64,000 bases of DNA, taken from sequence record MW735835.1, one strand, 5' to 3'. Every line of letters starts with the position of its first letter. Position 1 is the stretch's first letter. Made by a program: the position numbers and the translations under genes. The notes beneath the pieces were generated by a model that ran no database searches, had not been told where the DNA came from, and worked only from the letters and a program-made list of their open reading frames with translations. Positions 1 to 64,000 of this stretch are shown here, piece after piece.

Positions 1-2
1 GC

Positions 3-110
3 TATAAGGTCACCGACATGATCGGTGGCATGGGTGTCATTCCCGACAAAAAGAAAGAACGGCCAGTGATCAAGGCAATGAGCCTGGCCGAGTTGTTCAA
101 ACTCAAATAA
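3..110 (+). CDS. 3' end of an upstream gene (partial; ...YKVTDMIGGMGVIPDKKKERPVIKAMSLAELFKLK*)
   Basis: Open frame from the window edge to TAA at 108-110, phage-like codon usage. Confidence 0.6.
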   Translation, partial: YKVTDMIGGMGVIPDKKKERPVIKAMSLAELFKLK

Positions 111-122
111 CCTGGGGGCTGC

Positions 123-797
123 ATGCTTCGTTATCAACCGACACACAAGGGCTTCTTGCTCGCAATCGAAGGACCGGATGGGGCGGGCAAGTCTACCCTG
201 CGTACCTGGCTGAGCGACTGGTTCCAGTCCCACGGCATTACTGCGGTGATCACCCGTGAACCAGGCGGCACGCCTGAAGCCGAGATGATCCGTCAGGATA
301 TCCTGCGTAAGCGCGAACCCCATGAAGAACCTGTCTGTGCTTTGACCCAAGCGTTGAAGTTCATGGCTGCTCGTGCCCAGCACATCGACCGTGTGCTGAA
401 ACCTAACATCGTTGCGGGCGAGTTGGTCATCACTGACCGCTTCTGCGACAGCACCTTCGCGTACCAGAGCCAGGAGGGTGTGGACCTTGGCAAGCTGCGT
501 GCTATGCATGACGTGGCGTTTGACGGGTTCAAGCCAGACCTGACCATCTTGCTCGACGGGGACCCCAACATCTTCCGTGAGCGTATGGCAGGCCGTGGTG
601 AAGGCGCCTTGAACTTCTACGACCTCAAGCCCATGTCGTTCCATGAACAGTCTCGCCGGGTCTACAGCGAGTGTGCTTCGATGGATGCCAACCGTTACGC
701 GGTGATCGACGCGACCCAGAACTTCGAACAGGTTCAGGCACAGATCATCCCGTACCTGATGGACATCGACGCCTGGCTGCGTAAACGCCCAGCATAA
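123..797 (+). CDS. tmk: Thymidylate (dTMP) kinase
   Basis: P-loop IEGPDGAGKST, TREPGGT, and ITDRF..ST.AYQ motifs typical of Tmk. Confidence 0.95.
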   Translation: MLRYQPTHKGFLLAIEGPDGAGKSTLRTWLSDWFQSHGITAVITREPGGTPEAEMIRQDILRKREPHEEPVCALTQALKFMAARAQHIDRVLKPNIVAGELVITDRFCDSTFAYQSQEGVDLGKLRAMHDVAFDGFKPDLTILLDGDPNIFRERMAGRGEGALNFYDLKPMSFHEQSRRVYSECASMDANRYAVIDATQNFEQVQAQIIPYLMDIDAWLRKRPA

Positions 798-804
798 CCC
801 AGAA

Positions 805-833
805 GAGTGGAGGGATGACCCCTCCACTCCTTT
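805..833 (+). terminator. Hairpin terminator
   Basis: GAGTGGAGGG-atgac-CCCTCCACTC followed by CTTT. Confidence 0.7.
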
Positions 834-850
834 GCCCTTAGGAGGGTATT

Positions 851-1183
851 ATGTCCATCATCATGACCACCATTTTGGCCGGTGAAGAAGAGCCCATGCA
901 GCCTGTGGGTATCGATCCACACGGCACTCATCGGTTCCTCGAGAATCGCATCGTTCGTGACCTGCTGGACTTTGCATCTCCCCGTGGCTTCGACCTGAAC
1001 CACATTGCAGTCCGTGGTCATGAAGGCCACTACTCTGATTCCGAGCATCGTCAGATGGCGCAGCTGATCGGTTACAGCGTTTGCGGTTACGGCACGTTGT
1101 CGTATGTCAATGATGCTTCGTACGAGGAAGCCTGGCGGCGGAGCCAAGCCCTCGAATCGGAAGACGATCCGAAAGAAGAGTGA
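851..1183 (+). CDS. Hypothetical protein
   Basis: AGGAGG RBS, 110-aa ORF. Confidence 0.8.
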   Translation: MSIIMTTILAGEEEPMQPVGIDPHGTHRFLENRIVRDLLDFASPRGFDLNHIAVRGHEGHYSDSEHRQMAQLIGYSVCGYGTLSYVNDASYEEAWRRSQALESEDDPKEE

Positions 1184-1223
1184 TCCTACATTACACCAAT
1201 ACAGTCACCTAGGAGAGACAGGA

Positions 1224-1619
1224 ATGTCTAACACCCGCGCTGAAGAGTTGGCTCTCGCCGTATCCTCGATAGAGACCAACGTCAACACCATCGAAGCATT
1301 GGTCGGTCAAGCGTACGCCAATGCTGATTTCAACTTCGTTACTGATTTCCGTGATTCCCGTGGCGCCAGCCTGGCTGAGTCCGGCGCCATCATGGGGGTC
1401 CTTGTCCGCCGTATGCAGGAGAACCTCAACTCCCTGGCGAACGTGCTTTACATTCGTGAACTGGAATCCCAACGGGAAGCCGTACCATGGCGTGAAATGG
1501 CAAAGGAAAACCGTCGTGTGGAAGCCATCTCGATGCTGCGCAAGTTCGCCAGCAATATCAGTTTCAGTGTCGGAGACGCTCGTGATGTGGTAGATGCCTA
1601 CCTCAAACACGGTTTCTGA
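1224..1619 (+). CDS. Hypothetical protein (MSNTRAEEL...)
   Basis: GGAGA RBS; upstream CTACATTAC early-promoter-like motif. Confidence 0.8.
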   Translation: MSNTRAEELALAVSSIETNVNTIEALVGQAYANADFNFVTDFRDSRGASLAESGAIMGVLVRRMQENLNSLANVLYIRELESQREAVPWREMAKENRRVEAISMLRKFASNISFSVGDARDVVDAYLKHGF

Positions 1620-1707
1620 CCACCCGGAATAGGTAGAGCAGACCTAAGGCCATATACTGGTATAAACCGTTTTGGATGCTCAAACCAACATCAATCGGAG
1701 AAACACC

Positions 1708-2745
1708 ATGCATACCACTCAAACCACCCACCATCGTATCTTCGCTACCAATCTCGGCGGGTCTGTGCTCGACGATGTAATGGCGGGCATTGGCGCAGAC
1801 TTCACTGGTGACGCTGGGGTATTTGACCTCGTCATCGCTGAGGGGGACGACTTCTCGCTGGACACCGTCATCCGTGACATGTTCCCAGCACGTCTGCTTC
1901 CTGACACCGCAGAAACCCCGTGGCACGTCGATCTGGGTGTCCTGGCTGAAAAGCTGGGCGAACTCTGCGAGCAGGAGGGCTACAAGCCTCAGACTGGCAT
2001 GTTCACCCGCAAGTACTACGAGGACGGCGTCCAGGCTTCCTGTGACATCTCCTGCATCGAACTGATGGACCTGCTGATGGCTTTGGCGGGCAACCATTAT
2101 AAGATCGAAGGTATCTACACCCAGTGGGCGATGCACAGCGACAAAGCGCAGTTTGGTGCTCACGCTGGTGGTACCCGCATCACCACCCGCCACTTCTCGG
2201 TGCCGTGCTTCACTCCGCCGGATCGGGCAGAGACCGTGATCAAGACTCTGGCCAAGCACAAGCTGTGCGAAGTCGGCGACTACTTCGTCAACGAGTTCAT
2301 CAACCCGATCCTGGATTGTGTCCCGGAAGGTCCGATGCAGGGTGCAGTGGAGCGTGCTGCCATTCGTTTTATGGGTGGCTATCGTGCACCGGTGTCCGAA
2401 GGCTTCCTGGCCAGTGTGTCTGAGCCTGCGGATAAGTCCGACGTGGCAGGAAACGAGGTGCCGGTGTTCGGTGGGGTCCCGATGGAGAAAACCGGTAAAG
2501 ACTGGACCGTTCGTGATCTGGACTACTACCGTAACTGGAACTTCAGGCAGGTTGGCATCCTCTCTGGGATTTCGGTGACTGAGGAAGACGCCATCTTCTA
2601 CATCGACTGGTTCGGTCTGAAACTTTCCGACTACCTGCACAATCAGCTGAAACTGCCAGCAGACTACGTGGCTACCGTCAAGGACATCCGTTCTCGTCTG
2701 CTCGCTGGTGAAGAACTCACCATCCCGAATCGCGAAAACAAGTGA
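1708..2745 (+). CDS. Hypothetical protein
   Basis: GGAGA RBS before ATG 1708, long ORF with biased codons. Confidence 0.85.
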   Translation: MHTTQTTHHRIFATNLGGSVLDDVMAGIGADFTGDAGVFDLVIAEGDDFSLDTVIRDMFPARLLPDTAETPWHVDLGVLAEKLGELCEQEGYKPQTGMFTRKYYEDGVQASCDISCIELMDLLMALAGNHYKIEGIYTQWAMHSDKAQFGAHAGGTRITTRHFSVPCFTPPDRAETVIKTLAKHKLCEVGDYFVNEFINPILDCVPEGPMQGAVERAAIRFMGGYRAPVSEGFLASVSEPADKSDVAGNEVPVFGGVPMEKTGKDWTVRDLDYYRNWNFRQVGILSGISVTEEDAIFYIDWFGLKLSDYLHNQLKLPADYVATVKDIRSRLLAGEELTIPNRENK

Positions 2746-2752
2746 CAAAATA

Positions 2753-2778
2753 GATAGAGGGACTTCGGTCCCTCTATC
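2753..2778 (+). terminator. Hairpin terminator (cUUCGg loop)
   Basis: GATAGAGGGAC-TTCG-GTCCCTCTATC perfect 11-bp stem. Confidence 0.75.
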
Positions 2779-2808
2779 ATTCACCAATCTTTATCAGGAA
2801 TCATCATC

Positions 2809-3489
2809 GTGGCAGAAGCAGTTACCGAAATCGAATACGACACCCTTGAGCAGGAGTCCTCCGTACTGGAAATGTTCATGGCGATCAAGAACCCCAACGC
2901 CAAGAAAGTCAAGAAGCTCGCTGCCCGGCTTTATAACGAACTCCCGCTCGAGATCCAGAAGCGTCTGTGCCGTGACATCTACCGCGCACATGACCCGGTC
3001 CTCTACATGACCACCTGCTACAACAAGATCCACGATTGCGCCATCCTCGTGAAACAGTTCATCGAAGACGGCTGCCACGGGATGATCTTTACCGGCAAGA
3101 ACGGTACGGACACCTACCCGATCAAGTTGGACACCCGCACCAACTGGCTGAACGAAGGCAAACGCTGGGACCCCGAGCAGGAAATGATCATCCAGCATGA
3201 AGCCGTGAATTCATGGATGCGTGATCACGACAAGGGTTACTTCTTCGGCAAGGTCGTACTCTTCCCCACCTTCGGTTTCTCCGGTGAGCCTCGCATCATC
3301 GAGATGGCCTGCGGCGACACCGAGGGCATGGTCAAGTACCCGGGCACTGACTTCTACGTGAAGGCTGGTGCTGAACTCGATGTGCAGGCAGTAGCTAGGG
3401 CTCAGATCGACATGGATCGCCGTCGCAATGAAAAGTCCAAGCTACTCGACCACCAACTGAAGCAGGAGTTTGCCAAGCTTGCGAAATAA
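2809..3489 (+). CDS. Hypothetical protein
   Basis: GTG start with AGGA RBS, 226 aa. Confidence 0.8.
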   Translation: MAEAVTEIEYDTLEQESSVLEMFMAIKNPNAKKVKKLAARLYNELPLEIQKRLCRDIYRAHDPVLYMTTCYNKIHDCAILVKQFIEDGCHGMIFTGKNGTDTYPIKLDTRTNWLNEGKRWDPEQEMIIQHEAVNSWMRDHDKGYFFGKVVLFPTFGFSGEPRIIEMACGDTEGMVKYPGTDFYVKAGAELDVQAVARAQIDMDRRRNEKSKLLDHQLKQEFAKLAK

Positions 3490-3500
3490 CGAGGTGTAAG

Positions 3501-4181
3501 ATGAGCAGACCTGTCATTGATCTCATCGGGCAGCGTTTCAACATGTGGACGGTTAAAGATCTCCATAAGAACCGCTCTAAAGATGGGGGTTCTCGATGGG
3601 TCTGTGAGTGTGATTGTGGGGCGACCGGGGTGGTCTCTCGGCGCAACCTGGTTACAGGAAAATCCAAGTGTTGCGGCTGTTATGTCAGTGCGGAAGGGCT
3701 AGCCAATATCAGTCAGGCTAATTTCGTGCACGGCATGCGGACATCTCCAGAATACACCGCTTGGGCGGCGATGGTGCAACAATGCACTAATCCAAAGCAC
3801 ATCGACTTTTGGAGATACGGCGGGTCTGGAATCGGGATCGTCCCAGAATGGGAGGCGGACTTCGAGAACTTTCTTACCGACATGGGCCTACGACCCTCAC
3901 CGTTGCATCGGCTCGAACGTATCGACGATACGCAGGGGTTCTCCAAGGATAACTGTCAATGGTCCATGACAGCCCACAAGAAAAGAAAGATCGATTATAC
4001 TGGAACCCACACAATCCATGGCGAAGACCTCACCCTCCTTGAGATCGCTGAAAAATACAAGGTGCATTATTTTCGATTGCGGTACCGAGTCGCTAAGAAG
4101 GGACAGGCTGCTATCGATGCACTCAATGAATTACTGGAGCTAAAGAAAACATATGTCGCAGAAACTCTACATCGAGAATAA
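3501..4181 (+). CDS. Free-standing HNH homing-type endonuclease
   Basis: DLIGQRF..W.V, WVCECDCG, KSKCCGC, HGM..SPEY.AW.AM..C, YGG.GI, HRLERIDDTQGFSKDNCQW: typical phage HNH family; more AT-rich than its neighbours. Confidence 0.85.
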   Translation: MSRPVIDLIGQRFNMWTVKDLHKNRSKDGGSRWVCECDCGATGVVSRRNLVTGKSKCCGCYVSAEGLANISQANFVHGMRTSPEYTAWAAMVQQCTNPKHIDFWRYGGSGIGIVPEWEADFENFLTDMGLRPSPLHRLERIDDTQGFSKDNCQWSMTAHKKRKIDYTGTHTIHGEDLTLLEIAEKYKVHYFRLRYRVAKKGQAAIDALNELLELKKTYVAETLHRE

Positions 4182-4758
4182 CCAGGAAGTCCGTGATCTG
4201 ATCACCAAGTACGGCTTTGCGCAGAATGCACACGGTCGTTACTTCCTGGATGAACCGTTCCTGGATCATGCAGTCGTGGATGAAGAGTGCCCCGAGGGTT
4301 TCCGTCCGGTGGCATTGCATATCGTACCGTACACCATCGTTGAGGGTGAGATCATCTACTACGCTTTCAACAGCATGGGCTTGCCGACTATCTACGTCAG
4401 CTTCAGCATCACCCCGGACGACTTCGTCAACCACAAGGCCGGGGATGAACTGATGTCGCCTTGCCAGTCGATTGTGGGTAAGGTCATCCAAACCTTCGAT
4501 GCGCCACACATCGACCTGAAGGTGGACATCGACAAGTTCAAGTTCCCGGCAGTGGTCGATGGTGAGTTCGTGTGGTCGATGGAAGTCCAATCTGCTGACC
4601 ATCACACTGTGGATGAGCTGGTCGCTCAGTTGGGTTCCATCCTGGGGCGCGTCACCAAAGAGCAAATCATCAATGGTGACGTGGAAGTCAACAAATTGTC
4701 CAAGGACGTGGTCGCTTACAAGGCGCCTGACGTCGCTCCGGACATCACGGTGGGCTGA
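4153..4758 (+). CDS. Hypothetical protein
   Basis: 201-aa ORF overlapping the HNH 3' end by 29 nt. Confidence 0.8.
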   Translation: MSQKLYIENNQEVRDLITKYGFAQNAHGRYFLDEPFLDHAVVDEECPEGFRPVALHIVPYTIVEGEIIYYAFNSMGLPTIYVSFSITPDDFVNHKAGDELMSPCQSIVGKVIQTFDAPHIDLKVDIDKFKFPAVVDGEFVWSMEVQSADHHTVDELVAQLGSILGRVTKEQIINGDVEVNKLSKDVVAYKAPDVAPDITVG

Positions 4759-4759
4759 C

Positions 4760-4987
4760 ATGATCTTCCTCAAGGTTACCGTCATCGCACTGATCGCGAT
4801 GCTTGTCCTGGCCTGGTTGGTTTATCGAGTCAGGCCGCGTTACACCAACTGGATCGACCACGACTGTGAGCGAGCCATGAGTTTCCTGATGTACCTGCGC
4901 ACGACTTGGAAGGAACGCCTGTTCGCCTTGGTCTGCCTGTGGATCATCGTCTACTACAGCCTCATCAATAACCCCTGGAGTTCGTAA
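4760..4987 (+). CDS. Small two-TM membrane protein
   Basis: Two hydrophobic segments (VTVIALIAMLVLAWLVY; LFALVCLWIIVYYSLI). Confidence 0.7.
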   Translation: MIFLKVTVIALIAMLVLAWLVYRVRPRYTNWIDHDCERAMSFLMYLRTTWKERLFALVCLWIIVYYSLINNPWSS

Positions 4988-4988
4988 C

Positions 4989-5354
4989 ATGGGAGCCAAG
5001 GCGGCTATCCTGATTCACCTCTTTTCTATGGCGATGTTCATCACCTTGCTGGTGGCGTACATCATCCATGGGCTGATCTACCCACGGGTATCTGGAACGA
5101 TCCCGCTGGGCCCTCACACGGTCGACTACAAGGTCGGTCGAGTGCCGTTCTTCTCAGCACGCAAGTTCTTCGTCAAGTTGTACTACCGTTGGCAGTATGT
5201 CCCTGACTTGAACGGCTTCCTGCAAAGCAGTGCGGGTCGTGACTTGAAGTGCGAAGATAAGTCCTATTGGACACATCTCTTGGACTGCGGTCTTCTGTAT
5301 CCGGCATTGTATGTTTATGTCTATGCCGGATTAGACTGGCTGCTGTTCGGATGA
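4989..5354 (+). CDS. Membrane protein
   Basis: N- and C-terminal hydrophobic segments. Confidence 0.7.
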   Translation: MGAKAAILIHLFSMAMFITLLVAYIIHGLIYPRVSGTIPLGPHTVDYKVGRVPFFSARKFFVKLYYRWQYVPDLNGFLQSSAGRDLKCEDKSYWTHLLDCGLLYPALYVYVYAGLDWLLFG

Positions 5355-5403
5355 TAATAAGGTCGGGATAACACCCGACCCTTTATTTTTGAGGGGTCCT
5401 GTC

Positions 5404-5580
5404 GTGGAAGTGTCACTCAAAGCAATCCTGTTCTTCGCAACGCTGTTCCTCATCATCTCCTTCTGTACGTTGGAGGTGAAAAGAAAAGAGTGGGTCGACA
5501 TGATCCGCATCATGCAGTGTGTCTTCTTCGGGGCCATCATCTGCATGTCCTTGACCGGGCTAGACATAGCCGGTTTTTAA
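5404..5580 (+). CDS. Small two-TM membrane protein
   Basis: GAGGGG RBS, two hydrophobic helices. Confidence 0.55.
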   Translation: MEVSLKAILFFATLFLIISFCTLEVKRKEWVDMIRIMQCVFFGAIICMSLTGLDIAGF

Positions 5581-5657
5581 GTACCTTGTGTGCATCATCT
5601 ATGACAAACACTCGGGCTGAGGACACATCCTCAGCCCACTATTCCGAGGTACCGGTA

Positions 5658-6065
5658 ATGAATGCTTTTGGTATCAAGCAAGCCACTCTTCCTAAAGCTC
5701 CTGTCACCTGTGGCCGGATCATCGTCACGATGCCCACTCTGGAGCACGTGAAGGCTCTCCAGTTTCTGCTGAAGGACAATGGCATCAGTCAGGAAGAGCC
5801 CATCCGTTACGAGGATTTCATCGCCAAGCCGAGTGATTACCCGGACAAGACCCGGTTGATCTGGCTGTTCCTCGAGAACCCGATGCAAATCTACTCAGTG
5901 ATGGACCCGTTGACCATGTTCATGTGCGACGAGATCTTCGCTCTGGTTGGCAGGGCGGTCATTGTAACGCGCGACCAGTCTGGCAAACGCTGGGGCGTCA
6001 ATGATGGTCCGTCGACGGAACACCTCGGTCAGTTCTGGGATGCGTTCGCTTACGTGAACCGTTAA
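5658..6065 (+). CDS. Hypothetical protein (MNAFGIKQ...)
   Basis: GAGG RBS before ATG 5658. Confidence 0.75.
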   Translation: MNAFGIKQATLPKAPVTCGRIIVTMPTLEHVKALQFLLKDNGISQEEPIRYEDFIAKPSDYPDKTRLIWLFLENPMQIYSVMDPLTMFMCDEIFALVGRAVIVTRDQSGKRWGVNDGPSTEHLGQFWDAFAYVNR

Positions 6066-6114
6066 TAAAACCATCTGTCTGATCATCTATAGACAATAAT
6101 AGCAAGGGGCCACC

Positions 6115-6840
6115 ATGTACAAACGTAAAGACACGATCGCCTTGGAGGCGGTGTTGTTGGAGAAGGGCTTGGATCTAAACACCGAGCTGGAGATCCTGGA
6201 TGCCTGCAAACCTACGGCGAAAGATCTGTACGCTTCCCTGGCTTGTGCTCGCCGCCTGTTAGGCTATGGCATTGCTGTGCCGAACGTAACCATCGAACCC
6301 CGCAACACTTTGGTCGTGATGCAAGATATCGCGCTCAAGGGCGCTGACGGGGTCCACCTGGTCGTACGGACACAGTTCGATGAGAACCTGCACCTAGACC
6401 GCTGTGACGTCATTATCAAAGGCGTTGTGCTCAAGGATCAAGGCCCTCGGGGCGGTGAACACACCGGCTACCTGTACTCCAAAGTGGAGATCACGACACT
6501 GGTTACGGTAACGCAGCTACTCGCTACGTTCGTCACTGACCTGTTCAAGCTGGTCTTCAACAGTGAATACGAAGAGGACCTGGTCCACATGGTCCTTCTC
6601 GAGGGTGTCGAGCTGAAGCGCGATCTGCCGATCCACTTCGCCAATCACTACCATGATGTCATCCTCAAGGACCACCCGTCCGTTGATGATCCGATTGGGG
6701 GTTACCCCGACCTGATCAAAGTGGCAGCGCTGTTGTTCCATCGCAACTGTCCAGACCAGGACAGCGTGATGTTCGTTCTCGAAAAGGGCGAAGAAGACGG
6801 CCATGCGGTCCTTGCCGTTCAGGTAGAGGAAGAGGCTTAA
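6115..6840 (+). CDS. Hypothetical protein
   Basis: 241-aa ORF with AAGGGG RBS. Confidence 0.8.
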   Translation: MYKRKDTIALEAVLLEKGLDLNTELEILDACKPTAKDLYASLACARRLLGYGIAVPNVTIEPRNTLVVMQDIALKGADGVHLVVRTQFDENLHLDRCDVIIKGVVLKDQGPRGGEHTGYLYSKVEITTLVTVTQLLATFVTDLFKLVFNSEYEEDLVHMVLLEGVELKRDLPIHFANHYHDVILKDHPSVDDPIGGYPDLIKVAALLFHRNCPDQDSVMFVLEKGEEDGHAVLAVQVEEEA

Positions 6841-6899
6841 CGGCCTTGACCCAGGGGAGGATGATCTTATGACACAATCCAATAAAGTAACTTCGGGTA

Positions 6900-7391
6900 T
6901 TGTCTATGGATCGAACTCCCCTGGCGCTTTGGGCTAAGCACCTCATAAGGGCCGCCATTGACTACTTCAATGAACGCTCGACCAAAGCCTGTCTTATCGT
7001 TGACAACACCATTCTCAAGGATGGGGTCCTGGCCGCAATGGCTCAGGAGAACAACAGCAGTGACTTCATTGTCTGTGTCGCACCGGGTTTCACCACCCAG
7101 TTAGATTTCGGAGACGCTGATCTGACCATCAGTGTGAAGTTCCACGATGCTGCCCATTCAATGGTCATCCCGTACCACGCGATTCGTGCAGTGATTGCTG
7201 CCGACAGCGGTGGTGTGCTGACCGAGAACGGCCACATTAACATCATCAGCGTCCCGCCGGTTGTGTACCCGCCTGCGTCCCGCTACCGTAATGAAGAAGA
7301 ACTGGACAAGATTGCTCAGCAAGTGGTAGAGGAAGAAGTCCATGCCCAGCCCACGCAGTCTGAGCTTCAGCTAGTTGTACGGAGATCATGA
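6900..7391 (+). CDS. Divergent SspB-like (ClpXP adaptor fold) protein
   Basis: HLIRAAIDYF..ACLIVD and IVCVAPGFTTQLDFGDADLTISVKFHDAAHSMVIPYHAIRAV align by eye with the SspB core; C-terminal ELQLVVRRS resembles a degenerate ClpX-binding tail. Confidence 0.6.
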   Translation: MSMDRTPLALWAKHLIRAAIDYFNERSTKACLIVDNTILKDGVLAAMAQENNSSDFIVCVAPGFTTQLDFGDADLTISVKFHDAAHSMVIPYHAIRAVIAADSGGVLTENGHINIISVPPVVYPPASRYRNEEELDKIAQQVVEEEVHAQPTQSELQLVVRRS

Positions 7392-7398
7392 GGAAACA

Positions 7399-7710
7399 AT
7401 GGTCGCACAAGTCTGGAATGACACCTTCGGGAAACTTGAGTCCTTTACTCAGGAACTGGAGAGAGTCAAGTCTTACGTAGCCCTGTCCGAACTCAAGCCG
7501 CTGTGGCGGATCATGAAGTCGATTCAGTTGCGCTACCTTCCTGTGCTGGACGAGGATCTTTCTCGTCGGCTTGAGAAGATGATTGAGAAGCTGGAGATTC
7601 AGGACGTGACGCCCACGGCCTACTCCGAAGATGCTGCTCGCACCATGTTAGGTAACCTCGGGTACTCGTGCTCCATCGACCCAGATTCCTTCGATGAGGA
7701 AGATCGTTAA
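7399..7710 (+). CDS. Hypothetical protein
   Basis: GAGGA RBS before ATG 7399. Confidence 0.75.
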   Translation: MVAQVWNDTFGKLESFTQELERVKSYVALSELKPLWRIMKSIQLRYLPVLDEDLSRRLEKMIEKLEIQDVTPTAYSEDAARTMLGNLGYSCSIDPDSFDEEDR

Positions 7711-7756
7711 GTCCTTGTCGTCCCACCCAAGCCAACACCAGTAGTAAGGGAACACC

Positions 7757-8410
7757 ATGAAGAAAGAGAACATTCCCAATCCGCGTACTTTCCTCGGTCA
7801 CCCGATCGTGTTCGTCGACTCGTACGAGCAAGTCGGCCGGATCGTTGCCACCCAGGGTCACATTGGCGAGTTCTTCGTTATCGGAGACAACGTCAAGAAG
7901 CCTGGCGCGGCTGTCGAAGCGATTTTCAAAGATCACTTCGTCAAGCAATTCCGCATTCGTTCTTCTGGTTCATGGAATTCCCTGTTCCGAGCCATGGCTG
8001 ACGTCGACACTGCACGTGAGGATGGTACTCACTACAGTGAGGCTCGCGACCTGATGTTCGTCTCGTTGCATTCGCCCCACGACATCAGCTCGGCACTGAA
8101 CCGTCATCGCGCACTGAACAACATCACGTGCCGCGAGATGTACTGGCTCGACACCATCCACCTCGGTGAAGAAGCCGACGACCTGGTTGACATGGCCCTC
8201 AAGACCATGCCCTCGGTCATCACCCCGGTCCGTTACTCTGACCTGACCATTGCTCAGCGTTTCGACCTGACCGCCTTCGAGTTCGCTCGTTTCATGCGAC
8301 CGATCCATTGTGTGGATTCGGTGGACAACAGTTACAAGGGTGCTCCGTTCTACCCCGACCTCGTGATCAGTGGCCAGTTCAAGCTGCCTAACCGCATCAC
8401 ACCTGACTAA
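7757..8410 (+). CDS. Hypothetical protein
   Basis: AAGGGA RBS, 217 aa. Confidence 0.8.
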   Translation: MKKENIPNPRTFLGHPIVFVDSYEQVGRIVATQGHIGEFFVIGDNVKKPGAAVEAIFKDHFVKQFRIRSSGSWNSLFRAMADVDTAREDGTHYSEARDLMFVSLHSPHDISSALNRHRALNNITCREMYWLDTIHLGEEADDLVDMALKTMPSVITPVRYSDLTIAQRFDLTAFEFARFMRPIHCVDSVDNSYKGAPFYPDLVISGQFKLPNRITPD

Positions 8411-8457
8411 TGCGAGGGGCTTCGGCCCCTCCTTCCTTTTCTTTTGAGAACACTGTT

Positions 8458-8736
8458 ATGATGACGCACTACCAACACCAGGATGATCACATCGTCATTG
8501 GTTCTGTCGCCGGTGACGAGGAAGCTCTGGCCAGCCTACTGAACAAGTTCAGTGACGCCGGTATCCAGCCCACGTTGATCAACCTGATCCATGAGGATGA
8601 TCTGCACCTGATGATGGTGCACCACAAGGGCTTCGACGAAGCCACCTTGGCCGACCCGCAGAAAGCTCTGGCCAAGGTGAAAGAGATCCTCAATCCTTTC
8701 GCTGACGGCTTCACGGTCGCCCCTGAACAGCCGTAA
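8458..8736 (+). CDS. Hypothetical protein
   Basis: Follows the GAGGGGC-TTCG-GCCCCTC terminator; biased codons. Confidence 0.7.
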   Translation: MMTHYQHQDDHIVIGSVAGDEEALASLLNKFSDAGIQPTLINLIHEDDLHLMMVHHKGFDEATLADPQKALAKVKEILNPFADGFTVAPEQP

Positions 8737-8819
8737 GGAGCCATTATGTCATTCCACGAGGGTCACTACACACGCTAGCCTCCATCATGTCGATGGAGGC
8801 GCGAAAGTGAGTGACCAAG

Positions 8820-9074
8820 ATGTCTTACGACAAAGTATCCAAGCGCCTCAAGCGCCATCAGGATGCAGTGGCTGTGAATCAGCAACTGGCTATCTGCAAG
8901 TTTCACGAAGCGGTCGTGACGGAACCTTCTGGAGTCTTCCGTAAACGACATGCGCTGAACTGCGGACGGTCCAAATGCTTTCTTTGCTCCAATCCGCGGC
9001 GGCGGTTTAAAGCCATTACCTTGCCTGAACGTAGGGTAAACGAGGCGATGAAGTACGAACTGTTGTTCATCTAA
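8820..9074 (+). CDS. Conserved small basic phage protein with CxxxxCxxC (NCGRSKCFLCSNPRR)
   Basis: R..ALNCG..KC.LC.NPRR motif recalled from a widespread myophage small-protein family. Confidence 0.7.
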   Translation: MSYDKVSKRLKRHQDAVAVNQQLAICKFHEAVVTEPSGVFRKRHALNCGRSKCFLCSNPRRRFKAITLPERRVNEAMKYELLFI

Positions 9075-9075
9075 A

Positions 9076-9108
9076 CATAGAGGGAGGCTTCGGCCTCCCT
9101 CTATGCCG
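9076..9108 (+). terminator. CATA-hairpin-TATGCCG element
   Basis: CATAGAGGGAGGC-TTCG-GCCTCCCTCTATG-CCG. Confidence 0.7.
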
Positions 9109-9168
9109 TGACACAAGTGTTTTTGAACAAACCTGACCTATTCGATAGGTAACCAAGAGGATGCCGTC

Positions 9169-9456
9169 ATGGATTATTTTCACGTCTTTCGACAAGAAGG
9201 TCCGGTGTGCGTCTGCTTGACTCAATCACCGAACCACATCTATCAATGGGATAAATCTCGCGACTATGTGGCCAGTCATGTCATTGAGTTGCATGGTAAA
9301 TGTTATCACTTGTTCATCTCGGGTGCTGAGAACATGACCATGCTTCGACAAGACAAGCACGCGGCGACTCGATTCGCTCGAGATTTCATCTGCAAAGGCA
9401 ACGATGAATTTCTGGATATTGCTCGTATCCTGTTTAACCATCCGAGGAAGTTTTAA
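9169..9456 (+). CDS. Hypothetical protein
   Basis: GAGGA RBS, 95 aa. Confidence 0.7.
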   Translation: MDYFHVFRQEGPVCVCLTQSPNHIYQWDKSRDYVASHVIELHGKCYHLFISGAENMTMLRQDKHAATRFARDFICKGNDEFLDIARILFNHPRKF

Positions 9457-10047
9457 GTGGCGACCAAACAACAAAAGAAAATGAAGAAGGCGCGCAAGAT
9501 GCGCGAGAAACAGATCAAAGTCTTCTGGGGTATTGGATTTCTGATCGTGCTGGCAATTGGCCTTGTCTGGGCCAAACCGAGCCATGCAGCGGTGGTCGTG
9601 TCCCGTCCGGTCATAGTGGCCAGGCCAGCGGTCACACCACCGCCACCTCGGGTATCGCCCACTCGTGTGTCCAGCACACCGACCCCCAAAGCAGCCACTG
9701 CCACCGGTGCTCACCCTACGCAACGCTATAGCTCCAGCCTGAGCGGTAGTTCGTCCTCGCCGACGTTCTTGCCGATGTACATCCCGATCTACCTGCCGAG
9801 TGCTTCAACTCCTGGTACGGTCGAGAAAGTCGATGTGGCCACTCCCATGTTGACCAAGTGCACGCAGGAGCAGTTCCAGCAGGCGAAGCTGTGGCAGCAG
9901 GACTGCAAGCAGCTGGAAGACATCAGTGACCGTTACTGTCCGATCCTGTCGTACTTCCGTTACTGTAAGGAGGCCCAGCCTGACGAGATCAAAGAACTCA
10001 AGCAGGCAGGTCCGAACTACAAGCACGTCTACCTGATCCCGGAGTGA
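9457..10047 (+). CDS. Exported/membrane-anchored protein with Pro/Ser/Thr-rich linker and Cys-containing C-domain
   Basis: Basic N-terminus, TM (IKVFWGIGFLIVLAIGLVW), PST-rich stretch, four Cys. Confidence 0.75.
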   Translation: MATKQQKKMKKARKMREKQIKVFWGIGFLIVLAIGLVWAKPSHAAVVVSRPVIVARPAVTPPPPRVSPTRVSSTPTPKAATATGAHPTQRYSSSLSGSSSSPTFLPMYIPIYLPSASTPGTVEKVDVATPMLTKCTQEQFQQAKLWQQDCKQLEDISDRYCPILSYFRYCKEAQPDEIKELKQAGPNYKHVYLIPE

Positions 10048-10050
10048 CGC

Positions 10051-10422
10051 ATGGACGAGAACGAATACCCACTCAAACAGTGGAAGTCCAACGAACTGCT
10101 CAAGGCTGCCTGCAAGCACCTCCTTGAACAGCCGGAGTACGTGGCTATGGATGTGGCTCAGCGGGACGAGATGGTCCGCTTTGCTCACGCCTTGCGTCGC
10201 AAACTCATGTTGGTCGTGGATAAGCCCGATCAGGCGGATAAAGACTTCCTCCTGCGGGGTTTCTCTAGCCTGTATGACATCGAGATCACCACCGACGATC
10301 ACCTGCGTTACGTCGTGACCATCCATGGCTATACCTTCGTCTTCATCATGGGGATTCCACTCGGTGACAATAAAATCCATCCCGCTATGCAGATACTGTT
10401 CCCGGAAGGACGTGATAGTTGA
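10051..10422 (+). CDS. Hypothetical protein
   Basis: GGAG RBS, 123 aa. Confidence 0.75.
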   Translation: MDENEYPLKQWKSNELLKAACKHLLEQPEYVAMDVAQRDEMVRFAHALRRKLMLVVDKPDQADKDFLLRGFSSLYDIEITTDDHLRYVVTIHGYTFVFIMGIPLGDNKIHPAMQILFPEGRDS

Positions 10423-10479
10423 CGGCTTCTTCCCGTATTGCATTGACTACAACCGCTGTGCCATTCACAAGGACACAAA

Positions 10480-11904
10480 TTGATGATTCCGCAGAACTTG
10501 CTCGCTCTTAACGAGAACTTCATGACCCCGACCGACGACGTGTATCACGGCCTGATCGAGGACGTGCTCACCAACGGCAACTACAAGGGTGACCGTACCG
10601 GTACCGGCACCTTCGCCGTCGTGGGCCGTATGGCTCGTTACAACCTGATGAACGGCCGTAGCCCTCGACCGACCACCAAGGCCATGAGCGACAACCCCGA
10701 ACGCGAACTGTTGTGGTTCCGCAATGGTTCGTCTTCCATCAAAGAGCTACGTGACCAGAAAATCGGCATCTGGAACAGCTGGTTGATGCCTGGCTCGGCC
10801 AAGTACCGCCCGATGACCGTGGAAGAGATGAAACCCGGTATCATCAAGCATTACAAAGAGCAGGGTTACGACGACGTCGAGTTCGCTCCATATGCTGAAG
10901 GCGATGAAGACGTCACCGGTAAGTGGTTCACCGAGACCGGCATCAATCTCAACCCGAATGAAAAGACGCCCAAGGTGCGCACGGTAGGTTATGCTGGCAC
11001 GGCTGATCTGGCTGATTTCTACGCATGGCTATTGAGCATGAAAGCTCAAGTGCTGGTCGATGGTGATATCGGTCCTGGTGGCTACGGTCCTCAATGGCGC
11101 CACTGGCAGGACACTCAGCTCATCGACGAGAGCGAACTGCCAGCATACCAAGCTCAAGGTTACCAGCACGTCATCGACGTGCGTGACAGCGAAGCCTTCT
11201 ATGGCAAGGTTGTGGTACACCGTGAGATCGACCAGCTGGCCAATGCGATCAAGCTGCTCCGTGAGGACCCGAACAGTCGGCGCATCATCGTGACTGCCTG
11301 GAACCCGGCACTGACCTGGAAAGCCGCTCTGCCTCCGTGCCACCTGTACTTCCAGTTCATCTCCCACGAGCTGACCTTGGAGCAGCGTTACATCATCGCC
11401 AAGGACCGTATGCTGCTCGAGAAGTACGACATCGCTCGTCATGAACAGCAAACCGGCATGATGGACTGCGCCCTGCGCACCTGGAACGAATACGACATCC
11501 AGATCGACCGTCGTCACAAGACCGATGAAGAACTGCATGTCGTGATGGATCAGTTGCAGATCCCTCGCCGTGGCCTGTACGGCTTCGTTCTGCTGCGTTC
11601 CAACGACCTCGGCCTGGGACAGCCGTTCAACGTCGCTCAGTACGCCAGCCTGACTCACATGGTCGCCCAGTGTGTCGGCATGGCTCCGCTCGAACTGGTC
11701 TGGACTGCCGTGGATGCTCACGTGTATTCCAACCACGTCGAGGCACTGCGCGAACAGCTGGAACTCGAGTCCAAGGAATGTATCCCGCGGATCGTTCTGA
11801 CCAAAGGCATCACCGACATCGACGCGTTCACCATCTCCGACATCAAGATCATTGACCACGAGATGCACAAGGCGCTGTCGGACAAGATGCCAGTCGCCGT
11901 CTGA
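10480..11904 (+). CDS. thyA: Thymidylate synthase with large insertions
   Basis: GDRTGTGT, YGPQWR, SRRIIVTAWNP, ALPPCH (catalytic Cys), RSND.GLG.PFN.AQY, DAHVYSNH. Confidence 0.95.
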   Translation: MMIPQNLLALNENFMTPTDDVYHGLIEDVLTNGNYKGDRTGTGTFAVVGRMARYNLMNGRSPRPTTKAMSDNPERELLWFRNGSSSIKELRDQKIGIWNSWLMPGSAKYRPMTVEEMKPGIIKHYKEQGYDDVEFAPYAEGDEDVTGKWFTETGINLNPNEKTPKVRTVGYAGTADLADFYAWLLSMKAQVLVDGDIGPGGYGPQWRHWQDTQLIDESELPAYQAQGYQHVIDVRDSEAFYGKVVVHREIDQLANAIKLLREDPNSRRIIVTAWNPALTWKAALPPCHLYFQFISHELTLEQRYIIAKDRMLLEKYDIARHEQQTGMMDCALRTWNEYDIQIDRRHKTDEELHVVMDQLQIPRRGLYGFVLLRSNDLGLGQPFNVAQYASLTHMVAQCVGMAPLELVWTAVDAHVYSNHVEALREQLELESKECIPRIVLTKGITDIDAFTISDIKIIDHEMHKALSDKMPVAV

Positions 11905-12122
11905 TGCTTGAGACGGTAGAAAAGGATGGGGAGTACTTCTCCCCATCCGGTCTGCGCTTCAAAGTGTTGCACCTTGGCAAACATGGCCAGGATTGTTCGT
12001 GGCCAATGGTCATCTACACCAACCTCGAACCCACCCATGATCGCCCTGCTGGCGAAATCTGGGTGATCGAGGAGACGTTGTTCATGAAGCAGTTCTCCGA
12101 TCAAGTACAGGAATCTCCATGA
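11904..12122 (+). CDS. Small DUF1653-like protein
   Basis: FKVLHLGKH...PMVIYTNL...GEIWVIEETLF pattern. Confidence 0.55.
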   Translation: MLETVEKDGEYFSPSGLRFKVLHLGKHGQDCSWPMVIYTNLEPTHDRPAGEIWVIEETLFMKQFSDQVQESP

Positions 12123-12319
12123 ATCATACTCGCAACGCTGTCCGATTCTTCATTGTGATCTTCTGGATCATCGTGATCGGATTGGGGTACACCGTCATTT
12201 CGCATTCCGGCAATGCGTACGCGCTTAGCTGGGCGTCTTGGTTGTTTTACGCTGTTGTAACCATCGTGGTGCTGTATATCGGCGCCGTACTCTCCTTCAA
12301 ACTCTGGAACATCAAATGA
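12119..12319 (+). CDS. Small two-TM membrane protein
   Basis: Two hydrophobic helices, AGGA RBS. Confidence 0.7.
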   Translation: MNHTRNAVRFFIVIFWIIVIGLGYTVISHSGNAYALSWASWLFYAVVTIVVLYIGAVLSFKLWNIK

Positions 12320-13017
12320 AGAACATCTTCGCTGCTGTACTCATCATGCTCGCCATCGTTGGTTGCAGCCGTACCCCGTCGAACGTCCACGTGATCTCGA
12401 CGACCAACTGCGGCGCATCGTGGGAGAAGCTCTCCGTCGGCTCCACTGTTCCCAAGCACACTGGCAACCCGTGCGGCTACACCGTGGCTCTGCCGAACTG
12501 GCCGATGGCCGGCGACACTCAGTTCAAGACCCAATTCTCCAAGAAGGTCCTGAGCAACGCGAAGATGTCGTACACCTACACCATCACCGATCCGCTTCTG
12601 TTCATCAACGAAGCACGCTACCTCGGCAAGATGGGCGGCTCCCTCGAACTCTCTGCTGACAGCGTCGGCAGCCGTTACGAGATGGCTGAGAACATCATCA
12701 TCGACAAGATGCTGCGTGAGGTGACGACTGAGCTGACTCGTGATCTGGACGTCGTCGATGCCAACCCGGCTGAGATCGAAGATGCGATCCTGAAGACCGC
12801 CAAGGACACCCTGGAGAAGAAAGGCATCGTCCTGAGCGATCTCGCCCTGGTCATCGAGAACGATGATCTGACTCGTCTGGCTATCGACGCCGCTACGGCG
12901 ATCCGTGTGTACGAAGCTGCTGGCATCCGTTCGGTCGGCGAAAGCGTCATGACTGCTCGTGCCGGAGCTACCAAGATCCAGGTCATCACTGCCGCCGACG
13001 GCAACCCGGAACAGTAA
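12316..13017 (+). CDS. Lipoprotein, possibly SPFH/band-7-like
   Basis: Lipobox IVG-C; YTYTITDPLLFI, ENIIIDKMLREV, IEDAILKTAKDTLEKKGIVL resemble SPFH domain features. Confidence 0.6.
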   Translation: MKNIFAAVLIMLAIVGCSRTPSNVHVISTTNCGASWEKLSVGSTVPKHTGNPCGYTVALPNWPMAGDTQFKTQFSKKVLSNAKMSYTYTITDPLLFINEARYLGKMGGSLELSADSVGSRYEMAENIIIDKMLREVTTELTRDLDVVDANPAEIEDAILKTAKDTLEKKGIVLSDLALVIENDDLTRLAIDAATAIRVYEAAGIRSVGESVMTARAGATKIQVITAADGNPEQ

Positions 13018-13021
13018 CGCT

Positions 13022-13288
13022 ATGGTCGTGACAGGAAGACGGCCCAACATGACCCATGTCTCGGGTGCGTTCTATCTTGTTCGCACCCAGGCTGGCCTGA
13101 AGAAAGCCATCAAGCATTACTTCGACGAAGACGATGCCAAGATGGATGTGCACGGCTATCCGAAGAAGTACCCGGCGTTGATTAGTCTCAATACCGGGTA
13201 TCAGGGCTACTGGTACATCGTCGTCAAGCAAGTACATCTGAACGATCTGAAGAAGGTCCTACTGGACCAAGGTGAAATCAAGGAGTAG
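13022..13288 (+). CDS. Hypothetical protein
   Basis: ORF tightly spaced between flanking genes; start could be 13049. Confidence 0.65.
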   Translation: MVVTGRRPNMTHVSGAFYLVRTQAGLKKAIKHYFDEDDAKMDVHGYPKKYPALISLNTGYQGYWYIVVKQVHLNDLKKVLLDQGEIKE

Positions 13289-13290
13289 TT

Positions 13291-13473
13291 GTGGACAAAC
13301 GTACTTTCATGCTTCAGTTCATCCTGAATGCACGTCGTTCTGGCCGTGATCGGGATATCCATAGCGAACGCGATCGTAGTGAAATTGTGGATGCAGCTGA
13401 AGATCTGTGGAACAAGGTAAACGAGAAGTGTGGCCCGGTAGCTAATCCGCACACCCCTGTGCCGAGACCCTGA
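13291..13473 (+). CDS. Hypothetical small protein
   Basis: AAGGAG RBS, GTG start. Confidence 0.65.
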   Translation: MDKRTFMLQFILNARRSGRDRDIHSERDRSEIVDAAEDLWNKVNEKCGPVANPHTPVPRP

Positions 13474-13489
13474 CGATAAGGAGAAAACA

Positions 13490-14527
13490 ATGGGTGGTAA
13501 TGCACTGGCTCCGTTTGGAGCGCGTCGCGTAGACGCAAAGACTGCAAAAGCAGTGACCAGAAAGATGTTCGACGTGATGTCTGCTATCGCGGTCAAGCAC
13601 GGCCTGGTTCTGAACATGCACCTGATTCCGGCTTATCGCACCAAGCCGGACTTCGGTGACCTGGACTTCGTCGTTGACAGTCGCTTCATGCAGGGGATCG
13701 ACCGTACCACCCTCCTTGCCGAGTTGAAAGAACACTTCAACGCGGACATTCCGTTCAACAATGGTGGAACGGTGCTAAGTGTTGGCGTTCCGTTGGAAGA
13801 AGGTGGGTGTCTACAAGTCGATCTCATCTGGACTGCCGAAGAGAACATCAACACTTCGTTGGCGTACTTTGCCTGGAACGATCTCGGTAACCTGATGGGT
13901 CGGATCGCGCACAAGTTCGGTTTGAAGTATGGCCATGATGGTTTGTGGATCGTCCTCCGTGACGGCACCTATGAGTTCGGCAAGATCCTCATCACGCGGG
14001 ACACTGCCGAAGCTCTGACCTTCATGGGCTACGATCCCGTACGTTGGCTAGAAGGGTTCGAAACCCGTGACGATATCTACCGTTTCACGGCATCGACTCG
14101 TTTCTTCAACAAAGCGATCTTCGAACTGGACAACCGGAACCACACGGCACGGGTACGTGAGAAGAAACGTCCTGTGTACATGGAGTTCCTGGAGTGGGTG
14201 AAGAACCCGCCGTTCGAGTTGGCTGAGTACGAGTTCCCTGCGGACAAGTCGCTGAACCTCCCTCGTCTGTTTGAAGTGTTCCCACATGTCAAGCCGATCT
14301 ACGAGAAAGAGTGGGCGAAGCTGGAAGAGCAGAAGTACCTCAAGACCCGGTTCAACGCAAGCCTTGTGAAAGAAATCACAGGGCGTGAAGATCGGGCGCT
14401 GGGTGATTACATGAAGCACTTCAAAGCAAACCACTGGAGTGCACTGGCGGACATCCGGAATATGTCGGACGACCAAGTCCGTGACCTGATCGTCCGTGTC
14501 GAGAAGGAATTGACTGAGATGGCGTAA
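13490..14527 (+). CDS. PolX/Pol-beta-superfamily nucleotidyltransferase
   Basis: MGGNAL N-terminus, FGDLD and QVD catalytic aspartates, LAYF..NDLGNLMGRIAHKFGLKYGHDGL resembling the PolX thumb. Confidence 0.75.
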   Translation: MGGNALAPFGARRVDAKTAKAVTRKMFDVMSAIAVKHGLVLNMHLIPAYRTKPDFGDLDFVVDSRFMQGIDRTTLLAELKEHFNADIPFNNGGTVLSVGVPLEEGGCLQVDLIWTAEENINTSLAYFAWNDLGNLMGRIAHKFGLKYGHDGLWIVLRDGTYEFGKILITRDTAEALTFMGYDPVRWLEGFETRDDIYRFTASTRFFNKAIFELDNRNHTARVREKKRPVYMEFLEWVKNPPFELAEYEFPADKSLNLPRLFEVFPHVKPIYEKEWAKLEEQKYLKTRFNASLVKEITGREDRALGDYMKHFKANHWSALADIRNMSDDQVRDLIVRVEKELTEMA

Positions 14528-14547
14528 GCTACTCATAAGGAGTCTAA

Positions 14548-15858
14548 ATGGAAGTATTTCTGGTAGGTGGGTTTGTCCGGGATACACTTCTCGGACTCTC
14601 GCCGAACGATCGCGACTATGTCGTGGTTGGAGAAAGCCCAGAAAGCATGCTGGCGAAGGGGTTCACCCAAGTGGGTGGCCACTTCCCGGTATTCTTGCAT
14701 CCCGAAACCCAAGAAGAATATGCCCTGGCCCGGCAAGAGGTGAGCACCGGTGACGGTTACGGTGACTTCACCTATAACTGGGACGGGGTGTCGCTCGAGA
14801 TGGACTTGAGCCGTCGTGATTTGACGATCAATGCCATGGCGATTGACACCAACGGTGAAGTGGTAGACCTGTTTGGAGGGGTAGCTGACCTCAACGCACG
14901 ACTACTGCGGCACGTAGGTCCTGCATTCGTTGAAGACCCGTTACGGATCATGCGTGTGGCTCGTCTGTCTGCGGTATTGGGCTTCGACATCGCGTACGAA
15001 ACCATGGCCCTCATGAAAGAAATGGTGGCCAAGGGCATGCTTCAGGCGTTACCGGGCGAACGCGTGTGGAAAGAGACTGAGAAGGCTCTGCTCAGCAAAG
15101 AACCGAGTCGGTATTTCAAGGTGCTGAAGGAATGCGGTGCTCTCCATGTCTGGTTCCCTGAACTGGACTTGATGGATCGTGTCCCGCAGCGTCCTGATTA
15201 CCACGCTGAAGGCGATGTCTGGGTGCACACCCTGATGGTGCTGGATGAATCGGTGCCGCTGACCATGCATTTGGATCGTGAGCGTTGCTTGCGAGTGCGT
15301 TACGCCACGTTGACGCATGACTTCGGTAAGCTGGGCACACCGCAGAAGCTCTTGTGGGCAGATGACGGTGAGTTGCTGGGCAAACACCATGGTCATGAGG
15401 ACCCAGATCGCTTTGGTCCGTTCCTGATGGCCTTCTCCAACCGGATTAAGGTGCCTACTCGCCTGCGTAAGTTCGCTCATGTCGTGTCGGTCATTCATCA
15501 GAATGTCCACTCGATCAAGAAGATGTCTCCTAAGGGCCTGGTGTCGTTGTTCGACAAGGTCGGCGGTAACCGTTCCATTCGCGATGATGAATACTACCTG
15601 GAAGATCTCTCGATCGCCTGCTTGGCTGATAGCCTCGGTAGGCTGATAACCAAAGAAGATGGGTCGCTGGCTCAGATTCCCGGGTATCCTCAAGGCCAGT
15701 ACTTCATCGACACCATGACACTCATCAACAACGTCGATGCTGGCGAGATCATGCAGAAAGAACTGGCCAAACGATGGCCGGTGAAGAAAGCACTGGAGAG
15801 CGTCCGGTCTGCTCGCAGTAAGGCAGTCGCTCCCTACGTCCGATCCCATAAATCTTAG
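14548..15858 (+). CDS. cca: Multifunctional CCA tRNA nucleotidyltransferase with HD phosphatase domain
   Basis: VGGFVRD..LG...DRD, RRDLTINAMA, FVEDPLR, PGERVWKE, HAEGDVWVHT, THDFGK. Confidence 0.93.
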   Translation: MEVFLVGGFVRDTLLGLSPNDRDYVVVGESPESMLAKGFTQVGGHFPVFLHPETQEEYALARQEVSTGDGYGDFTYNWDGVSLEMDLSRRDLTINAMAIDTNGEVVDLFGGVADLNARLLRHVGPAFVEDPLRIMRVARLSAVLGFDIAYETMALMKEMVAKGMLQALPGERVWKETEKALLSKEPSRYFKVLKECGALHVWFPELDLMDRVPQRPDYHAEGDVWVHTLMVLDESVPLTMHLDRERCLRVRYATLTHDFGKLGTPQKLLWADDGELLGKHHGHEDPDRFGPFLMAFSNRIKVPTRLRKFAHVVSVIHQNVHSIKKMSPKGLVSLFDKVGGNRSIRDDEYYLEDLSIACLADSLGRLITKEDGSLAQIPGYPQGQYFIDTMTLINNVDAGEIMQKELAKRWPVKKALESVRSARSKAVAPYVRSHKS

Positions 15859-15866
15859 GAGTCCGT

Positions 15867-16364
15867 ATGGACCGTGAGTTTCTTGCTGAAATCGATCCTA
15901 TCATCGCACAGATCAAGTCCGATGATGCAGGCAACTACGTCTTCCACCCGACCGAGAAGTCGTACGCCCTGATCCTGATCGACCGTACCATCGACATCTA
16001 CGCTCGCATCCAGCACACCGGCCTGCAAGAGGCCATGAAGGACATGTGCGGCGTATTCGACCTCGTGTACGAGCCGCCGCAGGGCTGGAAGCTGAACGGG
16101 GTGTCATCGTTCTCGATCACTCTGATCGGCCAACGTGTCGACGTGTCGCTCGAGTTCTCCCGACACAACCCTGAAGACTCGAGCGTCATCGAGAAGGACC
16201 GGAAGGACTACGTGATCGAGCTGGCGAACTTCGCCGAGCGTGTCTACCTGTGTCGTATCCTCAGTGGCATCAATGTCAACATGCCTGTACACCGTAACCG
16301 TCAGCTGGACTTCGTGTTCACGTACGACGGTAAGGAACTGGCTATCAGTAAGCCGGGGGAGTGA
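15867..16364 (+). CDS. Hypothetical protein
   Basis: AGGAG RBS, 165 aa. Confidence 0.8.
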   Translation: MDREFLAEIDPIIAQIKSDDAGNYVFHPTEKSYALILIDRTIDIYARIQHTGLQEAMKDMCGVFDLVYEPPQGWKLNGVSSFSITLIGQRVDVSLEFSRHNPEDSSVIEKDRKDYVIELANFAERVYLCRILSGINVNMPVHRNRQLDFVFTYDGKELAISKPGE

Positions 16365-17005
16365 TGAACCACTTTCTTACTCGTCTGGAAGGTAAGCTGC
16401 TGGTAGTCCTTGAGACGAATCCCAGTGCTAACCTTCCATACCACAACAACGAACACATGAAACAGATGTGGGCGCTGGCCAGGACCATCTGGGAACGTGA
16501 GGAGGAAGATGTCGGTCTGGGCGATTCCACTTGGAACTACGTGGTGCTGATGTTCGCCTGCCTGTTCCATGATTGGGATCATTCCGGTGGCCACGACTCC
16601 GATCACTACAACGTGCTCCGGGCTCGTGAGTTCGTCGAAGAGCTGATCGCCAAGAATGGTTACACCCTCCCGGGGCGTGTCATCAAGGCGATTGACGATG
16701 CGATCGCCGTGACCGAGTTCCCCTTCGTTATCCAGCCGAAGAATCGACTGGAAGCAGTGATTCGCGATGCGGACTCACTGTATGCCACTCATCGTCGCGA
16801 CCCTACCGTCATCATTGACGGCTTGCGTCAAGAGATGGAAGTCAAGTTTGGCAATGCGATCTCTGACCAGCAGATGCTGGACGGTCATATCGACTTCATG
16901 GCCAAGACCACCATGTTCACCAAAACCGCCCACGATATCTGGGCTGCCAACGCGCAGCCGTTCGTGGAAGACCTGAAACGCTACGTTAAAGAACGAGGTA
17001 ATTGA
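16361..17005 (+). CDS. HD-domain metal-dependent phosphohydrolase
   Basis: LPYHNNEH, ACLFHDWDH, IRDADSL. Confidence 0.85.
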   Translation: MMNHFLTRLEGKLLVVLETNPSANLPYHNNEHMKQMWALARTIWEREEEDVGLGDSTWNYVVLMFACLFHDWDHSGGHDSDHYNVLRAREFVEELIAKNGYTLPGRVIKAIDDAIAVTEFPFVIQPKNRLEAVIRDADSLYATHRRDPTVIIDGLRQEMEVKFGNAISDQQMLDGHIDFMAKTTMFTKTAHDIWAANAQPFVEDLKRYVKERGN

Positions 17006-17310
17006 TGTCTACTCACCAGGTACGCAGCTACACCCTGAGCGGTGCTGCCATGGACGTGTTCACCAAGCTGTATCACAAAGGTCCGCAGGAAGACGGCGAT
17101 CTGCCGAGCAAAGCCGGCATGACCGAATTGATCGATCTCGGCCTGGCCAAGAAAGACACCCGTCAAGACGGCATCAACAAGCTGACCAAACTCGGTGAGC
17201 ATGAAGCGGGCGTGTACTTCACCCAAGTGGCCGTCAACAAGCAGCAAGAAGAAGCTGCTGCACGTGAAGCCGAGGAAGAGGATACCACCGATGAAGCAGA
17301 GCAGGCGTAA
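17005..17310 (+). CDS. Hypothetical protein (possible winged-helix-like)
   Basis: GAGG RBS; DLPSKAGMTELIDLGLA...NKLTKLGE pattern. Confidence 0.65.
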   Translation: MSTHQVRSYTLSGAAMDVFTKLYHKGPQEDGDLPSKAGMTELIDLGLAKKDTRQDGINKLTKLGEHEAGVYFTQVAVNKQQEEAAAREAEEEDTTDEAEQA

Positions 17311-17587
17311 TTTCCTGCGGATGATCGGTGTAGGTGCAGGAGCGGCAATTGCCGCTCCTGTGTTTGCACTGGTCCCTGAACCGCAGGTCGACTTGGCCGC
17401 CCTCGAAGCTGAGTATCATCAGAAGGTCCTTGACGATCTGCTGACCCGCATCCGTGAAGGCGTCTACGAACAGGTCCAGAATAGCAACTACGAAACTGCC
17501 CTCGAAGCTGCTCGTGGTGACGCGTTTGCCAACATGCTCTTTCAGAACCGGGTGGTAACGCCCGATGAAGTTGGACTCTTCGTATAA
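17291..17587 (+). CDS. Small protein with twin-arginine (Tat) signal peptide
   Basis: MKQSRRNFLRMIGVGAGAAIAAPVFA matches the S-R-R-x-F-L consensus. Confidence 0.7.
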   Translation: MKQSRRNFLRMIGVGAGAAIAAPVFALVPEPQVDLAALEAEYHQKVLDDLLTRIREGVYEQVQNSNYETALEAARGDAFANMLFQNRVVTPDEVGLFV

Positions 17588-17617
17588 ACGCTCTAAGAGC
17601 ACAACAAGGACTAAGAA

Positions 17618-18040
17618 ATGAAGAAGTACAGCCTGTTTCTCGCCGTCGCTTTCGCTTCCCTGACCCACATCGCCCCGACTCAAGCAGCCGAGATCATCGG
17701 CGAGGTAACGGCGGTCGTCGAGAAGGCAACCTGCACGCTCGTAGCGAAGGAAGACACCACCGGGAAGACCGTGGTAGGTGGTGGCGCTGGCGCGGTCGGT
17801 GGGGCCGTTGTAGGCCGTCTGATAGGGGGTAAGAAAGGTACCGGGTGGGGTGCACTGATTGGTGCCGGTGCTGGTGCCCTGATCGGTAACAACATGGGCG
17901 ACGAGACCTACTCGTGCAACCTGATCATTACTGCTGATGGCAAGCGCCAGATGGTCGATGCGACCACCGAGAAGAAGCTCAAGCAGGGTGACCAGATCAC
18001 CCTGATCAAGACCGACGACGGGAAACTGTCTGTCATGTGA
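17618..18040 (+). CDS. Exported glycine-zipper 2TM protein (YcfJ/SlyB-like)
   Basis: Sec signal ending QA; GGGAGAVGGAVVGRLIGGKKG..GALIGAGAGALIG. Confidence 0.8.
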   Translation: MKKYSLFLAVAFASLTHIAPTQAAEIIGEVTAVVEKATCTLVAKEDTTGKTVVGGGAGAVGGAVVGRLIGGKKGTGWGALIGAGAGALIGNNMGDETYSCNLIITADGKRQMVDATTEKKLKQGDQITLIKTDDGKLSVM

Positions 18041-18139
18041 TCCAAGCGTCCGAGGGGTAACTCCCTCGGACTGTATACCGCATTGGATTTTTCTTTGGTC
18101 CTACATTATCCAGCAGCACTAAGCTAAGGGGGTAACACC

Positions 18140-18418
18140 ATGAGCGAGTCACCAGAAGAGTTTGGGCCACTGACGCCTGAACAAGAACAAGAGATGCTCC
18201 GTCATCCGTTGAACGGACAGTACATCCACGAGCTGGAAGAGGATGTCAAGTACTACAGCCGTGTGCTCAAGGACACTTCGGAAGGCGATCCAGTACATCG
18301 CCGCTTTACCGCCCAGCTGGAATCCACGCAGCGTTACATTAACCTTCGCCGTCGGTTTGACCAATACGGCGTCGCTACCATCTTCGACCTGGACAAAGTC
18401 CACGACACCCGCCGTTAA
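18140..18418 (+). CDS. Hypothetical protein
   Basis: AAGGGGG RBS; upstream CTACATTAT motif. Confidence 0.75.
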   Translation: MSESPEEFGPLTPEQEQEMLRHPLNGQYIHELEEDVKYYSRVLKDTSEGDPVHRRFTAQLESTQRYINLRRRFDQYGVATIFDLDKVHDTRR

Positions 18419-18447
18419 TTCACCCAGCAATCATCAGGAGATACCCC

Positions 18448-18786
18448 ATGAACAAAGCACTCGACGAACTGATGTGGGCTGCTCACCGCGCGGAAGGTGA
18501 AGCCGCTCATGCAATCGACAACACCGAAGGGATGTTCATCGACATCCGTGACGAGCAACAACTGCCCGTTGAAGGTGACATCGAAGGTATCCATACCTTT
18601 AACCTGGGCGTGTCCATGGGTATCAAAACCTTCCTGGATCATTTGTCCACGGCAGGCTACAGCATCGTTACTCCTGACGGTGACGTCATTGCGCCTCATA
18701 GCGAAGGCTGCAAGACCGAACCGCTGGGTGAGACCTGGCAACACTGGCTGCTCTCGGGTGGCAAGAACCTGCGGGTGGCGGAATGA
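18448..18786 (+). CDS. Hypothetical protein
   Basis: AGGAGA RBS. Confidence 0.75.
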   Translation: MNKALDELMWAAHRAEGEAAHAIDNTEGMFIDIRDEQQLPVEGDIEGIHTFNLGVSMGIKTFLDHLSTAGYSIVTPDGDVIAPHSEGCKTEPLGETWQHWLLSGGKNLRVAE

Positions 18787-19139
18787 AAACGGCAGTAGAT
18801 CTCCACGTGCGTGTGAAAAGTGTCTACCTTGCTTCCACGCACCATTATAAACGCCTGAAGGGAGGCAAACAACTCAGTCGTATTCGCCGTTGTGTGAAGG
18901 ACGTTACAACCGAAGTCAGACCCAAGCAGGACGCTGTTAATGGCATCAACCTGATCATCGAAGTCCGTGATCGTCAATTCACGGGTCGTCTGGAAGGTGT
19001 CCTGTGCAAGAAGACCGGTACCATCAGCTTCGCGGTTGTCGATTCCCAGATGTCCAGTTACCTGAAGAAGAAACGCTTCAATGTAATTGGTTATGAACTC
19101 GAAGCCCGCCAAACCAACCTCAATCGCCGTAAAACGTAA
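18783..19139 (+). CDS. Hypothetical basic protein
   Basis: ATGA-coupled to the previous ORF. Confidence 0.7.
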   Translation: MKTAVDLHVRVKSVYLASTHHYKRLKGGKQLSRIRRCVKDVTTEVRPKQDAVNGINLIIEVRDRQFTGRLEGVLCKKTGTISFAVVDSQMSSYLKKKRFNVIGYELEARQTNLNRRKT

Positions 19140-19150
19140 GAGAGATAACC

Positions 19151-19384
19151 ATGAGTGAGAACAAAAGCGCTGTAGATTTCATCCTGGATCAGGCTGACCA
19201 GTTTGATCCGACCACCGTGCCCGGCTTTGAAGAGCGGGACAAGGCCGGTGAGTTCAAGAACAAGACCCCGTCCGAGATCCGCGAGATCCTCCTGAACGAA
19301 GCCGAGATGGAGGATTACAACCGCGAAGAGGCCGACGCCATGGAAGAAGAAGACCGTCGTAATGAGGAGCGCGATGATGGCTGA
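19151..19384 (+). CDS. Hypothetical acidic protein
   Basis: AGAGA RBS, biased codons. Confidence 0.7.
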   Translation: MSENKSAVDFILDQADQFDPTTVPGFEERDKAGEFKNKTPSEIREILLNEAEMEDYNREEADAMEEEDRRNEERDDG

Positions 19385-19685
19385 GAAAGACGATCAGCTG
19401 GCTGAAGACCTGCGCGTACCTGTCGGCGGTTTCTCGGTCAGCACTCAGCTGAAAGCGCAGCTGTCCGGCGTCAAGAAGCTCCTGGAAACCGACTACTCCA
19501 AGTTCAAGGAGAAGAAGGCCTACAGGCTGAAGAAGATCCCGGACGCCGCCTACTTCATCAACTACATCGCCGTGTGCCCGAACAGCGGTCTGCCAATGGC
19601 CCTGGGCTTCACGGTGACCACCACTGGCTACGCTCCTCAGGCAATGCTGCTGAAGGACCTCAAACCGGAAGAAGTGTTCTTCTAA
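19374..19685 (+). CDS. Hypothetical protein
   Basis: GAGGAG RBS. Confidence 0.75.
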   Translation: MMAEKDDQLAEDLRVPVGGFSVSTQLKAQLSGVKKLLETDYSKFKEKKAYRLKKIPDAAYFINYIAVCPNSGLPMALGFTVTTTGYAPQAMLLKDLKPEEVFF

Positions 19686-19694
19686 GGAGTTGTC

Positions 19695-20018
19695 ATGTCG
19701 CTGAAAGAAGACGATCCCTGGGCAGGGACGATCGACCTCACTCAGGCCAGTTTCGGGCGAGGGCGCGAGATCAAGGTCCAGTTGATGGTGGCGCACCAGT
19801 TGGCCACCATGGATTTCAGTGGTTTCAAGGCCAAGCACTGCTACCGGGTGCGTGGTCAAGAAGATGCTGTCTTCTACATCAACGAGATCCAGAAGCACCA
19901 CGAATCGGCCATGCCGGAAGCCTGCGGGTTCTTGTGCATTCCCGGCTCCCTGAAACCTGCCCGTGTCATGCTCACTGAGTTGGGCGGGGAGGTGTTCATT
20001 GGTCCTTCCGTACTCTAA
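19695..20018 (+). CDS. Hypothetical protein
   Basis: AAGGAG RBS. Confidence 0.75.
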   Translation: MSLKEDDPWAGTIDLTQASFGRGREIKVQLMVAHQLATMDFSGFKAKHCYRVRGQEDAVFYINEIQKHHESAMPEACGFLCIPGSLKPARVMLTELGGEVFIGPSVL

Positions 20019-20049
20019 GCAGAAGCCATCTGTTGGTGGTCTGGCGCTG

Positions 20050-20262
20050 ATGGTTCCGGCCAACGACAACAAGCCAGACTTCGTCATCATTGGCGACCAT
20101 ACCAGGCTCTCCGTCAAGGCGTCTCTCTGGTTCAAGGTACGGGCAACCGTTCAGCACCAGTGGGCCTACGATCAACTCAAGAAGTTCGCTGAAGCGAATG
20201 AAATGAGTGAGCCGATCTTGGTCATCATCGATTACGACCACCAAGTCATCAAGCCGAAATAG
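20050..20262 (+). CDS. Hypothetical protein
   Basis: Fills the gap before a hairpin terminator; start uncertain. Confidence 0.55.
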   Translation: MVPANDNKPDFVIIGDHTRLSVKASLWFKVRATVQHQWAYDQLKKFAEANEMSEPILVIIDYDHQVIKPK

Positions 20263-20309
20263 AGGAGAGGCCTTCGGGCCTCTCCTTTTCACCATCGTGA
20301 GGGAACGAC

Positions 20310-21119
20310 ATGTACACTGCCAAGTCTTCAGGGATCGTGCAATACAACGCAAACGACAGTCGCGTTGAGATCCTGCGGCCGGTCAACGCATCGGAACGTG
20401 CAAACCCCGAATCCTTTTATCAGCTTGAGGAATTCCTCACTGGTACCGTGATCCAGATGGTCGCTACCAAGGACCTCAATCACTTCCGCCAGCATGAGAA
20501 CCTGCATGTCTGGGGTAAAGAACTCTACACCATGGAGATGTACGTCAACCTGCTACGAGATGTGCACCGCATGGTGATCGTTCATGGACCTAATACCGAA
20601 GTCTTCGGTCCACAACCAGATCAGGGCTTCATCATGAAGTCCATCGGCAACAAGATGCACGTCGGGATGCAAGTGACCAACCAAGCGGTGTTAATGGCCT
20701 TGGACACGCACATCGCCGGTATCATGGCAGATGGCACTATCCTGCGTGAAGGGACGGTGTCTTCGTTTGACAGTTTCGTCGCAATGGCTCAGCAACGTGT
20801 CGATAACGCGTTATCAATCATCACCACGGAGGCTTCTGGCTGCTTGCGTCGACAATGGGACCAAGCTGCTGGGTTGGAGATCCATGAGATCCAGCACTTC
20901 TACGTTCGCAACACGTCGACAGACTGGAAGGACTACCTCGACCTGCAACGGGTCATGGACATCCTCAACGTCTCGCACACCACCATCAATCGTTACCGAG
21001 CTGGGCAAGTCCCTGCGGGTTGCGATCCCTTCCCCAAACCTGACCGCTTTCGTGGTCGGTCCCCGTACTGGCATAAGAACACCATCGATGGCTGGATCGT
21101 CCGCCGGGTAATGGAGTGA
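20310..21119 (+). CDS. Protein with C-terminal AlpA/excisionase-like HTH
   Basis: YLDLQRVMDILNVSHTTINRYR...FPKP..FRGRSPYWHKNTIDGW. Confidence 0.75.
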   Translation: MYTAKSSGIVQYNANDSRVEILRPVNASERANPESFYQLEEFLTGTVIQMVATKDLNHFRQHENLHVWGKELYTMEMYVNLLRDVHRMVIVHGPNTEVFGPQPDQGFIMKSIGNKMHVGMQVTNQAVLMALDTHIAGIMADGTILREGTVSSFDSFVAMAQQRVDNALSIITTEASGCLRRQWDQAAGLEIHEIQHFYVRNTSTDWKDYLDLQRVMDILNVSHTTINRYRAGQVPAGCDPFPKPDRFRGRSPYWHKNTIDGWIVRRVME

Positions 21120-21236
21120 TCGAGGGAGCCTTCGGGCTCCCTCTTATGCCGCCTCGCCTATTTATTTTTTCCAAGATATCCCTATGTACCGCTTTCTTTA
21201 ATAAGCCTGTTAAGGCTCCCAAACAGGTAGTAAATC

Positions 21237-22154
21237 ATGCCGCCCAGCTTTGAAACACTCAAGACGAAGTTCATGGCGCTGTTGGTAGCGATCTCTGAGC
21301 ACCTGGACACCAAGCTGGACAAAACCAGTGCCGCTGTCAGCGCAGATAAGCTTACCAATCCGTTCAGCCTGACTCTCAGTGGTGATCTTTCTGGTAACGT
21401 CTTCATCCAAGGCAATACCAGCATCAACTGGAATGTCACTCTCGTGAATTCCGGCGTTACCGCCGGGGTCTACCCAAAAGTCACTGTCGATGCCAAAGGC
21501 CGTGTGACTGGTGGCGAACTACTTATCGCGGCAGACATCCCTTCCCTAGATGCGGCCAAGATCGGTTCGGGTACCTTTGCCGTTGCTCGCATTCCGACAC
21601 TCGATGCATCGAAGGTGGGTACGGGTGTGTTTGACCCTCAGCGTATCCCACTGCCCACTAAACTGGCCGCATCCCGTTCCTTCACCATGACAGGCGATGG
21701 TGATTGGTCGGTCAGTGGTGACCTCAGTGGTAACCTGACCGGCGTCCTGACCCTGGCCAACTCCGGTGTCGTTGCGGGTACGTACGGTGGGGCTACTCAG
21801 ATCCCCCAAGTGACTGTGGATGCCAAAGGCCGTATCACGGGTGTCACGCTGGTGAACATCAAGGCCCAAACGGCCATCCCGGTGAACGAATACGTGACTG
21901 TGGCAGCAGGTGGCGTGAAGCAGTACGACCTGCAAACCCTGCTCGGCGCAGGTCATGCCAGCTTCGACAAGAAGACTGCTGAGATCTGCGTCCGTGCCAA
22001 AGACACCAACAGCGCTTCGCCGATGTACCAGGCGTACGCCAACGCAGAAGCACTGGTCAGTGCGGGCATCAAGGACGAACGCTACGTAATCATCGCCAAC
22101 CAGTCCACTTCCGCGCTGGACCTGTTCGTCAAGGTCCTTGTACATCCTCTTTAA
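21237..22154 (+). CDS. Tail fibre protein
   Basis: Two copies of the L.NSGV.AG.Y..VTVDAKGR.TG fibre repeat, plus IP.LDA.K..G.F repeats; TATG late motif upstream. Confidence 0.85.
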   Translation: MPPSFETLKTKFMALLVAISEHLDTKLDKTSAAVSADKLTNPFSLTLSGDLSGNVFIQGNTSINWNVTLVNSGVTAGVYPKVTVDAKGRVTGGELLIAADIPSLDAAKIGSGTFAVARIPTLDASKVGTGVFDPQRIPLPTKLAASRSFTMTGDGDWSVSGDLSGNLTGVLTLANSGVVAGTYGGATQIPQVTVDAKGRITGVTLVNIKAQTAIPVNEYVTVAAGGVKQYDLQTLLGAGHASFDKKTAEICVRAKDTNSASPMYQAYANAEALVSAGIKDERYVIIANQSTSALDLFVKVLVHPL

Positions 22155-22164
22155 GGACTGAGCC

Positions 22165-24855
22165 ATGGCTGATATTTCCTTTGATGTGGCAGAAGGGTAC
22201 TATCTAGCGCCCTTCACTGCCAACATGCTCTTGAGCGCCAATGTTCAGAGCTTGCAGTTCAGTGTCAACGGGGCACCGCCTGCCATTTCTAAGTACATCG
22301 CGTACGACACCCTCACTCCTCCGAACCCGTTCATCGCGGTGACCCAGGACGGTACGGGTAACGTGGTGTACGACGGTGGTTTCCCGAAGTTCTACAACAG
22401 TGTGGCTCCTGTGGCGGGGATCAATGCCTCGATCACCATGGAGTTCAAAGCCACTCGCACTGCTGGCGCCACCGGTAACACGTACTACTACGATGCGTTC
22501 ACCAACAAGAACGTCACCATTGCTATCGGTGACAAGTTGGTGTACGACATGTTCCAGGATAACATCGACGCCCGGGTCGGTATCGATGCTATCACTGCGG
22601 CTAACCCACAGACCGATCCTGCGACGTATTCCCTGCGTGATTGGGGATGGCCCACCTCTGGTTCCATTAAGGACCAGAACGGTTTGGCAGCGCACCCTAG
22701 CACCGCCCTGGGCACCCTGCCCGTCGGACAATGGTACCACCGTGAGTTCGACCTGTCGCAGTGTGCCGGTCACACCTTCATCAAATGGTCGCTGGCCTAC
22801 GAAGGTGAAGTGGCAGGTACGTTTGCCACCCGTTTCCGTGACATCTACATCCTGGACCGTGATGGCAACATCAAGGCCACCTTGTTCAAGGATGTCATTG
22901 ACCTGCCCAACAGCTCGTCTGCTGAAGCAGGGGCTTCGGGTTACACCAACCTGAGCAAGACCCTGTACGACCCACGGTCTCAGTTGTCTGCATCATTCAA
23001 GTACCTGTACAACGCCATCAACTGGGTAGCCAACCCCAAGAAGGTGGCAGCGGGTAACCGTAAGATCCTGATTTTGGGTGATGCCATCTCCACGGGCTCT
23101 TATCCAGTCAAGGGGACGACAGCAAGCGGGTTCAACACCAGCTTTACTCGCTTGTGCGCAGCGGCTGGTTTCACGCCGACGTTTAAGGACATCTCTGATT
23201 ACGCCGGTAGTCGACTTGACCCGACTGCTGCTGAACTGAGTCAGTACACCTGCGTACTGCTGATGTCTTCGCAATCCGGTAACATCGCTTACATCACCGA
23301 TGCTGCGGTGCAGAACTTGCTGGCATTCCGAGAAGCAGGTAACGGCTTGATCGTGGTGACCGACCACGGTCCTGTCATCAGCGATATCGCTCAAGCCAAC
23401 AACACCGCACTAGGCTCGGCCTTCTTCTGGACAGCAAACAAGCTGATCAGTCAATTTGGCGCGTACTTCAGTGGTGACTACAACCGTACGCCTGTGAACG
23501 TGGGGTTCCTTCGTTCAACGTACGGCGATCATCCTCTGTATGCCGGCATGACCAACGCTGAGAACATCAGTGCAGGTGGCTCCGAGAGCCGGGTGCAGGT
23601 GGCGATCTATCCATCGCTCACGCCTGGTCAAGTGGCTCCGTTCAACATCGGCAACGGTAAGACGGTGATCCAAGTCACCGCCACGTTGAACAGCGGTGAT
23701 ATCGTCAGCTACAAGATCACCTACAACGTCGTGACGTTCAAGATCTCCTTCTCGGATGGGACTCAGATCCGGGATAACGGCCAGACCATGGACGTGGGAG
23801 CGAAGAACCAATCCCTCATCAACGCGGTCTTGGTGGGTTCTCTCGACCAGGCGGTTAACGGCATCGTCTACAAGAACGGTGTTCGTGTAGGGGCTGTCAC
23901 GTACACTGTTGCCGGTGGTCTAGTACAGACCTGGGACGATTCAAGCGCAGGTGGGGTGAAGGTACAGAACTCCGACAAGTTCACTGTGATCATGGGCGCT
24001 CCCCTGAACATGACCAGTGAGATCACCATCAAGCGATTCCAACCTATCACGGTTCGTGGTAAGAAGGACCTCGCCGACATCATGAACACCCTGCGGACGT
24101 TCAAGCCTGAGTTGACTGACATCAAGCGGGTTGGAGCAATCATTGCCGACATCGCTGCTGGTGCCCCTGGGCTTGGGATTACCCACTCGGTTAACATCCC
24201 GCTCAACCTGAAACTGTTGGGCGACCACTTCAACAACGAAGGCCGCACATCCGCTGACCACATTTGGAAACTGGAAGCCGACCTTGCAGACCTCATGGGA
24301 ACCAAAGCAGCAGTTGCAACCGGAGCAATGAACTACGTCACCTTCGGTGGCAAGAACGCATTGAAGTTTACGCCGGGCAGCAACGCATGGGTGACCATCA
24401 ACAACCTGAAATTCGGTACCGGTCCGTGGTCGGTGAACCTCTGGTACAACCCAGTCAACTTCACTGATTACCACCACCTCCTCTCGACACCGGACAACGC
24501 GACACTCATCTTCAAGATAGGCAAGAACACTGACCCAATCGCAGCGGCCAAGCCTTATGTAGTCGCGAGTTCGTTCAACGTCGCCGGAGGTAAGGTTGGA
24601 GCTGATTTGGTTACAGCGGGGGCTTGGTCGATGTTCACGTTCACGTTTACCGGGTCTTCTTTGAAGATCTACGTGAACGGCGTACTGAAAGGTGACTTCG
24701 CCGTCACCATGAACGTACCTCTGTCCAATTTCAAGATTGGACATTACACGAACGGGACGACCACCGAGCAATCCAACGGCTATCAGCGTGACCTGTCCAT
24801 CTACAGTCATGCCTTGACGACCAATGAAATACTCGAACTGTACGCTTCTGGATAA
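22165..24855 (+). CDS. Large virion/tail-associated protein with C-terminal LamG (concanavalin-like) domain
   Basis: C-terminal WSVNLWYNP...WSMFTFTFTGSSLKIYVNG...FKIG...RDLSIYSHALT is LamG-like; phiKZ-type virion N-domain. Confidence 0.75.
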   Translation: MADISFDVAEGYYLAPFTANMLLSANVQSLQFSVNGAPPAISKYIAYDTLTPPNPFIAVTQDGTGNVVYDGGFPKFYNSVAPVAGINASITMEFKATRTAGATGNTYYYDAFTNKNVTIAIGDKLVYDMFQDNIDARVGIDAITAANPQTDPATYSLRDWGWPTSGSIKDQNGLAAHPSTALGTLPVGQWYHREFDLSQCAGHTFIKWSLAYEGEVAGTFATRFRDIYILDRDGNIKATLFKDVIDLPNSSSAEAGASGYTNLSKTLYDPRSQLSASFKYLYNAINWVANPKKVAAGNRKILILGDAISTGSYPVKGTTASGFNTSFTRLCAAAGFTPTFKDISDYAGSRLDPTAAELSQYTCVLLMSSQSGNIAYITDAAVQNLLAFREAGNGLIVVTDHGPVISDIAQANNTALGSAFFWTANKLISQFGAYFSGDYNRTPVNVGFLRSTYGDHPLYAGMTNAENISAGGSESRVQVAIYPSLTPGQVAPFNIGNGKTVIQVTATLNSGDIVSYKITYNVVTFKISFSDGTQIRDNGQTMDVGAKNQSLINAVLVGSLDQAVNGIVYKNGVRVGAVTYTVAGGLVQTWDDSSAGGVKVQNSDKFTVIMGAPLNMTSEITIKRFQPITVRGKKDLADIMNTLRTFKPELTDIKRVGAIIADIAAGAPGLGITHSVNIPLNLKLLGDHFNNEGRTSADHIWKLEADLADLMGTKAAVATGAMNYVTFGGKNALKFTPGSNAWVTINNLKFGTGPWSVNLWYNPVNFTDYHHLLSTPDNATLIFKIGKNTDPIAAAKPYVVASSFNVAGGKVGADLVTAGAWSMFTFTFTGSSLKIYVNGVLKGDFAVTMNVPLSNFKIGHYTNGTTTEQSNGYQRDLSIYSHALTTNEILELYASG

Positions 24856-24866
24856 CGGAGAATAAC

Positions 24867-25316
24867 ATGAGCGTCGCTCTTCCCAAGTTCACTGAACCGC
24901 TCGAGGAGATCCACTACCTCAAAGCGTTCTCAAACTTCGACACGCGTCAAATCGGCAAGCGTCAGTACATGATGCTTGAAGAGTTCTCGTTCGACGACGA
25001 AGTCTTCGGCAAGATCACTGTACCGAAAGGCTTCGTTACCAACTACGCCTCCCTGGATGCATTGCGCAACATCGTCCTCTTCCCGGTCTACGCTCTGCTG
25101 GCCGATTACGGGGACATGTCCGCGACCATTCACGACTACCTGTACAGCAAAGGCAGCCGAATCACCGTCAACGGTGAGTTGGTGCGCCCGACCAAAGAAC
25201 AGGCAGACGAGATCTTCTACCGCGCCCTGCGCAGTGAAGGCATCGCTCGGTGGCGTGCAGGTATGTTCTTCTACGGCGTGCATCTGTTTGCAGAAGACGC
25301 TTACGAAGAAGACTGA
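24867..25316 (+). CDS. DUF1353 family protein
   Basis: ITVPKGFVTNYAS, ATIHDYLYS, EQADEIFYRAL..EG. Confidence 0.85.
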   Translation: MSVALPKFTEPLEEIHYLKAFSNFDTRQIGKRQYMMLEEFSFDDEVFGKITVPKGFVTNYASLDALRNIVLFPVYALLADYGDMSATIHDYLYSKGSRITVNGELVRPTKEQADEIFYRALRSEGIARWRAGMFFYGVHLFAEDAYEED

Positions 25317-25327
25317 AGGATCTCATT

Positions 25328-26017
25328 ATGCGCATCCTGTTGATGGCCGCGGCAAACAGCAAGAATGGTTACCCGACCGATGTCCTCGCTGACATCATCA
25401 GCCAGTTCACGTTCAAGAACAACTCGATCGTGGATGAGAAATCTAAACGCAACCTCACCTTCACAGGCGGTGCGTCGGTGGTTGATGGTCAGGCCGTGGT
25501 CCCACATGGGACTGGTAAATACACCCAAGTGGCGATTGACTACTTTGGTGCGGGAGACTTCACCTACGAAATCCACTTCACCAGGACTAATCCCGTTTCG
25601 GGTGAGGGCATGGTATTGCCTTGTCATTGGGCAAACGGTGGACTTACCAGCGACGATAACCGCTTCAGTGTGTTGGTTGCTCCAGATGGTTCGATTGGGG
25701 TCTGTTTCGCCACCTCGGGCGCAGCAGGCGCTTATACGTGGCGCGCTAGTGCGGCGAATGTCGTGGGTGTTCTCAACAGGGAATACCATGTGGTCGTCGA
25801 GCGGTATAACGGGATCATCAAGGTCTTTGTTGACCGTGTCGAAGTGTTGTCGTGGAGTCAGCCTGCTCCGCTCTGGGCCACGACCGGCAACTACCTCAGA
25901 GACACCTATAGTGGCACAGGTAACGCAGGGCACAAATGGCGTAACCTCCGGGTTGCTAAGCGTGCGCTCTACAAACACGTCATTCCGGCATTCGTGCCGT
26001 TCCCAGCGATTCCGTGA
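25328..26017 (+). CDS. LamG-like carbohydrate-binding virion protein
   Basis: FGAGDFTYE, EYHVVVERYNGIIKVFVD, NLRVAKRALY. Confidence 0.7.
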   Translation: MRILLMAAANSKNGYPTDVLADIISQFTFKNNSIVDEKSKRNLTFTGGASVVDGQAVVPHGTGKYTQVAIDYFGAGDFTYEIHFTRTNPVSGEGMVLPCHWANGGLTSDDNRFSVLVAPDGSIGVCFATSGAAGAYTWRASAANVVGVLNREYHVVVERYNGIIKVFVDRVEVLSWSQPAPLWATTGNYLRDTYSGTGNAGHKWRNLRVAKRALYKHVIPAFVPFPAIP

Positions 26018-26068
26018 CAGGCATAGAGGAGGGCTTCGGCCCTCCTCATTTATTCGATTCGAAATATT

Positions 26069-26092
26069 TTCAACGATACATAGTAGCAGTGA
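26069..26092 (+). promoter_or_regulatory. Conserved early promoter, copy 1
   Basis: TTCAACGATACATAGTAGCAGTGA; near-identical copies at 29558, 50332 and 54057. Confidence 0.7.
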
Positions 26093-26145
26093 GTAGGAAG
26101 AATAATCTACCTATCTCACTTACCCAACTCTCTGGAGAGACTACT

Positions 26146-26355
26146 ATGTACACTGTTAAACACAACCGCATCATCGACAACTACATCGAGCTGCTGAAAG
26201 CTGGTCTGGAAAAAGCCATGGCTACCTTCATCGCTCGTGCTCTGTCGGCCAAAGTGATCCTGGACGTCGCTGTTAGCGATACCGGTATCCACCTGAACAT
26301 CTGGGACAACGAAACCACCAGCGAGAAAGCTGTGGTCTTCGCGTTCAAAGCGTAA
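26146..26355 (+). CDS. Small early protein (69 aa)
   Basis: GGAGAG RBS downstream of the conserved promoter; highly biased codons. Confidence 0.8.
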   Translation: MYTVKHNRIIDNYIELLKAGLEKAMATFIARALSAKVILDVAVSDTGIHLNIWDNETTSEKAVVFAFKA

Positions 26356-26455
26356 GGAGAAAAGGGGATGTACTTCCCTTTTCTTTTTTCTTTTTTGCCT
26401 GGGTTTAACAGCCAAATCCCTATGACATAAACCAATCGGCATCAAAGGAACGACC

Positions 26456-27118
26456 ATGCTCGATTTCAGTCCGCTTACGCTTGCGATCCAACGCTTTACC
26501 GACAACATCAAGACCCTCCTGTCGTCTGCTCCCGTTGTGTACGTGGGCGAATACAAAGGCTGGGCTCCGAGCACCATTCCGACTGGCTGGCTGCTGTGCG
26601 ACGGCAGTGCAGTGAGCCGTACCGAGTACGCTGACCTCTTCGCTGAGATCGGCGTTGCGTTCGGAGCAGGAGATGGTAGCACAACCTTTAACCTGCCTGA
26701 CTTCCGTGGTCGAGTGCCTCGTGGTTTGACCGATCTCGAAGCCATGGGTTCAACTGGCGGTAGTGACGACGTTGTTCTCGTGGAGGGCAACCTGCCGGCG
26801 CACGCACACGCCCTTGGTGCAGAAGCCCAAGCCGATACCGTCATGAAATTGGCGACTACCGAGATCAGTCCTGTCAATGTCCCGACGAGCACGAAGAACG
26901 TCTTCGGACCTGCCTTCAGTGGTAGAACTCCAGTCACTACCTATACCGAACCCTCATCTCTTGCCAGTGGTGAGGCCAATTATGGTTCTATCACTACGGA
27001 TCTGTCGGGTGATACCAGCACTGTCGGTTCTGGTGATCCGGTCGACATCACGCCTTCGTATATCGGTCTCCGCTGGATCATCGCCGCTGTCGGTGTACGG
27101 GCTACTGCTGTAGCCTAA
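26456..27118 (+). CDS. Phage tail collar domain protein
   Basis: IPTGWLLCDGSAVSRTEYADLFAEIG..FGAGDGSTTFNLPDFRGRVPRG. Confidence 0.92.
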   Translation: MLDFSPLTLAIQRFTDNIKTLLSSAPVVYVGEYKGWAPSTIPTGWLLCDGSAVSRTEYADLFAEIGVAFGAGDGSTTFNLPDFRGRVPRGLTDLEAMGSTGGSDDVVLVEGNLPAHAHALGAEAQADTVMKLATTEISPVNVPTSTKNVFGPAFSGRTPVTTYTEPSSLASGEANYGSITTDLSGDTSTVGSGDPVDITPSYIGLRWIIAAVGVRATAVA

Positions 27119-27252
27119 ACAGCAATAAGGATAGGGGATAGGGGCATTGCCCCTATCCCCATTTATTTAATGGATTTTCTGATTATTCACAGGATACAAA
27201 ACACCTGTCTTTGAAAACGTATGGAAAATACCCTATTTAGAAAGGTCTCGAC

Positions 27253-27795
27253 ATGACCACCTATTTAACCGAAATAGCCAGGTACGCTGCCAACCTCAAG
27301 ACGCTACTGAACAACACAGCAGCCTTGATGAAAACTATCAGGGACTCGAACAGCTATCGCGCTCAAGATGTGTTCAGGACGTTTATCATTGGTACTGGAG
27401 GTCCTTCAGGCACTGGCGGTACTGGCGACATGACTGTCGACAACCTGGGTCAGACAAACAACGTCTACCTCCACTTAAAACTCCCCATCACCAACGCACA
27501 AGACAAGGTCTCCTTCCTGATGCGGATGGAAGGGTACAACTACGGTGCTAGCAAGATAATCAACGTAGCTTGGAGTGGTGGCATGAATGGTGGGAGTCTC
27601 CTCAAAGCCACGTCAGGGACCCATCCTGTTGATGTCTACGTCGACGCCAATGGCAACCTCGTGTGCTCGATCTTCTTCACCAGTATCTACTACACGACTG
27701 TCAACATCGAGACCATGTGTCAAGACGACAGTAAACGAATCATCAGGGGTCAGCTTCAAGGTAAGGTTTCCCTAGCTTCTCAGATCAATTTCTAG
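27253..27795 (+). CDS. Tail-associated protein (paralog A)
   Basis: Similar to 27805-28368 (VYLHLKLP / IYLHFRIP; YVDANGN...SIYY / YADTNGN...SIYY). Confidence 0.7.
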   Translation: MTTYLTEIARYAANLKTLLNNTAALMKTIRDSNSYRAQDVFRTFIIGTGGPSGTGGTGDMTVDNLGQTNNVYLHLKLPITNAQDKVSFLMRMEGYNYGASKIINVAWSGGMNGGSLLKATSGTHPVDVYVDANGNLVCSIFFTSIYYTTVNIETMCQDDSKRIIRGQLQGKVSLASQINF

Positions 27796-27804
27796 GTGAG
27801 TGCC

Positions 27805-28368
27805 ATGACTCTAACCGCCTCGATACTCAACTACACGAGTAAAGTAAAAGCCAAGATAGACAAGATCATTGCAGACAAGGACATCATCGGCACTGACAAC
27901 GTCCGTGGTAGCATCTACCGCAATATCTTCAAGGGTTTCATCCGTACGGTCAGCACGCAGGAAGGTGGACCGAGTGTATCGGGCGATTTTCCTGCTGTCG
28001 GTACTCCGTTTGCAGATAACCTGAACATTTACCTACACTTCCGGATACCCTACAACATCAACGTGGATTCCAAGATGTTCTGGTTGAACATCCGAGGTTA
28101 CTGCTTCGGGGGTTCCCAGATCATCGGCACGACTGCGGTCGGGTACAGCTACGCTCCTACCAAGCAACTCTTGAACACGCAAGTGTCCTCGGTTCAAACA
28201 GCTGAGCTGTACGCGGATACCAACGGAAACGTCGTACTGTCTATTCTGTTCCCCAGCATCTACTACGTCACGCTTGAGATTGACTCCATGATGGTAGGGA
28301 ACGGAACCCCGATCAAACGCGACATGTTGCAGGTGAAATACTCGAAGTCGAATCGCGTGGTGTTCTAA
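27805..28368 (+). CDS. Tail-associated protein (paralog B)
   Basis: Tandem paralog of the previous gene. Confidence 0.7.
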   Translation: MTLTASILNYTSKVKAKIDKIIADKDIIGTDNVRGSIYRNIFKGFIRTVSTQEGGPSVSGDFPAVGTPFADNLNIYLHFRIPYNINVDSKMFWLNIRGYCFGGSQIIGTTAVGYSYAPTKQLLNTQVSSVQTAELYADTNGNVVLSILFPSIYYVTLEIDSMMVGNGTPIKRDMLQVKYSKSNRVVF

Positions 28369-28380
28369 ACCCTATTGTAT

Positions 28381-28535
28381 GTACAGGCAGTTGATACTGT
28401 CTAGTGAGGGGGTGATCCAGCACGAGTTTTGACCCGGAACGGTTTAGCCTCGACGGGAGTCAGTTGCATACGTTCCAACGGCGCCTGTACGACGACCCAC
28501 GTGGCGGCGGTCACGTGGGTCATTTTGCCGCCTCT
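28381..28535 (+). promoter_or_regulatory. Structured 5' leader / candidate cis-regulatory RNA with H-type pseudoknot
   Basis: Starts at a TATG motif; GTACAGGC/GCCTGTAC 8-bp helix; 10-bp hairpin whose loop pairs with downstream GCCGCC. Confidence 0.5.
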
Positions 28536-28551
28536 ATCCCAGGGTATTGAA

Positions 28552-28926
28552 ATGAGCGCATCCGCTAGCTTGAATGCTCTGGCACAGAGCAGCAGTCGGT
28601 ATCTCGCCCTACTGCGAGACATCATCCTTAAAGGCATTCCGCAAGTCTTCACTCCGTCTGGAAGACTCACCACCGGTCCATTGAAAGAGTGGTATGGAAC
28701 GGTAACGTCCGTCAACGGAGTGTGGACGGCCAACGTGCAGAACGCAGGGTTTGTTCAGATCCTTCACGTTGATCCTCAGGCTGTTTACAATGATACCGCG
28801 TACAACCAGCAAGTCACAGCGTCCATCAACTCTGTCTCCCTGACTTCGATCTCCGGTCGTGTCATCCGGGATGGCGGTAAAGCGGGCCCGAACTGTTCTG
28901 TCATGGTTAAAGTTACGGGAAGGTAA
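28552..28926 (+). CDS. Tail-fibre-associated small protein
   Basis: N-terminal helix shared with neighbouring tail genes; beta-rich C-terminus. Confidence 0.7.
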   Translation: MSASASLNALAQSSSRYLALLRDIILKGIPQVFTPSGRLTTGPLKEWYGTVTSVNGVWTANVQNAGFVQILHVDPQAVYNDTAYNQQVTASINSVSLTSISGRVIRDGGKAGPNCSVMVKVTGR

Positions 28927-28932
28927 TGTCCT

Positions 28933-29550
28933 ATGTACTACTTCTACCCCGCCGAAAAGGCATTCAACCATGGCGCCTCCATTTGGCCTACGTCTGTCGA
29001 AGTCACTGATGCGGTTTATGCTCAGTTGATGATCGATCTGGACAACGGCTATGTGTTGGAGGTCGATGAGAACGGTCATCCGTATAGCGTGGCTCCTTCC
29101 GAACCTTCGGTGAAGCCAATCGCTGATCTGTTCCAAGAACGCTTGGCCAGATTGAACAACGACTACGAGGCAGCAGTCTTGTACCTCAAGTCGACGTACC
29201 CGCCATCGGAAGTCATCACGTGGCCCGTGCAGATCATTGAGGCACGCGCTATTTTCTCGTGGCTGGATGCGAACCCCACCCTGACCATCGCTGATATGCC
29301 TGAAAGCATAGCGCCGTTCCTGGTGGCGCTGAGTGCCTCACGTGTAGCATTGGGTTATCCCAGTGACTTGCAACACTTGGCGCAACGCGTGATCGAGAAC
29401 GATGCATTGTTCACCCCTGCTTTGGCGAATGTCACCGCGGTGCGTCACATGACCGAGAAAGAGATGTTGGCTGCGGTGAATGCGAACGATAGCATCCTGC
29501 TGATGGCCATCACTTGGACGTTCCCCTATCCGCCTGTCGTGATCGAATGA
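28933..29550 (+). CDS. Tail fibre assembly/chaperone-like protein
   Basis: MYYF.P..KAF...VEVTDAVYAQL...G..L..DENG.P N-domain; YP.SEV.TW..Q..EARA motif. Confidence 0.75.
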   Translation: MYYFYPAEKAFNHGASIWPTSVEVTDAVYAQLMIDLDNGYVLEVDENGHPYSVAPSEPSVKPIADLFQERLARLNNDYEAAVLYLKSTYPPSEVITWPVQIIEARAIFSWLDANPTLTIADMPESIAPFLVALSASRVALGYPSDLQHLAQRVIENDALFTPALANVTAVRHMTEKEMLAAVNANDSILLMAITWTFPYPPVVIE

Positions 29551-29557
29551 AATAAAA

Positions 29558-29581
29558 TTCAACGATACATGATAGCAGTGA
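29558..29581 (+). promoter_or_regulatory. Conserved early promoter, copy 2
   Basis: TTCAACGATACATGATAGCAGTGA. Confidence 0.7.
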
Positions 29582-29615
29582 TCATACTAACCATGTCCCT
29601 TTGGGAGATCTCAAG

Positions 29616-30029
29616 ATGCGTGACAGACACGGCATTAGCATCATCATGGCCGACTCCGGTGACGAAGTCGACAGTATCATTCATCTGCTAGGCATTACCG
29701 AAGCATTTCCGCTCCGTTCTTTGGAGCAGATGTTTCAGCTCGACCCTGACGCGGTCTACTTCGTGGTCATGCGGACCAAGGAAGAGATGACCAAGTTCGC
29801 TGAGTACTTCACTGTCAAACGTGGAGTGATGTCAGTGGGCGGACATCGTAGCAGTCTGGGCTTCAACGTGGATTGGATGTCGAAGATCCTCCTGAAGCCT
29901 CGGACTCAACCATCTCCCAGTGTGGCAGCGGTGGTGGAGAAAGCCTTACCCAAGGCGTTCACTGCAATCGAGATCCCGCCGCACATCGAGAAGGACGATC
30001 CGTACGCCGATTTGGGTTACAGGCGCTAA
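29616..30029 (+). CDS. Hypothetical early protein
   Basis: GGGAGA RBS downstream of the conserved promoter. Confidence 0.75.
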   Translation: MRDRHGISIIMADSGDEVDSIIHLLGITEAFPLRSLEQMFQLDPDAVYFVVMRTKEEMTKFAEYFTVKRGVMSVGGHRSSLGFNVDWMSKILLKPRTQPSPSVAAVVEKALPKAFTAIEIPPHIEKDDPYADLGYRR

Positions 30030-30148
30030 TAAGCATGGGCGGGGTAATCCCCGCCCTTATGCCCTTTTTTCTTTGGTTGTAATTAAAAATTATAGAGCAA
30101 TACATTATAACCATGGAAGCACAACCATAAATCCATTAAGGGGATATC

Positions 30149-30988
30149 ATGAAAGAAGCACTCGCCAACGAAACTGAACGCAACCAACAAGCCGCTGGGA
30201 AGGCTGAAGGGGACGTTCGGATCAGCGATCTGCCAGTCATGGGAGAAGGGGTTGAGGATCTCTCGCTGAGCGACAACAATCCGCATGTCGGTATGGAGGC
30301 TATCATGGGCAAGGCACTCGATGAGCCTGAGCATGAGGTTGTCAATGACGAACAAGGTCGTCCGATCAAGATTTACGGATACAGCGGCAACAGCTCTGCT
30401 GGTTCGGTAGCCCACACTGATCGCGGCGACATGTCCATCAGTGATATCATCGATCTGCGCAATGGTGTACCTCGCGGTACTACCAGCCGTGACCTCGCCA
30501 TCGATCCCGGCATCCGCGCCCGTACTCGTCTCGAGACCCGCGGTCAAAAGATCAAGCGTGCTGCGGTGCGTACCTACCTGATCCTTCTCACGTTGATCCT
30601 GGCAGCTGTAGGTAGCCTCGGTTACTACATTTACCATCAGACCTTCGAAGTGCCCGGCAAACGCCTGACCGACTATCGTCCCTGCTCCTACGTCGACGAG
30701 AAGCTCGGCCTGGAGATCACGGGTCGTCGTGAATTCTCCTACCTGGAGCGTTCGCTGTTCGGCGTTCACTACCGGCTGGAGAAGGACATCAGTGAGCGCA
30801 CTCAGATCGACATCCGTGGCGAGGCCATCACTGCCGTCGGCTTGACTGGCGACAAAGCCAAGCCATTCTGGGCGAAATTCGCTGACATGGGTGAACGAGG
30901 TATTATGATACTCGACCCCGCGAATCAGTATGTCTTCACCACCAAGAAGAAGGCAGTCGTGATCGACTACGATCAATTCTGCCGCTAA
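30149..30988 (+). CDS. Single-pass membrane protein
   Basis: TM TYLILLTLILAAVGSLGYYIY; AAGGGG RBS; TACATTAT motif upstream. Confidence 0.8.
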   Translation: MKEALANETERNQQAAGKAEGDVRISDLPVMGEGVEDLSLSDNNPHVGMEAIMGKALDEPEHEVVNDEQGRPIKIYGYSGNSSAGSVAHTDRGDMSISDIIDLRNGVPRGTTSRDLAIDPGIRARTRLETRGQKIKRAAVRTYLILLTLILAAVGSLGYYIYHQTFEVPGKRLTDYRPCSYVDEKLGLEITGRREFSYLERSLFGVHYRLEKDISERTQIDIRGEAITAVGLTGDKAKPFWAKFADMGERGIMILDPANQYVFTTKKKAVVIDYDQFCR

Positions 30989-31056
30989 GTAACGACATCA
31001 AGACAGGGAGGCTACGGCCTCCCGCATTATCCATCTGCACGCAACCAAGGAACATC

Positions 31057-31266
31057 ATGGCAGACATCGACGCATCGGTAAAGAACATCCAGCAATCCAT
31101 CGCCGCACTGCTGGAGCGCGTCAATAAAGGGGAAGTTCTGTCCAAGGAAGAAGCTCAGGCACTCCTCGAGTGTCGAAAGCAGTTCGACCAGCTCAAGCAG
31201 GTCGACACTTACAAGGAAATTCTGCGTGGCACCAAACTGAAAGAACTCACTGACAAGTGGGCTTAG
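31057..31266 (+). CDS. Small coiled-coil protein
   Basis: AAGGA RBS, heptad pattern. Confidence 0.7.
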   Translation: MADIDASVKNIQQSIAALLERVNKGEVLSKEEAQALLECRKQFDQLKQVDTYKEILRGTKLKELTDKWA

Positions 31267-31274
31267 GGGGCATC

Positions 31275-31634
31275 ATGAGTAATCGCAATCTGGCAGCGTG
31301 TTACGACACGGTCATCTATTTCCAGGACAAGGGCAAGCCGCGTCAGTACATCAAGGCGATCGGCAAAGACCTCCTCGAGTTCATTTACTTCACGGAGAAT
31401 CTGGACGAAGCCAAACTGTTCCGCCCCCATGTAGGCTGGGCAGGTGAAGGCATCGACTACGACTCTTACCACAACGCGTTCAACATCTTGGTCCAGCGCT
31501 TGCGCAAGGATGACAAGTATCGTGTGGCGTTGGGGAATGAGATCTTCGACGAAACCAATAACCAGACGGTCGTCGCAGCCATGCGCATCGAGCACACCGA
31601 CCGTCTGACCACCGTACTGATGCCGCAGGAGTAA
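31275..31634 (+). CDS. Hypothetical protein
   Basis: AGGGGG RBS. Confidence 0.75.
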   Translation: MSNRNLAACYDTVIYFQDKGKPRQYIKAIGKDLLEFIYFTENLDEAKLFRPHVGWAGEGIDYDSYHNAFNILVQRLRKDDKYRVALGNEIFDETNNQTVVAAMRIEHTDRLTTVLMPQE

Positions 31635-31636
31635 CC

Positions 31637-31993
31637 GTGAGCAAATCTGAGGAACCGATTGTCGTCATCAAATGGCTACACTCGTCCTCGGGCCGCAGTA
31701 AACGCAGCGAGATCGTCAACCAAGGATGCTTCGTGCTCGAGCACGAAGCTACCGGGCGCTTCTATCTGGGCCAGAGCGACAACGTCAGCAAAGACGTCGA
31801 TAAACAACTTTCCCAACTGGCAAACGGCAAGCACCCGAACAAGATCCTGAACGTCCTCTACGAGAAGGACAACGAGATCCGGGTGTTCGAATATCCACAG
31901 AAGGCAAAGAAGAAACGCGTAACCCTCATGCGTGAGCTGATTGAGAAGGCCGGCTACCTTTGCCTAAATCCAAGAGATGTCCGCAATGTATAA
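31637..31993 (+). CDS. Degenerate GIY-YIG-like protein
   Basis: GCFVLEHEATGRFYLGQS.N...L..GKHPN..L...Y pattern; the catalytic Arg position appears substituted. Confidence 0.6.
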   Translation: MSKSEEPIVVIKWLHSSSGRSKRSEIVNQGCFVLEHEATGRFYLGQSDNVSKDVDKQLSQLANGKHPNKILNVLYEKDNEIRVFEYPQKAKKKRVTLMRELIEKAGYLCLNPRDVRNV

Positions 31994-32492
31994 AGACCTG
32001 AAGCTTCCCAAGCTGGTGCAGCAGATTCTCCTGGTCACCCGTGACCACATTCTTTCTTCGTCCGCCAAGTGCCACATGTTGGTGCTGGCGACTCCCAAGT
32101 TCCTCAAGGACAATCCGCACCTGAAGCCGAGCGCGTTCGAACACGCGATCTTCGGCCCGGTCGTGGTCCTGAACATCACCCCGCAAGCGATCGGCCCGAT
32201 CACCTTGGGTGATGACTTCATCAGCTTCGAAGCCCGCTACAGTGGTGCCCTGCTGACCAACTTCGTGACCATGGGTGACATCGTTGGCTTGTATTCGCCA
32301 GAAGAAGGCTCGGTCATGATCGACGTCGGTGTGGTCAACCTCATCGGTGATACCGGCATGGGTGACGGCAGTGTCGGCATGATTGCTGCCCGTCCGCTGA
32401 ACAGCTACGAGCCGGCAGAATCCGAAGCCCAGGTCCAAACCCAACCCGTTCAACCGCCGCGTGAGCGCCCTAGCCTGAAGGTAGTCAAATGA
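31977..32492 (+). CDS. sspB: Stringent starvation protein B-like ClpXP adaptor
   Basis: VVLNITPQAIGPITLGDDFISFEARYSG core and C-terminal ClpX-binding motif RPSLKVVK. Confidence 0.85.
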   Translation: MSAMYKDLKLPKLVQQILLVTRDHILSSSAKCHMLVLATPKFLKDNPHLKPSAFEHAIFGPVVVLNITPQAIGPITLGDDFISFEARYSGALLTNFVTMGDIVGLYSPEEGSVMIDVGVVNLIGDTGMGDGSVGMIAARPLNSYEPAESEAQVQTQPVQPPRERPSLKVVK

Positions 32493-32911
32493 GTCAGATA
32501 GCTCTGTTCGATGACGGCCGTAAAGAACCTGTCGAGTACGCTTTCGGCGTCCCGGTGCAGGTCTTAATCCCGGACTCCCATGGCCTGACCCAGGCTGAGG
32601 TCGATGACCTGATGCCGTCGGCTGCCCTGCCGATCTTCACCACCTATCCGAAGCGCAACCTGCGTCCGGGTCTGGCGGATTTCTATGCCAAGCTCAAGCC
32701 GGCTAAGATCGGCTACCTGCGGGCCTCAGGCTTCGTAAAAGGAAATGAAGGCTGGGTATTACATGGGAGAATCGAGTATGGGGACAATGTGCGCAGTGAA
32801 CTGCTCACCGATCCCCGCCTGGTGGTTCTCAGTGTCGACATCGAACGTGGCGATCCTTCTAAGGGGCGAAAGGCTATTGGCCTGGACCGGATGATGGTAA
32901 GCCCGAAGTAA
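32489..32911 (+). CDS. Hypothetical protein
   Basis: ATGA-coupled to sspB. Confidence 0.75.
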   Translation: MSQIALFDDGRKEPVEYAFGVPVQVLIPDSHGLTQAEVDDLMPSAALPIFTTYPKRNLRPGLADFYAKLKPAKIGYLRASGFVKGNEGWVLHGRIEYGDNVRSELLTDPRLVVLSVDIERGDPSKGRKAIGLDRMMVSPK

Positions 32912-32920
32912 GGAGCCTCC

Positions 32921-34915
32921 ATGGACAACCGCATCGAAGCCCTGCGGGCAGAGATCAGTCGTCTGAACGATCTCTACTACAACGAAGGGGATTCCGGCGT
33001 CGAAGATGCCGTGTACGATTCCCTGAAGAAGGAACTGCGGGAACTCGAAGGTGAAACCGACGACCCGCTGTCCCCTCTGAACATCATCGGGGCTCCCGTC
33101 GCCGGGGGCTTCGATAAAGTCAAGCACCTGACCCCCATGCAGAGCCTGGGCAACGTGTATAACGAGACTGAACTCACCGACTGGTGTGACAATCTCGAGT
33201 ATCCGGCCTGCGCTCAGATGGAACTCAAGCATGACGGCCTGGCCATTGACCTGCTGTACGACAAGACTCACCTGAAGTATGCCGCTACCCGCGGCGACGG
33301 TGAAGTCGGTGATGATATCACCGATAACGCCATTTACTTCGAGGGTGTGCCAGAGCAGCTGCGTGGTTTCAGCGGTAAAGTTGAAATCCGTGGTGAAGCT
33401 GTCATCCCGCACAAGCACTTCAAGCGTGTTTGTGAACTGCGTGAGTCGCTGGGCAAGAAAGTCTACGCCAACCCCCGCAACATGGTGGCTGGACTGGCTC
33501 GCAAAAAGGAAGGAGCGGAGCTGCAAGGCATGGGCATCCGCTTCATCGCCTACGATGCAGTCATTCACACCGACGAAGGCCCGCTTTCGGTGCCGATGTC
33601 GTACTTCCAGCAGGATCTTCAGAGCCAGTTCTACATCTCTCTGCCGGTCTGGGAGGGTTTGACCAGCGATATCGTCAACATCGTCGAAACAATCGACGAC
33701 GTAGCCGAGACTCGTGAGACCCTAGGGCATGACATTGACGGCTTGGTACTGAAATTGATCAAGCCTGAAGACCGCAAAGCCCTCGGCAGCCGTTCTACCA
33801 GCCCGCGATGGGCCGTGGCGTACAAGTTCGAAGCCCAGACCACGACCTCAGTGCTGCAAAGCGTCGAATTGCAGGTCGGTCGTACCGGGGCCATCACCCC
33901 AGTGGCCAAGATCAAGCCCGTCAAGCTCTGCGGTGTGACCATCAGCAGCGTGACGCTTCACAATTTCGAAGAAATCGAGCGGTTGGACCTCCGTCTGCTC
34001 GACACGGTTGTCGTTTCCCGTCGTGGCGACGTCATCCCGAAGATCGAAAGCGTGATCACGGCTCTGCGTACTGACGAACACGGCATCATCCCCATTCCCA
34101 CGGAGTGTCCGTGCTGTGGGGCGCCGTTGAGCAAGAAGGAAGTGGGCAAAGAAGAAGGTGTGAAGCTGTACTGCACCAACTCCGTCACCTGTCCTGCTCA
34201 GGTCATCAACAAAATGGCCTACTTTGTCAGCCGCGATGGCATCGACGTGAAGAACCTCGGCCCAGCCGCCGTCGAATCCTTGATTGTGTCGGGTTCGTTG
34301 GGGTCGTTCAGCTCGTTGTTCCACCTGACCGAGTCGGATTTCTACAACGCTGGCATCGGGGAAGCCATGACCGACAAGATCATGGCCAGTATCGAACGCT
34401 GCAAGAAGCTGCCGTTCAAGAAAGTCCTGCGTGCTGTCGGTATCCCGGAAGTCGGCGACTCCACTGCTCGTGATTTGGCGTTGTTCTACTCGTCGTTCAA
34501 GGAGTTGTTCGAAGCCAAGGCTGAAGACATTGAACGAATCCCGGACATCGGCCCTGCGGTCTCTGCAAGCCTCGCTAAGGCGTTCGAATCCAATGGCGCC
34601 GATTACCTGGCCTTGGATAAGATCCTCACCTACGAGGCTGATACGGTCCTTAAAGCCGAGATTCAGGACCTCGCCGGCAAAACTGTGGTGGTGAGTGGCA
34701 GTGACTTCGATGGTAAGTCGCGCAAGGAGATGGAAGCCGACGTGATTTCGCGTGGTGCTAAGCTCTCCAAGTCCGTCAGCAAGAAAACCGACATCCTCTT
34801 CGCAGGTATTGGTGCTGGCCCAGACAAAGTCAAGACCGCCAAAGAGCTGGGGTTCGTCGTTGATGGCATCATGATGACCAATCCCAATTCCCTCACTCGC
34901 ATTCTTCCTCTGTAA
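32921..34915 (+). CDS. ligA: NAD-dependent DNA ligase
   Basis: Y..YY...D..YD, KHDGLA, RGDG..GDDIT, EIRGE, ANPRN..AG, DGLVLK, PRWAVAYKF, CPCCG zinc finger, HhH repeats, C-terminal BRCT. Confidence 0.97.
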   Translation: MDNRIEALRAEISRLNDLYYNEGDSGVEDAVYDSLKKELRELEGETDDPLSPLNIIGAPVAGGFDKVKHLTPMQSLGNVYNETELTDWCDNLEYPACAQMELKHDGLAIDLLYDKTHLKYAATRGDGEVGDDITDNAIYFEGVPEQLRGFSGKVEIRGEAVIPHKHFKRVCELRESLGKKVYANPRNMVAGLARKKEGAELQGMGIRFIAYDAVIHTDEGPLSVPMSYFQQDLQSQFYISLPVWEGLTSDIVNIVETIDDVAETRETLGHDIDGLVLKLIKPEDRKALGSRSTSPRWAVAYKFEAQTTTSVLQSVELQVGRTGAITPVAKIKPVKLCGVTISSVTLHNFEEIERLDLRLLDTVVVSRRGDVIPKIESVITALRTDEHGIIPIPTECPCCGAPLSKKEVGKEEGVKLYCTNSVTCPAQVINKMAYFVSRDGIDVKNLGPAAVESLIVSGSLGSFSSLFHLTESDFYNAGIGEAMTDKIMASIERCKKLPFKKVLRAVGIPEVGDSTARDLALFYSSFKELFEAKAEDIERIPDIGPAVSASLAKAFESNGADYLALDKILTYEADTVLKAEIQDLAGKTVVVSGSDFDGKSRKEMEADVISRGAKLSKSVSKKTDILFAGIGAGPDKVKTAKELGFVVDGIMMTNPNSLTRILPL

Positions 34916-34928
34916 ACAGGAGTACTCA

Positions 34929-35393
34929 ATGAGCACCCAACAACTGATCATGTTCGACAAGCCGCTGACCATCGAGGAGGCCGTGCAAGCGGCCCCTGAC
35001 CAAGCTCTGGCGCTTCCCTGGGGTGTCCAGTCCATGGTGGCCGACACGGTGCGTCACATGGTCCTGCTGGCGTCGTCCATCAGCGAACACTACCGCTATG
35101 CCCTCGGCCTGTCCGGAGGCATCGCCCAGTACCTTTACGACCAACCGGCCGGTGCCATCACCAACCCGGATCTCTTCCTGCGCACCGCTCAGGTTGGTAG
35201 CCTGATCGGTCACTTCGATGGCTTGGAAACCCATGCCATCCAGGCCGAGATCCCCGAAGACGAACAGTGCATGATGCTGCTCGTCATCAACGACGACAAG
35301 CTGGTAGTCGGCTACCTGCTCACCAAGCTGCGCGAGTACGGCGACCACATCAACGTGAACAACGTCCTTCCTAAGACCAAGGCGGCTCAATAA
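34929..35393 (+). CDS. Hypothetical protein
   Basis: AGGAG RBS, biased codons. Confidence 0.8.
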   Translation: MSTQQLIMFDKPLTIEEAVQAAPDQALALPWGVQSMVADTVRHMVLLASSISEHYRYALGLSGGIAQYLYDQPAGAITNPDLFLRTAQVGSLIGHFDGLETHAIQAEIPEDEQCMMLLVINDDKLVVGYLLTKLREYGDHINVNNVLPKTKAAQ

Positions 35394-35954
35394 ATGGAAA
35401 TCTTCAACAAGCTGGTCGACGCCCTGCGTGCTGCGCAGAATGACGACATTCAACTGACCCTGACCGGTAAAGCCGGCCAAGGCAACCTGACTGCGCGAGT
35501 GCACTACAAGCGCGACAACCTGCTGACCAAGATCCTGTACCGCCACGACCTGTCGCGCCTGGGCCCGAACAGCGAAGAGTTGGCCATGTATTGCGCCGGT
35601 CTCGAACGTCCGCAGCAGCACATGTGGACCAAGATCCCCGGCCGTCAAATGGTCGAGTTGGCACGTGTCACCGGTAGCCTGGGTGTGAACCCGGACATGT
35701 ACCTGCCGGCCTGCTGCGACATCGGCGGCCTGGTGCTGAAGGGCTACGACGAGTTCCCGCACACCAGCGCGTACCTGCGCCAGTGGTCTGCCAAGGGCAA
35801 GGGCATCGGCCTCGAGCTGATCGTCCTGTACCGCAGCGAAGCCGAAGTCCACGTCTTCGAGTCGTCGATCAACTACTACATCCAGCCGGACATGGACAAG
35901 TTGGTCGCCAGCCTGAAGAAGATCCACGAAGCCGGCGCTCTCAAGGTCGGCTAA
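35394..35954 (+). CDS. Hypothetical protein
   Basis: TAAATG-coupled, biased codons. Confidence 0.8.
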   Translation: MEIFNKLVDALRAAQNDDIQLTLTGKAGQGNLTARVHYKRDNLLTKILYRHDLSRLGPNSEELAMYCAGLERPQQHMWTKIPGRQMVELARVTGSLGVNPDMYLPACCDIGGLVLKGYDEFPHTSAYLRQWSAKGKGIGLELIVLYRSEAEVHVFESSINYYIQPDMDKLVASLKKIHEAGALKVG

Positions 35955-36470
35955 ATGGTCAAGGTCTCGCTGATCTACGCCCAGAACGAGGACGGTGCCA
36001 TCGGTTTGAAGGGTTCTCACCCGATGCCGTGGCACTTCCCGGAGGACATGCAGCGTTTCGCAGCCCTTACCAAAGGTAAGGCGATGGTCATGGGGTCGAG
36101 TACCTTCGACTCCCTGCCTCGTATCCTTCCGGGTCGCTTCCATTACGTGATGACCCGTAGCCAGGGTCTCCCGCGTCTGGGGCGCCTCGATCAAGTACAG
36201 TTTCTGAACAGCCTCGAGCAGGTGTTCGAGAAAGCCACCCTACACGCTGAAGAACTCTTCGTGATCGGCGGTGGTGACATCTTGAACCAAGCCATGCATT
36301 GGGCTGACACCATTTATCGCACAGTCGTGCTCAACACTCCGCTTCGGGGTCGTGAGCTGGCCAAGGTCAAGAAGCCGGGTGAAGACCCGATCTGGAAACG
36401 CTTCAAGCTGACCGACACCCAGCGCATCGATGATCGTCTGATCTTCGAGACCTACGAACGCATCATCTAA
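35955..36470 (+). CDS. folA: Dihydrofolate reductase
   Basis: IYAQ.E.GAIG...MPWHFPEDMQRF, VMG..TFDSLP..LPGR, FVIGGG.I. Confidence 0.93.
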   Translation: MVKVSLIYAQNEDGAIGLKGSHPMPWHFPEDMQRFAALTKGKAMVMGSSTFDSLPRILPGRFHYVMTRSQGLPRLGRLDQVQFLNSLEQVFEKATLHAEELFVIGGGDILNQAMHWADTIYRTVVLNTPLRGRELAKVKKPGEDPIWKRFKLTDTQRIDDRLIFETYERII

Positions 36471-36480
36471 GGATTGCATC

Positions 36481-36825
36481 ATGAAGAAATGGCTTTTGGT
36501 TATGTTGTCTCTGTTGTGTACTTCTGCATTCGCTGAAGAGCAGCGCTTTGTAATGGAACCCGCTCATTGCAAGGTCCTGAGGCTTCATGCCCTAAAGGCC
36601 ATCACGGGTAAGCAAACTGGGGTTGTGTACCCTCAGTATGTCCGTGAACGGGTGGAGGACTCCCAGTCACTCGTGGCAGGGGAACGGTTGATCTACATGG
36701 ACATCCTTCCGTACTCGCTGGAAATGGCGTACGAGTACTACCACAACGACTTCAACGACAGCACCCCTTACGAGGAAGTGATCTACGACAACTGCATGAA
36801 ACGCGTCGGCGACGTCGCGCAATAA
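36481..36825 (+). CDS. Exported protein
   Basis: Sec signal MKKWLLVMLSLLCTSAFA. Confidence 0.75.
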   Translation: MKKWLLVMLSLLCTSAFAEEQRFVMEPAHCKVLRLHALKAITGKQTGVVYPQYVRERVEDSQSLVAGERLIYMDILPYSLEMAYEYYHNDFNDSTPYEEVIYDNCMKRVGDVAQ

Positions 36826-36909
36826 TACCGGGAGGGCCTAGGCCCTCCCTTTTTATTTTGTCATCTTATGACTCTGTGTCGTTCATTTTTCTTTTAGGGA
36901 ATAAATAAG

Positions 36910-38070
36910 ATGGCCTCTTCAAGTCAGTTGTCTGCAAAGTTTGCAGCGCTGTTGGTTGCCATTGCGGGTAAGATCAATGGAAAGCTGGATGCCGGAGCCA
37001 AGGCTGCGGACTCTGCACTCCTTGACGGTAAGAACATCACGCAGGTAGGGGCCGCAGCCATTGCAGCCAACCTGGGCGGTGTGAACGGCCGTAAAGGCGA
37101 GCTTCCATTCTTCACCCAAGATGGCGTCCCCATGGCTCTTGGCAGTGCTGAACTTTTGACGCAACTGCGAATGGCCAATGATGACACCACCATCGCCAAC
37201 CTCAAGAGCGCTTCGGTCTCGTTCTCCGAGATCTTCAACAAATGGAAGCGCATCAGCCACGGAAGCAACCTGGTGTTCCCGAACATCCCGGCTGAACTGG
37301 ATGGCTGGTCTTACGACAGCGGCACCGATCGAATCTCCTCGACCATCAATAGCGTCAGCTTGATCGGTATCATCAGTACCGATCGGTTCGACAGCTACGA
37401 GTTCGAGACCATCATGAAGTCCACTGCGGCGGACGACGATGGTGTGGGCATGTGCCTGGCGTTCAAGACCATAGGCTCTCGCGAGTACACCCTTTCGGTG
37501 ATGATCTCCGCAGGTGGGATCAGTCCAGCTGGTGGAGTGGTGAACGGGCAGTTGCCTCTCGTGATGGTGGCCGTCAACTACGGACAAGGTGCGGCGAACG
37601 GTCAGGAAATCCTGGCAGTGCAGAACCTGGGTGTCCCTGCTCAGATGTGGAACAACGGTGCGGACTTCGCTGCTGGTGTAAGGGTTGTGGCAAAGCGCAC
37701 AATCACCAACCAGCTCGAGATCACTTGTACCCGTGCCGACGGTTCGCCGTGGCCGACCCCGTTCTACTGGACCGGCGCATTGCCGACCATCTTCCAGACC
37801 AAATGTCCGATCGGTTACCTGGCTATTTCTCAGCCAGGGGCGACTTGGCAGAACGTCAAGCTCCCCACCTCGAAAGCCGATATCATCGACATGCGCGATC
37901 TGACCGTGTGGCGGTACTTGAACAACAACTGGGTGAACGCAGGTAAGGCGAACAACGCCGGCGTGCTGACTCCAGGGCGGCTGTACAAGAACAACATCGG
38001 AACGATGGGCTCGTACTACCTGGACTTCGAGGGTAACTTCATTACCCTCGGCGTACCGAACGTGCTGTAA
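36910..38070 (+). CDS. Tail fibre/receptor-binding-like virion protein
   Basis: KLD....AADSALLDGK fibre motif; N-terminus like 21237 (KF.ALLVAI); lectin-like STAADDDGVG region; late TATG upstream. Confidence 0.7.
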   Translation: MASSSQLSAKFAALLVAIAGKINGKLDAGAKAADSALLDGKNITQVGAAAIAANLGGVNGRKGELPFFTQDGVPMALGSAELLTQLRMANDDTTIANLKSASVSFSEIFNKWKRISHGSNLVFPNIPAELDGWSYDSGTDRISSTINSVSLIGIISTDRFDSYEFETIMKSTAADDDGVGMCLAFKTIGSREYTLSVMISAGGISPAGGVVNGQLPLVMVAVNYGQGAANGQEILAVQNLGVPAQMWNNGADFAAGVRVVAKRTITNQLEITCTRADGSPWPTPFYWTGALPTIFQTKCPIGYLAISQPGATWQNVKLPTSKADIIDMRDLTVWRYLNNNWVNAGKANNAGVLTPGRLYKNNIGTMGSYYLDFEGNFITLGVPNVL

Positions 38071-38233
38071 TAGAGGGAGGGCTTCGGCCCTCCCCTTTTA
38101 TGCGCCAAATCGTATGAATCGGGCTTTTGACTCGATTGTTTCATGGCACTACATTATTCACACGGACAAGGTTATGCCAACACCCTACCCAGTGAAAGAG
38201 AGCCGCAGTTGAGACCGTAAAGGAAAGACTCTC

Positions 38234-38716
38234 ATGTCGAAAGGCAAATACGTAATTCCGGTGATTTTGGGGCAACCGGGCAGCGAGCTTTATCTCGTGA
38301 AAGGGGACTTGCCTCCGCGACAAGGTATGGCACTCGTTCGTTTGACTGGTGAACGCCAGCTGAACGCCAAGGACGAGAAAGAACTGGACAAACTCATCGA
38401 GCGGATGGGGCCGCCGAAGAATCGTCCAGCACGTCTGACGGAACTCACCTTCCTGAACGACACTGTCATCACCCTCGTTGACCAGCATGAGGCCACTCTC
38501 GTGCAAGGTTACATCAACAATACTCTGCCAGGTGCGTTCCGGGCTCCGGAATTGAACAACTGGTACATCTTCGAGCGCCAGGGTGATCTCACCCCGCTGA
38601 AGCTTGCTCGCTTCGCCATCAACCTGCTTGAGCGAAGTCAGCGCATGGAGCTTCTCGGAAACCTGTCGGGTAAGAGCGTGTCCTTCACGCACTACAAGTA
38701 CGACAACTTCCGTTGA
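38234..38716 (+). CDS. Hypothetical protein
   Basis: AAAGGA RBS. Confidence 0.75.
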   Translation: MSKGKYVIPVILGQPGSELYLVKGDLPPRQGMALVRLTGERQLNAKDEKELDKLIERMGPPKNRPARLTELTFLNDTVITLVDQHEATLVQGYINNTLPGAFRAPELNNWYIFERQGDLTPLKLARFAINLLERSQRMELLGNLSGKSVSFTHYKYDNFR

Positions 38717-38808
38717 TCCTCACGGCACTCCTTCGGGGGTGCCGTTTATGCCGCATGTCAAAGAAAACGAACCCATCATCAAGTATGTCACCAAGAGAGT
38801 ACTCATCA

Positions 38809-39909
38809 ATGTCGCAGCAAACTGAGCGGTACAACATCTTCTACCCGGCCATCTCGGTCGGTGATGTGCAAGCATCTTTCGGTGAAGGTCGCCGGATCGG
38901 TATCACCATGCAGGATGTGGCTGAGATCGTGAAAGTCACCGAGAACCTCAGTCAGGTCCCGGATGTGAGCGAGCTGCGCATCGTTCAGCGCAACAACAAG
39001 CCCTGCGTCAAACTGGGCAAGGTCCTCGTCGGCGTTCTGATGTGGCCGCCGGTCGAAGAGCTGGCGAACTGGGAGCAGTGGGAAAACTCCTTCGTCATCG
39101 AAGCGCCGGCCTGGTTGAAAGAAATGGCCATGGCGCAGAAGATCGCCGAGAAAGGTGTGGTCACCGAAACGATGGCCTCGATCTGGATCAAGGAGATGCG
39201 AGAGAAACTGGTAGCATTGAATCCCGATGATTCGACGCTCATCTATTTCGACTCCTTGAGCGAAATCGTACCCAACATCGACAAGGTGGGTGATACCCAC
39301 GTCGTTGTGCCGAACGCCGAGAACATGACTGAGGACATGATCGACGCGTCGCGTTCCCTGCTGCTTTATACCGACACCTTCAGCACTGCGAACATCCAGA
39401 GCATCCGTCGCAAGATTTCGTTGCGTCCCTGGACTGCCCGTCACCTGCCGAAGTGGTTCCTCGAGACCGACTGCCACCTGACCAAGGCTGGTCGCGCTAT
39501 GTTGGCGTACCACCTGACTCTAGCAGCCGCCATCGATCCGCCCGTGGAGGAAGAGAAATACTTCCACACCAAGGAACCCAAGCAGTTGACCGCCTACGGC
39601 GTAGAGCTGGTGCTGGATGCCAACGGTCGTCAGCTGGCTCTGACTCAGGCCTTCGAGTCCCTGTGGCTCAAGGTGGAAGACGGTCAGATGTTCGATCTGC
39701 AAGTCAACCGTCATCAGCTGCCTGACGAGTGGAAGGGTTTCTTCCGCAAGCAGGCCGTTGAGATCAGCGGCGTCATCCGTAAAGGTGAAGGCGGCGTCAT
39801 CGAACTGAAGAACCCCATAGTGCGTCTGGGTCTGAAGAACGAGTTCGCCGACATTGTCACCTACTCCATCAATCCTTCCGCGGACATCCCGCGTAACAAG
39901 AAGGTGTAA
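38809..39909 (+). CDS. Hypothetical protein
   Basis: Long ORF with biased codons; start chosen from the AAGAGAG RBS. Confidence 0.8.
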   Translation: MSQQTERYNIFYPAISVGDVQASFGEGRRIGITMQDVAEIVKVTENLSQVPDVSELRIVQRNNKPCVKLGKVLVGVLMWPPVEELANWEQWENSFVIEAPAWLKEMAMAQKIAEKGVVTETMASIWIKEMREKLVALNPDDSTLIYFDSLSEIVPNIDKVGDTHVVVPNAENMTEDMIDASRSLLLYTDTFSTANIQSIRRKISLRPWTARHLPKWFLETDCHLTKAGRAMLAYHLTLAAAIDPPVEEEKYFHTKEPKQLTAYGVELVLDANGRQLALTQAFESLWLKVEDGQMFDLQVNRHQLPDEWKGFFRKQAVEISGVIRKGEGGVIELKNPIVRLGLKNEFADIVTYSINPSADIPRNKKV

Positions 39910-39911
39910 CC

Positions 39912-40370
39912 ATGGCTATCCACATGATGCTCGTGGCGTTCGGCACTAACGACCCTAGCACCGACAACGCTGCTCTGCTCAAGCACTGCGGTTGGAACCC
40001 GGAGACTGAAGGCCGGACTATCGACGGTGCTGTTCAACAGTACCAAGTCGATACCGAAGTGCCTGGCGTGAAGATCCGCATCGTCTCGATCATGGACAGG
40101 CAGATCGCTGCTGAGAACGTGACGGTGGTCTTCGAGAACGCGTTCCCTGAGGAACTCTCTCACGAAGAGTACATGACCCGGATCGATAAGATCGAGGCCA
40201 TCCTTCAGGAGTTCTATAAGCGCATCTCGCTGCCCGAGGACTTCAACACCACGTACTACAACCTCAATGGCGACACTGCTGTTGTTCTGCCAGGCATGGC
40301 CGGCAACCTGACTGCTGCACTCGCCTCCAGCCGTAAAGAAGATATCAAGGCCCAAAATGAAACTGAATGA
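39912..40370 (+). CDS. Hypothetical protein
   Basis: AAGAAGG RBS. Confidence 0.75.
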   Translation: MAIHMMLVAFGTNDPSTDNAALLKHCGWNPETEGRTIDGAVQQYQVDTEVPGVKIRIVSIMDRQIAAENVTVVFENAFPEELSHEEYMTRIDKIEAILQEFYKRISLPEDFNTTYYNLNGDTAVVLPGMAGNLTAALASSRKEDIKAQNETE

Positions 40371-40620
40371 AGTCTTCATCGTCACCGCCATCGTTGGGAT
40401 CATTGCCACCAGTGTGGGTTGGGCTGATCCCGATGGCGCCAAGCAATTGTTGGAATCCGAAGGGTTCACTGGCGTGCAGATCAAAGGACGTACCTTCTTT
40501 GGCTGCGGCAAGACGGATATCTGGAGAACCGAGTTCAGTGCCAAGAACCCTCGCGAGATCCCGGTTCATGGGGTCATCTGCAAGAGCGTGACTGGCGAGG
40601 CCTACATCAGAAGGAAGTAA
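40357..40620 (+). CDS. Small membrane-anchored phage protein (two Cys)
   Basis: Signal/TM, then GF.GV.I.G..FFGCG..D.WRT.F.A.NP....V.GVIC motif of a widespread myophage family. Confidence 0.75.
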   Translation: MKLNEVFIVTAIVGIIATSVGWADPDGAKQLLESEGFTGVQIKGRTFFGCGKTDIWRTEFSAKNPREIPVHGVICKSVTGEAYIRRK

Positions 40621-40623
40621 GGC

Positions 40624-41052
40624 ATGCAACAGGTACGTGTAGGGGTCGGCGTTATCATCATGCGTGATAACAAGATCCTGATGGGTAAGCGCAAGGGCAG
40701 TCATGGTGCGGGTTGCTATTCTGTCCCGGGCGGTCATCTGGAGTTCGGCGAGAACATCGGTGCCTGTGCCAAGCGTGAAGTTCTGGAAGAAACGGGGATC
40801 GTGCTTCTCGATCCCCTGGTCCAAGGTGGCTACACCAACGACATCTTCAGTGAAGAAGGCAAGCACTACGCCACGCTCTTTGTGGTGTCGCGCTTCAACG
40901 AGGGCGAAGCTCAGAACCTCGAGCCAGAGAAGTGTGATGGTTGGGCCTGGTACGACATGGCCGACCTTCCCCAGCCCTTGTTCTTGCCGTTCCAGAACTA
41001 CATGGACAAGGTGCACGAGCATCTGTTCGGCCGTGAGAAACTGACCGCCTAA
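40624..41052 (+). CDS. Nudix hydrolase (MutT/NUDT15-like)
   Basis: Nudix box GGHLEFGENIGACAKREVLEETG; VGVGVII, EPEKC.GW.W, LFLP. Confidence 0.92.
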   Translation: MQQVRVGVGVIIMRDNKILMGKRKGSHGAGCYSVPGGHLEFGENIGACAKREVLEETGIVLLDPLVQGGYTNDIFSEEGKHYATLFVVSRFNEGEAQNLEPEKCDGWAWYDMADLPQPLFLPFQNYMDKVHEHLFGREKLTA

Positions 41053-41061
41053 GGAGCCGTC

Positions 41062-41334
41062 ATGTGCAAGCGTCTCGGTAAGAAGCACTTCCAGTACGTC
41101 GGCACCGATGGCCTGGATAAGTTGAAACAGGACAAGTCCCATTGGAACCCCAAGCGCCGGCTATGGGACACCTATCGGGTACAGATCCTGCTTGCCCACA
41201 CCAACTTGCGGGATGTCTATTGGAATCCCCAGCATAAAACCCCTGCCGGGATCGAGAAGAAGCTCACCCGCGCTAAAGCAGCTTACTACGCCAAACTCGA
41301 GAAGTACTACGAGCGCACTGGCAACGGCAAGTAA
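41062..41334 (+). CDS. Hypothetical basic protein
   Basis: AAGGAG RBS. Confidence 0.7.
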   Translation: MCKRLGKKHFQYVGTDGLDKLKQDKSHWNPKRRLWDTYRVQILLAHTNLRDVYWNPQHKTPAGIEKKLTRAKAAYYAKLEKYYERTGNGK

Positions 41335-41373
41335 CTCATCAAGTATTTTCAGCAAAGAAGAAGGAAGAACGAC

Positions 41374-43245
41374 GTGACTGAAGCAATCCAATACCACGAA
41401 GCCCTGGACGAACTGCGCGCAGCCTCCGAGGCTCTCCTGAAAGATGGCGCCGGTGTCATCTTCACCACCCAGTGCCGTAAGAAGCTGGGCGAACAATATC
41501 TGCGCGCGATGGCCAACGCGGCCAAAGAGCTGAACATGGACGTCAACGAGGTGGTCACTCACTTCCGTTGCTCCACCTGCTCCCGCTTCATGGCCCGTGT
41601 GGGTCACCTGGTGATCTCCAACCCGGAAAACCCCTTCGCCGTTCGTTCTGTGTTCTGGAACCCGGCAGTCGTCACCGACCCGCTGATGAAACTGGTCGTG
41701 GCCGAGATGAAGCGTTACGTCGAGAGCGCTCGTATCCAGAACGTCTACAACGTGGACGGCCCGTACAAGCAGTACACCGAGGTGACCAACCTGGGCGGTA
41801 AAGAGTTCCGCCACTACTTCATCCCGCAGGCCGTGCTGACCCACCGCGTCCCGGTGCTGAACAACCCGATCAGCATCGCCGACTTCTCCAAGAAGTTCGA
41901 CCAGGTCGCAGCCCTGATCCGTTTCACCGGTGAAGTGTCGCTGGACACCGTGATGTACGTCGACGGCCTGTTCCAGGCGCGCATGATCGAACACGTCGGC
42001 GCGTCCGAGAAGACCATGGGTGATCTGAAGGCCCTGTTGGCCAGCCTGCAAGTGGCCAAGTCCACCTCGGACTACGGCCTGGCTCAGGGTGACTACAACA
42101 AGGAAACCATTCTGGTCAACACCATCTGGATGGCAGCCCTGCGCAACATGAACATGCTGTCGATCCGTGGTTCGATCCTCGGCAAGCTGCTGGCCTTCAC
42201 CCACGATGCCCTGGCCAAGGGCGCTCGTGAAGCGCAACTGGACGGCATCAAGAAGTTCTGGGCCACCCAGACCGACGGCCTGCACTACCAGCGCACCACC
42301 CGTGAGGCTAGCGAGTCGCAGCTCTCCAAGACCGCTCGTTTCCTGGAAGAAGGCGGCTGGAACGAGTCGCTGAAGCAGGTCGAAGCGGCCGAACTGGACC
42401 TGCCGGTACTCTGGCAAGCCAAGGAAGCCTGGACGTTCGAAGAAGGCCACAAAGCCATCTCCAACGACTTCGCTGCCTTCGCGGCCAAGAAGGGCGTCGA
42501 GCTGAACGATCCGACTCAACCGAAACCCATCGACCTCGGCTACTTCATCAACGAAGTCCTGCCGTTTGTCGAATCCATGGGCTTCGTGGCTACCGGCCTG
42601 ACCTTCATGCCGATCCTGGTGAACCGTATGGCCAACCTGGAAGCCAAGCCGATCTTCGTCTACGACACCCTCGAGAACCGCGCTCCGTTCATCCCGTGGC
42701 GTTACGACCGTAACTACTCGGTGCGTGAGCTGAACCCGCTGGCCAGCCTGACCAAGAACGGCGAGACCGTCCTGCCGGTGCTGTCGATCACCTCGGATTC
42801 CACCATTGGTTACAAGGGCCGTCGTCCTCAGGACAACGACATCTTCTTCCAGTTCGGTGGCATCTCGATGCCGCAAGCGCCGCGCCCGGCACTCTTCGCC
42901 GAGTCCATGGACAAGCAGTTCTACGAGCACCGTCGTGCGATCGAGGACTACTGCCGCAACACCATCGTACCGCGTTCGGAAACCCAGCAGTCGATCTCGA
43001 TGGTCTTCGGCCCGCGTCATCCGCAGGACCACTCGAATGTGTTCGTGCTCCTGCACGTGCGTTTCGGTGAAGAAGGCAAGGCCCGTTTCGGTGCGACCAA
43101 TGTGACCTACCGCTTCGATGCGCGCGGTTACACCGTCCAGCCGGACCTCAGCAAGTTCGAAGTGATTCGTGACCGGACCAAGGTCGCCGTCACCGAGCCG
43201 ACTGAAGCGCCGAAAGTGCCCACGGCAGAAGTCCGCGCACTGTAA
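41374..43245 (+). CDS. Large conserved phage protein with CxxC motif (623 aa)
   Basis: L.EQYL...HFRCSTCSRFMARVG.LV...SVFW resembles the recalled HDCSCCRxFI phage family; extreme codon bias. Confidence 0.8.
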   Translation: MTEAIQYHEALDELRAASEALLKDGAGVIFTTQCRKKLGEQYLRAMANAAKELNMDVNEVVTHFRCSTCSRFMARVGHLVISNPENPFAVRSVFWNPAVVTDPLMKLVVAEMKRYVESARIQNVYNVDGPYKQYTEVTNLGGKEFRHYFIPQAVLTHRVPVLNNPISIADFSKKFDQVAALIRFTGEVSLDTVMYVDGLFQARMIEHVGASEKTMGDLKALLASLQVAKSTSDYGLAQGDYNKETILVNTIWMAALRNMNMLSIRGSILGKLLAFTHDALAKGAREAQLDGIKKFWATQTDGLHYQRTTREASESQLSKTARFLEEGGWNESLKQVEAAELDLPVLWQAKEAWTFEEGHKAISNDFAAFAAKKGVELNDPTQPKPIDLGYFINEVLPFVESMGFVATGLTFMPILVNRMANLEAKPIFVYDTLENRAPFIPWRYDRNYSVRELNPLASLTKNGETVLPVLSITSDSTIGYKGRRPQDNDIFFQFGGISMPQAPRPALFAESMDKQFYEHRRAIEDYCRNTIVPRSETQQSISMVFGPRHPQDHSNVFVLLHVRFGEEGKARFGATNVTYRFDARGYTVQPDLSKFEVIRDRTKVAVTEPTEAPKVPTAEVRAL

Positions 43246-43290
43246 GTCCCTTGGGGGTGGACCTTCCACCCCCTTTCCATTCAAGATTCA

Positions 43291-43315
43291 TTCACTGATA
43301 CATCATGTCAGTGAA
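43291..43315 (+). promoter_or_regulatory. Early-promoter-like motif inside an 8-bp inverted repeat
   Basis: TTCACTGA-TACATCATG-TCAGTGAA; resembles GATACATGATAGCAGTGA. Confidence 0.5.
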
Positions 43316-43336
43316 CATCCACTAGGAGTAACACCT

Positions 43337-44464
43337 GTGCTCAAGCCCACCCCGCTCGTACGTACCAAGCGCGATGAAATGACCTTCGGCATCCTGCCGG
43401 AATACGTTCCCCAGGACCTGGTCGGCAACATGAAAGGCGATGCTCGTCTGTACAGCTCCGACGAGATCTACAACCTGATGATGAAGATGGACGAAGGCTT
43501 CGTCGGCATGCGTCGTTCGGTCATCGACAAGACCGAAGCTGTACGTCAGCTGATCCTCTACGCCCTGGCCACCAAGCTGATCGGCGGCGTGCTGCACTAC
43601 GCTGTGTACCAGCGTGCTGCTGGCGCTGAAGCCCAGCTGAAAGACGGCTTCTCCATCGGCTTCGGCGGTCACGTCGAGAAGAAGGACCTGTGCAGCCACG
43701 TCTCGCTGGACGAACACGGCAACGAAGTGGAAGTGGAAGAAGTCCCGTCCTCCTTCTACTCCACCATGCGCTCCGGCATCCGTGAGCTGCAAGAAGAAGT
43801 GCTCTTCTACCACCCGAGCGACGTTGAGCGTCCGTTCACCCAGGAAGAGATCCTCAACCACATCGGCGCTGGCTTCGGCTACCGTCAGTTCGCGCTGGTG
43901 GAAGTGGAGAAGCTCTCCGAAGAACAGCAAGTCGCTTCCAAGTACAACCACGCCCACTTCGCCGTCATCGACGCCGATATCCCGGGTGCTGGCGCTCTAG
44001 TCGTCGAGAAGGACGTGTTCTTCGCCGGTGACGCATTCCGCGAACTGTTCCAGCAAGAACCGATCCGTCGTGTGCAGGGCGCCCAACTGGGCAGCAACGT
44101 CGTACCGTTCGCCTTCATCAGCGACCGTGACGTCGAAGGCAAGCCGGGCTTCGTCGGTAACACCCACCTGGGTCTGGCAGCCATCCTGCGCGTTGAAGGC
44201 GACATCTCCTTCAAGGTGCTGGAAGAGAAGTACACCACCATTGGTTGGAAGACCAAGGAAGAACTCCTCGAACTGCGCTCGCGCTGCGAACCGTGGACCC
44301 AGTACCTGCTGGAGCACATCGACGCCATCGAACTGATCGCGCGCAACGAGTGCTTCACCCAGCCGCCGCAAATGCAGGCTGCGCCGACCGTGGAAGAGCT
44401 GGCTGCCAAGCAAGCTGAAATCCCGGCCGAAGAAGGCCTGGTGGGCGACGAAACCGTCCACTAA
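43337..44464 (+). CDS. Predicted NUDIX-family phosphoesterase (COG4112-like) with insertion
   Basis: RQLILYA...YQRAAGAEAQLKDGFSIGFGGHVEK, RELQEEV, FISDR...VGNTHLGL, CEPWTQ. Confidence 0.75.
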   Translation: MLKPTPLVRTKRDEMTFGILPEYVPQDLVGNMKGDARLYSSDEIYNLMMKMDEGFVGMRRSVIDKTEAVRQLILYALATKLIGGVLHYAVYQRAAGAEAQLKDGFSIGFGGHVEKKDLCSHVSLDEHGNEVEVEEVPSSFYSTMRSGIRELQEEVLFYHPSDVERPFTQEEILNHIGAGFGYRQFALVEVEKLSEEQQVASKYNHAHFAVIDADIPGAGALVVEKDVFFAGDAFRELFQQEPIRRVQGAQLGSNVVPFAFISDRDVEGKPGFVGNTHLGLAAILRVEGDISFKVLEEKYTTIGWKTKEELLELRSRCEPWTQYLLEHIDAIELIARNECFTQPPQMQAAPTVEELAAKQAEIPAEEGLVGDETVH

Positions 44465-44542
44465 GCAGTAACAAAGAGGTGAGGGGTCCGCCCTCACCTC
44501 TCTGCCGTCTCGCACATTCACCTGATCTATCAAGGAATCATC

Positions 44543-45472
44543 ATGTCTGACAAGAAACCCGCTACTGTTTTCATTGTTCATCGCAACGACGCAGTCCTCC
44601 CTGACGAGGTGCGTAAGAATTACAACATCTTTGAGATGTCTGAGAAGTGGAGCCTTTCTGCGCTGACGCCGGAGAACTTCGCGCTCATCAATCCCGAAGA
44701 CAAGGTCGTTGGTGTCGGTTACACCAAAGACGCCGAAGATGCATTCGGGTTCATCGACCCCGATTACGAGAAACTGTCGATGGACGCTGCCAAGCGTTTC
44801 TACGCTCGGCCCACTGTTGCCCATTTCTTGGGTCTGCTTCTGGGTTGGTCGATGGTCAACGAAGAGCTGGAGTCTTACGACGACGGTGATGGTGCCTCCT
44901 GGACCCGTGTCGATGACGAATGCTGGTACGGCGATATCGACTCTGTGATCCTGAACCTCGTCATGCCGAAGGATGGCGGCGGTGCCTGTGGCTGCGGTAG
45001 CAACTACGCCGCTGTGTTGTCGCTGGACAAGTTCCTGCGCACCCAGATGAACCACCCGTTCATCTCCAAGGATGAAGATGACATCCGCAAGGGTCATCTC
45101 GAAGACACCGTTTATCGTGAAGACCTGCTCGGCCACGCCTTCTGGTTCATTGCCTACGTCATGGACGCGGCGGGGATGACCGAACACGGCTCCGGCATTC
45201 GTCATGGCTGGCTGCAACTCAAAGGCGTCCTGTTGGCGCTGTTGATCGGCGAATCTATCCGGATGAGCACCTCTCAGGATGAGGAAGAGCCGGTCGACCA
45301 AGAAGTGCATGACGAATTCAACCCGACTAAAGAAAAGGCCATGGAAGCTGCCATCCATCTGGATAAAGACCTTCAGATGTTGATGGCTGGAACCTGGGTA
45401 CCCGATCGCCATTCCTGCGAAGCAGCACTGGATAACGTCGGGGTCGTCCGTCGGTTCATCGAATCCAAGTAA
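44543..45472 (+). CDS. Hypothetical protein
   Basis: AAGGA RBS, 309 aa. Confidence 0.8.
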   Translation: MSDKKPATVFIVHRNDAVLPDEVRKNYNIFEMSEKWSLSALTPENFALINPEDKVVGVGYTKDAEDAFGFIDPDYEKLSMDAAKRFYARPTVAHFLGLLLGWSMVNEELESYDDGDGASWTRVDDECWYGDIDSVILNLVMPKDGGGACGCGSNYAAVLSLDKFLRTQMNHPFISKDEDDIRKGHLEDTVYREDLLGHAFWFIAYVMDAAGMTEHGSGIRHGWLQLKGVLLALLIGESIRMSTSQDEEEPVDQEVHDEFNPTKEKAMEAAIHLDKDLQMLMAGTWVPDRHSCEAALDNVGVVRRFIESK

Positions 45473-45513
45473 CTCGCACATCCACCTCCGAACATTCATC
45501 AAGGAATTTCACC

Positions 45514-46743
45514 ATGCCTGCACAAGTCAACATCAACAACTACGACAACCACCTCGTGATCACCGCCACCGACCAGAGCAATCTGGTGGATCATGTCCCG
45601 GCGATGGTCTACAAGGCAGTGTTGCGTCCGTACGGCATCGTGCTGATCAAGGACCGTCCGACCTTCACCCTTCCGCAACTGCGCTTCGGTCGCCATAAGC
45701 GTTTCTTCACCCAGATCAGTAACAGCTATGACCGCGATGGCCGTGGCACTGGCGTGCTGTTGGCTGGTGAAAAGGGCACCGGTAAGTCGCTGATGGCGGA
45801 AGAACTGGGCGCCTGGATGATCAAGCAGGACCTGCCGGTGATCATGGTCAGCGAACCCATGTCGGCTGAAGACCTGTCGGTCGTCATTAAGGCTGTCGGG
45901 CCGTGCATGGTGCTCTTCGACGAGTTCGGTAAGGTGTATCACGATGTCCACGAGCGTGAACGCCTGCTGACCCTGTTCTCGGACACCTCGTTCGTCGGTG
46001 TGATGTTCGTCATCACGGGCAACGCTGCCAGTGAGTTCTCCGAGTTCCTGGTTCACCGCCCTCAGCGGTTCCTCTACTGCATCAACTACCACAGTGGTGT
46101 GGACGAGGAGACCATGGAAGACATCCTTACCACCATGCAGGTCAAGCCGGAGATGCATGAGCTGTTCCGCGAGTACCGGGTCGATAGCCGTACCCTGAAC
46201 ATCGACTCGCTCATGTGCGTCGTGCGTCAGTCGGCGGACTGCAAGACCCCGGAGGAGCTTGTAGAGCGTTGCGAGATCCTCAACGTACCGGAACTTCCTA
46301 AGAAGCGCTGGTACATCAAGGATGTCGTTCAGCTCAGCACGGACACCGAGGAAGTCAAGCCGTTTGGCTGGGACTTCAACGCGAACCGTGTAGGCTTCAT
46401 CGGCCTGATCGAAGGACGTGTGATGGAAGCCCGCCATATTCGCGATCCAGAGGGCCGTCGTACGTCTGTCGAGTACCAAGTCTCTGCTGACAACAGCGAC
46501 GTCAAGATCGTCGTAGAAGGCATGCGCACTTTCGAGGTAACCCTCACTTACGGTTACATGCGCCCATGCTTTGATGCTGTGAAGCATGGTGAGCCGCACC
46601 CTGAGGCGGTTCTTACCAGAGAAAACAACCTCATGGTCCCTTCACGGGCAGGTGGTTTTGGTACGTTCCATTCCGAGGCCACCGTGGATAGCGGCTCGCC
46701 GCGTGAACCGTGGCGAGCCGTTCAACCGGCAGGCCGTCATTAA
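45514..46743 (+). CDS. AAA+ ATPase
   Basis: Walker A GEKGTGKS, Walker B VLFDEFGK, sensor ITGN, RPQRF arginine finger. Confidence 0.9.
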   Translation: MPAQVNINNYDNHLVITATDQSNLVDHVPAMVYKAVLRPYGIVLIKDRPTFTLPQLRFGRHKRFFTQISNSYDRDGRGTGVLLAGEKGTGKSLMAEELGAWMIKQDLPVIMVSEPMSAEDLSVVIKAVGPCMVLFDEFGKVYHDVHERERLLTLFSDTSFVGVMFVITGNAASEFSEFLVHRPQRFLYCINYHSGVDEETMEDILTTMQVKPEMHELFREYRVDSRTLNIDSLMCVVRQSADCKTPEELVERCEILNVPELPKKRWYIKDVVQLSTDTEEVKPFGWDFNANRVGFIGLIEGRVMEARHIRDPEGRRTSVEYQVSADNSDVKIVVEGMRTFEVTLTYGYMRPCFDAVKHGEPHPEAVLTRENNLMVPSRAGGFGTFHSEATVDSGSPREPWRAVQPAGRH

Positions 46744-46782
46744 TCCCTGTTCCACCCAACCCAAGGACTAAGGAGTCCAGCA

Positions 46783-47100
46783 ATGCAAGTGAAAAACCTG
46801 AGCAACATCGCTGAAGCCCTGAAAGCCGTCTCCAAAGAAGGCAAGGTCACGTTGGTCATCGACACCCTGAAGAAGCGCGACAGCGCAGCTGTGGGCAAGG
46901 TCGGTGACGTGTACTTCCAGCTGTCCTTCGACTCGTTGGCTGACGGTATCAAAGCTGGTCGTTCCGTGGAACTGAACGTGGAAACCGGCGAGGCTGTACT
47001 GCTCGACGTTCCTGTCCAGCCAGTGACCAAGGCCGTAGAGCCTACTTCTCGTCCTGGCCGCTCCTGCTCCTCCCGCATCAGCAACAAGGACATGATGTAA
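46783..47100 (+). CDS. Hypothetical protein
   Basis: AAGGAG RBS. Confidence 0.8.
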   Translation: MQVKNLSNIAEALKAVSKEGKVTLVIDTLKKRDSAAVGKVGDVYFQLSFDSLADGIKAGRSVELNVETGEAVLLDVPVQPVTKAVEPTSRPGRSCSSRISNKDMM

Positions 47101-47158
47101 CCACCCCGTTCAGAGAGGAGGGCTTCGGCCCTCTTTCTCTTTTGTTTGCGAGGAAAGC

Positions 47159-47689
47159 ATGACCACGATCGTTTATCATCAAGGCGCCATCTACGCGGAT
47201 CAGGTCCACGTACGTGCTGGCACACCCTGCACCAGCCATCTGGCTGTTAAAATCTTCACCTCTGCCGATAAGCAGTTCGCCTACGGCGTGAGCGGTCGAG
47301 CCATTGCCCCGAAGGAGCGCGAATCTCTCGAACAGATTCTTCGCAAGGGCCTAGAGAAGCTTCTTGTAGCGAACATGGGCGATTCTATCATGACTCCCAT
47401 GATCTTCTCTGAAGAGGAAATAGAACGTCTCAGCGATTTCGGTGGTTGGGTCATCATGACCAAGACCAGGGCATTCATTTGGCTGTCGCGGATGATCCGC
47501 GAGGCCACAGGAGCAACCATGGGCGCCGGTACCGGTTGCTGGCTGGTGTGCGGAATGATTTACGGCGGCATGAAGCCGGAGAAAGCCATTCTTAACACAG
47601 GTGACTTGGATTGCTGCACTGGTGGCGGTGTGAACAAGATCAGTGCTAAATCCCTGAAACCCTTCGTCATCAAAGGAGAGTCCAAATGA
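47159..47689 (+). CDS. HslV/proteasome-beta-like Ntn (threonine) hydrolase
   Basis: M-T-T-I-V N-terminal nucleophile, A-D13, K30, GVSG, GAGTG, DCCTGGG. Confidence 0.7.
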   Translation: MTTIVYHQGAIYADQVHVRAGTPCTSHLAVKIFTSADKQFAYGVSGRAIAPKERESLEQILRKGLEKLLVANMGDSIMTPMIFSEEEIERLSDFGGWVIMTKTRAFIWLSRMIREATGATMGAGTGCWLVCGMIYGGMKPEKAILNTGDLDCCTGGGVNKISAKSLKPFVIKGESK

Positions 47690-48267
47690 CCCTCGCAGTC
47701 TGGCTCGACGACGAAGTCGGCCTTCAAGCCCAGGCCAACCCGATGGAAGGTGTGTACTTCCGCCTACCGGAAGACAACTTCGATCGTTGCTTCTCCAAGT
47801 ATGGTTTCGTCTACTCCCTCAAGGAGTTCGAGATCAACTACCCGGCCGTGGTGGAAAATCGCCTCCCGCCAATCCCACGCCACATCAACAATGCGTCCAG
47901 TCAGCTGGTCTACATGCTGATCGATCATTATGGAGAAGTCTGGCAGATCGACTATTGGTCTGATCGCGAAGGCCGCGTCAATGCTCCTCAAATGTCCATC
48001 TTCTCCATGCCGGCCGGAAAGGTGAAGACCCTGGTAGCGTGCACGGATGAAGGCGATTTGGAGTTGCTCACTGGTTTCGTCATGGCCAACCGAAACAAAG
48101 ACGAAATCAACCAGTTCATCTTCGATAAGAAGCTCGGTCACGGCAAACGCCTTACGTGGCTGAGCAAAAAGGACATCGTCGAACGTCTCAATAAGGAGTT
48201 CCCGCTTGAGAAAGATCCCGGTGAAAGTAATCCCTTCGCCCAAGCCATCGCCACCCCCTCGCCCTAA
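47686..48267 (+). CDS. Hypothetical protein coupled to the Ntn hydrolase
   Basis: ATGA overlap, AAAGGAG RBS. Confidence 0.8.
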   Translation: MTLAVWLDDEVGLQAQANPMEGVYFRLPEDNFDRCFSKYGFVYSLKEFEINYPAVVENRLPPIPRHINNASSQLVYMLIDHYGEVWQIDYWSDREGRVNAPQMSIFSMPAGKVKTLVACTDEGDLELLTGFVMANRNKDEINQFIFDKKLGHGKRLTWLSKKDIVERLNKEFPLEKDPGESNPFAQAIATPSP

Positions 48268-48405
48268 CGCGGTGGTAACCTTCTCTCCAGAAGGCAAGAT
48301 CGTGCTCGGACCTGGGCCTATTGGTGGCCCGGGTAAATAAATACGATCCGACCAAAGATCTATGTAGTAGCACTGTGACATCATCCCAAGATCACAAGGA
48401 ACCCA

Positions 48406-48639
48406 ATGCTGCTGAGCCCGGTCATTGGTCTCCTGTGCCGCCCTAACGTCCTATCCTTCGCCTGGAAGGCGCTGATCAAGGCCGTGGCTTTCGAGCCGCC
48501 GCCTACCGAACCCAGCTGGACGCGGCCGCACCCTAAGGAGACCGCCTCTTCGCGGTCCGAGCATTCTGGTCCCTGCCTCACGGATAAGGCCCGTGGCATG
48601 GTGGCGACCGAACGCTTAGACCTAATGTACATCTGCTGA
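48406..48639 (+). CDS. Putative small protein (77 aa)
   Basis: AAGGA RBS; plausible codons in the 5' half only. Confidence 0.45.
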   Translation: MLLSPVIGLLCRPNVLSFAWKALIKAVAFEPPPTEPSWTRPHPKETASSRSEHSGPCLTDKARGMVATERLDLMYIC

Positions 48640-48679
48640 AGCGAACGCTTAAAACTATCGCCTCTAAGGAGAGCTTGCG

Positions 48680-49006
48680 ATCAAAACCCTCAGCGTTGCC
48701 ACTATGGCGATGCTAACCCTGCTCGTCGCCACCGTCGCTAACGCGGCACCCGTAGTCGGGAGCCCAGGCAAACGGAAGGACGCGGTCGAGATGCCGGATA
48801 GGACCCTCACCCAGGACTCGACACCTGGTCTATCGAGGGCAGTCCCTACTGTGGACTGCTTTGGGTACGAGGCTCCTCTGACAGCGGCTCACGACTGGCG
48901 TGATTCGACACTGGAGCGGGGTAGCTACGTTGTAGTGCCCGAGAGGACTGTCAAGCGCGTGCTTCCGGTGCACGGCAGCCTGACAGTATCGGGAAATACA
49001 ATTTAA
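48680..49006 (+). CDS. Putative secreted peptide with possible ATC start (alternative ATG at 48704)
   Basis: AAGGAG 8 nt before ATC; (I)KTLSVATMAMLTLLVATVANA reads as a Sec signal; atypical codons. Confidence 0.35.
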   Translation: MKTLSVATMAMLTLLVATVANAAPVVGSPGKRKDAVEMPDRTLTQDSTPGLSRAVPTVDCFGYEAPLTAAHDWRDSTLERGSYVVVPERTVKRVLPVHGSLTVSGNTI

Positions 49007-49306
49007 GTACCGATACTGATTCGATTAAGTTCGAAGATGATGAGGGGGCAGTGGTCCTCCGTCCTTAGCAGTTAGGCCACCCAAGTATAACGGGACAGGG
49101 CGATTGCCCGACGACACCTGTTGAACGGCTCGAGCCTGGTGCGGGACAAACGTGGTAAAGGTTACGGGGCGTCGTTAGTTTGTAGTTCCTATGGCGGGGT
49201 TGATCTCCCAGCTGAGGTGCTGCCAAACGACGGCCCCTAGACTTCTCTTTATTTTTTGTTTTGCCGGGATACCAATCCTATGGTTACTAATCCCGAGACT
49301 TTTATC

Positions 49307-49618
49307 ATGTCCCTGACCCCTCTGGTACAAGTCACCACCTCGTTTGCCAACAGCTCCTCTCCGGGGTCGTTGGATAACCGTGAGCGGTGGCAGGCTGCGC
49401 GAATTACCGCAAGCCACATCAACACCTTCCTCGTTCTCATGACCCGTTGCCCGAAAGAAGCGTTCTCGGGTGAAGAGTTCGAGTCTGCCAAGCACTTGAT
49501 GACCACGTTCCAGGCGGCCTGTGGTATATTCATCGATGGTCTACATACTGCGACCACCGTAGAGCAATTATTGGAGATCAACCAGGAATTCTACTCCATG
49601 TGCTGCGCTAAAGGATAA
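49307..49618 (+). CDS. Hypothetical late protein
   Basis: CCTATG motif upstream, GAGA RBS. Confidence 0.7.
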   Translation: MSLTPLVQVTTSFANSSSPGSLDNRERWQAARITASHINTFLVLMTRCPKEAFSGEEFESAKHLMTTFQAACGIFIDGLHTATTVEQLLEINQEFYSMCCAKG

Positions 49619-49623
49619 ACACC

Positions 49624-50274
49624 ATGACCATTAGAACGCTGCTGTGCGCTGGCGCACAGACCAATAAAACCTACTTGCCAGGACCCCAGAACCTCGCGTT
49701 TGGCACAATGGAAGACCGTGGGTATTTCGGCGAGGTGAGTAGTGCTGACCTCGCTACCAGCGCCGAGCTGGCCACTTTGGTTGATTTGGATTCGATCGGC
49801 ACGATAATGAATCCGGCAGCCAGCTGGTTGAAATTCGCTCACAAAGGCAAGGTCCTCTATATTGCCAAACAGCCCCTGCGCCGGGGCTTGACGATCGCTC
49901 AGTATAGCGCCCGTGGTCTGATATATGGTCGTGATGTCACCATTAAAGACATTCCGTTTAAGGTCAGGTTCATGACCGGGGGTGACGCCGATCCCGCTAC
50001 CGTCGGCGGTGGTGAATGGAACGACCTCATGTACCCGGTATGTTCAGCCAGGCCAGCGGGACAACCAATATGGGCCAACTTCTCCGAAGCTACCCTCATG
50101 GTCAATAACGCTGATGTGGGCCGGGCTACTTTCTGTCAAGAATTACGATCAGGGTCTACATTCCACATCTACCGTGGTTACACGTCACTGCAAACTTTTG
50201 CAGCAGCAGTAGCTAACTCCGACATGAACAACTACGGTTGGCGTCCTGTCCTTGAGTACACCGGTTCTCTCTGA
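49624..50274 (+). CDS. phiKZ-like virion structural protein
   Basis: PGPQ.L..G....GYFGEV, WLKFAHKGKVLYIAKQPLR, GGEWNDLMY, GWRPVLE: recalled phiKZ paralog family. Confidence 0.8.
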   Translation: MTIRTLLCAGAQTNKTYLPGPQNLAFGTMEDRGYFGEVSSADLATSAELATLVDLDSIGTIMNPAASWLKFAHKGKVLYIAKQPLRRGLTIAQYSARGLIYGRDVTIKDIPFKVRFMTGGDADPATVGGGEWNDLMYPVCSARPAGQPIWANFSEATLMVNNADVGRATFCQELRSGSTFHIYRGYTSLQTFAAAVANSDMNNYGWRPVLEYTGSL

Positions 50275-50307
50275 TGCGTCATACAGGGCAGGCCTAGGCC
50301 TGCCCTG

Positions 50308-50355
50308 TATGCCGATTTGATTGAAACTTTTTTCAACGATACATGATAGCGGTGA
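50308..50355 (+). repeat. 48-bp exact repeat containing early promoter copy 3 (identical to 54033-54080)
   Basis: TATGCCGATTTGATTGAAACTTTTTTCAACGATACATGATAGCGGTGA. Confidence 0.9.
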
Positions 50356-50389
50356 ATAACCCCCGCAATAATCTAATGGAGATTGAACT

Positions 50390-51112
50390 ATGAACGCTAC
50401 TAAAACTGCTCTGATCGCTGGCGCCGGTGTCCTGGGTGTGGCTGCTGTTGCTGGTCTCGGCTGGCGCTGCCTGAAGTCCCGCAATAAAGCCAAGGCTGTC
50501 GAGCCGGTAGCTGCTGTTCCGGTGGTACCGCCGGTGACCAAGAAGCCGGAGACTGTGGAGGTGAAAGAACTCTCCACCCTGTCGCTGCGCAAGGCTGGCG
50601 ATCCTGTCCTGTCGGCAGTCGCTGACATGATGGACAACAACTGGAACCTGGGTAATCACCCGGTGACAGAAGAAGCTGTTGTTGAAGAGGTCGTGACCGA
50701 GGCTGTTGTTGCTCCCAACGACAAGGTCGAAGAAATCCAGGATGGCGAAGGTCAACCGCTCGTCTCGGTCTCCCGTGTCCGCGTCCCGGACCAATCGACT
50801 GAAGCCGAACCGGACATGACCCCAGTCTTCTGGAAGAACTTCCTGGCCAACATCAAGCGCCCTGACGTGATCGCTGTCGAGTCCAAGTCGGACTTTGCAG
50901 TGCACGATACTAAGCGTGCCAAGGGCTTCCATCGCTGCACCCTGGATGGCGTGGAGGGTGTCCTCCACGTCACCAAGTCCCACACCACTGCTCTGATTCA
51001 TCTCGGTGGTACGGAGTTCAGTGGTATCAGCACCAGCTCCTCGCGCTTCCAAGGCAAGGGCCTGCGCAACCTGAACGCCGATCAAGCCAAGAACTTCTTG
51101 GCCGGTCGGTAA
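50390..51112 (+). CDS. N-terminally membrane-anchored early protein
   Basis: GGAGA RBS; ALIAGAGVLGVAAVAGLGW TM followed by a basic stretch. Confidence 0.8.
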   Translation: MNATKTALIAGAGVLGVAAVAGLGWRCLKSRNKAKAVEPVAAVPVVPPVTKKPETVEVKELSTLSLRKAGDPVLSAVADMMDNNWNLGNHPVTEEAVVEEVVTEAVVAPNDKVEEIQDGEGQPLVSVSRVRVPDQSTEAEPDMTPVFWKNFLANIKRPDVIAVESKSDFAVHDTKRAKGFHRCTLDGVEGVLHVTKSHTTALIHLGGTEFSGISTSSSRFQGKGLRNLNADQAKNFLAGR

Positions 51113-51163
51113 GACAGCATAAGAGGAGGCCTTCGGGCCTCCTCTAGCTTTTCTTTTTTGACC

Positions 51164-51631
51164 TTACCAGTTCAGCGCAGCACGATCCGAGGTGATGGTC
51201 AACTTCTTCCGAGCCAGCCAAGCCTTCAGGTCCACTTCGGTGCACGAGTCAATCATGCTTGCCGAGATGGTCTCCTTGGTTTTGTACTCGTTGAGGATAC
51301 CGTTGTAGAGGTTGTCCACTTTGACCCACAGTGCTCGGTCCCAGTCAATCTTGTACAGGTACACCTGGAGTTTCTCCAGTTCCTGCTTGCTGGGTACCTT
51401 ACCCTCGAAGCAAAGCATGATGTCGTTGCCAGCGGATTTGAAGCGGTTCAGCTTGTAGTGTTTCTCCACCACGGAAGCGAAGCCCTGGGCAATGGCTTCT
51501 TCCAGCAGAGTGGTCGCGTACAGCCACTCATTGGACTCCGTGGTGTCCCACTCGACCTTGATCCCAGTGTAGGCGATACCTGGCTTGAGTTCGGGTTGAC
51601 GGTAGCCCGATCCGTGGTAAAGGTGCGGCAT
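51164..51631 (-). CDS. phiKZ-like conserved protein (probable virion component)
   Basis: LYHGSGY...ELKPG..YTG..V.WD.TESNEWLYAT; TATG motif upstream on the minus strand. Confidence 0.75.
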   Translation of the reverse strand: MPHLYHGSGYRQPELKPGIAYTGIKVEWDTTESNEWLYATTLLEEAIAQGFASVVEKHYKLNRFKSAGNDIMLCFEGKVPSKQELEKLQVYLYKIDWDRALWVKVDNLYNGILNEYKTKETISASMIDSCTEVDLKAWLARKKLTITSDRAALNW

Positions 51632-51693
51632 GATGATCCCCGTTATTTAGAAAGGAGAGGCCTCATAGTGTAGAACTTTACAAGGCCTACTCC

Positions 51694-52236
51694 ATGAAAA
51701 AGTTGTTGGTTTTCCGAGAGGGGGTACACCCCGATCCTCGAGAGCTTGACGACTTCCTATACGATAGCGAGCTATTCCGAAGTGACTTCCTTGACCTTTC
51801 CCCTGAGGAGAAGTTCGAGCACTACTCGGATAACCTGTCGCTACACACATCGACATGGGAAGTCGTCTTCAAGGATGACGACAAGTACGACTTTTGGCAC
51901 TTCCTCTGCGTGGGCTCTGACACTTACGCCTTCGATGAGCCTGCATTCATCGCGACGTTCGATTTCTTTCCTAAAGAATTGATCAACGTCCGCTGCTGCA
52001 ACTGCCGTGCCGTGTTCCACAAAGACAATTACATGGTGGTGATCTACCGCCTTCCGAAAGCAGTGTCGCATCTGGTCGATCTGCACCTCAAATATCGACT
52101 GGAAAGCTTCAAAGATGGAAAGTACCACTATGATCTACCTAAGGATGACCTGGGATCTGTTAATGTACAAATGGAGGAAGCGGAAGTTTCTGAAGGAGAC
52201 GAAACAAGCAATCCTAAACACCGTACTCGATCCTGA
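51694..52236 (+). CDS. Hypothetical protein (CxxC)
   Basis: 180-aa ORF, VRCCNC. Confidence 0.65.
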   Translation: MKKLLVFREGVHPDPRELDDFLYDSELFRSDFLDLSPEEKFEHYSDNLSLHTSTWEVVFKDDDKYDFWHFLCVGSDTYAFDEPAFIATFDFFPKELINVRCCNCRAVFHKDNYMVVIYRLPKAVSHLVDLHLKYRLESFKDGKYHYDLPKDDLGSVNVQMEEAEVSEGDETSNPKHRTRS

Positions 52237-52678
52237 CACCTTTTACGTTTACTTGGCCATTCGAGCTGGCGGTAATAAGGAATACGCCTACCAGAACCTG
52301 GTGCAGTCGGTCTACGCGATGATCTATAGCATCTACCGCGAGAAAGGCCTCCAGAAGGAGTTCTACACGTCTTTGATGCCCAAGCACATAGACGAGTGGG
52401 CTAAGACGTTGGAGTACCGTGGAGCGCTTGCTACGGCGGCTAACGCGACGAAGTGTGTCTTTGCTCAACCTGGGGTCACCGAAGGTCGTCGGATGTACTT
52501 CCTGCTGGGTGATTTGGTCTACAACCGCCTGAGTGAAGATGAACACCTTAGGCTGGAATTGTCGGAGATGATGTTTGACCTGATTGCAGATCAAGCCGAG
52601 CCAAGCATCAAGCCTGTGGTGTTCGCCGATGGCGATCGGATCGTCAATCTGTTCACATTGCGCTTCGAAAATACTTGA
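52130..52678 (+). CDS. Hypothetical protein
   Basis: Overlaps the previous ORF by 107 nt. Confidence 0.7.
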   Translation: MIYLRMTWDLLMYKWRKRKFLKETKQAILNTVLDPDTFYVYLAIRAGGNKEYAYQNLVQSVYAMIYSIYREKGLQKEFYTSLMPKHIDEWAKTLEYRGALATAANATKCVFAQPGVTEGRRMYFLLGDLVYNRLSEDEHLRLELSEMMFDLIADQAEPSIKPVVFADGDRIVNLFTLRFENT

Positions 52679-52733
52679 TAGTATGAGGTTGATCAAAAAT
52701 CAGCCAACACTAGACACTATCAAGGACGCCATC

Positions 52734-53141
52734 ATGCCCGTCAAGAAAAGCATCGCTGCTGAAGTTAAGCCTGCCGCCAAACCCGCTGTCAAGAAACCTG
52801 CCGTGAAGAAGCCCGCCGCCAAGAAGCCGGCTGCAAAGCCTGCTGCCAAGGCTCCGGTAGCCTCGATCAAGGTGCCGGCCAAGGTCGCTGCCGCTGCTGC
52901 CAAACCGGCAACCAAGAAGGCCGCCACCAAGCGCAAGCCGGTCGATCAGATCCCCGCTGCCCTGAAGGAAATCCTGGCTTCCTTCAAGACCGGTGGCCTG
53001 AGCCGTACCGAGTCCCTCGGCGGTAAGGTCAGCAAGGCCCAGAAAGAAGCGCTGGCACGCGTTGCCAAGAAATACGACATCACCCCGTCGGAACTGGTTG
53101 CCGCTCTGGTGATCAACTTCCTGAGCGTCGCTGACGTCTAA
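52734..53141 (+). CDS. Histone H1/AlgP-like KPAA-repeat protein with C-terminal ribbon-helix-helix-like domain
   Basis: KPAAKPAVKKPAVKKPAAKKPAAKPAAK repeats; SLGGKVSKAQKEALARVAKKYDITPSELVAALV. Confidence 0.75.
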   Translation: MPVKKSIAAEVKPAAKPAVKKPAVKKPAAKKPAAKPAAKAPVASIKVPAKVAAAAAKPATKKAATKRKPVDQIPAALKEILASFKTGGLSRTESLGGKVSKAQKEALARVAKKYDITPSELVAALVINFLSVADV

Positions 53142-53220
53142 GGCGTCCATCGCACTGAGGAGGGCTTCGGTCCTCCTCTTTGCCGCATGCTATGAGTCTA
53201 GCCCTTATGAGGATTATGCA

Positions 53221-53727
53221 ATGGGTAAAGTATTCACCGGTACTGTGCTGAAGTACGGCCTCCTTGCCCTGGTGCTCCTTGGCGGTTTGTACTACTGGAT
53301 TGACTGGTCGTTGGATAAAGTCACTGAAGTGGCTAACCAGAAGACCACCATCGAAGAACGTGACAAGACCATCACTGATCTGCGTCAACAGATCACCGAT
53401 TACGTCACTGGCAAACAACATACTGACAATGGTTACGCCGATATCGAACAGGATCAGGTGGACCTACTCTGTGCGGCCCGTTACAAGGCGCCACCGCCTG
53501 TCGCCCCTGTTGCACCCAAACCCGAAATCGTCGAGGTGGTGAAATGGCGCGATCGGACCACCCAATGTCCCACCACCGATCCTGAGAAGGCCGAGCCGTT
53601 CGATCCGAACACCAGTGAGCTGCGACCTGTCAACGAAGAGATTGCCTTGCAATCGCTCAATAACACCTGGAAGGCGTACTGCCTTGCAGTCAACAACAAG
53701 GAGGAGATATGTGCTCCATTCCGTTGA
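53221..53727 (+). CDS. Putative i-spanin (Rz-like)
   Basis: N-terminal TM, coiled coil, two Cys pairs; overlaps a downstream lipoprotein. Confidence 0.6.
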   Translation: MGKVFTGTVLKYGLLALVLLGGLYYWIDWSLDKVTEVANQKTTIEERDKTITDLRQQITDYVTGKQHTDNGYADIEQDQVDLLCAARYKAPPPVAPVAPKPEIVEVVKWRDRTTQCPTTDPEKAEPFDPNTSELRPVNEEIALQSLNNTWKAYCLAVNNKEEICAPFR

Positions 53728-54002
53728 CGGGCCGGCCTAAGGTCCCGCCACCCAGTGGCCTGCTGCTGTTGGCTGTGCTACTGGTGCTGCCCTTCCTGCA
53801 CGGGTGCGGCAATAACCAGTACAAAGCTGTCCCGGAGTGTGCCATCACTACTCCGCCTGATGTCAAGCGTTTCGCTCAGGGTAACCCTGACGAGCGTCTG
53901 GTCCTGATGTCCAACGCGTACATCTCCCAGACCAAGAACGTCAACGATTGCAACGCCAAGATCCGTTTGGTGAACGCATCGAACAAAGCCGTGGACAACT
54001 GA
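53709..54002 (+). CDS. Putative o-spanin (Rz1-like lipoprotein)
   Basis: Lipobox LHG-C, proline-containing periplasmic region. Confidence 0.6.
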   Translation: MCSIPLTGRPKVPPPSGLLLLAVLLVLPFLHGCGNNQYKAVPECAITTPPDVKRFAQGNPDERLVLMSNAYISQTKNVNDCNAKIRLVNASNKAVDN

Positions 54003-54032
54003 ATAATTGGCGAGGGCAAATGCCCTCGCCTT

Positions 54033-54080
54033 TATGCCGATTTGATTGAAACTTTTTTCAACGATACATGATAGCGGTGA
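54033..54080 (+). repeat. 48-bp exact repeat containing early promoter copy 4
   Basis: Identical to 50308-50355. Confidence 0.9.
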
Positions 54081-54113
54081 TCTACCATAACCTAGTCGTC
54101 GGAGACTATCATC

Positions 54114-54242
54114 ATGATCTTTCAAATCATCAATCTGCTGTCCGCTGTCAGCGTCATCAGTATCAACTGCCCGTTCGCGGATAAAGCAGTCATCACTGAA
54201 GTCTTCAAATTCGCCAAGCGCATCATCAGCGCTGTAATCTGA
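54114..54242 (+). CDS. 42-aa early peptide (MIFQIINLLSAVSVISINCPF...)
   Basis: GGAGA RBS directly downstream of the promoter; below the ORF-track cutoff. Confidence 0.65.
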   Translation: MIFQIINLLSAVSVISINCPFADKAVITEVFKFAKRIISAVI

Positions 54243-54252
54243 GGACATCGCC

Positions 54253-54417
54253 ATGAGCCTTCAAAACGCTGTCATCAGTGTCGCCATCGTGGGTAGTGGA
54301 GTCGGGGTGTACTACCTCGCCAAACACTACATTCAAAAGAAGAAAGAAGCTGAGGCCCGAGAGGTCGTCAGCAAACTGATCGCCGATGTACCGGAGATCA
54401 TCAAACCTTCCCGCTAA
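54253..54417 (+). CDS. 54-aa membrane-anchored early peptide
   Basis: GAGGA RBS; VISVAIVGSGVGVYYL followed by KHYIQKKK. Confidence 0.7.
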   Translation: MSLQNAVISVAIVGSGVGVYYLAKHYIQKKKEAEAREVVSKLIADVPEIIKPSR

Positions 54418-54451
54418 ACGTGCACTTACCCTAGATCTAAGGAGATCTAAA

Positions 54452-54823
54452 ATGTCTTACCTTGATTCTGTTGTGTCGGTGTTCGCGCCGGTCATCCGAT
54501 TGTGGGCTGACAACCGTTCCATCCTGACCGAGTACGCTGCGGGTGCCCTAGTGGCAGTCAGCATTGAACTCAACAAAGACGAAGAGTCCGACGATGTCGA
54601 CTTGATCGTCCGGGCTCTGCATGGTGAGATCCTTCACCAAGAGCGTTTCACTTACAACTTCGAGAAATTGAAGGGGTATGCAGAAACCGCCAACAACCTG
54701 ACCGTCCATGGTCTCCGCAAAGAAGACCAACCGCAGTACCGCTCCAAAGCTGTCATCGGTTCGAAGACCATCCTGCTCACGCTGGACTGGACTCCGCTCG
54801 AAGATAACTCCTCGCAACACTGA
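54452..54823 (+). CDS. Hypothetical early protein
   Basis: AAGGAG RBS. Confidence 0.75.
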   Translation: MSYLDSVVSVFAPVIRLWADNRSILTEYAAGALVAVSIELNKDEESDDVDLIVRALHGEILHQERFTYNFEKLKGYAETANNLTVHGLRKEDQPQYRSKAVIGSKTILLTLDWTPLEDNSSQH

Positions 54824-54849
54824 TAACCTTTACCCACATGCTAAGGAGC

Positions 54850-55518
54850 ATGACCATGTACACCAACTACACCATCATCGTCGACGCCCGTGAAATCGCT
54901 GAAGCACAAGTCAACACCGCTGAGCCCTTCAAAGATCTCTTCGTCACTCGCCTGCCCAGCGAGTGCGAGGAGGTCGGCTATGAACGCGTCAACGACACTC
55001 TCATCGTCAAGTACGAAGAGAATGAAGATGGCCGCATGATGATCACTGCGCAGATGCCGTACGAACTGCACGATCACCTGCCCCGCATCTTCGGCGTCAT
55101 CATGAAGTTGCACTACGGTGTCACCAAAATCAAGTTGGGGAACAAGACCATGCGTATCGACGTTATAGTGAACGACCCTACTGGGGTCTACTACAATGAA
55201 GCTGTGCTGGGCGGCAAGATCGTCCGTCACGAAACCGCCGGTAGCGTGTTCATTCGCATGGGTGATACCTACTCGGCGGTCAGTGACATCGCCCTAAAGG
55301 TCATCTACGAACGCTTCGTGCGCCGTGGTACCGGTGTCTTCATTCCTGACCATTACCTGGTGCGGTTCGTGATCAACGGCCGCTACATCTACGAACCTAT
55401 GGCTCGTCTGTTCGGCGATGCTGAAGTGGCCGCGTCTTTCAACAGCGCCATCGAAGCTGCCGATTGGGTAGAGAAGAGCAACATCATCCTCAAACAACTT
55501 GGAGATCTGACTTCATGA
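54850..55518 (+). CDS. Hypothetical protein
   Basis: AAGGAG RBS before ATG 54850. Confidence 0.8.
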   Translation: MTMYTNYTIIVDAREIAEAQVNTAEPFKDLFVTRLPSECEEVGYERVNDTLIVKYEENEDGRMMITAQMPYELHDHLPRIFGVIMKLHYGVTKIKLGNKTMRIDVIVNDPTGVYYNEAVLGGKIVRHETAGSVFIRMGDTYSAVSDIALKVIYERFVRRGTGVFIPDHYLVRFVINGRYIYEPMARLFGDAEVAASFNSAIEAADWVEKSNIILKQLGDLTS

Positions 55519-55826
55519 TGAACGTCTATCACGAACAAGAAGGCCTGGTCTTCCGTAAGATCAAAGGCGAAGCCGGCATCAGCTACATTGCGGTGCCGGT
55601 GGAACAAGTGCCTGACACCACCAAGGAAGTCCCTTACGACCTGCTCGTCCGCCACGGCAATCCCCACACCGGCAATTGTGGCTACTATCCGTTATCCCTG
55701 CTCCTGGCCACACCCGATCGCCGCTGGTACGCAGCACAAAGAGCCAACAAGCGCCCGCCCACTGAAGAATGGGTGCGGCGCACGTTGATTGCCCTGGAGT
55801 TCGGAGGACTCCCGGTCATTCACTGA
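55515..55826 (+). CDS. Hypothetical protein
   Basis: GGAGA RBS, ATGA overlap. Confidence 0.75.
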   Translation: MMNVYHEQEGLVFRKIKGEAGISYIAVPVEQVPDTTKEVPYDLLVRHGNPHTGNCGYYPLSLLLATPDRRWYAAQRANKRPPTEEWVRRTLIALEFGGLPVIH

Positions 55827-55875
55827 CGGAATAGAGGAGGGCCACTGGCCCTCCTCATCTCTTTCTTTTTTGCTT

Positions 55876-56994
55876 TTATTTGATCGAGCGATCCATCCAC
55901 TTGATCAGGCCGGTGACCACCTTGTGTTTCGGGTTCAGGTACTCCAGGCCGTCTTGCCAGCAATCACGAGCACCCTGCCAGTAGAAGCGGTCGTAGTAGT
56001 CCTCGTAAGTACTGTAGTCCGCTTCGTAGATCCAGTTGCTGAACCTGTCGCCGCCTTTGAAATCAAGCCACGGCAGCCATTCCATGCGCGGGAAGAACTT
56101 GGCGTTGGTCATGATCTCTTTGACCAGCAGAGCAACCTTGTGGATACCCTCCTTGTCTAGAGCAGGCAGGGTGTCTGACGGAGTTACCTCCATCTTCGCC
56201 TTTACCTGAATCCAACCATGCTTGTCGTCCACGTACGGAATCTGGTTGCCCAACGCCGTGCTGTTGAAGGTCGGGAACTTGTCGAGCGGATCGGGAAGGG
56301 CATTGAACTCTTCCACAGCCTTCCGAACGATCGCAATGGCTTCCTCGTCGTCCTCCGCGGCGCCAGCAGTAGCCGCTACAGTGCGCTTGTGGATAGCCTG
56401 AACCTGATCGTTCAACTTCTTGACCTGAGGTTCCCAGGTCTTGATGAACGCGCTGAGGTTCTTGTTGTGTTGTTCGATATTGGCCAGCGGATCAGTGACC
56501 GGCTTGCCATCGATCTGGAAGGTGCCAGAGAAGTCTTTCGCCGGGACGGTGCCTTCGACGAACTTCTGCTTGCCCAACCAGCTCTGGTTCAGGTAGGTCT
56601 TCTCCATCTCCTGAAGGAACTGACGGATCGCTTTGTCACGTTGCGACCAATCGGACTTTTCTTCGTCGGGGATGTACTTGGGATCGGGCTTAGGTTTGCT
56701 CCAGAAGCCGGACAGCTTGGTCAGTGCACCCAGGAGACCACTTTCTTGCGAGACCTGCACGTCATCCCCGGCCAAGCCAATCAGCATCTGCATCATGCCT
56801 TGGTGAACCAACGGGTTCTCGGGGTAGTCGTTGCCGATACGCATTGCGAGGGTGGTGGCGTCTTCAACGACCCGTGCCTTTTGTTCAGCCAGTTCGTCGA
56901 TCAGCTCGATATTCTCCAGCGAAGCCAACAGGGTCTTACCTGCCAGCCGGGCATCCGTAGGGAGAAGGTCTTGCATCAATGCGGATTTCATCAT
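55876..56994 (-). CDS. phiKZ-like internal head/virion protein
   Basis: N-terminal propeptide-like region with ASLE and VSQE (S-x-E) sites. Confidence 0.7.
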   Translation of the reverse strand: MMKSALMQDLLPTDARLAGKTLLASLENIELIDELAEQKARVVEDATTLAMRIGNDYPENPLVHQGMMQMLIGLAGDDVQVSQESGLLGALTKLSGFWSKPKPDPKYIPDEEKSDWSQRDKAIRQFLQEMEKTYLNQSWLGKQKFVEGTVPAKDFSGTFQIDGKPVTDPLANIEQHNKNLSAFIKTWEPQVKKLNDQVQAIHKRTVAATAGAAEDDEEAIAIVRKAVEEFNALPDPLDKFPTFNSTALGNQIPYVDDKHGWIQVKAKMEVTPSDTLPALDKEGIHKVALLVKEIMTNAKFFPRMEWLPWLDFKGGDRFSNWIYEADYSTYEDYYDRFYWQGARDCWQDGLEYLNPKHKVVTGLIKWMDRSIK

Positions 56995-57033
56995 CGGTCC
57001 TTAAATAGATGATGGGCCCGAAGGCCCATCGGA

Positions 57034-59154
57034 TTAGAAGTTCATTGCACGGGGCGGCAGGAAGTCATCCCAACCGTCCTGGCCAAGGCTTTCCAGGCTT
57101 GGATCGTTGGCAGCAACGGTGTCCACTGGCAACAGTGCCTTGAGCTGTCCCAAGAACTGCTCGTTGTCGCCATCGGTCAGGTACGGGGCTTCTACCAGAG
57201 ACTCCAAGGAAGCTTCCAGATCGTCCGGTGCTTGCACGCCAAGGATTGCTTCCACTTGCTGCTTCGACCACTGCATGATGTCCTTCGAACGGGTGGAGAT
57301 GTTGGCTTCCATCCCGGTATCGAGGAACGTCTCCCAGACCTTGCAACGGTGCTTCTGACCCACACGGTCAACCCGTGCAATGGCTTGAGTCCGCTCGTAG
57401 TCACGGAAGGGCGCGTTGGTGAAGATCTCGGTATTGGCCATGGTCAGCGGGACCGCAGTGGACAGCGACTTGAAGGTCGCTACCAACGGGTTAGCATCTT
57501 GGTCTGCCTCGAACTTCTTGGTGATTTCCGGGAGGTCCTTGTTGGTCTCCCCGTACACCAAGAGCGGCTTGTAGCCGGCGTCCTTGAGCAGTACTTCCAG
57601 TTCCTTGACCACTTCCACGTAGCTGGTGAAGATCACCGTCTTACTGGCAGCGTTGTCGATGATGGTGTCCAGGGGCATGTTCGGCAGCATGTCCAGATGA
57701 CACTGGATACGCAGACGACCGAGGACCTGGGACAGCGCTTCACCCATCACCTTGAGGTCAACGTACTTGATGATCGCCCGCACGTTCAGGAACGGCTTGC
57801 GATACGCCTCAGGCAGACTGCCCACGATCTGCTTCAGTTCGTACCGGTTGCAGAACATCACCATGTCCTTCATGGTCACGGGGTCGTAACCACGGCGGAT
57901 CTGCTTGACGTACGCTTGGTACTGACCAAAGGCTGCACGGTCGGCGTTGTTCTTCAGCGTGGCTTCATGGAGGTCCATGCACTTGAAGTACAGGCCTTCG
58001 TATTCCTTCATCCCGTCCCGGTAGTACTTCAGGCGCTCTTCGATGAACTTACTCATCTTGTCACGCACGGAGGTCAGGGTGTACTCACTGCCGTTCTTGA
58101 TGGCGATCTTGACTTCCTCGGTGTCAACACCGGGAGTCTCGACCTCTTCTTTCACGACCTTGAAGGACACGATACCGATACGGTTGGCGAGGATGCTGAG
58201 TGCTTTCTTGGCTTCCTTACCGAAAATCTTGCGGAAGGCGTTTTCCACTTCCTTGGTGAAGTCGTTACAGATCGTGGCCAGCAACGTGATGGCTTCGGAA
58301 CCCATTGCCTTGAACGGGGTACCGGAAGCATGGACGACGTCACGGGCTTTCAGCGTGGTGCAGATGTCGATCAGGAAGCTGGTGCGATCCGACTGCTCGT
58401 TGAAGTTGTGGGATTCGTCGATGGCCACGAACACCTGGCCGAAGTTGCCTTTGTTGACACGAACGAACTCCAGGAACTTCTCCAGGTAGTCGTAGTGGAC
58501 GATATAGTACTCTTTACCGGGAGTCGGAGCCTCGCCACTCAGACTGTGCCAGTAATCAGGAACGCCCTTCTTGAAGAGCATCTTGATGGTCTTGACCCAC
58601 ACGTCGTAGACCGAGTTCTTCGGCACGACCATGACTTTGGTGTCAGCACCCAGGCAATGACCAAGAGCGTAGTTGGTGATGGTTTTGCCGCCACCGGCTG
58701 CCACGTCCATCAGCATGCCTTTCAGGGCGTACTCGAACGTGCGGCGATCGTACTCCTGTAAAAATTTATGCTGATAGTGAAATAATGTGACATTCAGGTC
58801 ACCCAGTTTGGAGTAATCCACACGCGGCTTGAACCCTGTCACCCCGATATTGTGCAACCACGTCGACTTGACCAGTTCCTCGTGGACCTTGGCCAGCAAC
58901 CGACGACCAACGAAAGTCCGTCGGGCTTCCATCAGTTCTTCAATGATGTGCAACACTTCGATGGCAAAGAACTTCGGAAACTTGACCGAGGAACGAGACA
59001 CCGAAGTGAAGATATTGCTGCTGATCTTGCTGGTTTTCCAGGCATTGTAAATGTCCTTGGAAAAGCGCAGACCGGGTATTCCGTTCACTATAATGTGAGA
59101 ATCCGTCTCTTTGACAGAGACAATCCCCAACATGCGCGAAAAGCTGGCGTACAT
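57034..59154 (-). CDS. SNF2/DEAD-like superfamily 2 helicase
   Basis: AAGGGKT, DESH, ASGTP, IFTSY, LSTAVPL, QAIARVDRVGQ; C-terminal SLESL/PSLE sites. Confidence 0.9.
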   Translation of the reverse strand: MYASFSRMLGIVSVKETDSHIIVNGIPGLRFSKDIYNAWKTSKISSNIFTSVSRSSVKFPKFFAIEVLHIIEELMEARRTFVGRRLLAKVHEELVKSTWLHNIGVTGFKPRVDYSKLGDLNVTLFHYQHKFLQEYDRRTFEYALKGMLMDVAAGGGKTITNYALGHCLGADTKVMVVPKNSVYDVWVKTIKMLFKKGVPDYWHSLSGEAPTPGKEYYIVHYDYLEKFLEFVRVNKGNFGQVFVAIDESHNFNEQSDRTSFLIDICTTLKARDVVHASGTPFKAMGSEAITLLATICNDFTKEVENAFRKIFGKEAKKALSILANRIGIVSFKVVKEEVETPGVDTEEVKIAIKNGSEYTLTSVRDKMSKFIEERLKYYRDGMKEYEGLYFKCMDLHEATLKNNADRAAFGQYQAYVKQIRRGYDPVTMKDMVMFCNRYELKQIVGSLPEAYRKPFLNVRAIIKYVDLKVMGEALSQVLGRLRIQCHLDMLPNMPLDTIIDNAASKTVIFTSYVEVVKELEVLLKDAGYKPLLVYGETNKDLPEITKKFEADQDANPLVATFKSLSTAVPLTMANTEIFTNAPFRDYERTQAIARVDRVGQKHRCKVWETFLDTGMEANISTRSKDIMQWSKQQVEAILGVQAPDDLEASLESLVEAPYLTDGDNEQFLGQLKALLPVDTVAANDPSLESLGQDGWDDFLPPRAMNF

Positions 59155-59198
59155 TCCTATATTCCTTGCGAGGAGTATAAAACAAAGAGGGTCATAAC

Positions 59199-60779
59199 AT
59201 GACGCAGAAAACCACCGCTCAACCCAGCGCTGCCGAGATGCTGCGGGAAGCACAAAACTACCGCACCAGCCTCGAAGCCCTGATGTCGGTTGGCCGCGGC
59301 TTGCTGCTCAGCCCGTCCATGGAAAACGACGCTGCTGCGAGTTTCAAAGTCCTCACCGAAAACGTGCTGGAAGAAGCCAATCACCAGGCCGATCTCCAAG
59401 TCGTCGACGGCGTGGAAGAGCCCGCAGCTCAAGTCGAACTGATCATGCAGGACGTCCTCACTCCTCGCCTCACCGAAGTCGAGCAGATCGAACAAGCTCT
59501 GGCCATCAAGGCCGAGAACGACGAACCTGTTCCGTTCACCACTCGTGACGCTGAAACCAGCGCCTCGATGGAATCGCTGGCTCAGTCCGAAATCCTCGGC
59601 CTGTTCCACGAGAACATCAAAACCGTCGGCACCATGCTGTCGATGGAAAGTGCTACGGCCGATATGGTCCGTCCCCAAGTGCTGGCCATCGCCAAGCGTG
59701 CGGGTGAAGGCCTGGCGGCTCTGGGCATCTCGATGGAAGATCTGGAACAAACCCAGGTCATCGGCGAGATGCAAGATGCAGTGGCCCGTATCGAGACCCT
59801 CGTCGAGAAGGCGCGTGAATCCGCCGACGAGATCGCCGAGAACGCTCGTGCCGCTGCTGCTGAAGTGGGTTCCGAAGGCGGTGATCCGCTGGGCGACCTG
59901 ATCGAACAGCACCGTGCTGACCGTCCGACCGGGGCCAACCTCGATGACGGTACCACCACTTCCACCGTAGACACCGCCATCCCGGGTAAAGATGCCTCGG
60001 GTGACGCCGGTCTCGATGAAGGCGGTGCTGTGGGCGATGCAGGCGATGGTTCTGGCGACCTGCAAGAGCCGGACGCTGGCGGCGCTGATCTCGGCGCCGG
60101 TGGCGACGACCTGACGGGTGGTGATGCAGGTGACGACCTCGGCGCTGGTGCCGATGGTGATGGCACCGATCTCGACCTGGAAGGTGGTGACGGTTCCGAC
60201 CTGAACGACGCGGGTGCTGGTGATGGCACTGATGGCCTCGGTGACGGTTCGGGCGATGACCTGGGTGATGGCACTGACGGCGGTGACGCCGGCACTGGCG
60301 ATGACCTGGACCTGGGTGACGGTACCGATGGTGGCACTGGCGATGACCTGGAAGGCGGTGACGTCAATTCCGGTGATGCCGATGGTTCCCCGGTGAACGA
60401 TCCCGACAACGTCGCCGACGAAAACGACAACAACGAGGAAGAAGAGGAAGAGGATGAGGACGACCTCACCAACTCCAACGAATCCGATGTTGCTCCGGTC
60501 GTCTTCGAAGACTTCAACCGCCGTGCGCCGGAAGAAGTCCTGACTGCCAAGCCGATCCTCGGTGAGCTGATGAACTGGCTCTCTGGTTACGACCTGCTGA
60601 CCGAGAAGGGTCAAGCCCAACTCGCCGCTGGCGTTGAAGACGGCTTCGTCCTCGACAGCTCGATGGTGACCACTGGTGCAGCCGAAGTCCTGGCCCGTCA
60701 TTACGACACCTGGATCAACGGCTCCATCCGTGACGGTTCTGCCAACATCATGGCCCTGGCCGTGCTGATGGGCGTATAA
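59199..60779 (+). CDS. phiKZ-like head protein with Gly/Asp-rich low-complexity region
   Basis: Multiple S-L/M-E sites (TSLE, PSME, ASME, LSME, ISME); GDD/DG repeats over about aa 265-420. Confidence 0.8.
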   Translation: MTQKTTAQPSAAEMLREAQNYRTSLEALMSVGRGLLLSPSMENDAAASFKVLTENVLEEANHQADLQVVDGVEEPAAQVELIMQDVLTPRLTEVEQIEQALAIKAENDEPVPFTTRDAETSASMESLAQSEILGLFHENIKTVGTMLSMESATADMVRPQVLAIAKRAGEGLAALGISMEDLEQTQVIGEMQDAVARIETLVEKARESADEIAENARAAAAEVGSEGGDPLGDLIEQHRADRPTGANLDDGTTTSTVDTAIPGKDASGDAGLDEGGAVGDAGDGSGDLQEPDAGGADLGAGGDDLTGGDAGDDLGAGADGDGTDLDLEGGDGSDLNDAGAGDGTDGLGDGSGDDLGDGTDGGDAGTGDDLDLGDGTDGGTGDDLEGGDVNSGDADGSPVNDPDNVADENDNNEEEEEEDEDDLTNSNESDVAPVVFEDFNRRAPEEVLTAKPILGELMNWLSGYDLLTEKGQAQLAAGVEDGFVLDSSMVTTGAAEVLARHYDTWINGSIRDGSANIMALAVLMGV

Positions 60780-60805
60780 GGTACTGGAAAACCCCGGTAT
60801 AGTAT

Positions 60806-61240
60806 GTAGGACCTGTTCTTTCACAATGGACCGGCACACTGCATCCTGATGCGCTTGACTGCGTAGAACTGGATGGTCTTGAACCATCACCCTAGCGGTA
60901 CCCGCCCACTCCCCCATGGGGCGGGCCGCAAAGCGAGGAGGGCTTCGGCCCTCCCGCACTATTTCGTTGCCTCTGGTGAACTCATCGTGATAACCAGAGA
61001 GGTGTTACCGTTCTGTTACCAGTGACCTCGCTACCTCGCTGCTCTAACAGTAAACGATGGCGACGTTGAGCCTGTGCTCCGCGCCGCTGCCAAAAGGTTG
61101 TTTTCCTGATCCGGCTAACAGGAAAGCGATCTGGTGCTCGGGGTGCCACTCCTCACCCTAAGAGTATCGCTAGAGTGCAGCCTCCAGTGTTCAGTCTTCG
61201 GATCGAACACTGGGGGAAGCACTCTGGTTATGCTTTTTTT
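60806..61240 (+). ncRNA. Candidate circularly permuted tmRNA-like RNA
   Basis: No ORF of 60 aa or more on the + strand; TATG start motif; CCCGC-CCACTCC-C-CCA followed by GGGGCGG; CTCG-N5-TCGCTGCT pk1-like segment; tag-like frame 61050-61109; cUUCGg terminal hairpin plus U7. Confidence 0.55.
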
Positions 61241-61292
61241 GCCGTCTTCCAGAAATAATGGCGGGTAAGATATAGCACACTGGGAGGCGAGT

Positions 61293-61661
61293 ATGGAACT
61301 CTACACTGTAGCGCTCTCCCAATGGCGTAAAGCCAAGGAGAGACAAATTGAACTCTTCGACATCACGGTCAAGTCTGGCAAGGAGAAACTCTTTGCTCCA
61401 GATGACCAAGTCCTCTGGGCTTATAAGCGTGGCGAAGTCACTGACGAGCAGTACACTAAGCTTTACTTCCAACGGCTGAAGAAGAACATTGCAGCGCATC
61501 CTGACGTGTTTGAGTCCTTCCTGCAATTGGAAGGTCCGTTAGCTGTCGCCTGTTATTGTCGTGCGGGTAAGTTCTGCCACAGGCACTTGTTTGTGGAATT
61601 CATGGTCGAAGTAGCCGATGACAACGGCTATGAACTGAAGGTACGCGGCGAAATACTATGA
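61293..61661 (+). CDS. DUF488-like protein
   Basis: DIT.KSG...FAP...L...K.G....Y...Y...L; LAVACYCRAGKFCHRHL. Confidence 0.75.
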   Translation: MELYTVALSQWRKAKERQIELFDITVKSGKEKLFAPDDQVLWAYKRGEVTDEQYTKLYFQRLKKNIAAHPDVFESFLQLEGPLAVACYCRAGKFCHRHLFVEFMVEVADDNGYELKVRGEIL

Positions 61662-61695
61662 GTCTCGGATAAACAATCCTTCTAAAGAGGTTCTA

Positions 61696-62121
61696 ATGAA
61701 TTTCCTGCTAAGGGCGGCAGCCCTCCTGCCGAAGATCCCTCAGTACAACATCGCTCACGAACTCACCATGACTGTCGCGGGTCCAAACAACATGGACAAC
61801 CGTGGCTATGCAGGCGGGCGCAGTGCGAACATCGGCACCGGTTCCGCCATTGGTGCATTGAGCAACTACTCGTTCTTTGGCAACCAGCTCTATGCCATTG
61901 TCAACCGCTGGGAAGGCAATGAGATCCGAGTAGAGATCGATCAGCAGACCGCAGGGGCAACGATCCCTGACATCAAGGCCATCATTGTGGGTACGGCGCG
62001 TTACGACCTGTATGCTCGCGGTGGCAACCAGTACAGCAACACGTACGGTCTCTACTTCAGAGGTGAGGCCGGCAAGTTCCCGCCAAACGGACCTAACGTC
62101 CCTGTTAAGTTCGTGCTTTAA
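61696..62121 (+). CDS. Putative virion receptor-binding/tip-domain protein
   Basis: TATG upstream; GY.G...IG.LS...FG.QLYAI beta-rich fibre-tip-like pattern. Confidence 0.6.
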   Translation: MNFLLRAAALLPKIPQYNIAHELTMTVAGPNNMDNRGYAGGRSANIGTGSAIGALSNYSFFGNQLYAIVNRWEGNEIRVEIDQQTAGATIPDIKAIIVGTARYDLYARGGNQYSNTYGLYFRGEAGKFPPNGPNVPVKFVL

Positions 62122-62135
62122 CATAGGTGACGGTC

Positions 62136-62699
62136 ATGGCATGTAAGACGGACAACTTCAAGTTCGATCCCGATAAGACGGCGTTGGAAAACCTCTTCGC
62201 TCTTATCTATCGAACCAACCGTGTGAAACTCAATCCAAACTTCGTGGACGTCGAGACTCCACGGGCCTTGGAAGACGGAGAGGACGATGATGGCGATAAC
62301 ACCGTCATTAAGGTTGTGGCAAAGGCGGGAGGACCCTTCAAAGGTCAAGAAGACCTCTACTACGCCCGAGCTGACATCAACACCCACTACCCCACCTTCA
62401 CCATCGACCTCAAGGATGTCATGGGCATCCACGACAAGTCCGCGCTGATTGCGTATCTGGACGGTCGGTTTAATCTGGTGGATGGTGAGTTCGACATCGA
62501 CATCAATGATCCGTTCCAGTCGTTGATGCAGTTCGGTGACGTGGACATCTTTGCCAAGGAAACCTCGCTCATCTACATCGGCCAGAAGAAGATCCATTTG
62601 TTCTGGTCTGAAGGCATTCGTCGAGTCACTGACGAAGGGCGCCTGCGCATTACTGATGAAGGTCAGATCCGCTTCGTGGAACTCGGTACTCTTGACTGA
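62136..62699 (+). CDS. phiKZ-like virion structural protein
   Basis: LFALI..TN..L...V....P...NT.I.V.A.AG..FKG..DLYY.R: recalled phiKZ structural family. Confidence 0.75.
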   Translation: MACKTDNFKFDPDKTALENLFALIYRTNRVKLNPNFVDVETPRALEDGEDDDGDNTVIKVVAKAGGPFKGQEDLYYARADINTHYPTFTIDLKDVMGIHDKSALIAYLDGRFNLVDGEFDIDINDPFQSLMQFGDVDIFAKETSLIYIGQKKIHLFWSEGIRRVTDEGRLRITDEGQIRFVELGTLD

Positions 62700-62703
62700 C
62701 AGC

Positions 62704-62738
62704 ATAGAGGGAGGGCCTAGGCCCTCCCTCTATGTCGG
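62704..62738. terminator. Bidirectional CATA-hairpin-TATG element between convergent genes
   Basis: CATAGAGGAGGGC-CTAG-GCCCTCCCTCTATG. Confidence 0.7.
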
Positions 62739-62746
62739 ATCGCCGA

Positions 62747-64000
62747 TTAGGCCGGGTTTTCCAGGCCGTCAGCAGCGGTGTCGAACGCGTCAGTCAGCGC
62801 CAGGGCCAGAGCCTCGATGTCCGAGGTGTTCTGAGCGATGGCGGTGTTCAGCGGAGCGTTCGCAGCAGCGATGGCAGCATCGCGCTCGCTTTCCACGGTA
62901 GCCAGGGTTTTACCGCCCAGCTTCGCGGAGTCGGCAGCCTGCTCGGTTTTGCCGAGTTTGCCGTCGATGACCAGAGTCAGCGCCGCGACGGCGTCGTTCT
63001 GGTTGGCCAGGGCATCGGCCAGTTCCTTCAGGGTGTCGAGGGCAGTCGGAGCGCCGTCCACCAGAGCAGCGATGGCACCGTCAACCGAAGCCTTCAGACC
63101 CAGGGCGGTGATGTACTTGACATCGTCGGTACCAGCGATGGCTTCAGCAGTGGAAGCCTTGGCAGCGATGAACGCGTCCAGGGCGGTCTGAACAGCGGTG
63201 ATGCTGTCAGCGTTGTTGCCATCGGCAGCTTGCAGAGCAGCGATCAGAGCGGTCAGGGTCTGACCACCGACGCTGTACTGGCCGAAGTCGTCGGTCTTCA
63301 GAACGACGTTGCCCAGGTCGACTTCACCGGACGCCATGGCCACCACTTCGAGCAGGGTCTTACCTTCGAGCTTCGCGGAGTCCGCGGCGGTCTCGGTCTT
63401 ACCCAGCTTGTTCGGCAGCTCAGCCGCAGCGGCAGCAGCGGCAGCAGCCGCGCCATCGGCGGTAGCCTGAGCAGCTTGTGCAGCGGCAGCAGCAGCGCCG
63501 GTAGCAGCAACGCCGCTTTCCAGGTGCTGCTTGAGGGTCTTCGGATCGGTGCTGGCGGTCACGAAGTACGTGGTGCCATCAACGGCCGAAGCAGCGGTCA
63601 GGGCAGCGTCCAGAGCAGCGAGCACGCCGCTGTCCAGAGGCTCAGCCGGAGCTTCGAAGGTGCCGTTCAGGTCGGGGTCGACTTGAACAGTCAGTTCGCC
63701 AGCGTTGCGCACTACCGAGTAGGTAGCGGTACCAGCGTTGACTTCAGCAGCGACGTAGACAACTTCGTCGCTGGCCACGGCTACCGGGTTGGCACCCAGG
63801 TCGCTGGTCGCGGTCAGGAAGTTGGAGCCTTCGCCAACTTGGGCTTCCAGCGCGGTAACGCGGTCGTCCAGCGGGTCAACGGCAGCAGCGATCTTCGCAT
63901 CGGCTGCGGTGTTGGCAGCAGCCAGCGCAGCGTCGGCTTTGGCTTGGGCGCCAGCCGGGGTTTCCTTGGTACCGATCTCGGACATCAGGGTGTTGATGAT
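62747..64000 (-). CDS. Ala-rich tail-fibre-like virion protein (5' end beyond the window)
   Basis: Two KLGKTE.AADSAKL.GKTL repeats, APTALDTLKELADAL motif; frame open to the window edge. Confidence 0.8.
   Translation of the reverse strand: MINTLMSEIGTKETPAGAQAKADAALAAANTAADAKIAAAVDPLDDRVTALEAQVGEGSNFLTATSDLGANPVAVASDEVVYVAAEVNAGTATYSVVRNAGELTVQVDPDLNGTFEAPAEPLDSGVLAALDAALTAASAVDGTTYFVTASTDPKTLKQHLESGVAATGAAAAAAQAAQATADGAAAAAAAAAAELPNKLGKTETAADSAKLEGKTLLEVVAMASGEVDLGNVVLKTDDFGQYSVGGQTLTALIAALQAADGNNADSITAVQTALDAFIAAKASTAEAIAGTDDVKYITALGLKASVDGAIAALVDGAPTALDTLKELADALANQNDAVAALTLVIDGKLGKTEQAADSAKLGGKTLATVESERDAAIAAANAPLNTAIAQNTSDIEALALALTDAFDTAADGLENPA

Follow-up and report, generated by a model that had tools for sequence, protein, structure and literature searches.

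A compact unit of the Pseudomonas jumbo phage pPa_SNUABM_DT01 that probably encodes two small proteins, one from a putative AUC start, under an overlay of conserved RNA elements

The DNA analyzed here, 64,000 nucleotides of sequence record MW735835.1 ('the window'), comes from Pseudomonas phage pPa_SNUABM_DT01 (DT01), a Pseudomonas jumbo phage. Positions 48361–49260 of the window form a compact, single, predicted transcription unit of ~0.9 kb, about 70% of which is protein-coding. Its features are these:

48361–48364, + strand: TATG, candidate phiKZ-type promoter/transcription start, recognized by its invariance across units
48361–48385, + strand: conserved 5' leader GTAGTAGCACTGTGACATC, together with the TATG, recognized by sequence identity
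48396–48400, + strand: Shine-Dalgarno (SD) sequence AAGGA, in conserved context
48406–48639, + strand: orfA, 77 aa, annotated in GenBank as PA10_00292, hypothetical protein
48480–48503, + strand: hairpin H1, GGC-C-GTGGCT-TTCG-AGCCGC-C-GCC, inside orfA, identified by covariation
48573–48604, + strand: hairpin H2, a two-tier stem at the 3' end of orfA, identified by covariation
48665–48671, + strand: Shine-Dalgarno sequence TAAGGAG, with an 8-nt spacer to ATC
48680–49006, + strand: orfB, 108 codons, unannotated, beginning with ATC, recognized by its open frame and its SD/start context
48941–49035, + strand: block conserved at the nucleotide level across the end of orfB and its stop codon
49007–49156, + strand: non-coding 3' region of lineage-dependent length, with hairpins at 49046–49065 and GGGC-GATT-GCCC
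49157–49260, + strand: three-tier terminal hairpin (core 49166–49237) and U-tract (49243–49260), identified by covariance model and covariation

The unit was compared with 17 homologous units, all from uncultivated relatives, in which its synteny is kept; 12 units were aligned and analyzed frame by frame. The leader and the downstream gene are both absent from the other cultured phages among the 50,697 phage records searched. The upstream 193-aa protein, used as bait, brought in no relatives, because it is too divergent, and TCGATTAAGTTCGAA, searched for as an exact 15-mer in IMG/VR, gave 39 matches, nearly all of them by chance. The initial annotation had set the region between a promoter-like motif, TATGTAGTAGCACTGTGA at 48361, and a U-rich end at 49243–49260. 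Both are present; the TATG of the first and the whole of the second are conserved across all relatives, and the two do delimit a real unit. A replication origin, a pac site or a repeat array was considered for the region and rejected: there are no iterons, the GC skew has no switch, and the 10-nt repeat is unconserved. That direct repeat, CGAACGCTTA, does occur twice, as had been noticed (48609 and 48642), but it is missing even from the closest relative, and chance alone would give ~0.4 repeats of this kind.

At the head of the unit, TATGT stands without variation in each of the 12 units aligned. DT01 encodes phiKZ-like RNA polymerases, both virion and non-virion (PMC8541153), and the late promoter of phiKZ is (-3)TATG(+1) (PMC7618050). 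The DT01 unit resembles phiKZ late promoters in being headed by an invariant TATG, in a phage with polymerases of this type and with an excess of intergenic TATG (26 observed in the window vs 9.2 expected). By analogy with the promoter of the phiKZ non-virion RNA polymerase, transcription probably begins at 48361–48364; the promoter role is one we infer from phiKZ, and for a motif of only four bases. Unlike phiKZ late promoters, the DT01 motif is followed by a further ~20 nt of conservation unique to the unit, a leader that would stand ahead of orfA in the transcript. Its 21-mer is identical in 10 of the 12 units, and 100% identical in the pairs compared for conservation; its core, TAGCACTGTGACA, is shared by L057 and L061, which are more distant. 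The leader sequence occurs once in the window and nowhere else in the phage collection. When a pairing partner for it was sought within the unit, no position conserved across relatives emerged; long-range pairs drawn by RNAalifold, joining the leader to the 3' end or to orfB, were rejected as spurious, being without compensatory support. A sigma-70 promoter scan found no relevant site.

At the other end, the transcript would stop at an unusually long covarying hairpin and the U-tract behind it. The hairpin is ~90 nt long, with a conserved apical loop, UUGAUC, and the window contains a single match to its covariance model (R1), which also detects it in 14 relatives. Paired states fill 93.7% of its alignment cells, 13 of 26 pairs have changed on both sides, and the covariation score is 0.421, vs 0.200 for shuffles (none of 500 reaches it) and 0.05–0.10 for slid controls; many of its pairs are G-U, compatible with the + strand only. 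At the sequence level it has the marks of an intrinsic terminator—a G+C-rich hairpin, a U-tract directly after it, compensatory change—and like Rho-independent terminators it closes a gene cassette. It differs from the simple 6–9-bp terminator hairpins of the window in being far more elaborate, with three helices and the UUGAUC loop. A simple terminator scan reported no relevant site, because both loop and stem exceed the scanner's limits. The next promoter-like motif lies 20–30 nt past the terminator-like end.

Between these ends, the initial annotation saw a candidate for a large, ornate non-coding RNA of ~0.85 kb, in the size range of GOLLD and ROOL. Like those RNAs, the region is phage-associated, several hundred nt long and rich in stems. 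That it is one such RNA throughout, its ORFs accidental, we now regard as highly improbable. Its size and its phage host are right for the class, several of its hairpins covary, and the region as a whole folds somewhat more stably than the genome background: the z-score of the full 866 nt is -3.05 (20 shuffles) or -4.9 (30 shuffles), and 24 other 866-nt windows of the DT01 genome give -1.9 +/- 1.1. Hairpin density is weakly above chance. Local folding is near background, with 150-nt windows of the region ranging in z from +2.0 to -3.3 around a genome value of -0.87 +/- 1.37, none an outlier, and the minus strand folds about equally (z -2.8). RNAalifold shows isolated local hairpins only, with a covariation term near zero overall (-3.1 kcal/mol for the unit as a whole, +0.4 for its 3' part). 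The whole window, scanned with cmscan at the gathering score, gave 0 matches to Rfam, which includes GOLLD and ROOL; at E <= 10 the region gave four matches, all at chance level (E > 1) and to unrelated families. In contrast to GOLLD and ROOL, then, the region is mostly reading frame, matches no covariance model and has no multi-domain architecture; nor does it have adjoining tRNA genes, a scan of the window having found no tRNA or tmRNA. The short stems listed by the initial annotation, about a dozen, are all present, but relatives clearly back only some: GTGGCT/AGCCGC (48484–48499), CACGG/CCGTG (48579–48595), CAGTATCGG/CCGATACTG (48984/49010) and the terminal hairpin (49166–49237) covary. 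GGGC-GATT-GCCC has a single covarying pair.

What decides the matter is the conservation of frames. From 48406 to 49006 the region consists of two conserved open frames with indels biased toward multiples of three and with SD/start contexts; frames, contexts and a signal-peptide pattern are kept across lineages that are only ~55% identical in nucleotides. Comparison with homologs, proposed earlier as a way to separate coding from structural constraint, gives a mixed answer in that the protein frames are kept and some RNA structure is kept too; the frame analysis nevertheless largely refutes the idea of an ornate RNA. A tblastx comparison of DT01 with the distant L002 found no protein-level match in the region and at first favored a non-coding region, a reading since overturned by the frames and indels of closer relatives. 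There is a caution here for those who scan genomes for non-coding RNA: coding DNA that is rich in G+C and opens with a non-canonical codon can mimic hairpin-dense non-coding DNA. Our preferred explanation, which we hold to be probable, is that the region is an autonomous unit of ~0.9 kb, chiefly mRNA for two small proteins, overlaid by cis-acting RNA elements.

The first of the two genes, orfA, has an ordinary ribosome-binding site, AAGGA followed by 5 nt and ATG, with SD and start context both conserved, and it is presumably from this AUG that the protein is translated, its coding nature being shown comparatively. No stop interrupts the orfA frame in any of the 12 units, against 0–8 stops, mostly several, in the other frames; of its 13 indels, 9 have lengths divisible by 3. 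For orfA and orfB alike, coding log-odds are positive in the frame of the ORF and negative in both alternative frames. Metagenome gene callers call orfA, too. Rare codons (AGG, CTA, ACA) had been ascribed to the embedded ORFs in general. They are a property of orfB, which has AGG x3, ACA x5 and CTA x2 among its 108 codons and a codon adaptation index (CAI) of 0.55 vs 0.68 +/- 0.08 for the genome, and not of orfA, the CAI of which is 0.72. Evolution of the orfA sequence is fast (synonymous fraction ~0.2).

The second gene, orfB, lies ~40 nt past orfA. Its frame is open in 12 of 12 units, with 2–9 stops in the other frames, and 14 of its 16 indels are multiples of 3. Gene callers recover it only in versions cut to an internal ATG, and a profile search of 5.8 billion proteins found 5 clusters only, all truncated at internal ATGs. 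The annotation missed it because of its putative start, AUC, which is a conserved near-cognate codon. Of 18 relatives, 16 have ATC at this codon and the other 2, from one lineage, have ATA; between the preceding in-frame stop and the ATC there is no canonical start. The SD varies with lineage (TAAGGAG, AAGGAGG, ACGGAGA/TGGAGCG, AAGGGGAG), and the layout SD–spacer–AT(C/A) is held across four deeply divergent lineages. We propose that orfB is translated from this AUC, 8 nt after a strong SD, and that, given such a start, its product is made at a low level. In E. coli, AUC initiates at ~1–2% of the efficiency of AUG, and infC and pcnB use AUU (bioRxiv 10.1101/063800). Like those two genes, orfB has a conserved AUH start at a normal distance from its SD, a likeness that would imply a deliberately weak, possibly IF3-sensitive initiation; it differs from them in using AUC (AUA in one lineage) and in being a phage orphan that encodes a small, predicted exported protein, its initiation deduced from comparison only. 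We know of very few AUH starts confirmed in bacteria. A near-cognate AUC behind a strong Shine-Dalgarno, conserved in deeply divergent phages, is the sole unusual point of the unit, and if initiation at it is verified, the gene would offer a natural setting in which to study how stringently start codons are selected in phage-infected cells.

It is also conceivable, if unlikely, that orfB is translated not from AUC but from a canonical codon further in (in DT01, ATG 48704), or is not translated at all, the conserved ATC and SD being coincidental or serving some other use, for example as a site where ribosomes stand by or are decoyed. Bacteria seldom initiate at near-cognate codons (bioRxiv 10.1101/063800); in most relatives an ATG, GTG or TTG follows in frame 6–10 codons downstream; SD-like UAAGG occurs in the loop of H2 as well; and the codon usage of orfB is poor, with no fold predicted for its product. 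The downstream canonical codons, however, have no SD and lie within a hydrophobic core, and starting at one of them would delete a conserved, positively charged n-region. One relative, L042, has no canonical start in its first 34 codons. The open frame, moreover, begins exactly at the ATC, and SD, spacer and AT(C/A) have stayed together in the four lineages despite the variation of the SD itself.

If orfB does begin at AUC, its N-terminus in most lineages resembles a signal peptide—positive n-region, hydrophobic core and AxA-type site—as judged by eye, with candidate cleavage contexts such as ..LSAQA/EE and ..VANA/AP; L042 and L047 have no positive charge. The product would carry a Sec-type signal peptide and be exported, leaving a mature protein of ~85 residues that shows little conservation and is probably disordered. 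At the C-terminus, the motif ERT(V/I)(K/Q)RV..VH is conserved. AlphaFold, at low confidence (pLDDT 55), predicts only a helix at residues 4–17 of orfB, and searches of Pfam and PHROGs with orfA, orfB and their alignments found no family.

Neither protein shows the synonymous excess expected of purifying selection. In divergent pairs, 16–33% of changed codons are synonymous vs 41–76% in the neighboring gene, rising to 45% in near-identical pairs, where changes are few, and first, second and third codon positions of orfA and orfB have taken nearly equal shares of the substitutions. In amino-acid terms, the evolution of both proteins is almost neutral; judged from their sequences, they may be fast-evolving, or only partly constrained. 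Modules of the unit reassort between relatives in mosaic fashion, and this together with near-neutral proteins is a pattern typical of accessory, host-interaction genes of phages. In orfA and orfB, third positions have changed less than in the neighboring gene; part of the conservation is therefore at the nucleotide level, and the role of the RNA may exceed that of a message.

Within orfA, H1 has changed on both sides in 4 of 9 pairs, and its covariation score, 0.294, is reached by none of 500 shuffles (0.111) and compares with 0.03–0.11 for slid controls. H2, at the end of orfA, scores 0.523 vs 0.196 for shuffles (0/500) and 0.05–0.14 for slid controls; 92% of its cells are paired, 5 of 6 inner pairs have changed on both sides, and its U-G pairs are compatible with the + strand only. 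Its loop, AUAAGGC (48584–48590), is nearly invariant and SD-like.

The larger element is a 3' domain of ~320 nt, conserved at the nucleotide level, that begins within the last 65 nt of orfB. Its first part, the block at 48941–49035, contains a CGAGAGGACT..AAGCGCGTGC/GCACG hairpin, the CAGTATCGG/CCGATACTG hairpin (48984–49018), and the motif TTCGATTAAGTTCGAA (49020–49035). This block is the only stretch detectable by blastn in the distant L002, and it gives no tblastx signal there; CGAGAGGACT falls in different reading frames in DT01 and L042. For the 48984/49010 stem, other lineages substitute different complementary sequences. The hairpin at 49020–49035 has one covarying pair only and is mainly conserved sequence, CGATTRAGTTCG. 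The absence of an ORF from the last 230 nt, pointed out in the initial annotation, is borne out: the last ~260 nt contain no conserved ORF and are strongly conserved, and 19 of 21 indels there are of 1–2 nt, not multiples of 3. Identity in the 3' part is 0.89–0.93 in pairs whose third codon positions in the neighboring gene are 0.49–0.57 identical. Some compensatory changes occur in its local hairpins; its folding, with z-scores of -0.2 to -3.6 across relatives, is unremarkable, and its middle varies from ~50 to ~190 nt depending on lineage.

In the explanation that we prefer, H1, H2 and the 3' domain would be cis-acting elements of the mRNA that control its stability, processing or translation. 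One might argue instead that the RNA is the main product: that the leader, the hairpins in orfA and, most of all, the 3' domain make up a riboregulatory or dual-function RNA—a 3'UTR-derived small RNA, for example, or a protein-binding RNA that shares the terminator of the mRNA—to which the ORFs are secondary, or in which they matter chiefly through the act of translation. We think this unlikely. In its favor, the leader and 3' part are the most conserved of the locus (0.89–1.0, vs ~0.5 at synonymous positions of the neighbor); the conservation enters orfB without regard to frame, CGAGAGGACT being read in two; the hairpins covary around the conserved loops AUAAGGC and UUGAUC; the ORFs are near-neutral as proteins; and the terminal hairpin exceeds the window's other terminators in elaboration. 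Against it, the ORFs have been selected to stay open, as frame conservation indicates; Rfam offers no match; the 3' part has ordinary thermodynamic z-scores and a middle that differs several-fold in length among lineages; the leader has no conserved partner within the unit; and, the modules being mosaic, high identity in some pairs could reflect recent recombination.

RNAs of the CpxQ type, derived from 3'UTRs, and of the SgrS/SgrT type, with dual functions, occur in bacteria. The DT01 unit is like them in that its 3' untranslated part outconserves its coding part and shares the mRNA terminator, and in that a small ORF and structured RNA occupy one predicted transcript; it is unlike them in that no processing site, chaperone-binding module or target complementarity has been identified in it. 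A fuller version, which we rate as quite improbable, has the transcript give rise both to the two peptides and to riboregulation, through the leader, the SD-mimicking AUAAGGC hairpin and the 3' domain, with the AUC start coupled to IF3. The 3' end could then yield a small RNA, or act as a decoy for ribosomes or for an RNA-binding protein, and the AUC would tie synthesis of the orfB protein to the fidelity of host initiation during infection. On our preferred reading of a message with cis-acting elements, the covarying hairpins and 3' domain may exert post-transcriptional control, which in phiKZ-like phages is a subject that to our knowledge has been little explored.

Upstream, an unannotated small ORF (ORF0) neighbors the unit and overlaps the upstream gene. 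A frameshift in the upstream gene was considered as the source of the conservation at 48268–48340, and rejected in favor of this separate, overlapping ORF. The annotation of a P. aeruginosa jumbo phage that is a therapeutic candidate is thereby corrected: an apparent 'gap' of 1 kb contains no fewer than two small genes absent from the annotation, orfB and ORF0.

The unit (48361-49260) sits in a ~1-kb stretch of Pseudomonas phage pPa_SNUABM_DT01 (DT01) flanked by a 193-aa gene (47686-48267) on one side and a ~110-aa gene on the other, with an AAA ATPase and an HslV-like peptidase upstream and a virion-protein paralogue downstream. The surrounding 17 kb are 100% identical to MW735835.1, and the window covers the final 64 kb of that 265.5-kb record. 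GenBank annotates only a 77-aa hypothetical protein in this stretch. Comparison with relatives shows that the unit is bounded, carries two small ORFs that are translated, includes hairpins that covary, and has a terminator hairpin that is conserved:

48406-48639: orfA, the annotated 77-aa ORF
48480-48503: hairpin H1, within orfA
48573-48604: hairpin H2, within orfA
48680-49006: orfB, 108 codons, unannotated, ATC start
49157-49250: terminal hairpin
49243-49260: U-tract adjoining the terminal hairpin

The region is absent from every other cultured phage searched. Seventeen further copies of the locus were found—by searching with the conserved neighbouring protein, by scanning for exact copies of the conserved 5' motif and by look-ups of called proteins—and all are on uncultivated phage contigs of ~250-277 kb where size is known. 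One (L053) is ~80% identical to DT01; eight (L043, L045, L046, L049, L050, L051, L054 and L064) are ~55-60% identical; and three deep lineages (L044/L057/L060/L061, L042 and L047/L055) can be aligned with DT01 only in patches. The gene order HslV, 193-aa gene, unit, ~100-aa gene is kept, with an additional gene inserted 3' of the unit in some genomes.

The initial annotation proposed 48380-49245 as a candidate large ornate non-coding RNA, in the size range of GOLLD/ROOL. A first, distant comparison, with nucleotide similarity and no translated similarity, favoured a non-coding reading, too, and was overturned by closer relatives. Neither the orfA frame (65-90 codons) nor the orfB frame (96-117 codons) has a stop in any of the 12 units analysed in detail; the other frames have 0-9, mostly several. 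In pairwise alignments, gap lengths are multiples of three in 9/13 cases in orfA and 14/16 in orfB, while 19 of 21 gaps in the 3' part, the last ~260 nt, are of 1-2 nt. Coding scores in DT01 are positive for orfA and orfB in their own frames, and non-coding in the other two. With both frames kept open and indels mostly of 3n, 48406-49006 does not look non-coding, and we conclude that this ~70% of the unit is probably translated. Rare codons, said to mark both ORFs, are a feature of orfB (CAI 0.55, poor; AGG three times, ACA five, CTA twice) but not of orfA, whose CAI of 0.72 is normal.

The orfA start has an ordinary context (AAGGA, 5 nt, ATG), and its N-terminus, M.F..VIGLL.RP, is recognizable in four lineages, among which synonymous differences occur. 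orfB was overlooked in annotation because it lacks a canonical start codon; metagenome gene callers report it only in versions cut to an internal ATG. Its Shine-Dalgarno sequence is strong in all relatives (TAAGGAG, AAGGAGG, ACGGAGA/TGGAGCG or AAGGGGAG), with ATC (16/18) or ATA (2/18) placed 5-8 nt beyond it. Between this AT(C/A) and the in-frame stop, 0-29 codons upstream, there is no ATG, GTG or TTG, and in L042 the first 34 codons of orfB include no canonical start at all. Retention of a probable AUC start across deep lineages is uncommon. In E. coli, AUC initiates at 1-2% of the AUG level, and infC and pcnB are the only confirmed AUH-start genes (bioRxiv 10.1101/063800); these two AUU-start genes are among the closest analogies for the unit's unusual features. 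orfB would be initiated at AUC, at a low level.

By eye, the orfB N-terminus of nearly all lineages resembles a Sec signal peptide, with K/R among residues 1-5, a hydrophobic core of 12-15 residues and a site of AxA type (LSAQA/EE, for instance). Starts at internal codons would remove the positive n-region. The product may be exported. AlphaFold predicts an N-terminal helix alone (pLDDT 55). Neither product has a match in Pfam or PHROGs, and both proteins are orphans. Of the codons that differ in orfA and orfB, only 16-33% have changed synonymously in divergent pairs, rising to 45% at most where pairs are near-identical and changes few; the adjacent gene has 41-76%. Substitutions are spread almost evenly across codon positions, and selection on these products at the amino-acid level is weak. 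Segment identities are mosaic. L043 and L046 are 0.97 identical in orfA, 0.64 in orfB and 0.92 in the 3' part; L050 and L051 are 0.62 identical in orfA and 0.93 in the 3' part. The modules therefore reassort through recombination, as accessory, host-interaction genes do.

Among L043, L045, L046, L049, L050, L051 and L054, there are two allele types of orfA, two or more of orfB and two of the terminal hairpin, combining independently of one another and of the flanking genes; L045 and L049 share a terminal-hairpin type that differs from that of their nearest relatives.

The unit opens with an invariant TATGT and a leader, GTAGTAGCACTGTGACATC, that is identical in 10 of the 12 units and keeps its core in one further lineage; the DT01 genome has a single copy of it, and other phage records have none. 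A conserved pairing partner for it within the unit was looked for and not found. DT01 reportedly encodes phiKZ-like virion and non-virion RNA polymerases (PMC8541153), and the phiKZ non-virion polymerase uses (-3)TATG(+1) (PMC7618050). Intergenic TATG is enriched in the window (26 observed, 9.2 expected), and C(C/T)TATG recurs directly after terminators, including at 49277-49282, after the unit. Given this invariance, precedent, enrichment and recurrence, transcription likely starts at 48364, by the phage polymerase if the analogy with phiKZ TATG promoters, among the closest available, holds.

Is the RNA structured, then? All the sequences listed in the initial annotation are present, stems included, but hairpin density is at most modestly above the norm of this 55-60% G+C genome, to judge by folding z-scores. 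48380-49245 folds at -355 kcal/mol, with z of -3.05 (20 shuffles) or -4.9 (30 shuffles, separate run); its reverse strand gives -2.8, and 24 other 866-nt windows of the genome give -1.9 +/- 1.1. Windows of 150 nt across the region range from +2.0 to -3.3 (genome-wide, -0.87 +/- 1.37), and none is among the 20 most structured in the 34 kb scanned. Rfam 15, with GOLLD and ROOL included, yields no match at gathering score, and only chance-level matches at E <= 10. RNAalifold of the aligned relatives finds only local helices, with small net covariation (-3.1 kcal/mol across the unit as a whole, +0.4 across the 3' part); nothing points to one large, integrated architecture. With two conserved open frames besides, a GOLLD/ROOL-like RNA is not supported; the region belongs to neither family, nor to any other in Rfam. 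It behaves as an ordinary phage mRNA for small genes would, its leader and 3' region being structured.

Local helices are another matter. Covariation was tested on 8-13 distinct sequences related by descent and recombination. H1 covaries (0.294, shuffles 0.111, 0/500). In H2, 92% of cells are paired and five of six inner pairs have changed on both sides (CACGG/CCGTG, CACGC/GCGTG, CATGC/GCATG, CGATC/GGTCG, CGACC/GGTCG); it scores 0.523, against 0.196 in shuffles and 0.05-0.14 in slid registers. An RNA hairpin here is strongly supported by these comparisons. Its nearly invariant loop, AUAAGGC, resembles both Shine-Dalgarno sequences of the unit, and codes for K-A, the sole conserved residues of the orfA C-terminus. 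A covariance model of the terminal hairpin has one match in the window, and matches in 14 relatives. The alignment fitted to that model has 93.7% of its cells paired and changes on both sides in 13 of its 26 pairs; it scores 0.421 (shuffles 0.200, slid registers 0.05-0.10). With its U-tract it resembles an intrinsic terminator, although far longer than the others in the window, and its apical loop, UUGAUC, is conserved. Frequent G-U pairs in H2 and the terminal hairpin, which fit the + strand only, suggest RNA, not DNA.

From 48941 onwards it is the nucleotides that are conserved. DT01 and L042 read CGAGAGGACT in different frames; the 48984/49010 stem encloses the orfB stop codon and is replaced elsewhere by other complementary sequences; and CGATTRAGTTCG (49020-49035) is conserved chiefly as sequence, its covariation not significant. 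The 3' non-coding part is 0.89-0.93 identical in pairs whose neighbour-gene third positions are 0.49-0.57 identical, its middle varies from ~50 to ~190 nt across deep lineages, and its folding is ordinary (z -0.2 to -3.6). Were the RNA, or a 3' fragment of it, to act in trans, conservation of nucleotides beyond that of protein would be explained, and 3'UTR-derived or dual-function bacterial RNAs are among the closest analogies; we consider this improbable. On the mRNA reading, leader, H1/H2 and 3' domain would have cis-regulatory or stabilizing roles.

The neighbourhood has features of its own. An unannotated, conserved 44-aa gene, ORF0, lies within 48193-48340, out of frame with the 193-aa gene and overlapping its 3' end. 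It starts at TTG 48206, 7 nt after AAGGAG (48193-48198), and ends at 48340, 20 nt upstream of the TATG motif. Homologs in L053, L049, L051, L064 and L043 share ..KIPVKV..P.AVVTF..EGKIVLG..G(K/N). Substitutions fall mostly at third codon positions (3/2/11, DT01 vs L053), which indicates purifying selection, in contrast to orfA and orfB. Downstream, the GenBank start of the next gene, at 49280, falls in a conserved ATCCTAT(G/A)G motif directly after the terminator, resembling the next TATG-type promoter (49277-49309); ATG 49307 is the more likely start, because relatives begin MSL(T/V).. there. The slot between terminator and ~100-aa gene is a hot spot where accessory genes insert, with a different one in each of three lineages:

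L042:rc 4328-4948: 206 aa
L044:rc 3838-4485: 215 aa
L047:rc 4289-4672 / L055:3108-3491: 127 aa, with DUF1353

Several 150-nt windows in the 30-64 kb scan, at z of -4 to -6, are more structured than anything within the unit. Mostly at gene ends or in intergenic spacers, they could represent terminators or RNA elements of another kind:

46576-46800
50176-50400
51000-51225
60826-61425
62626-62850

Intergenic 50280-50350, upstream of a 240-aa gene, matches two separate intergenic places in a distant relative (L002 6302-6364 and 9793-9849) at 70-75% over 50-70 nt, and is a repeated element with a regulatory look.
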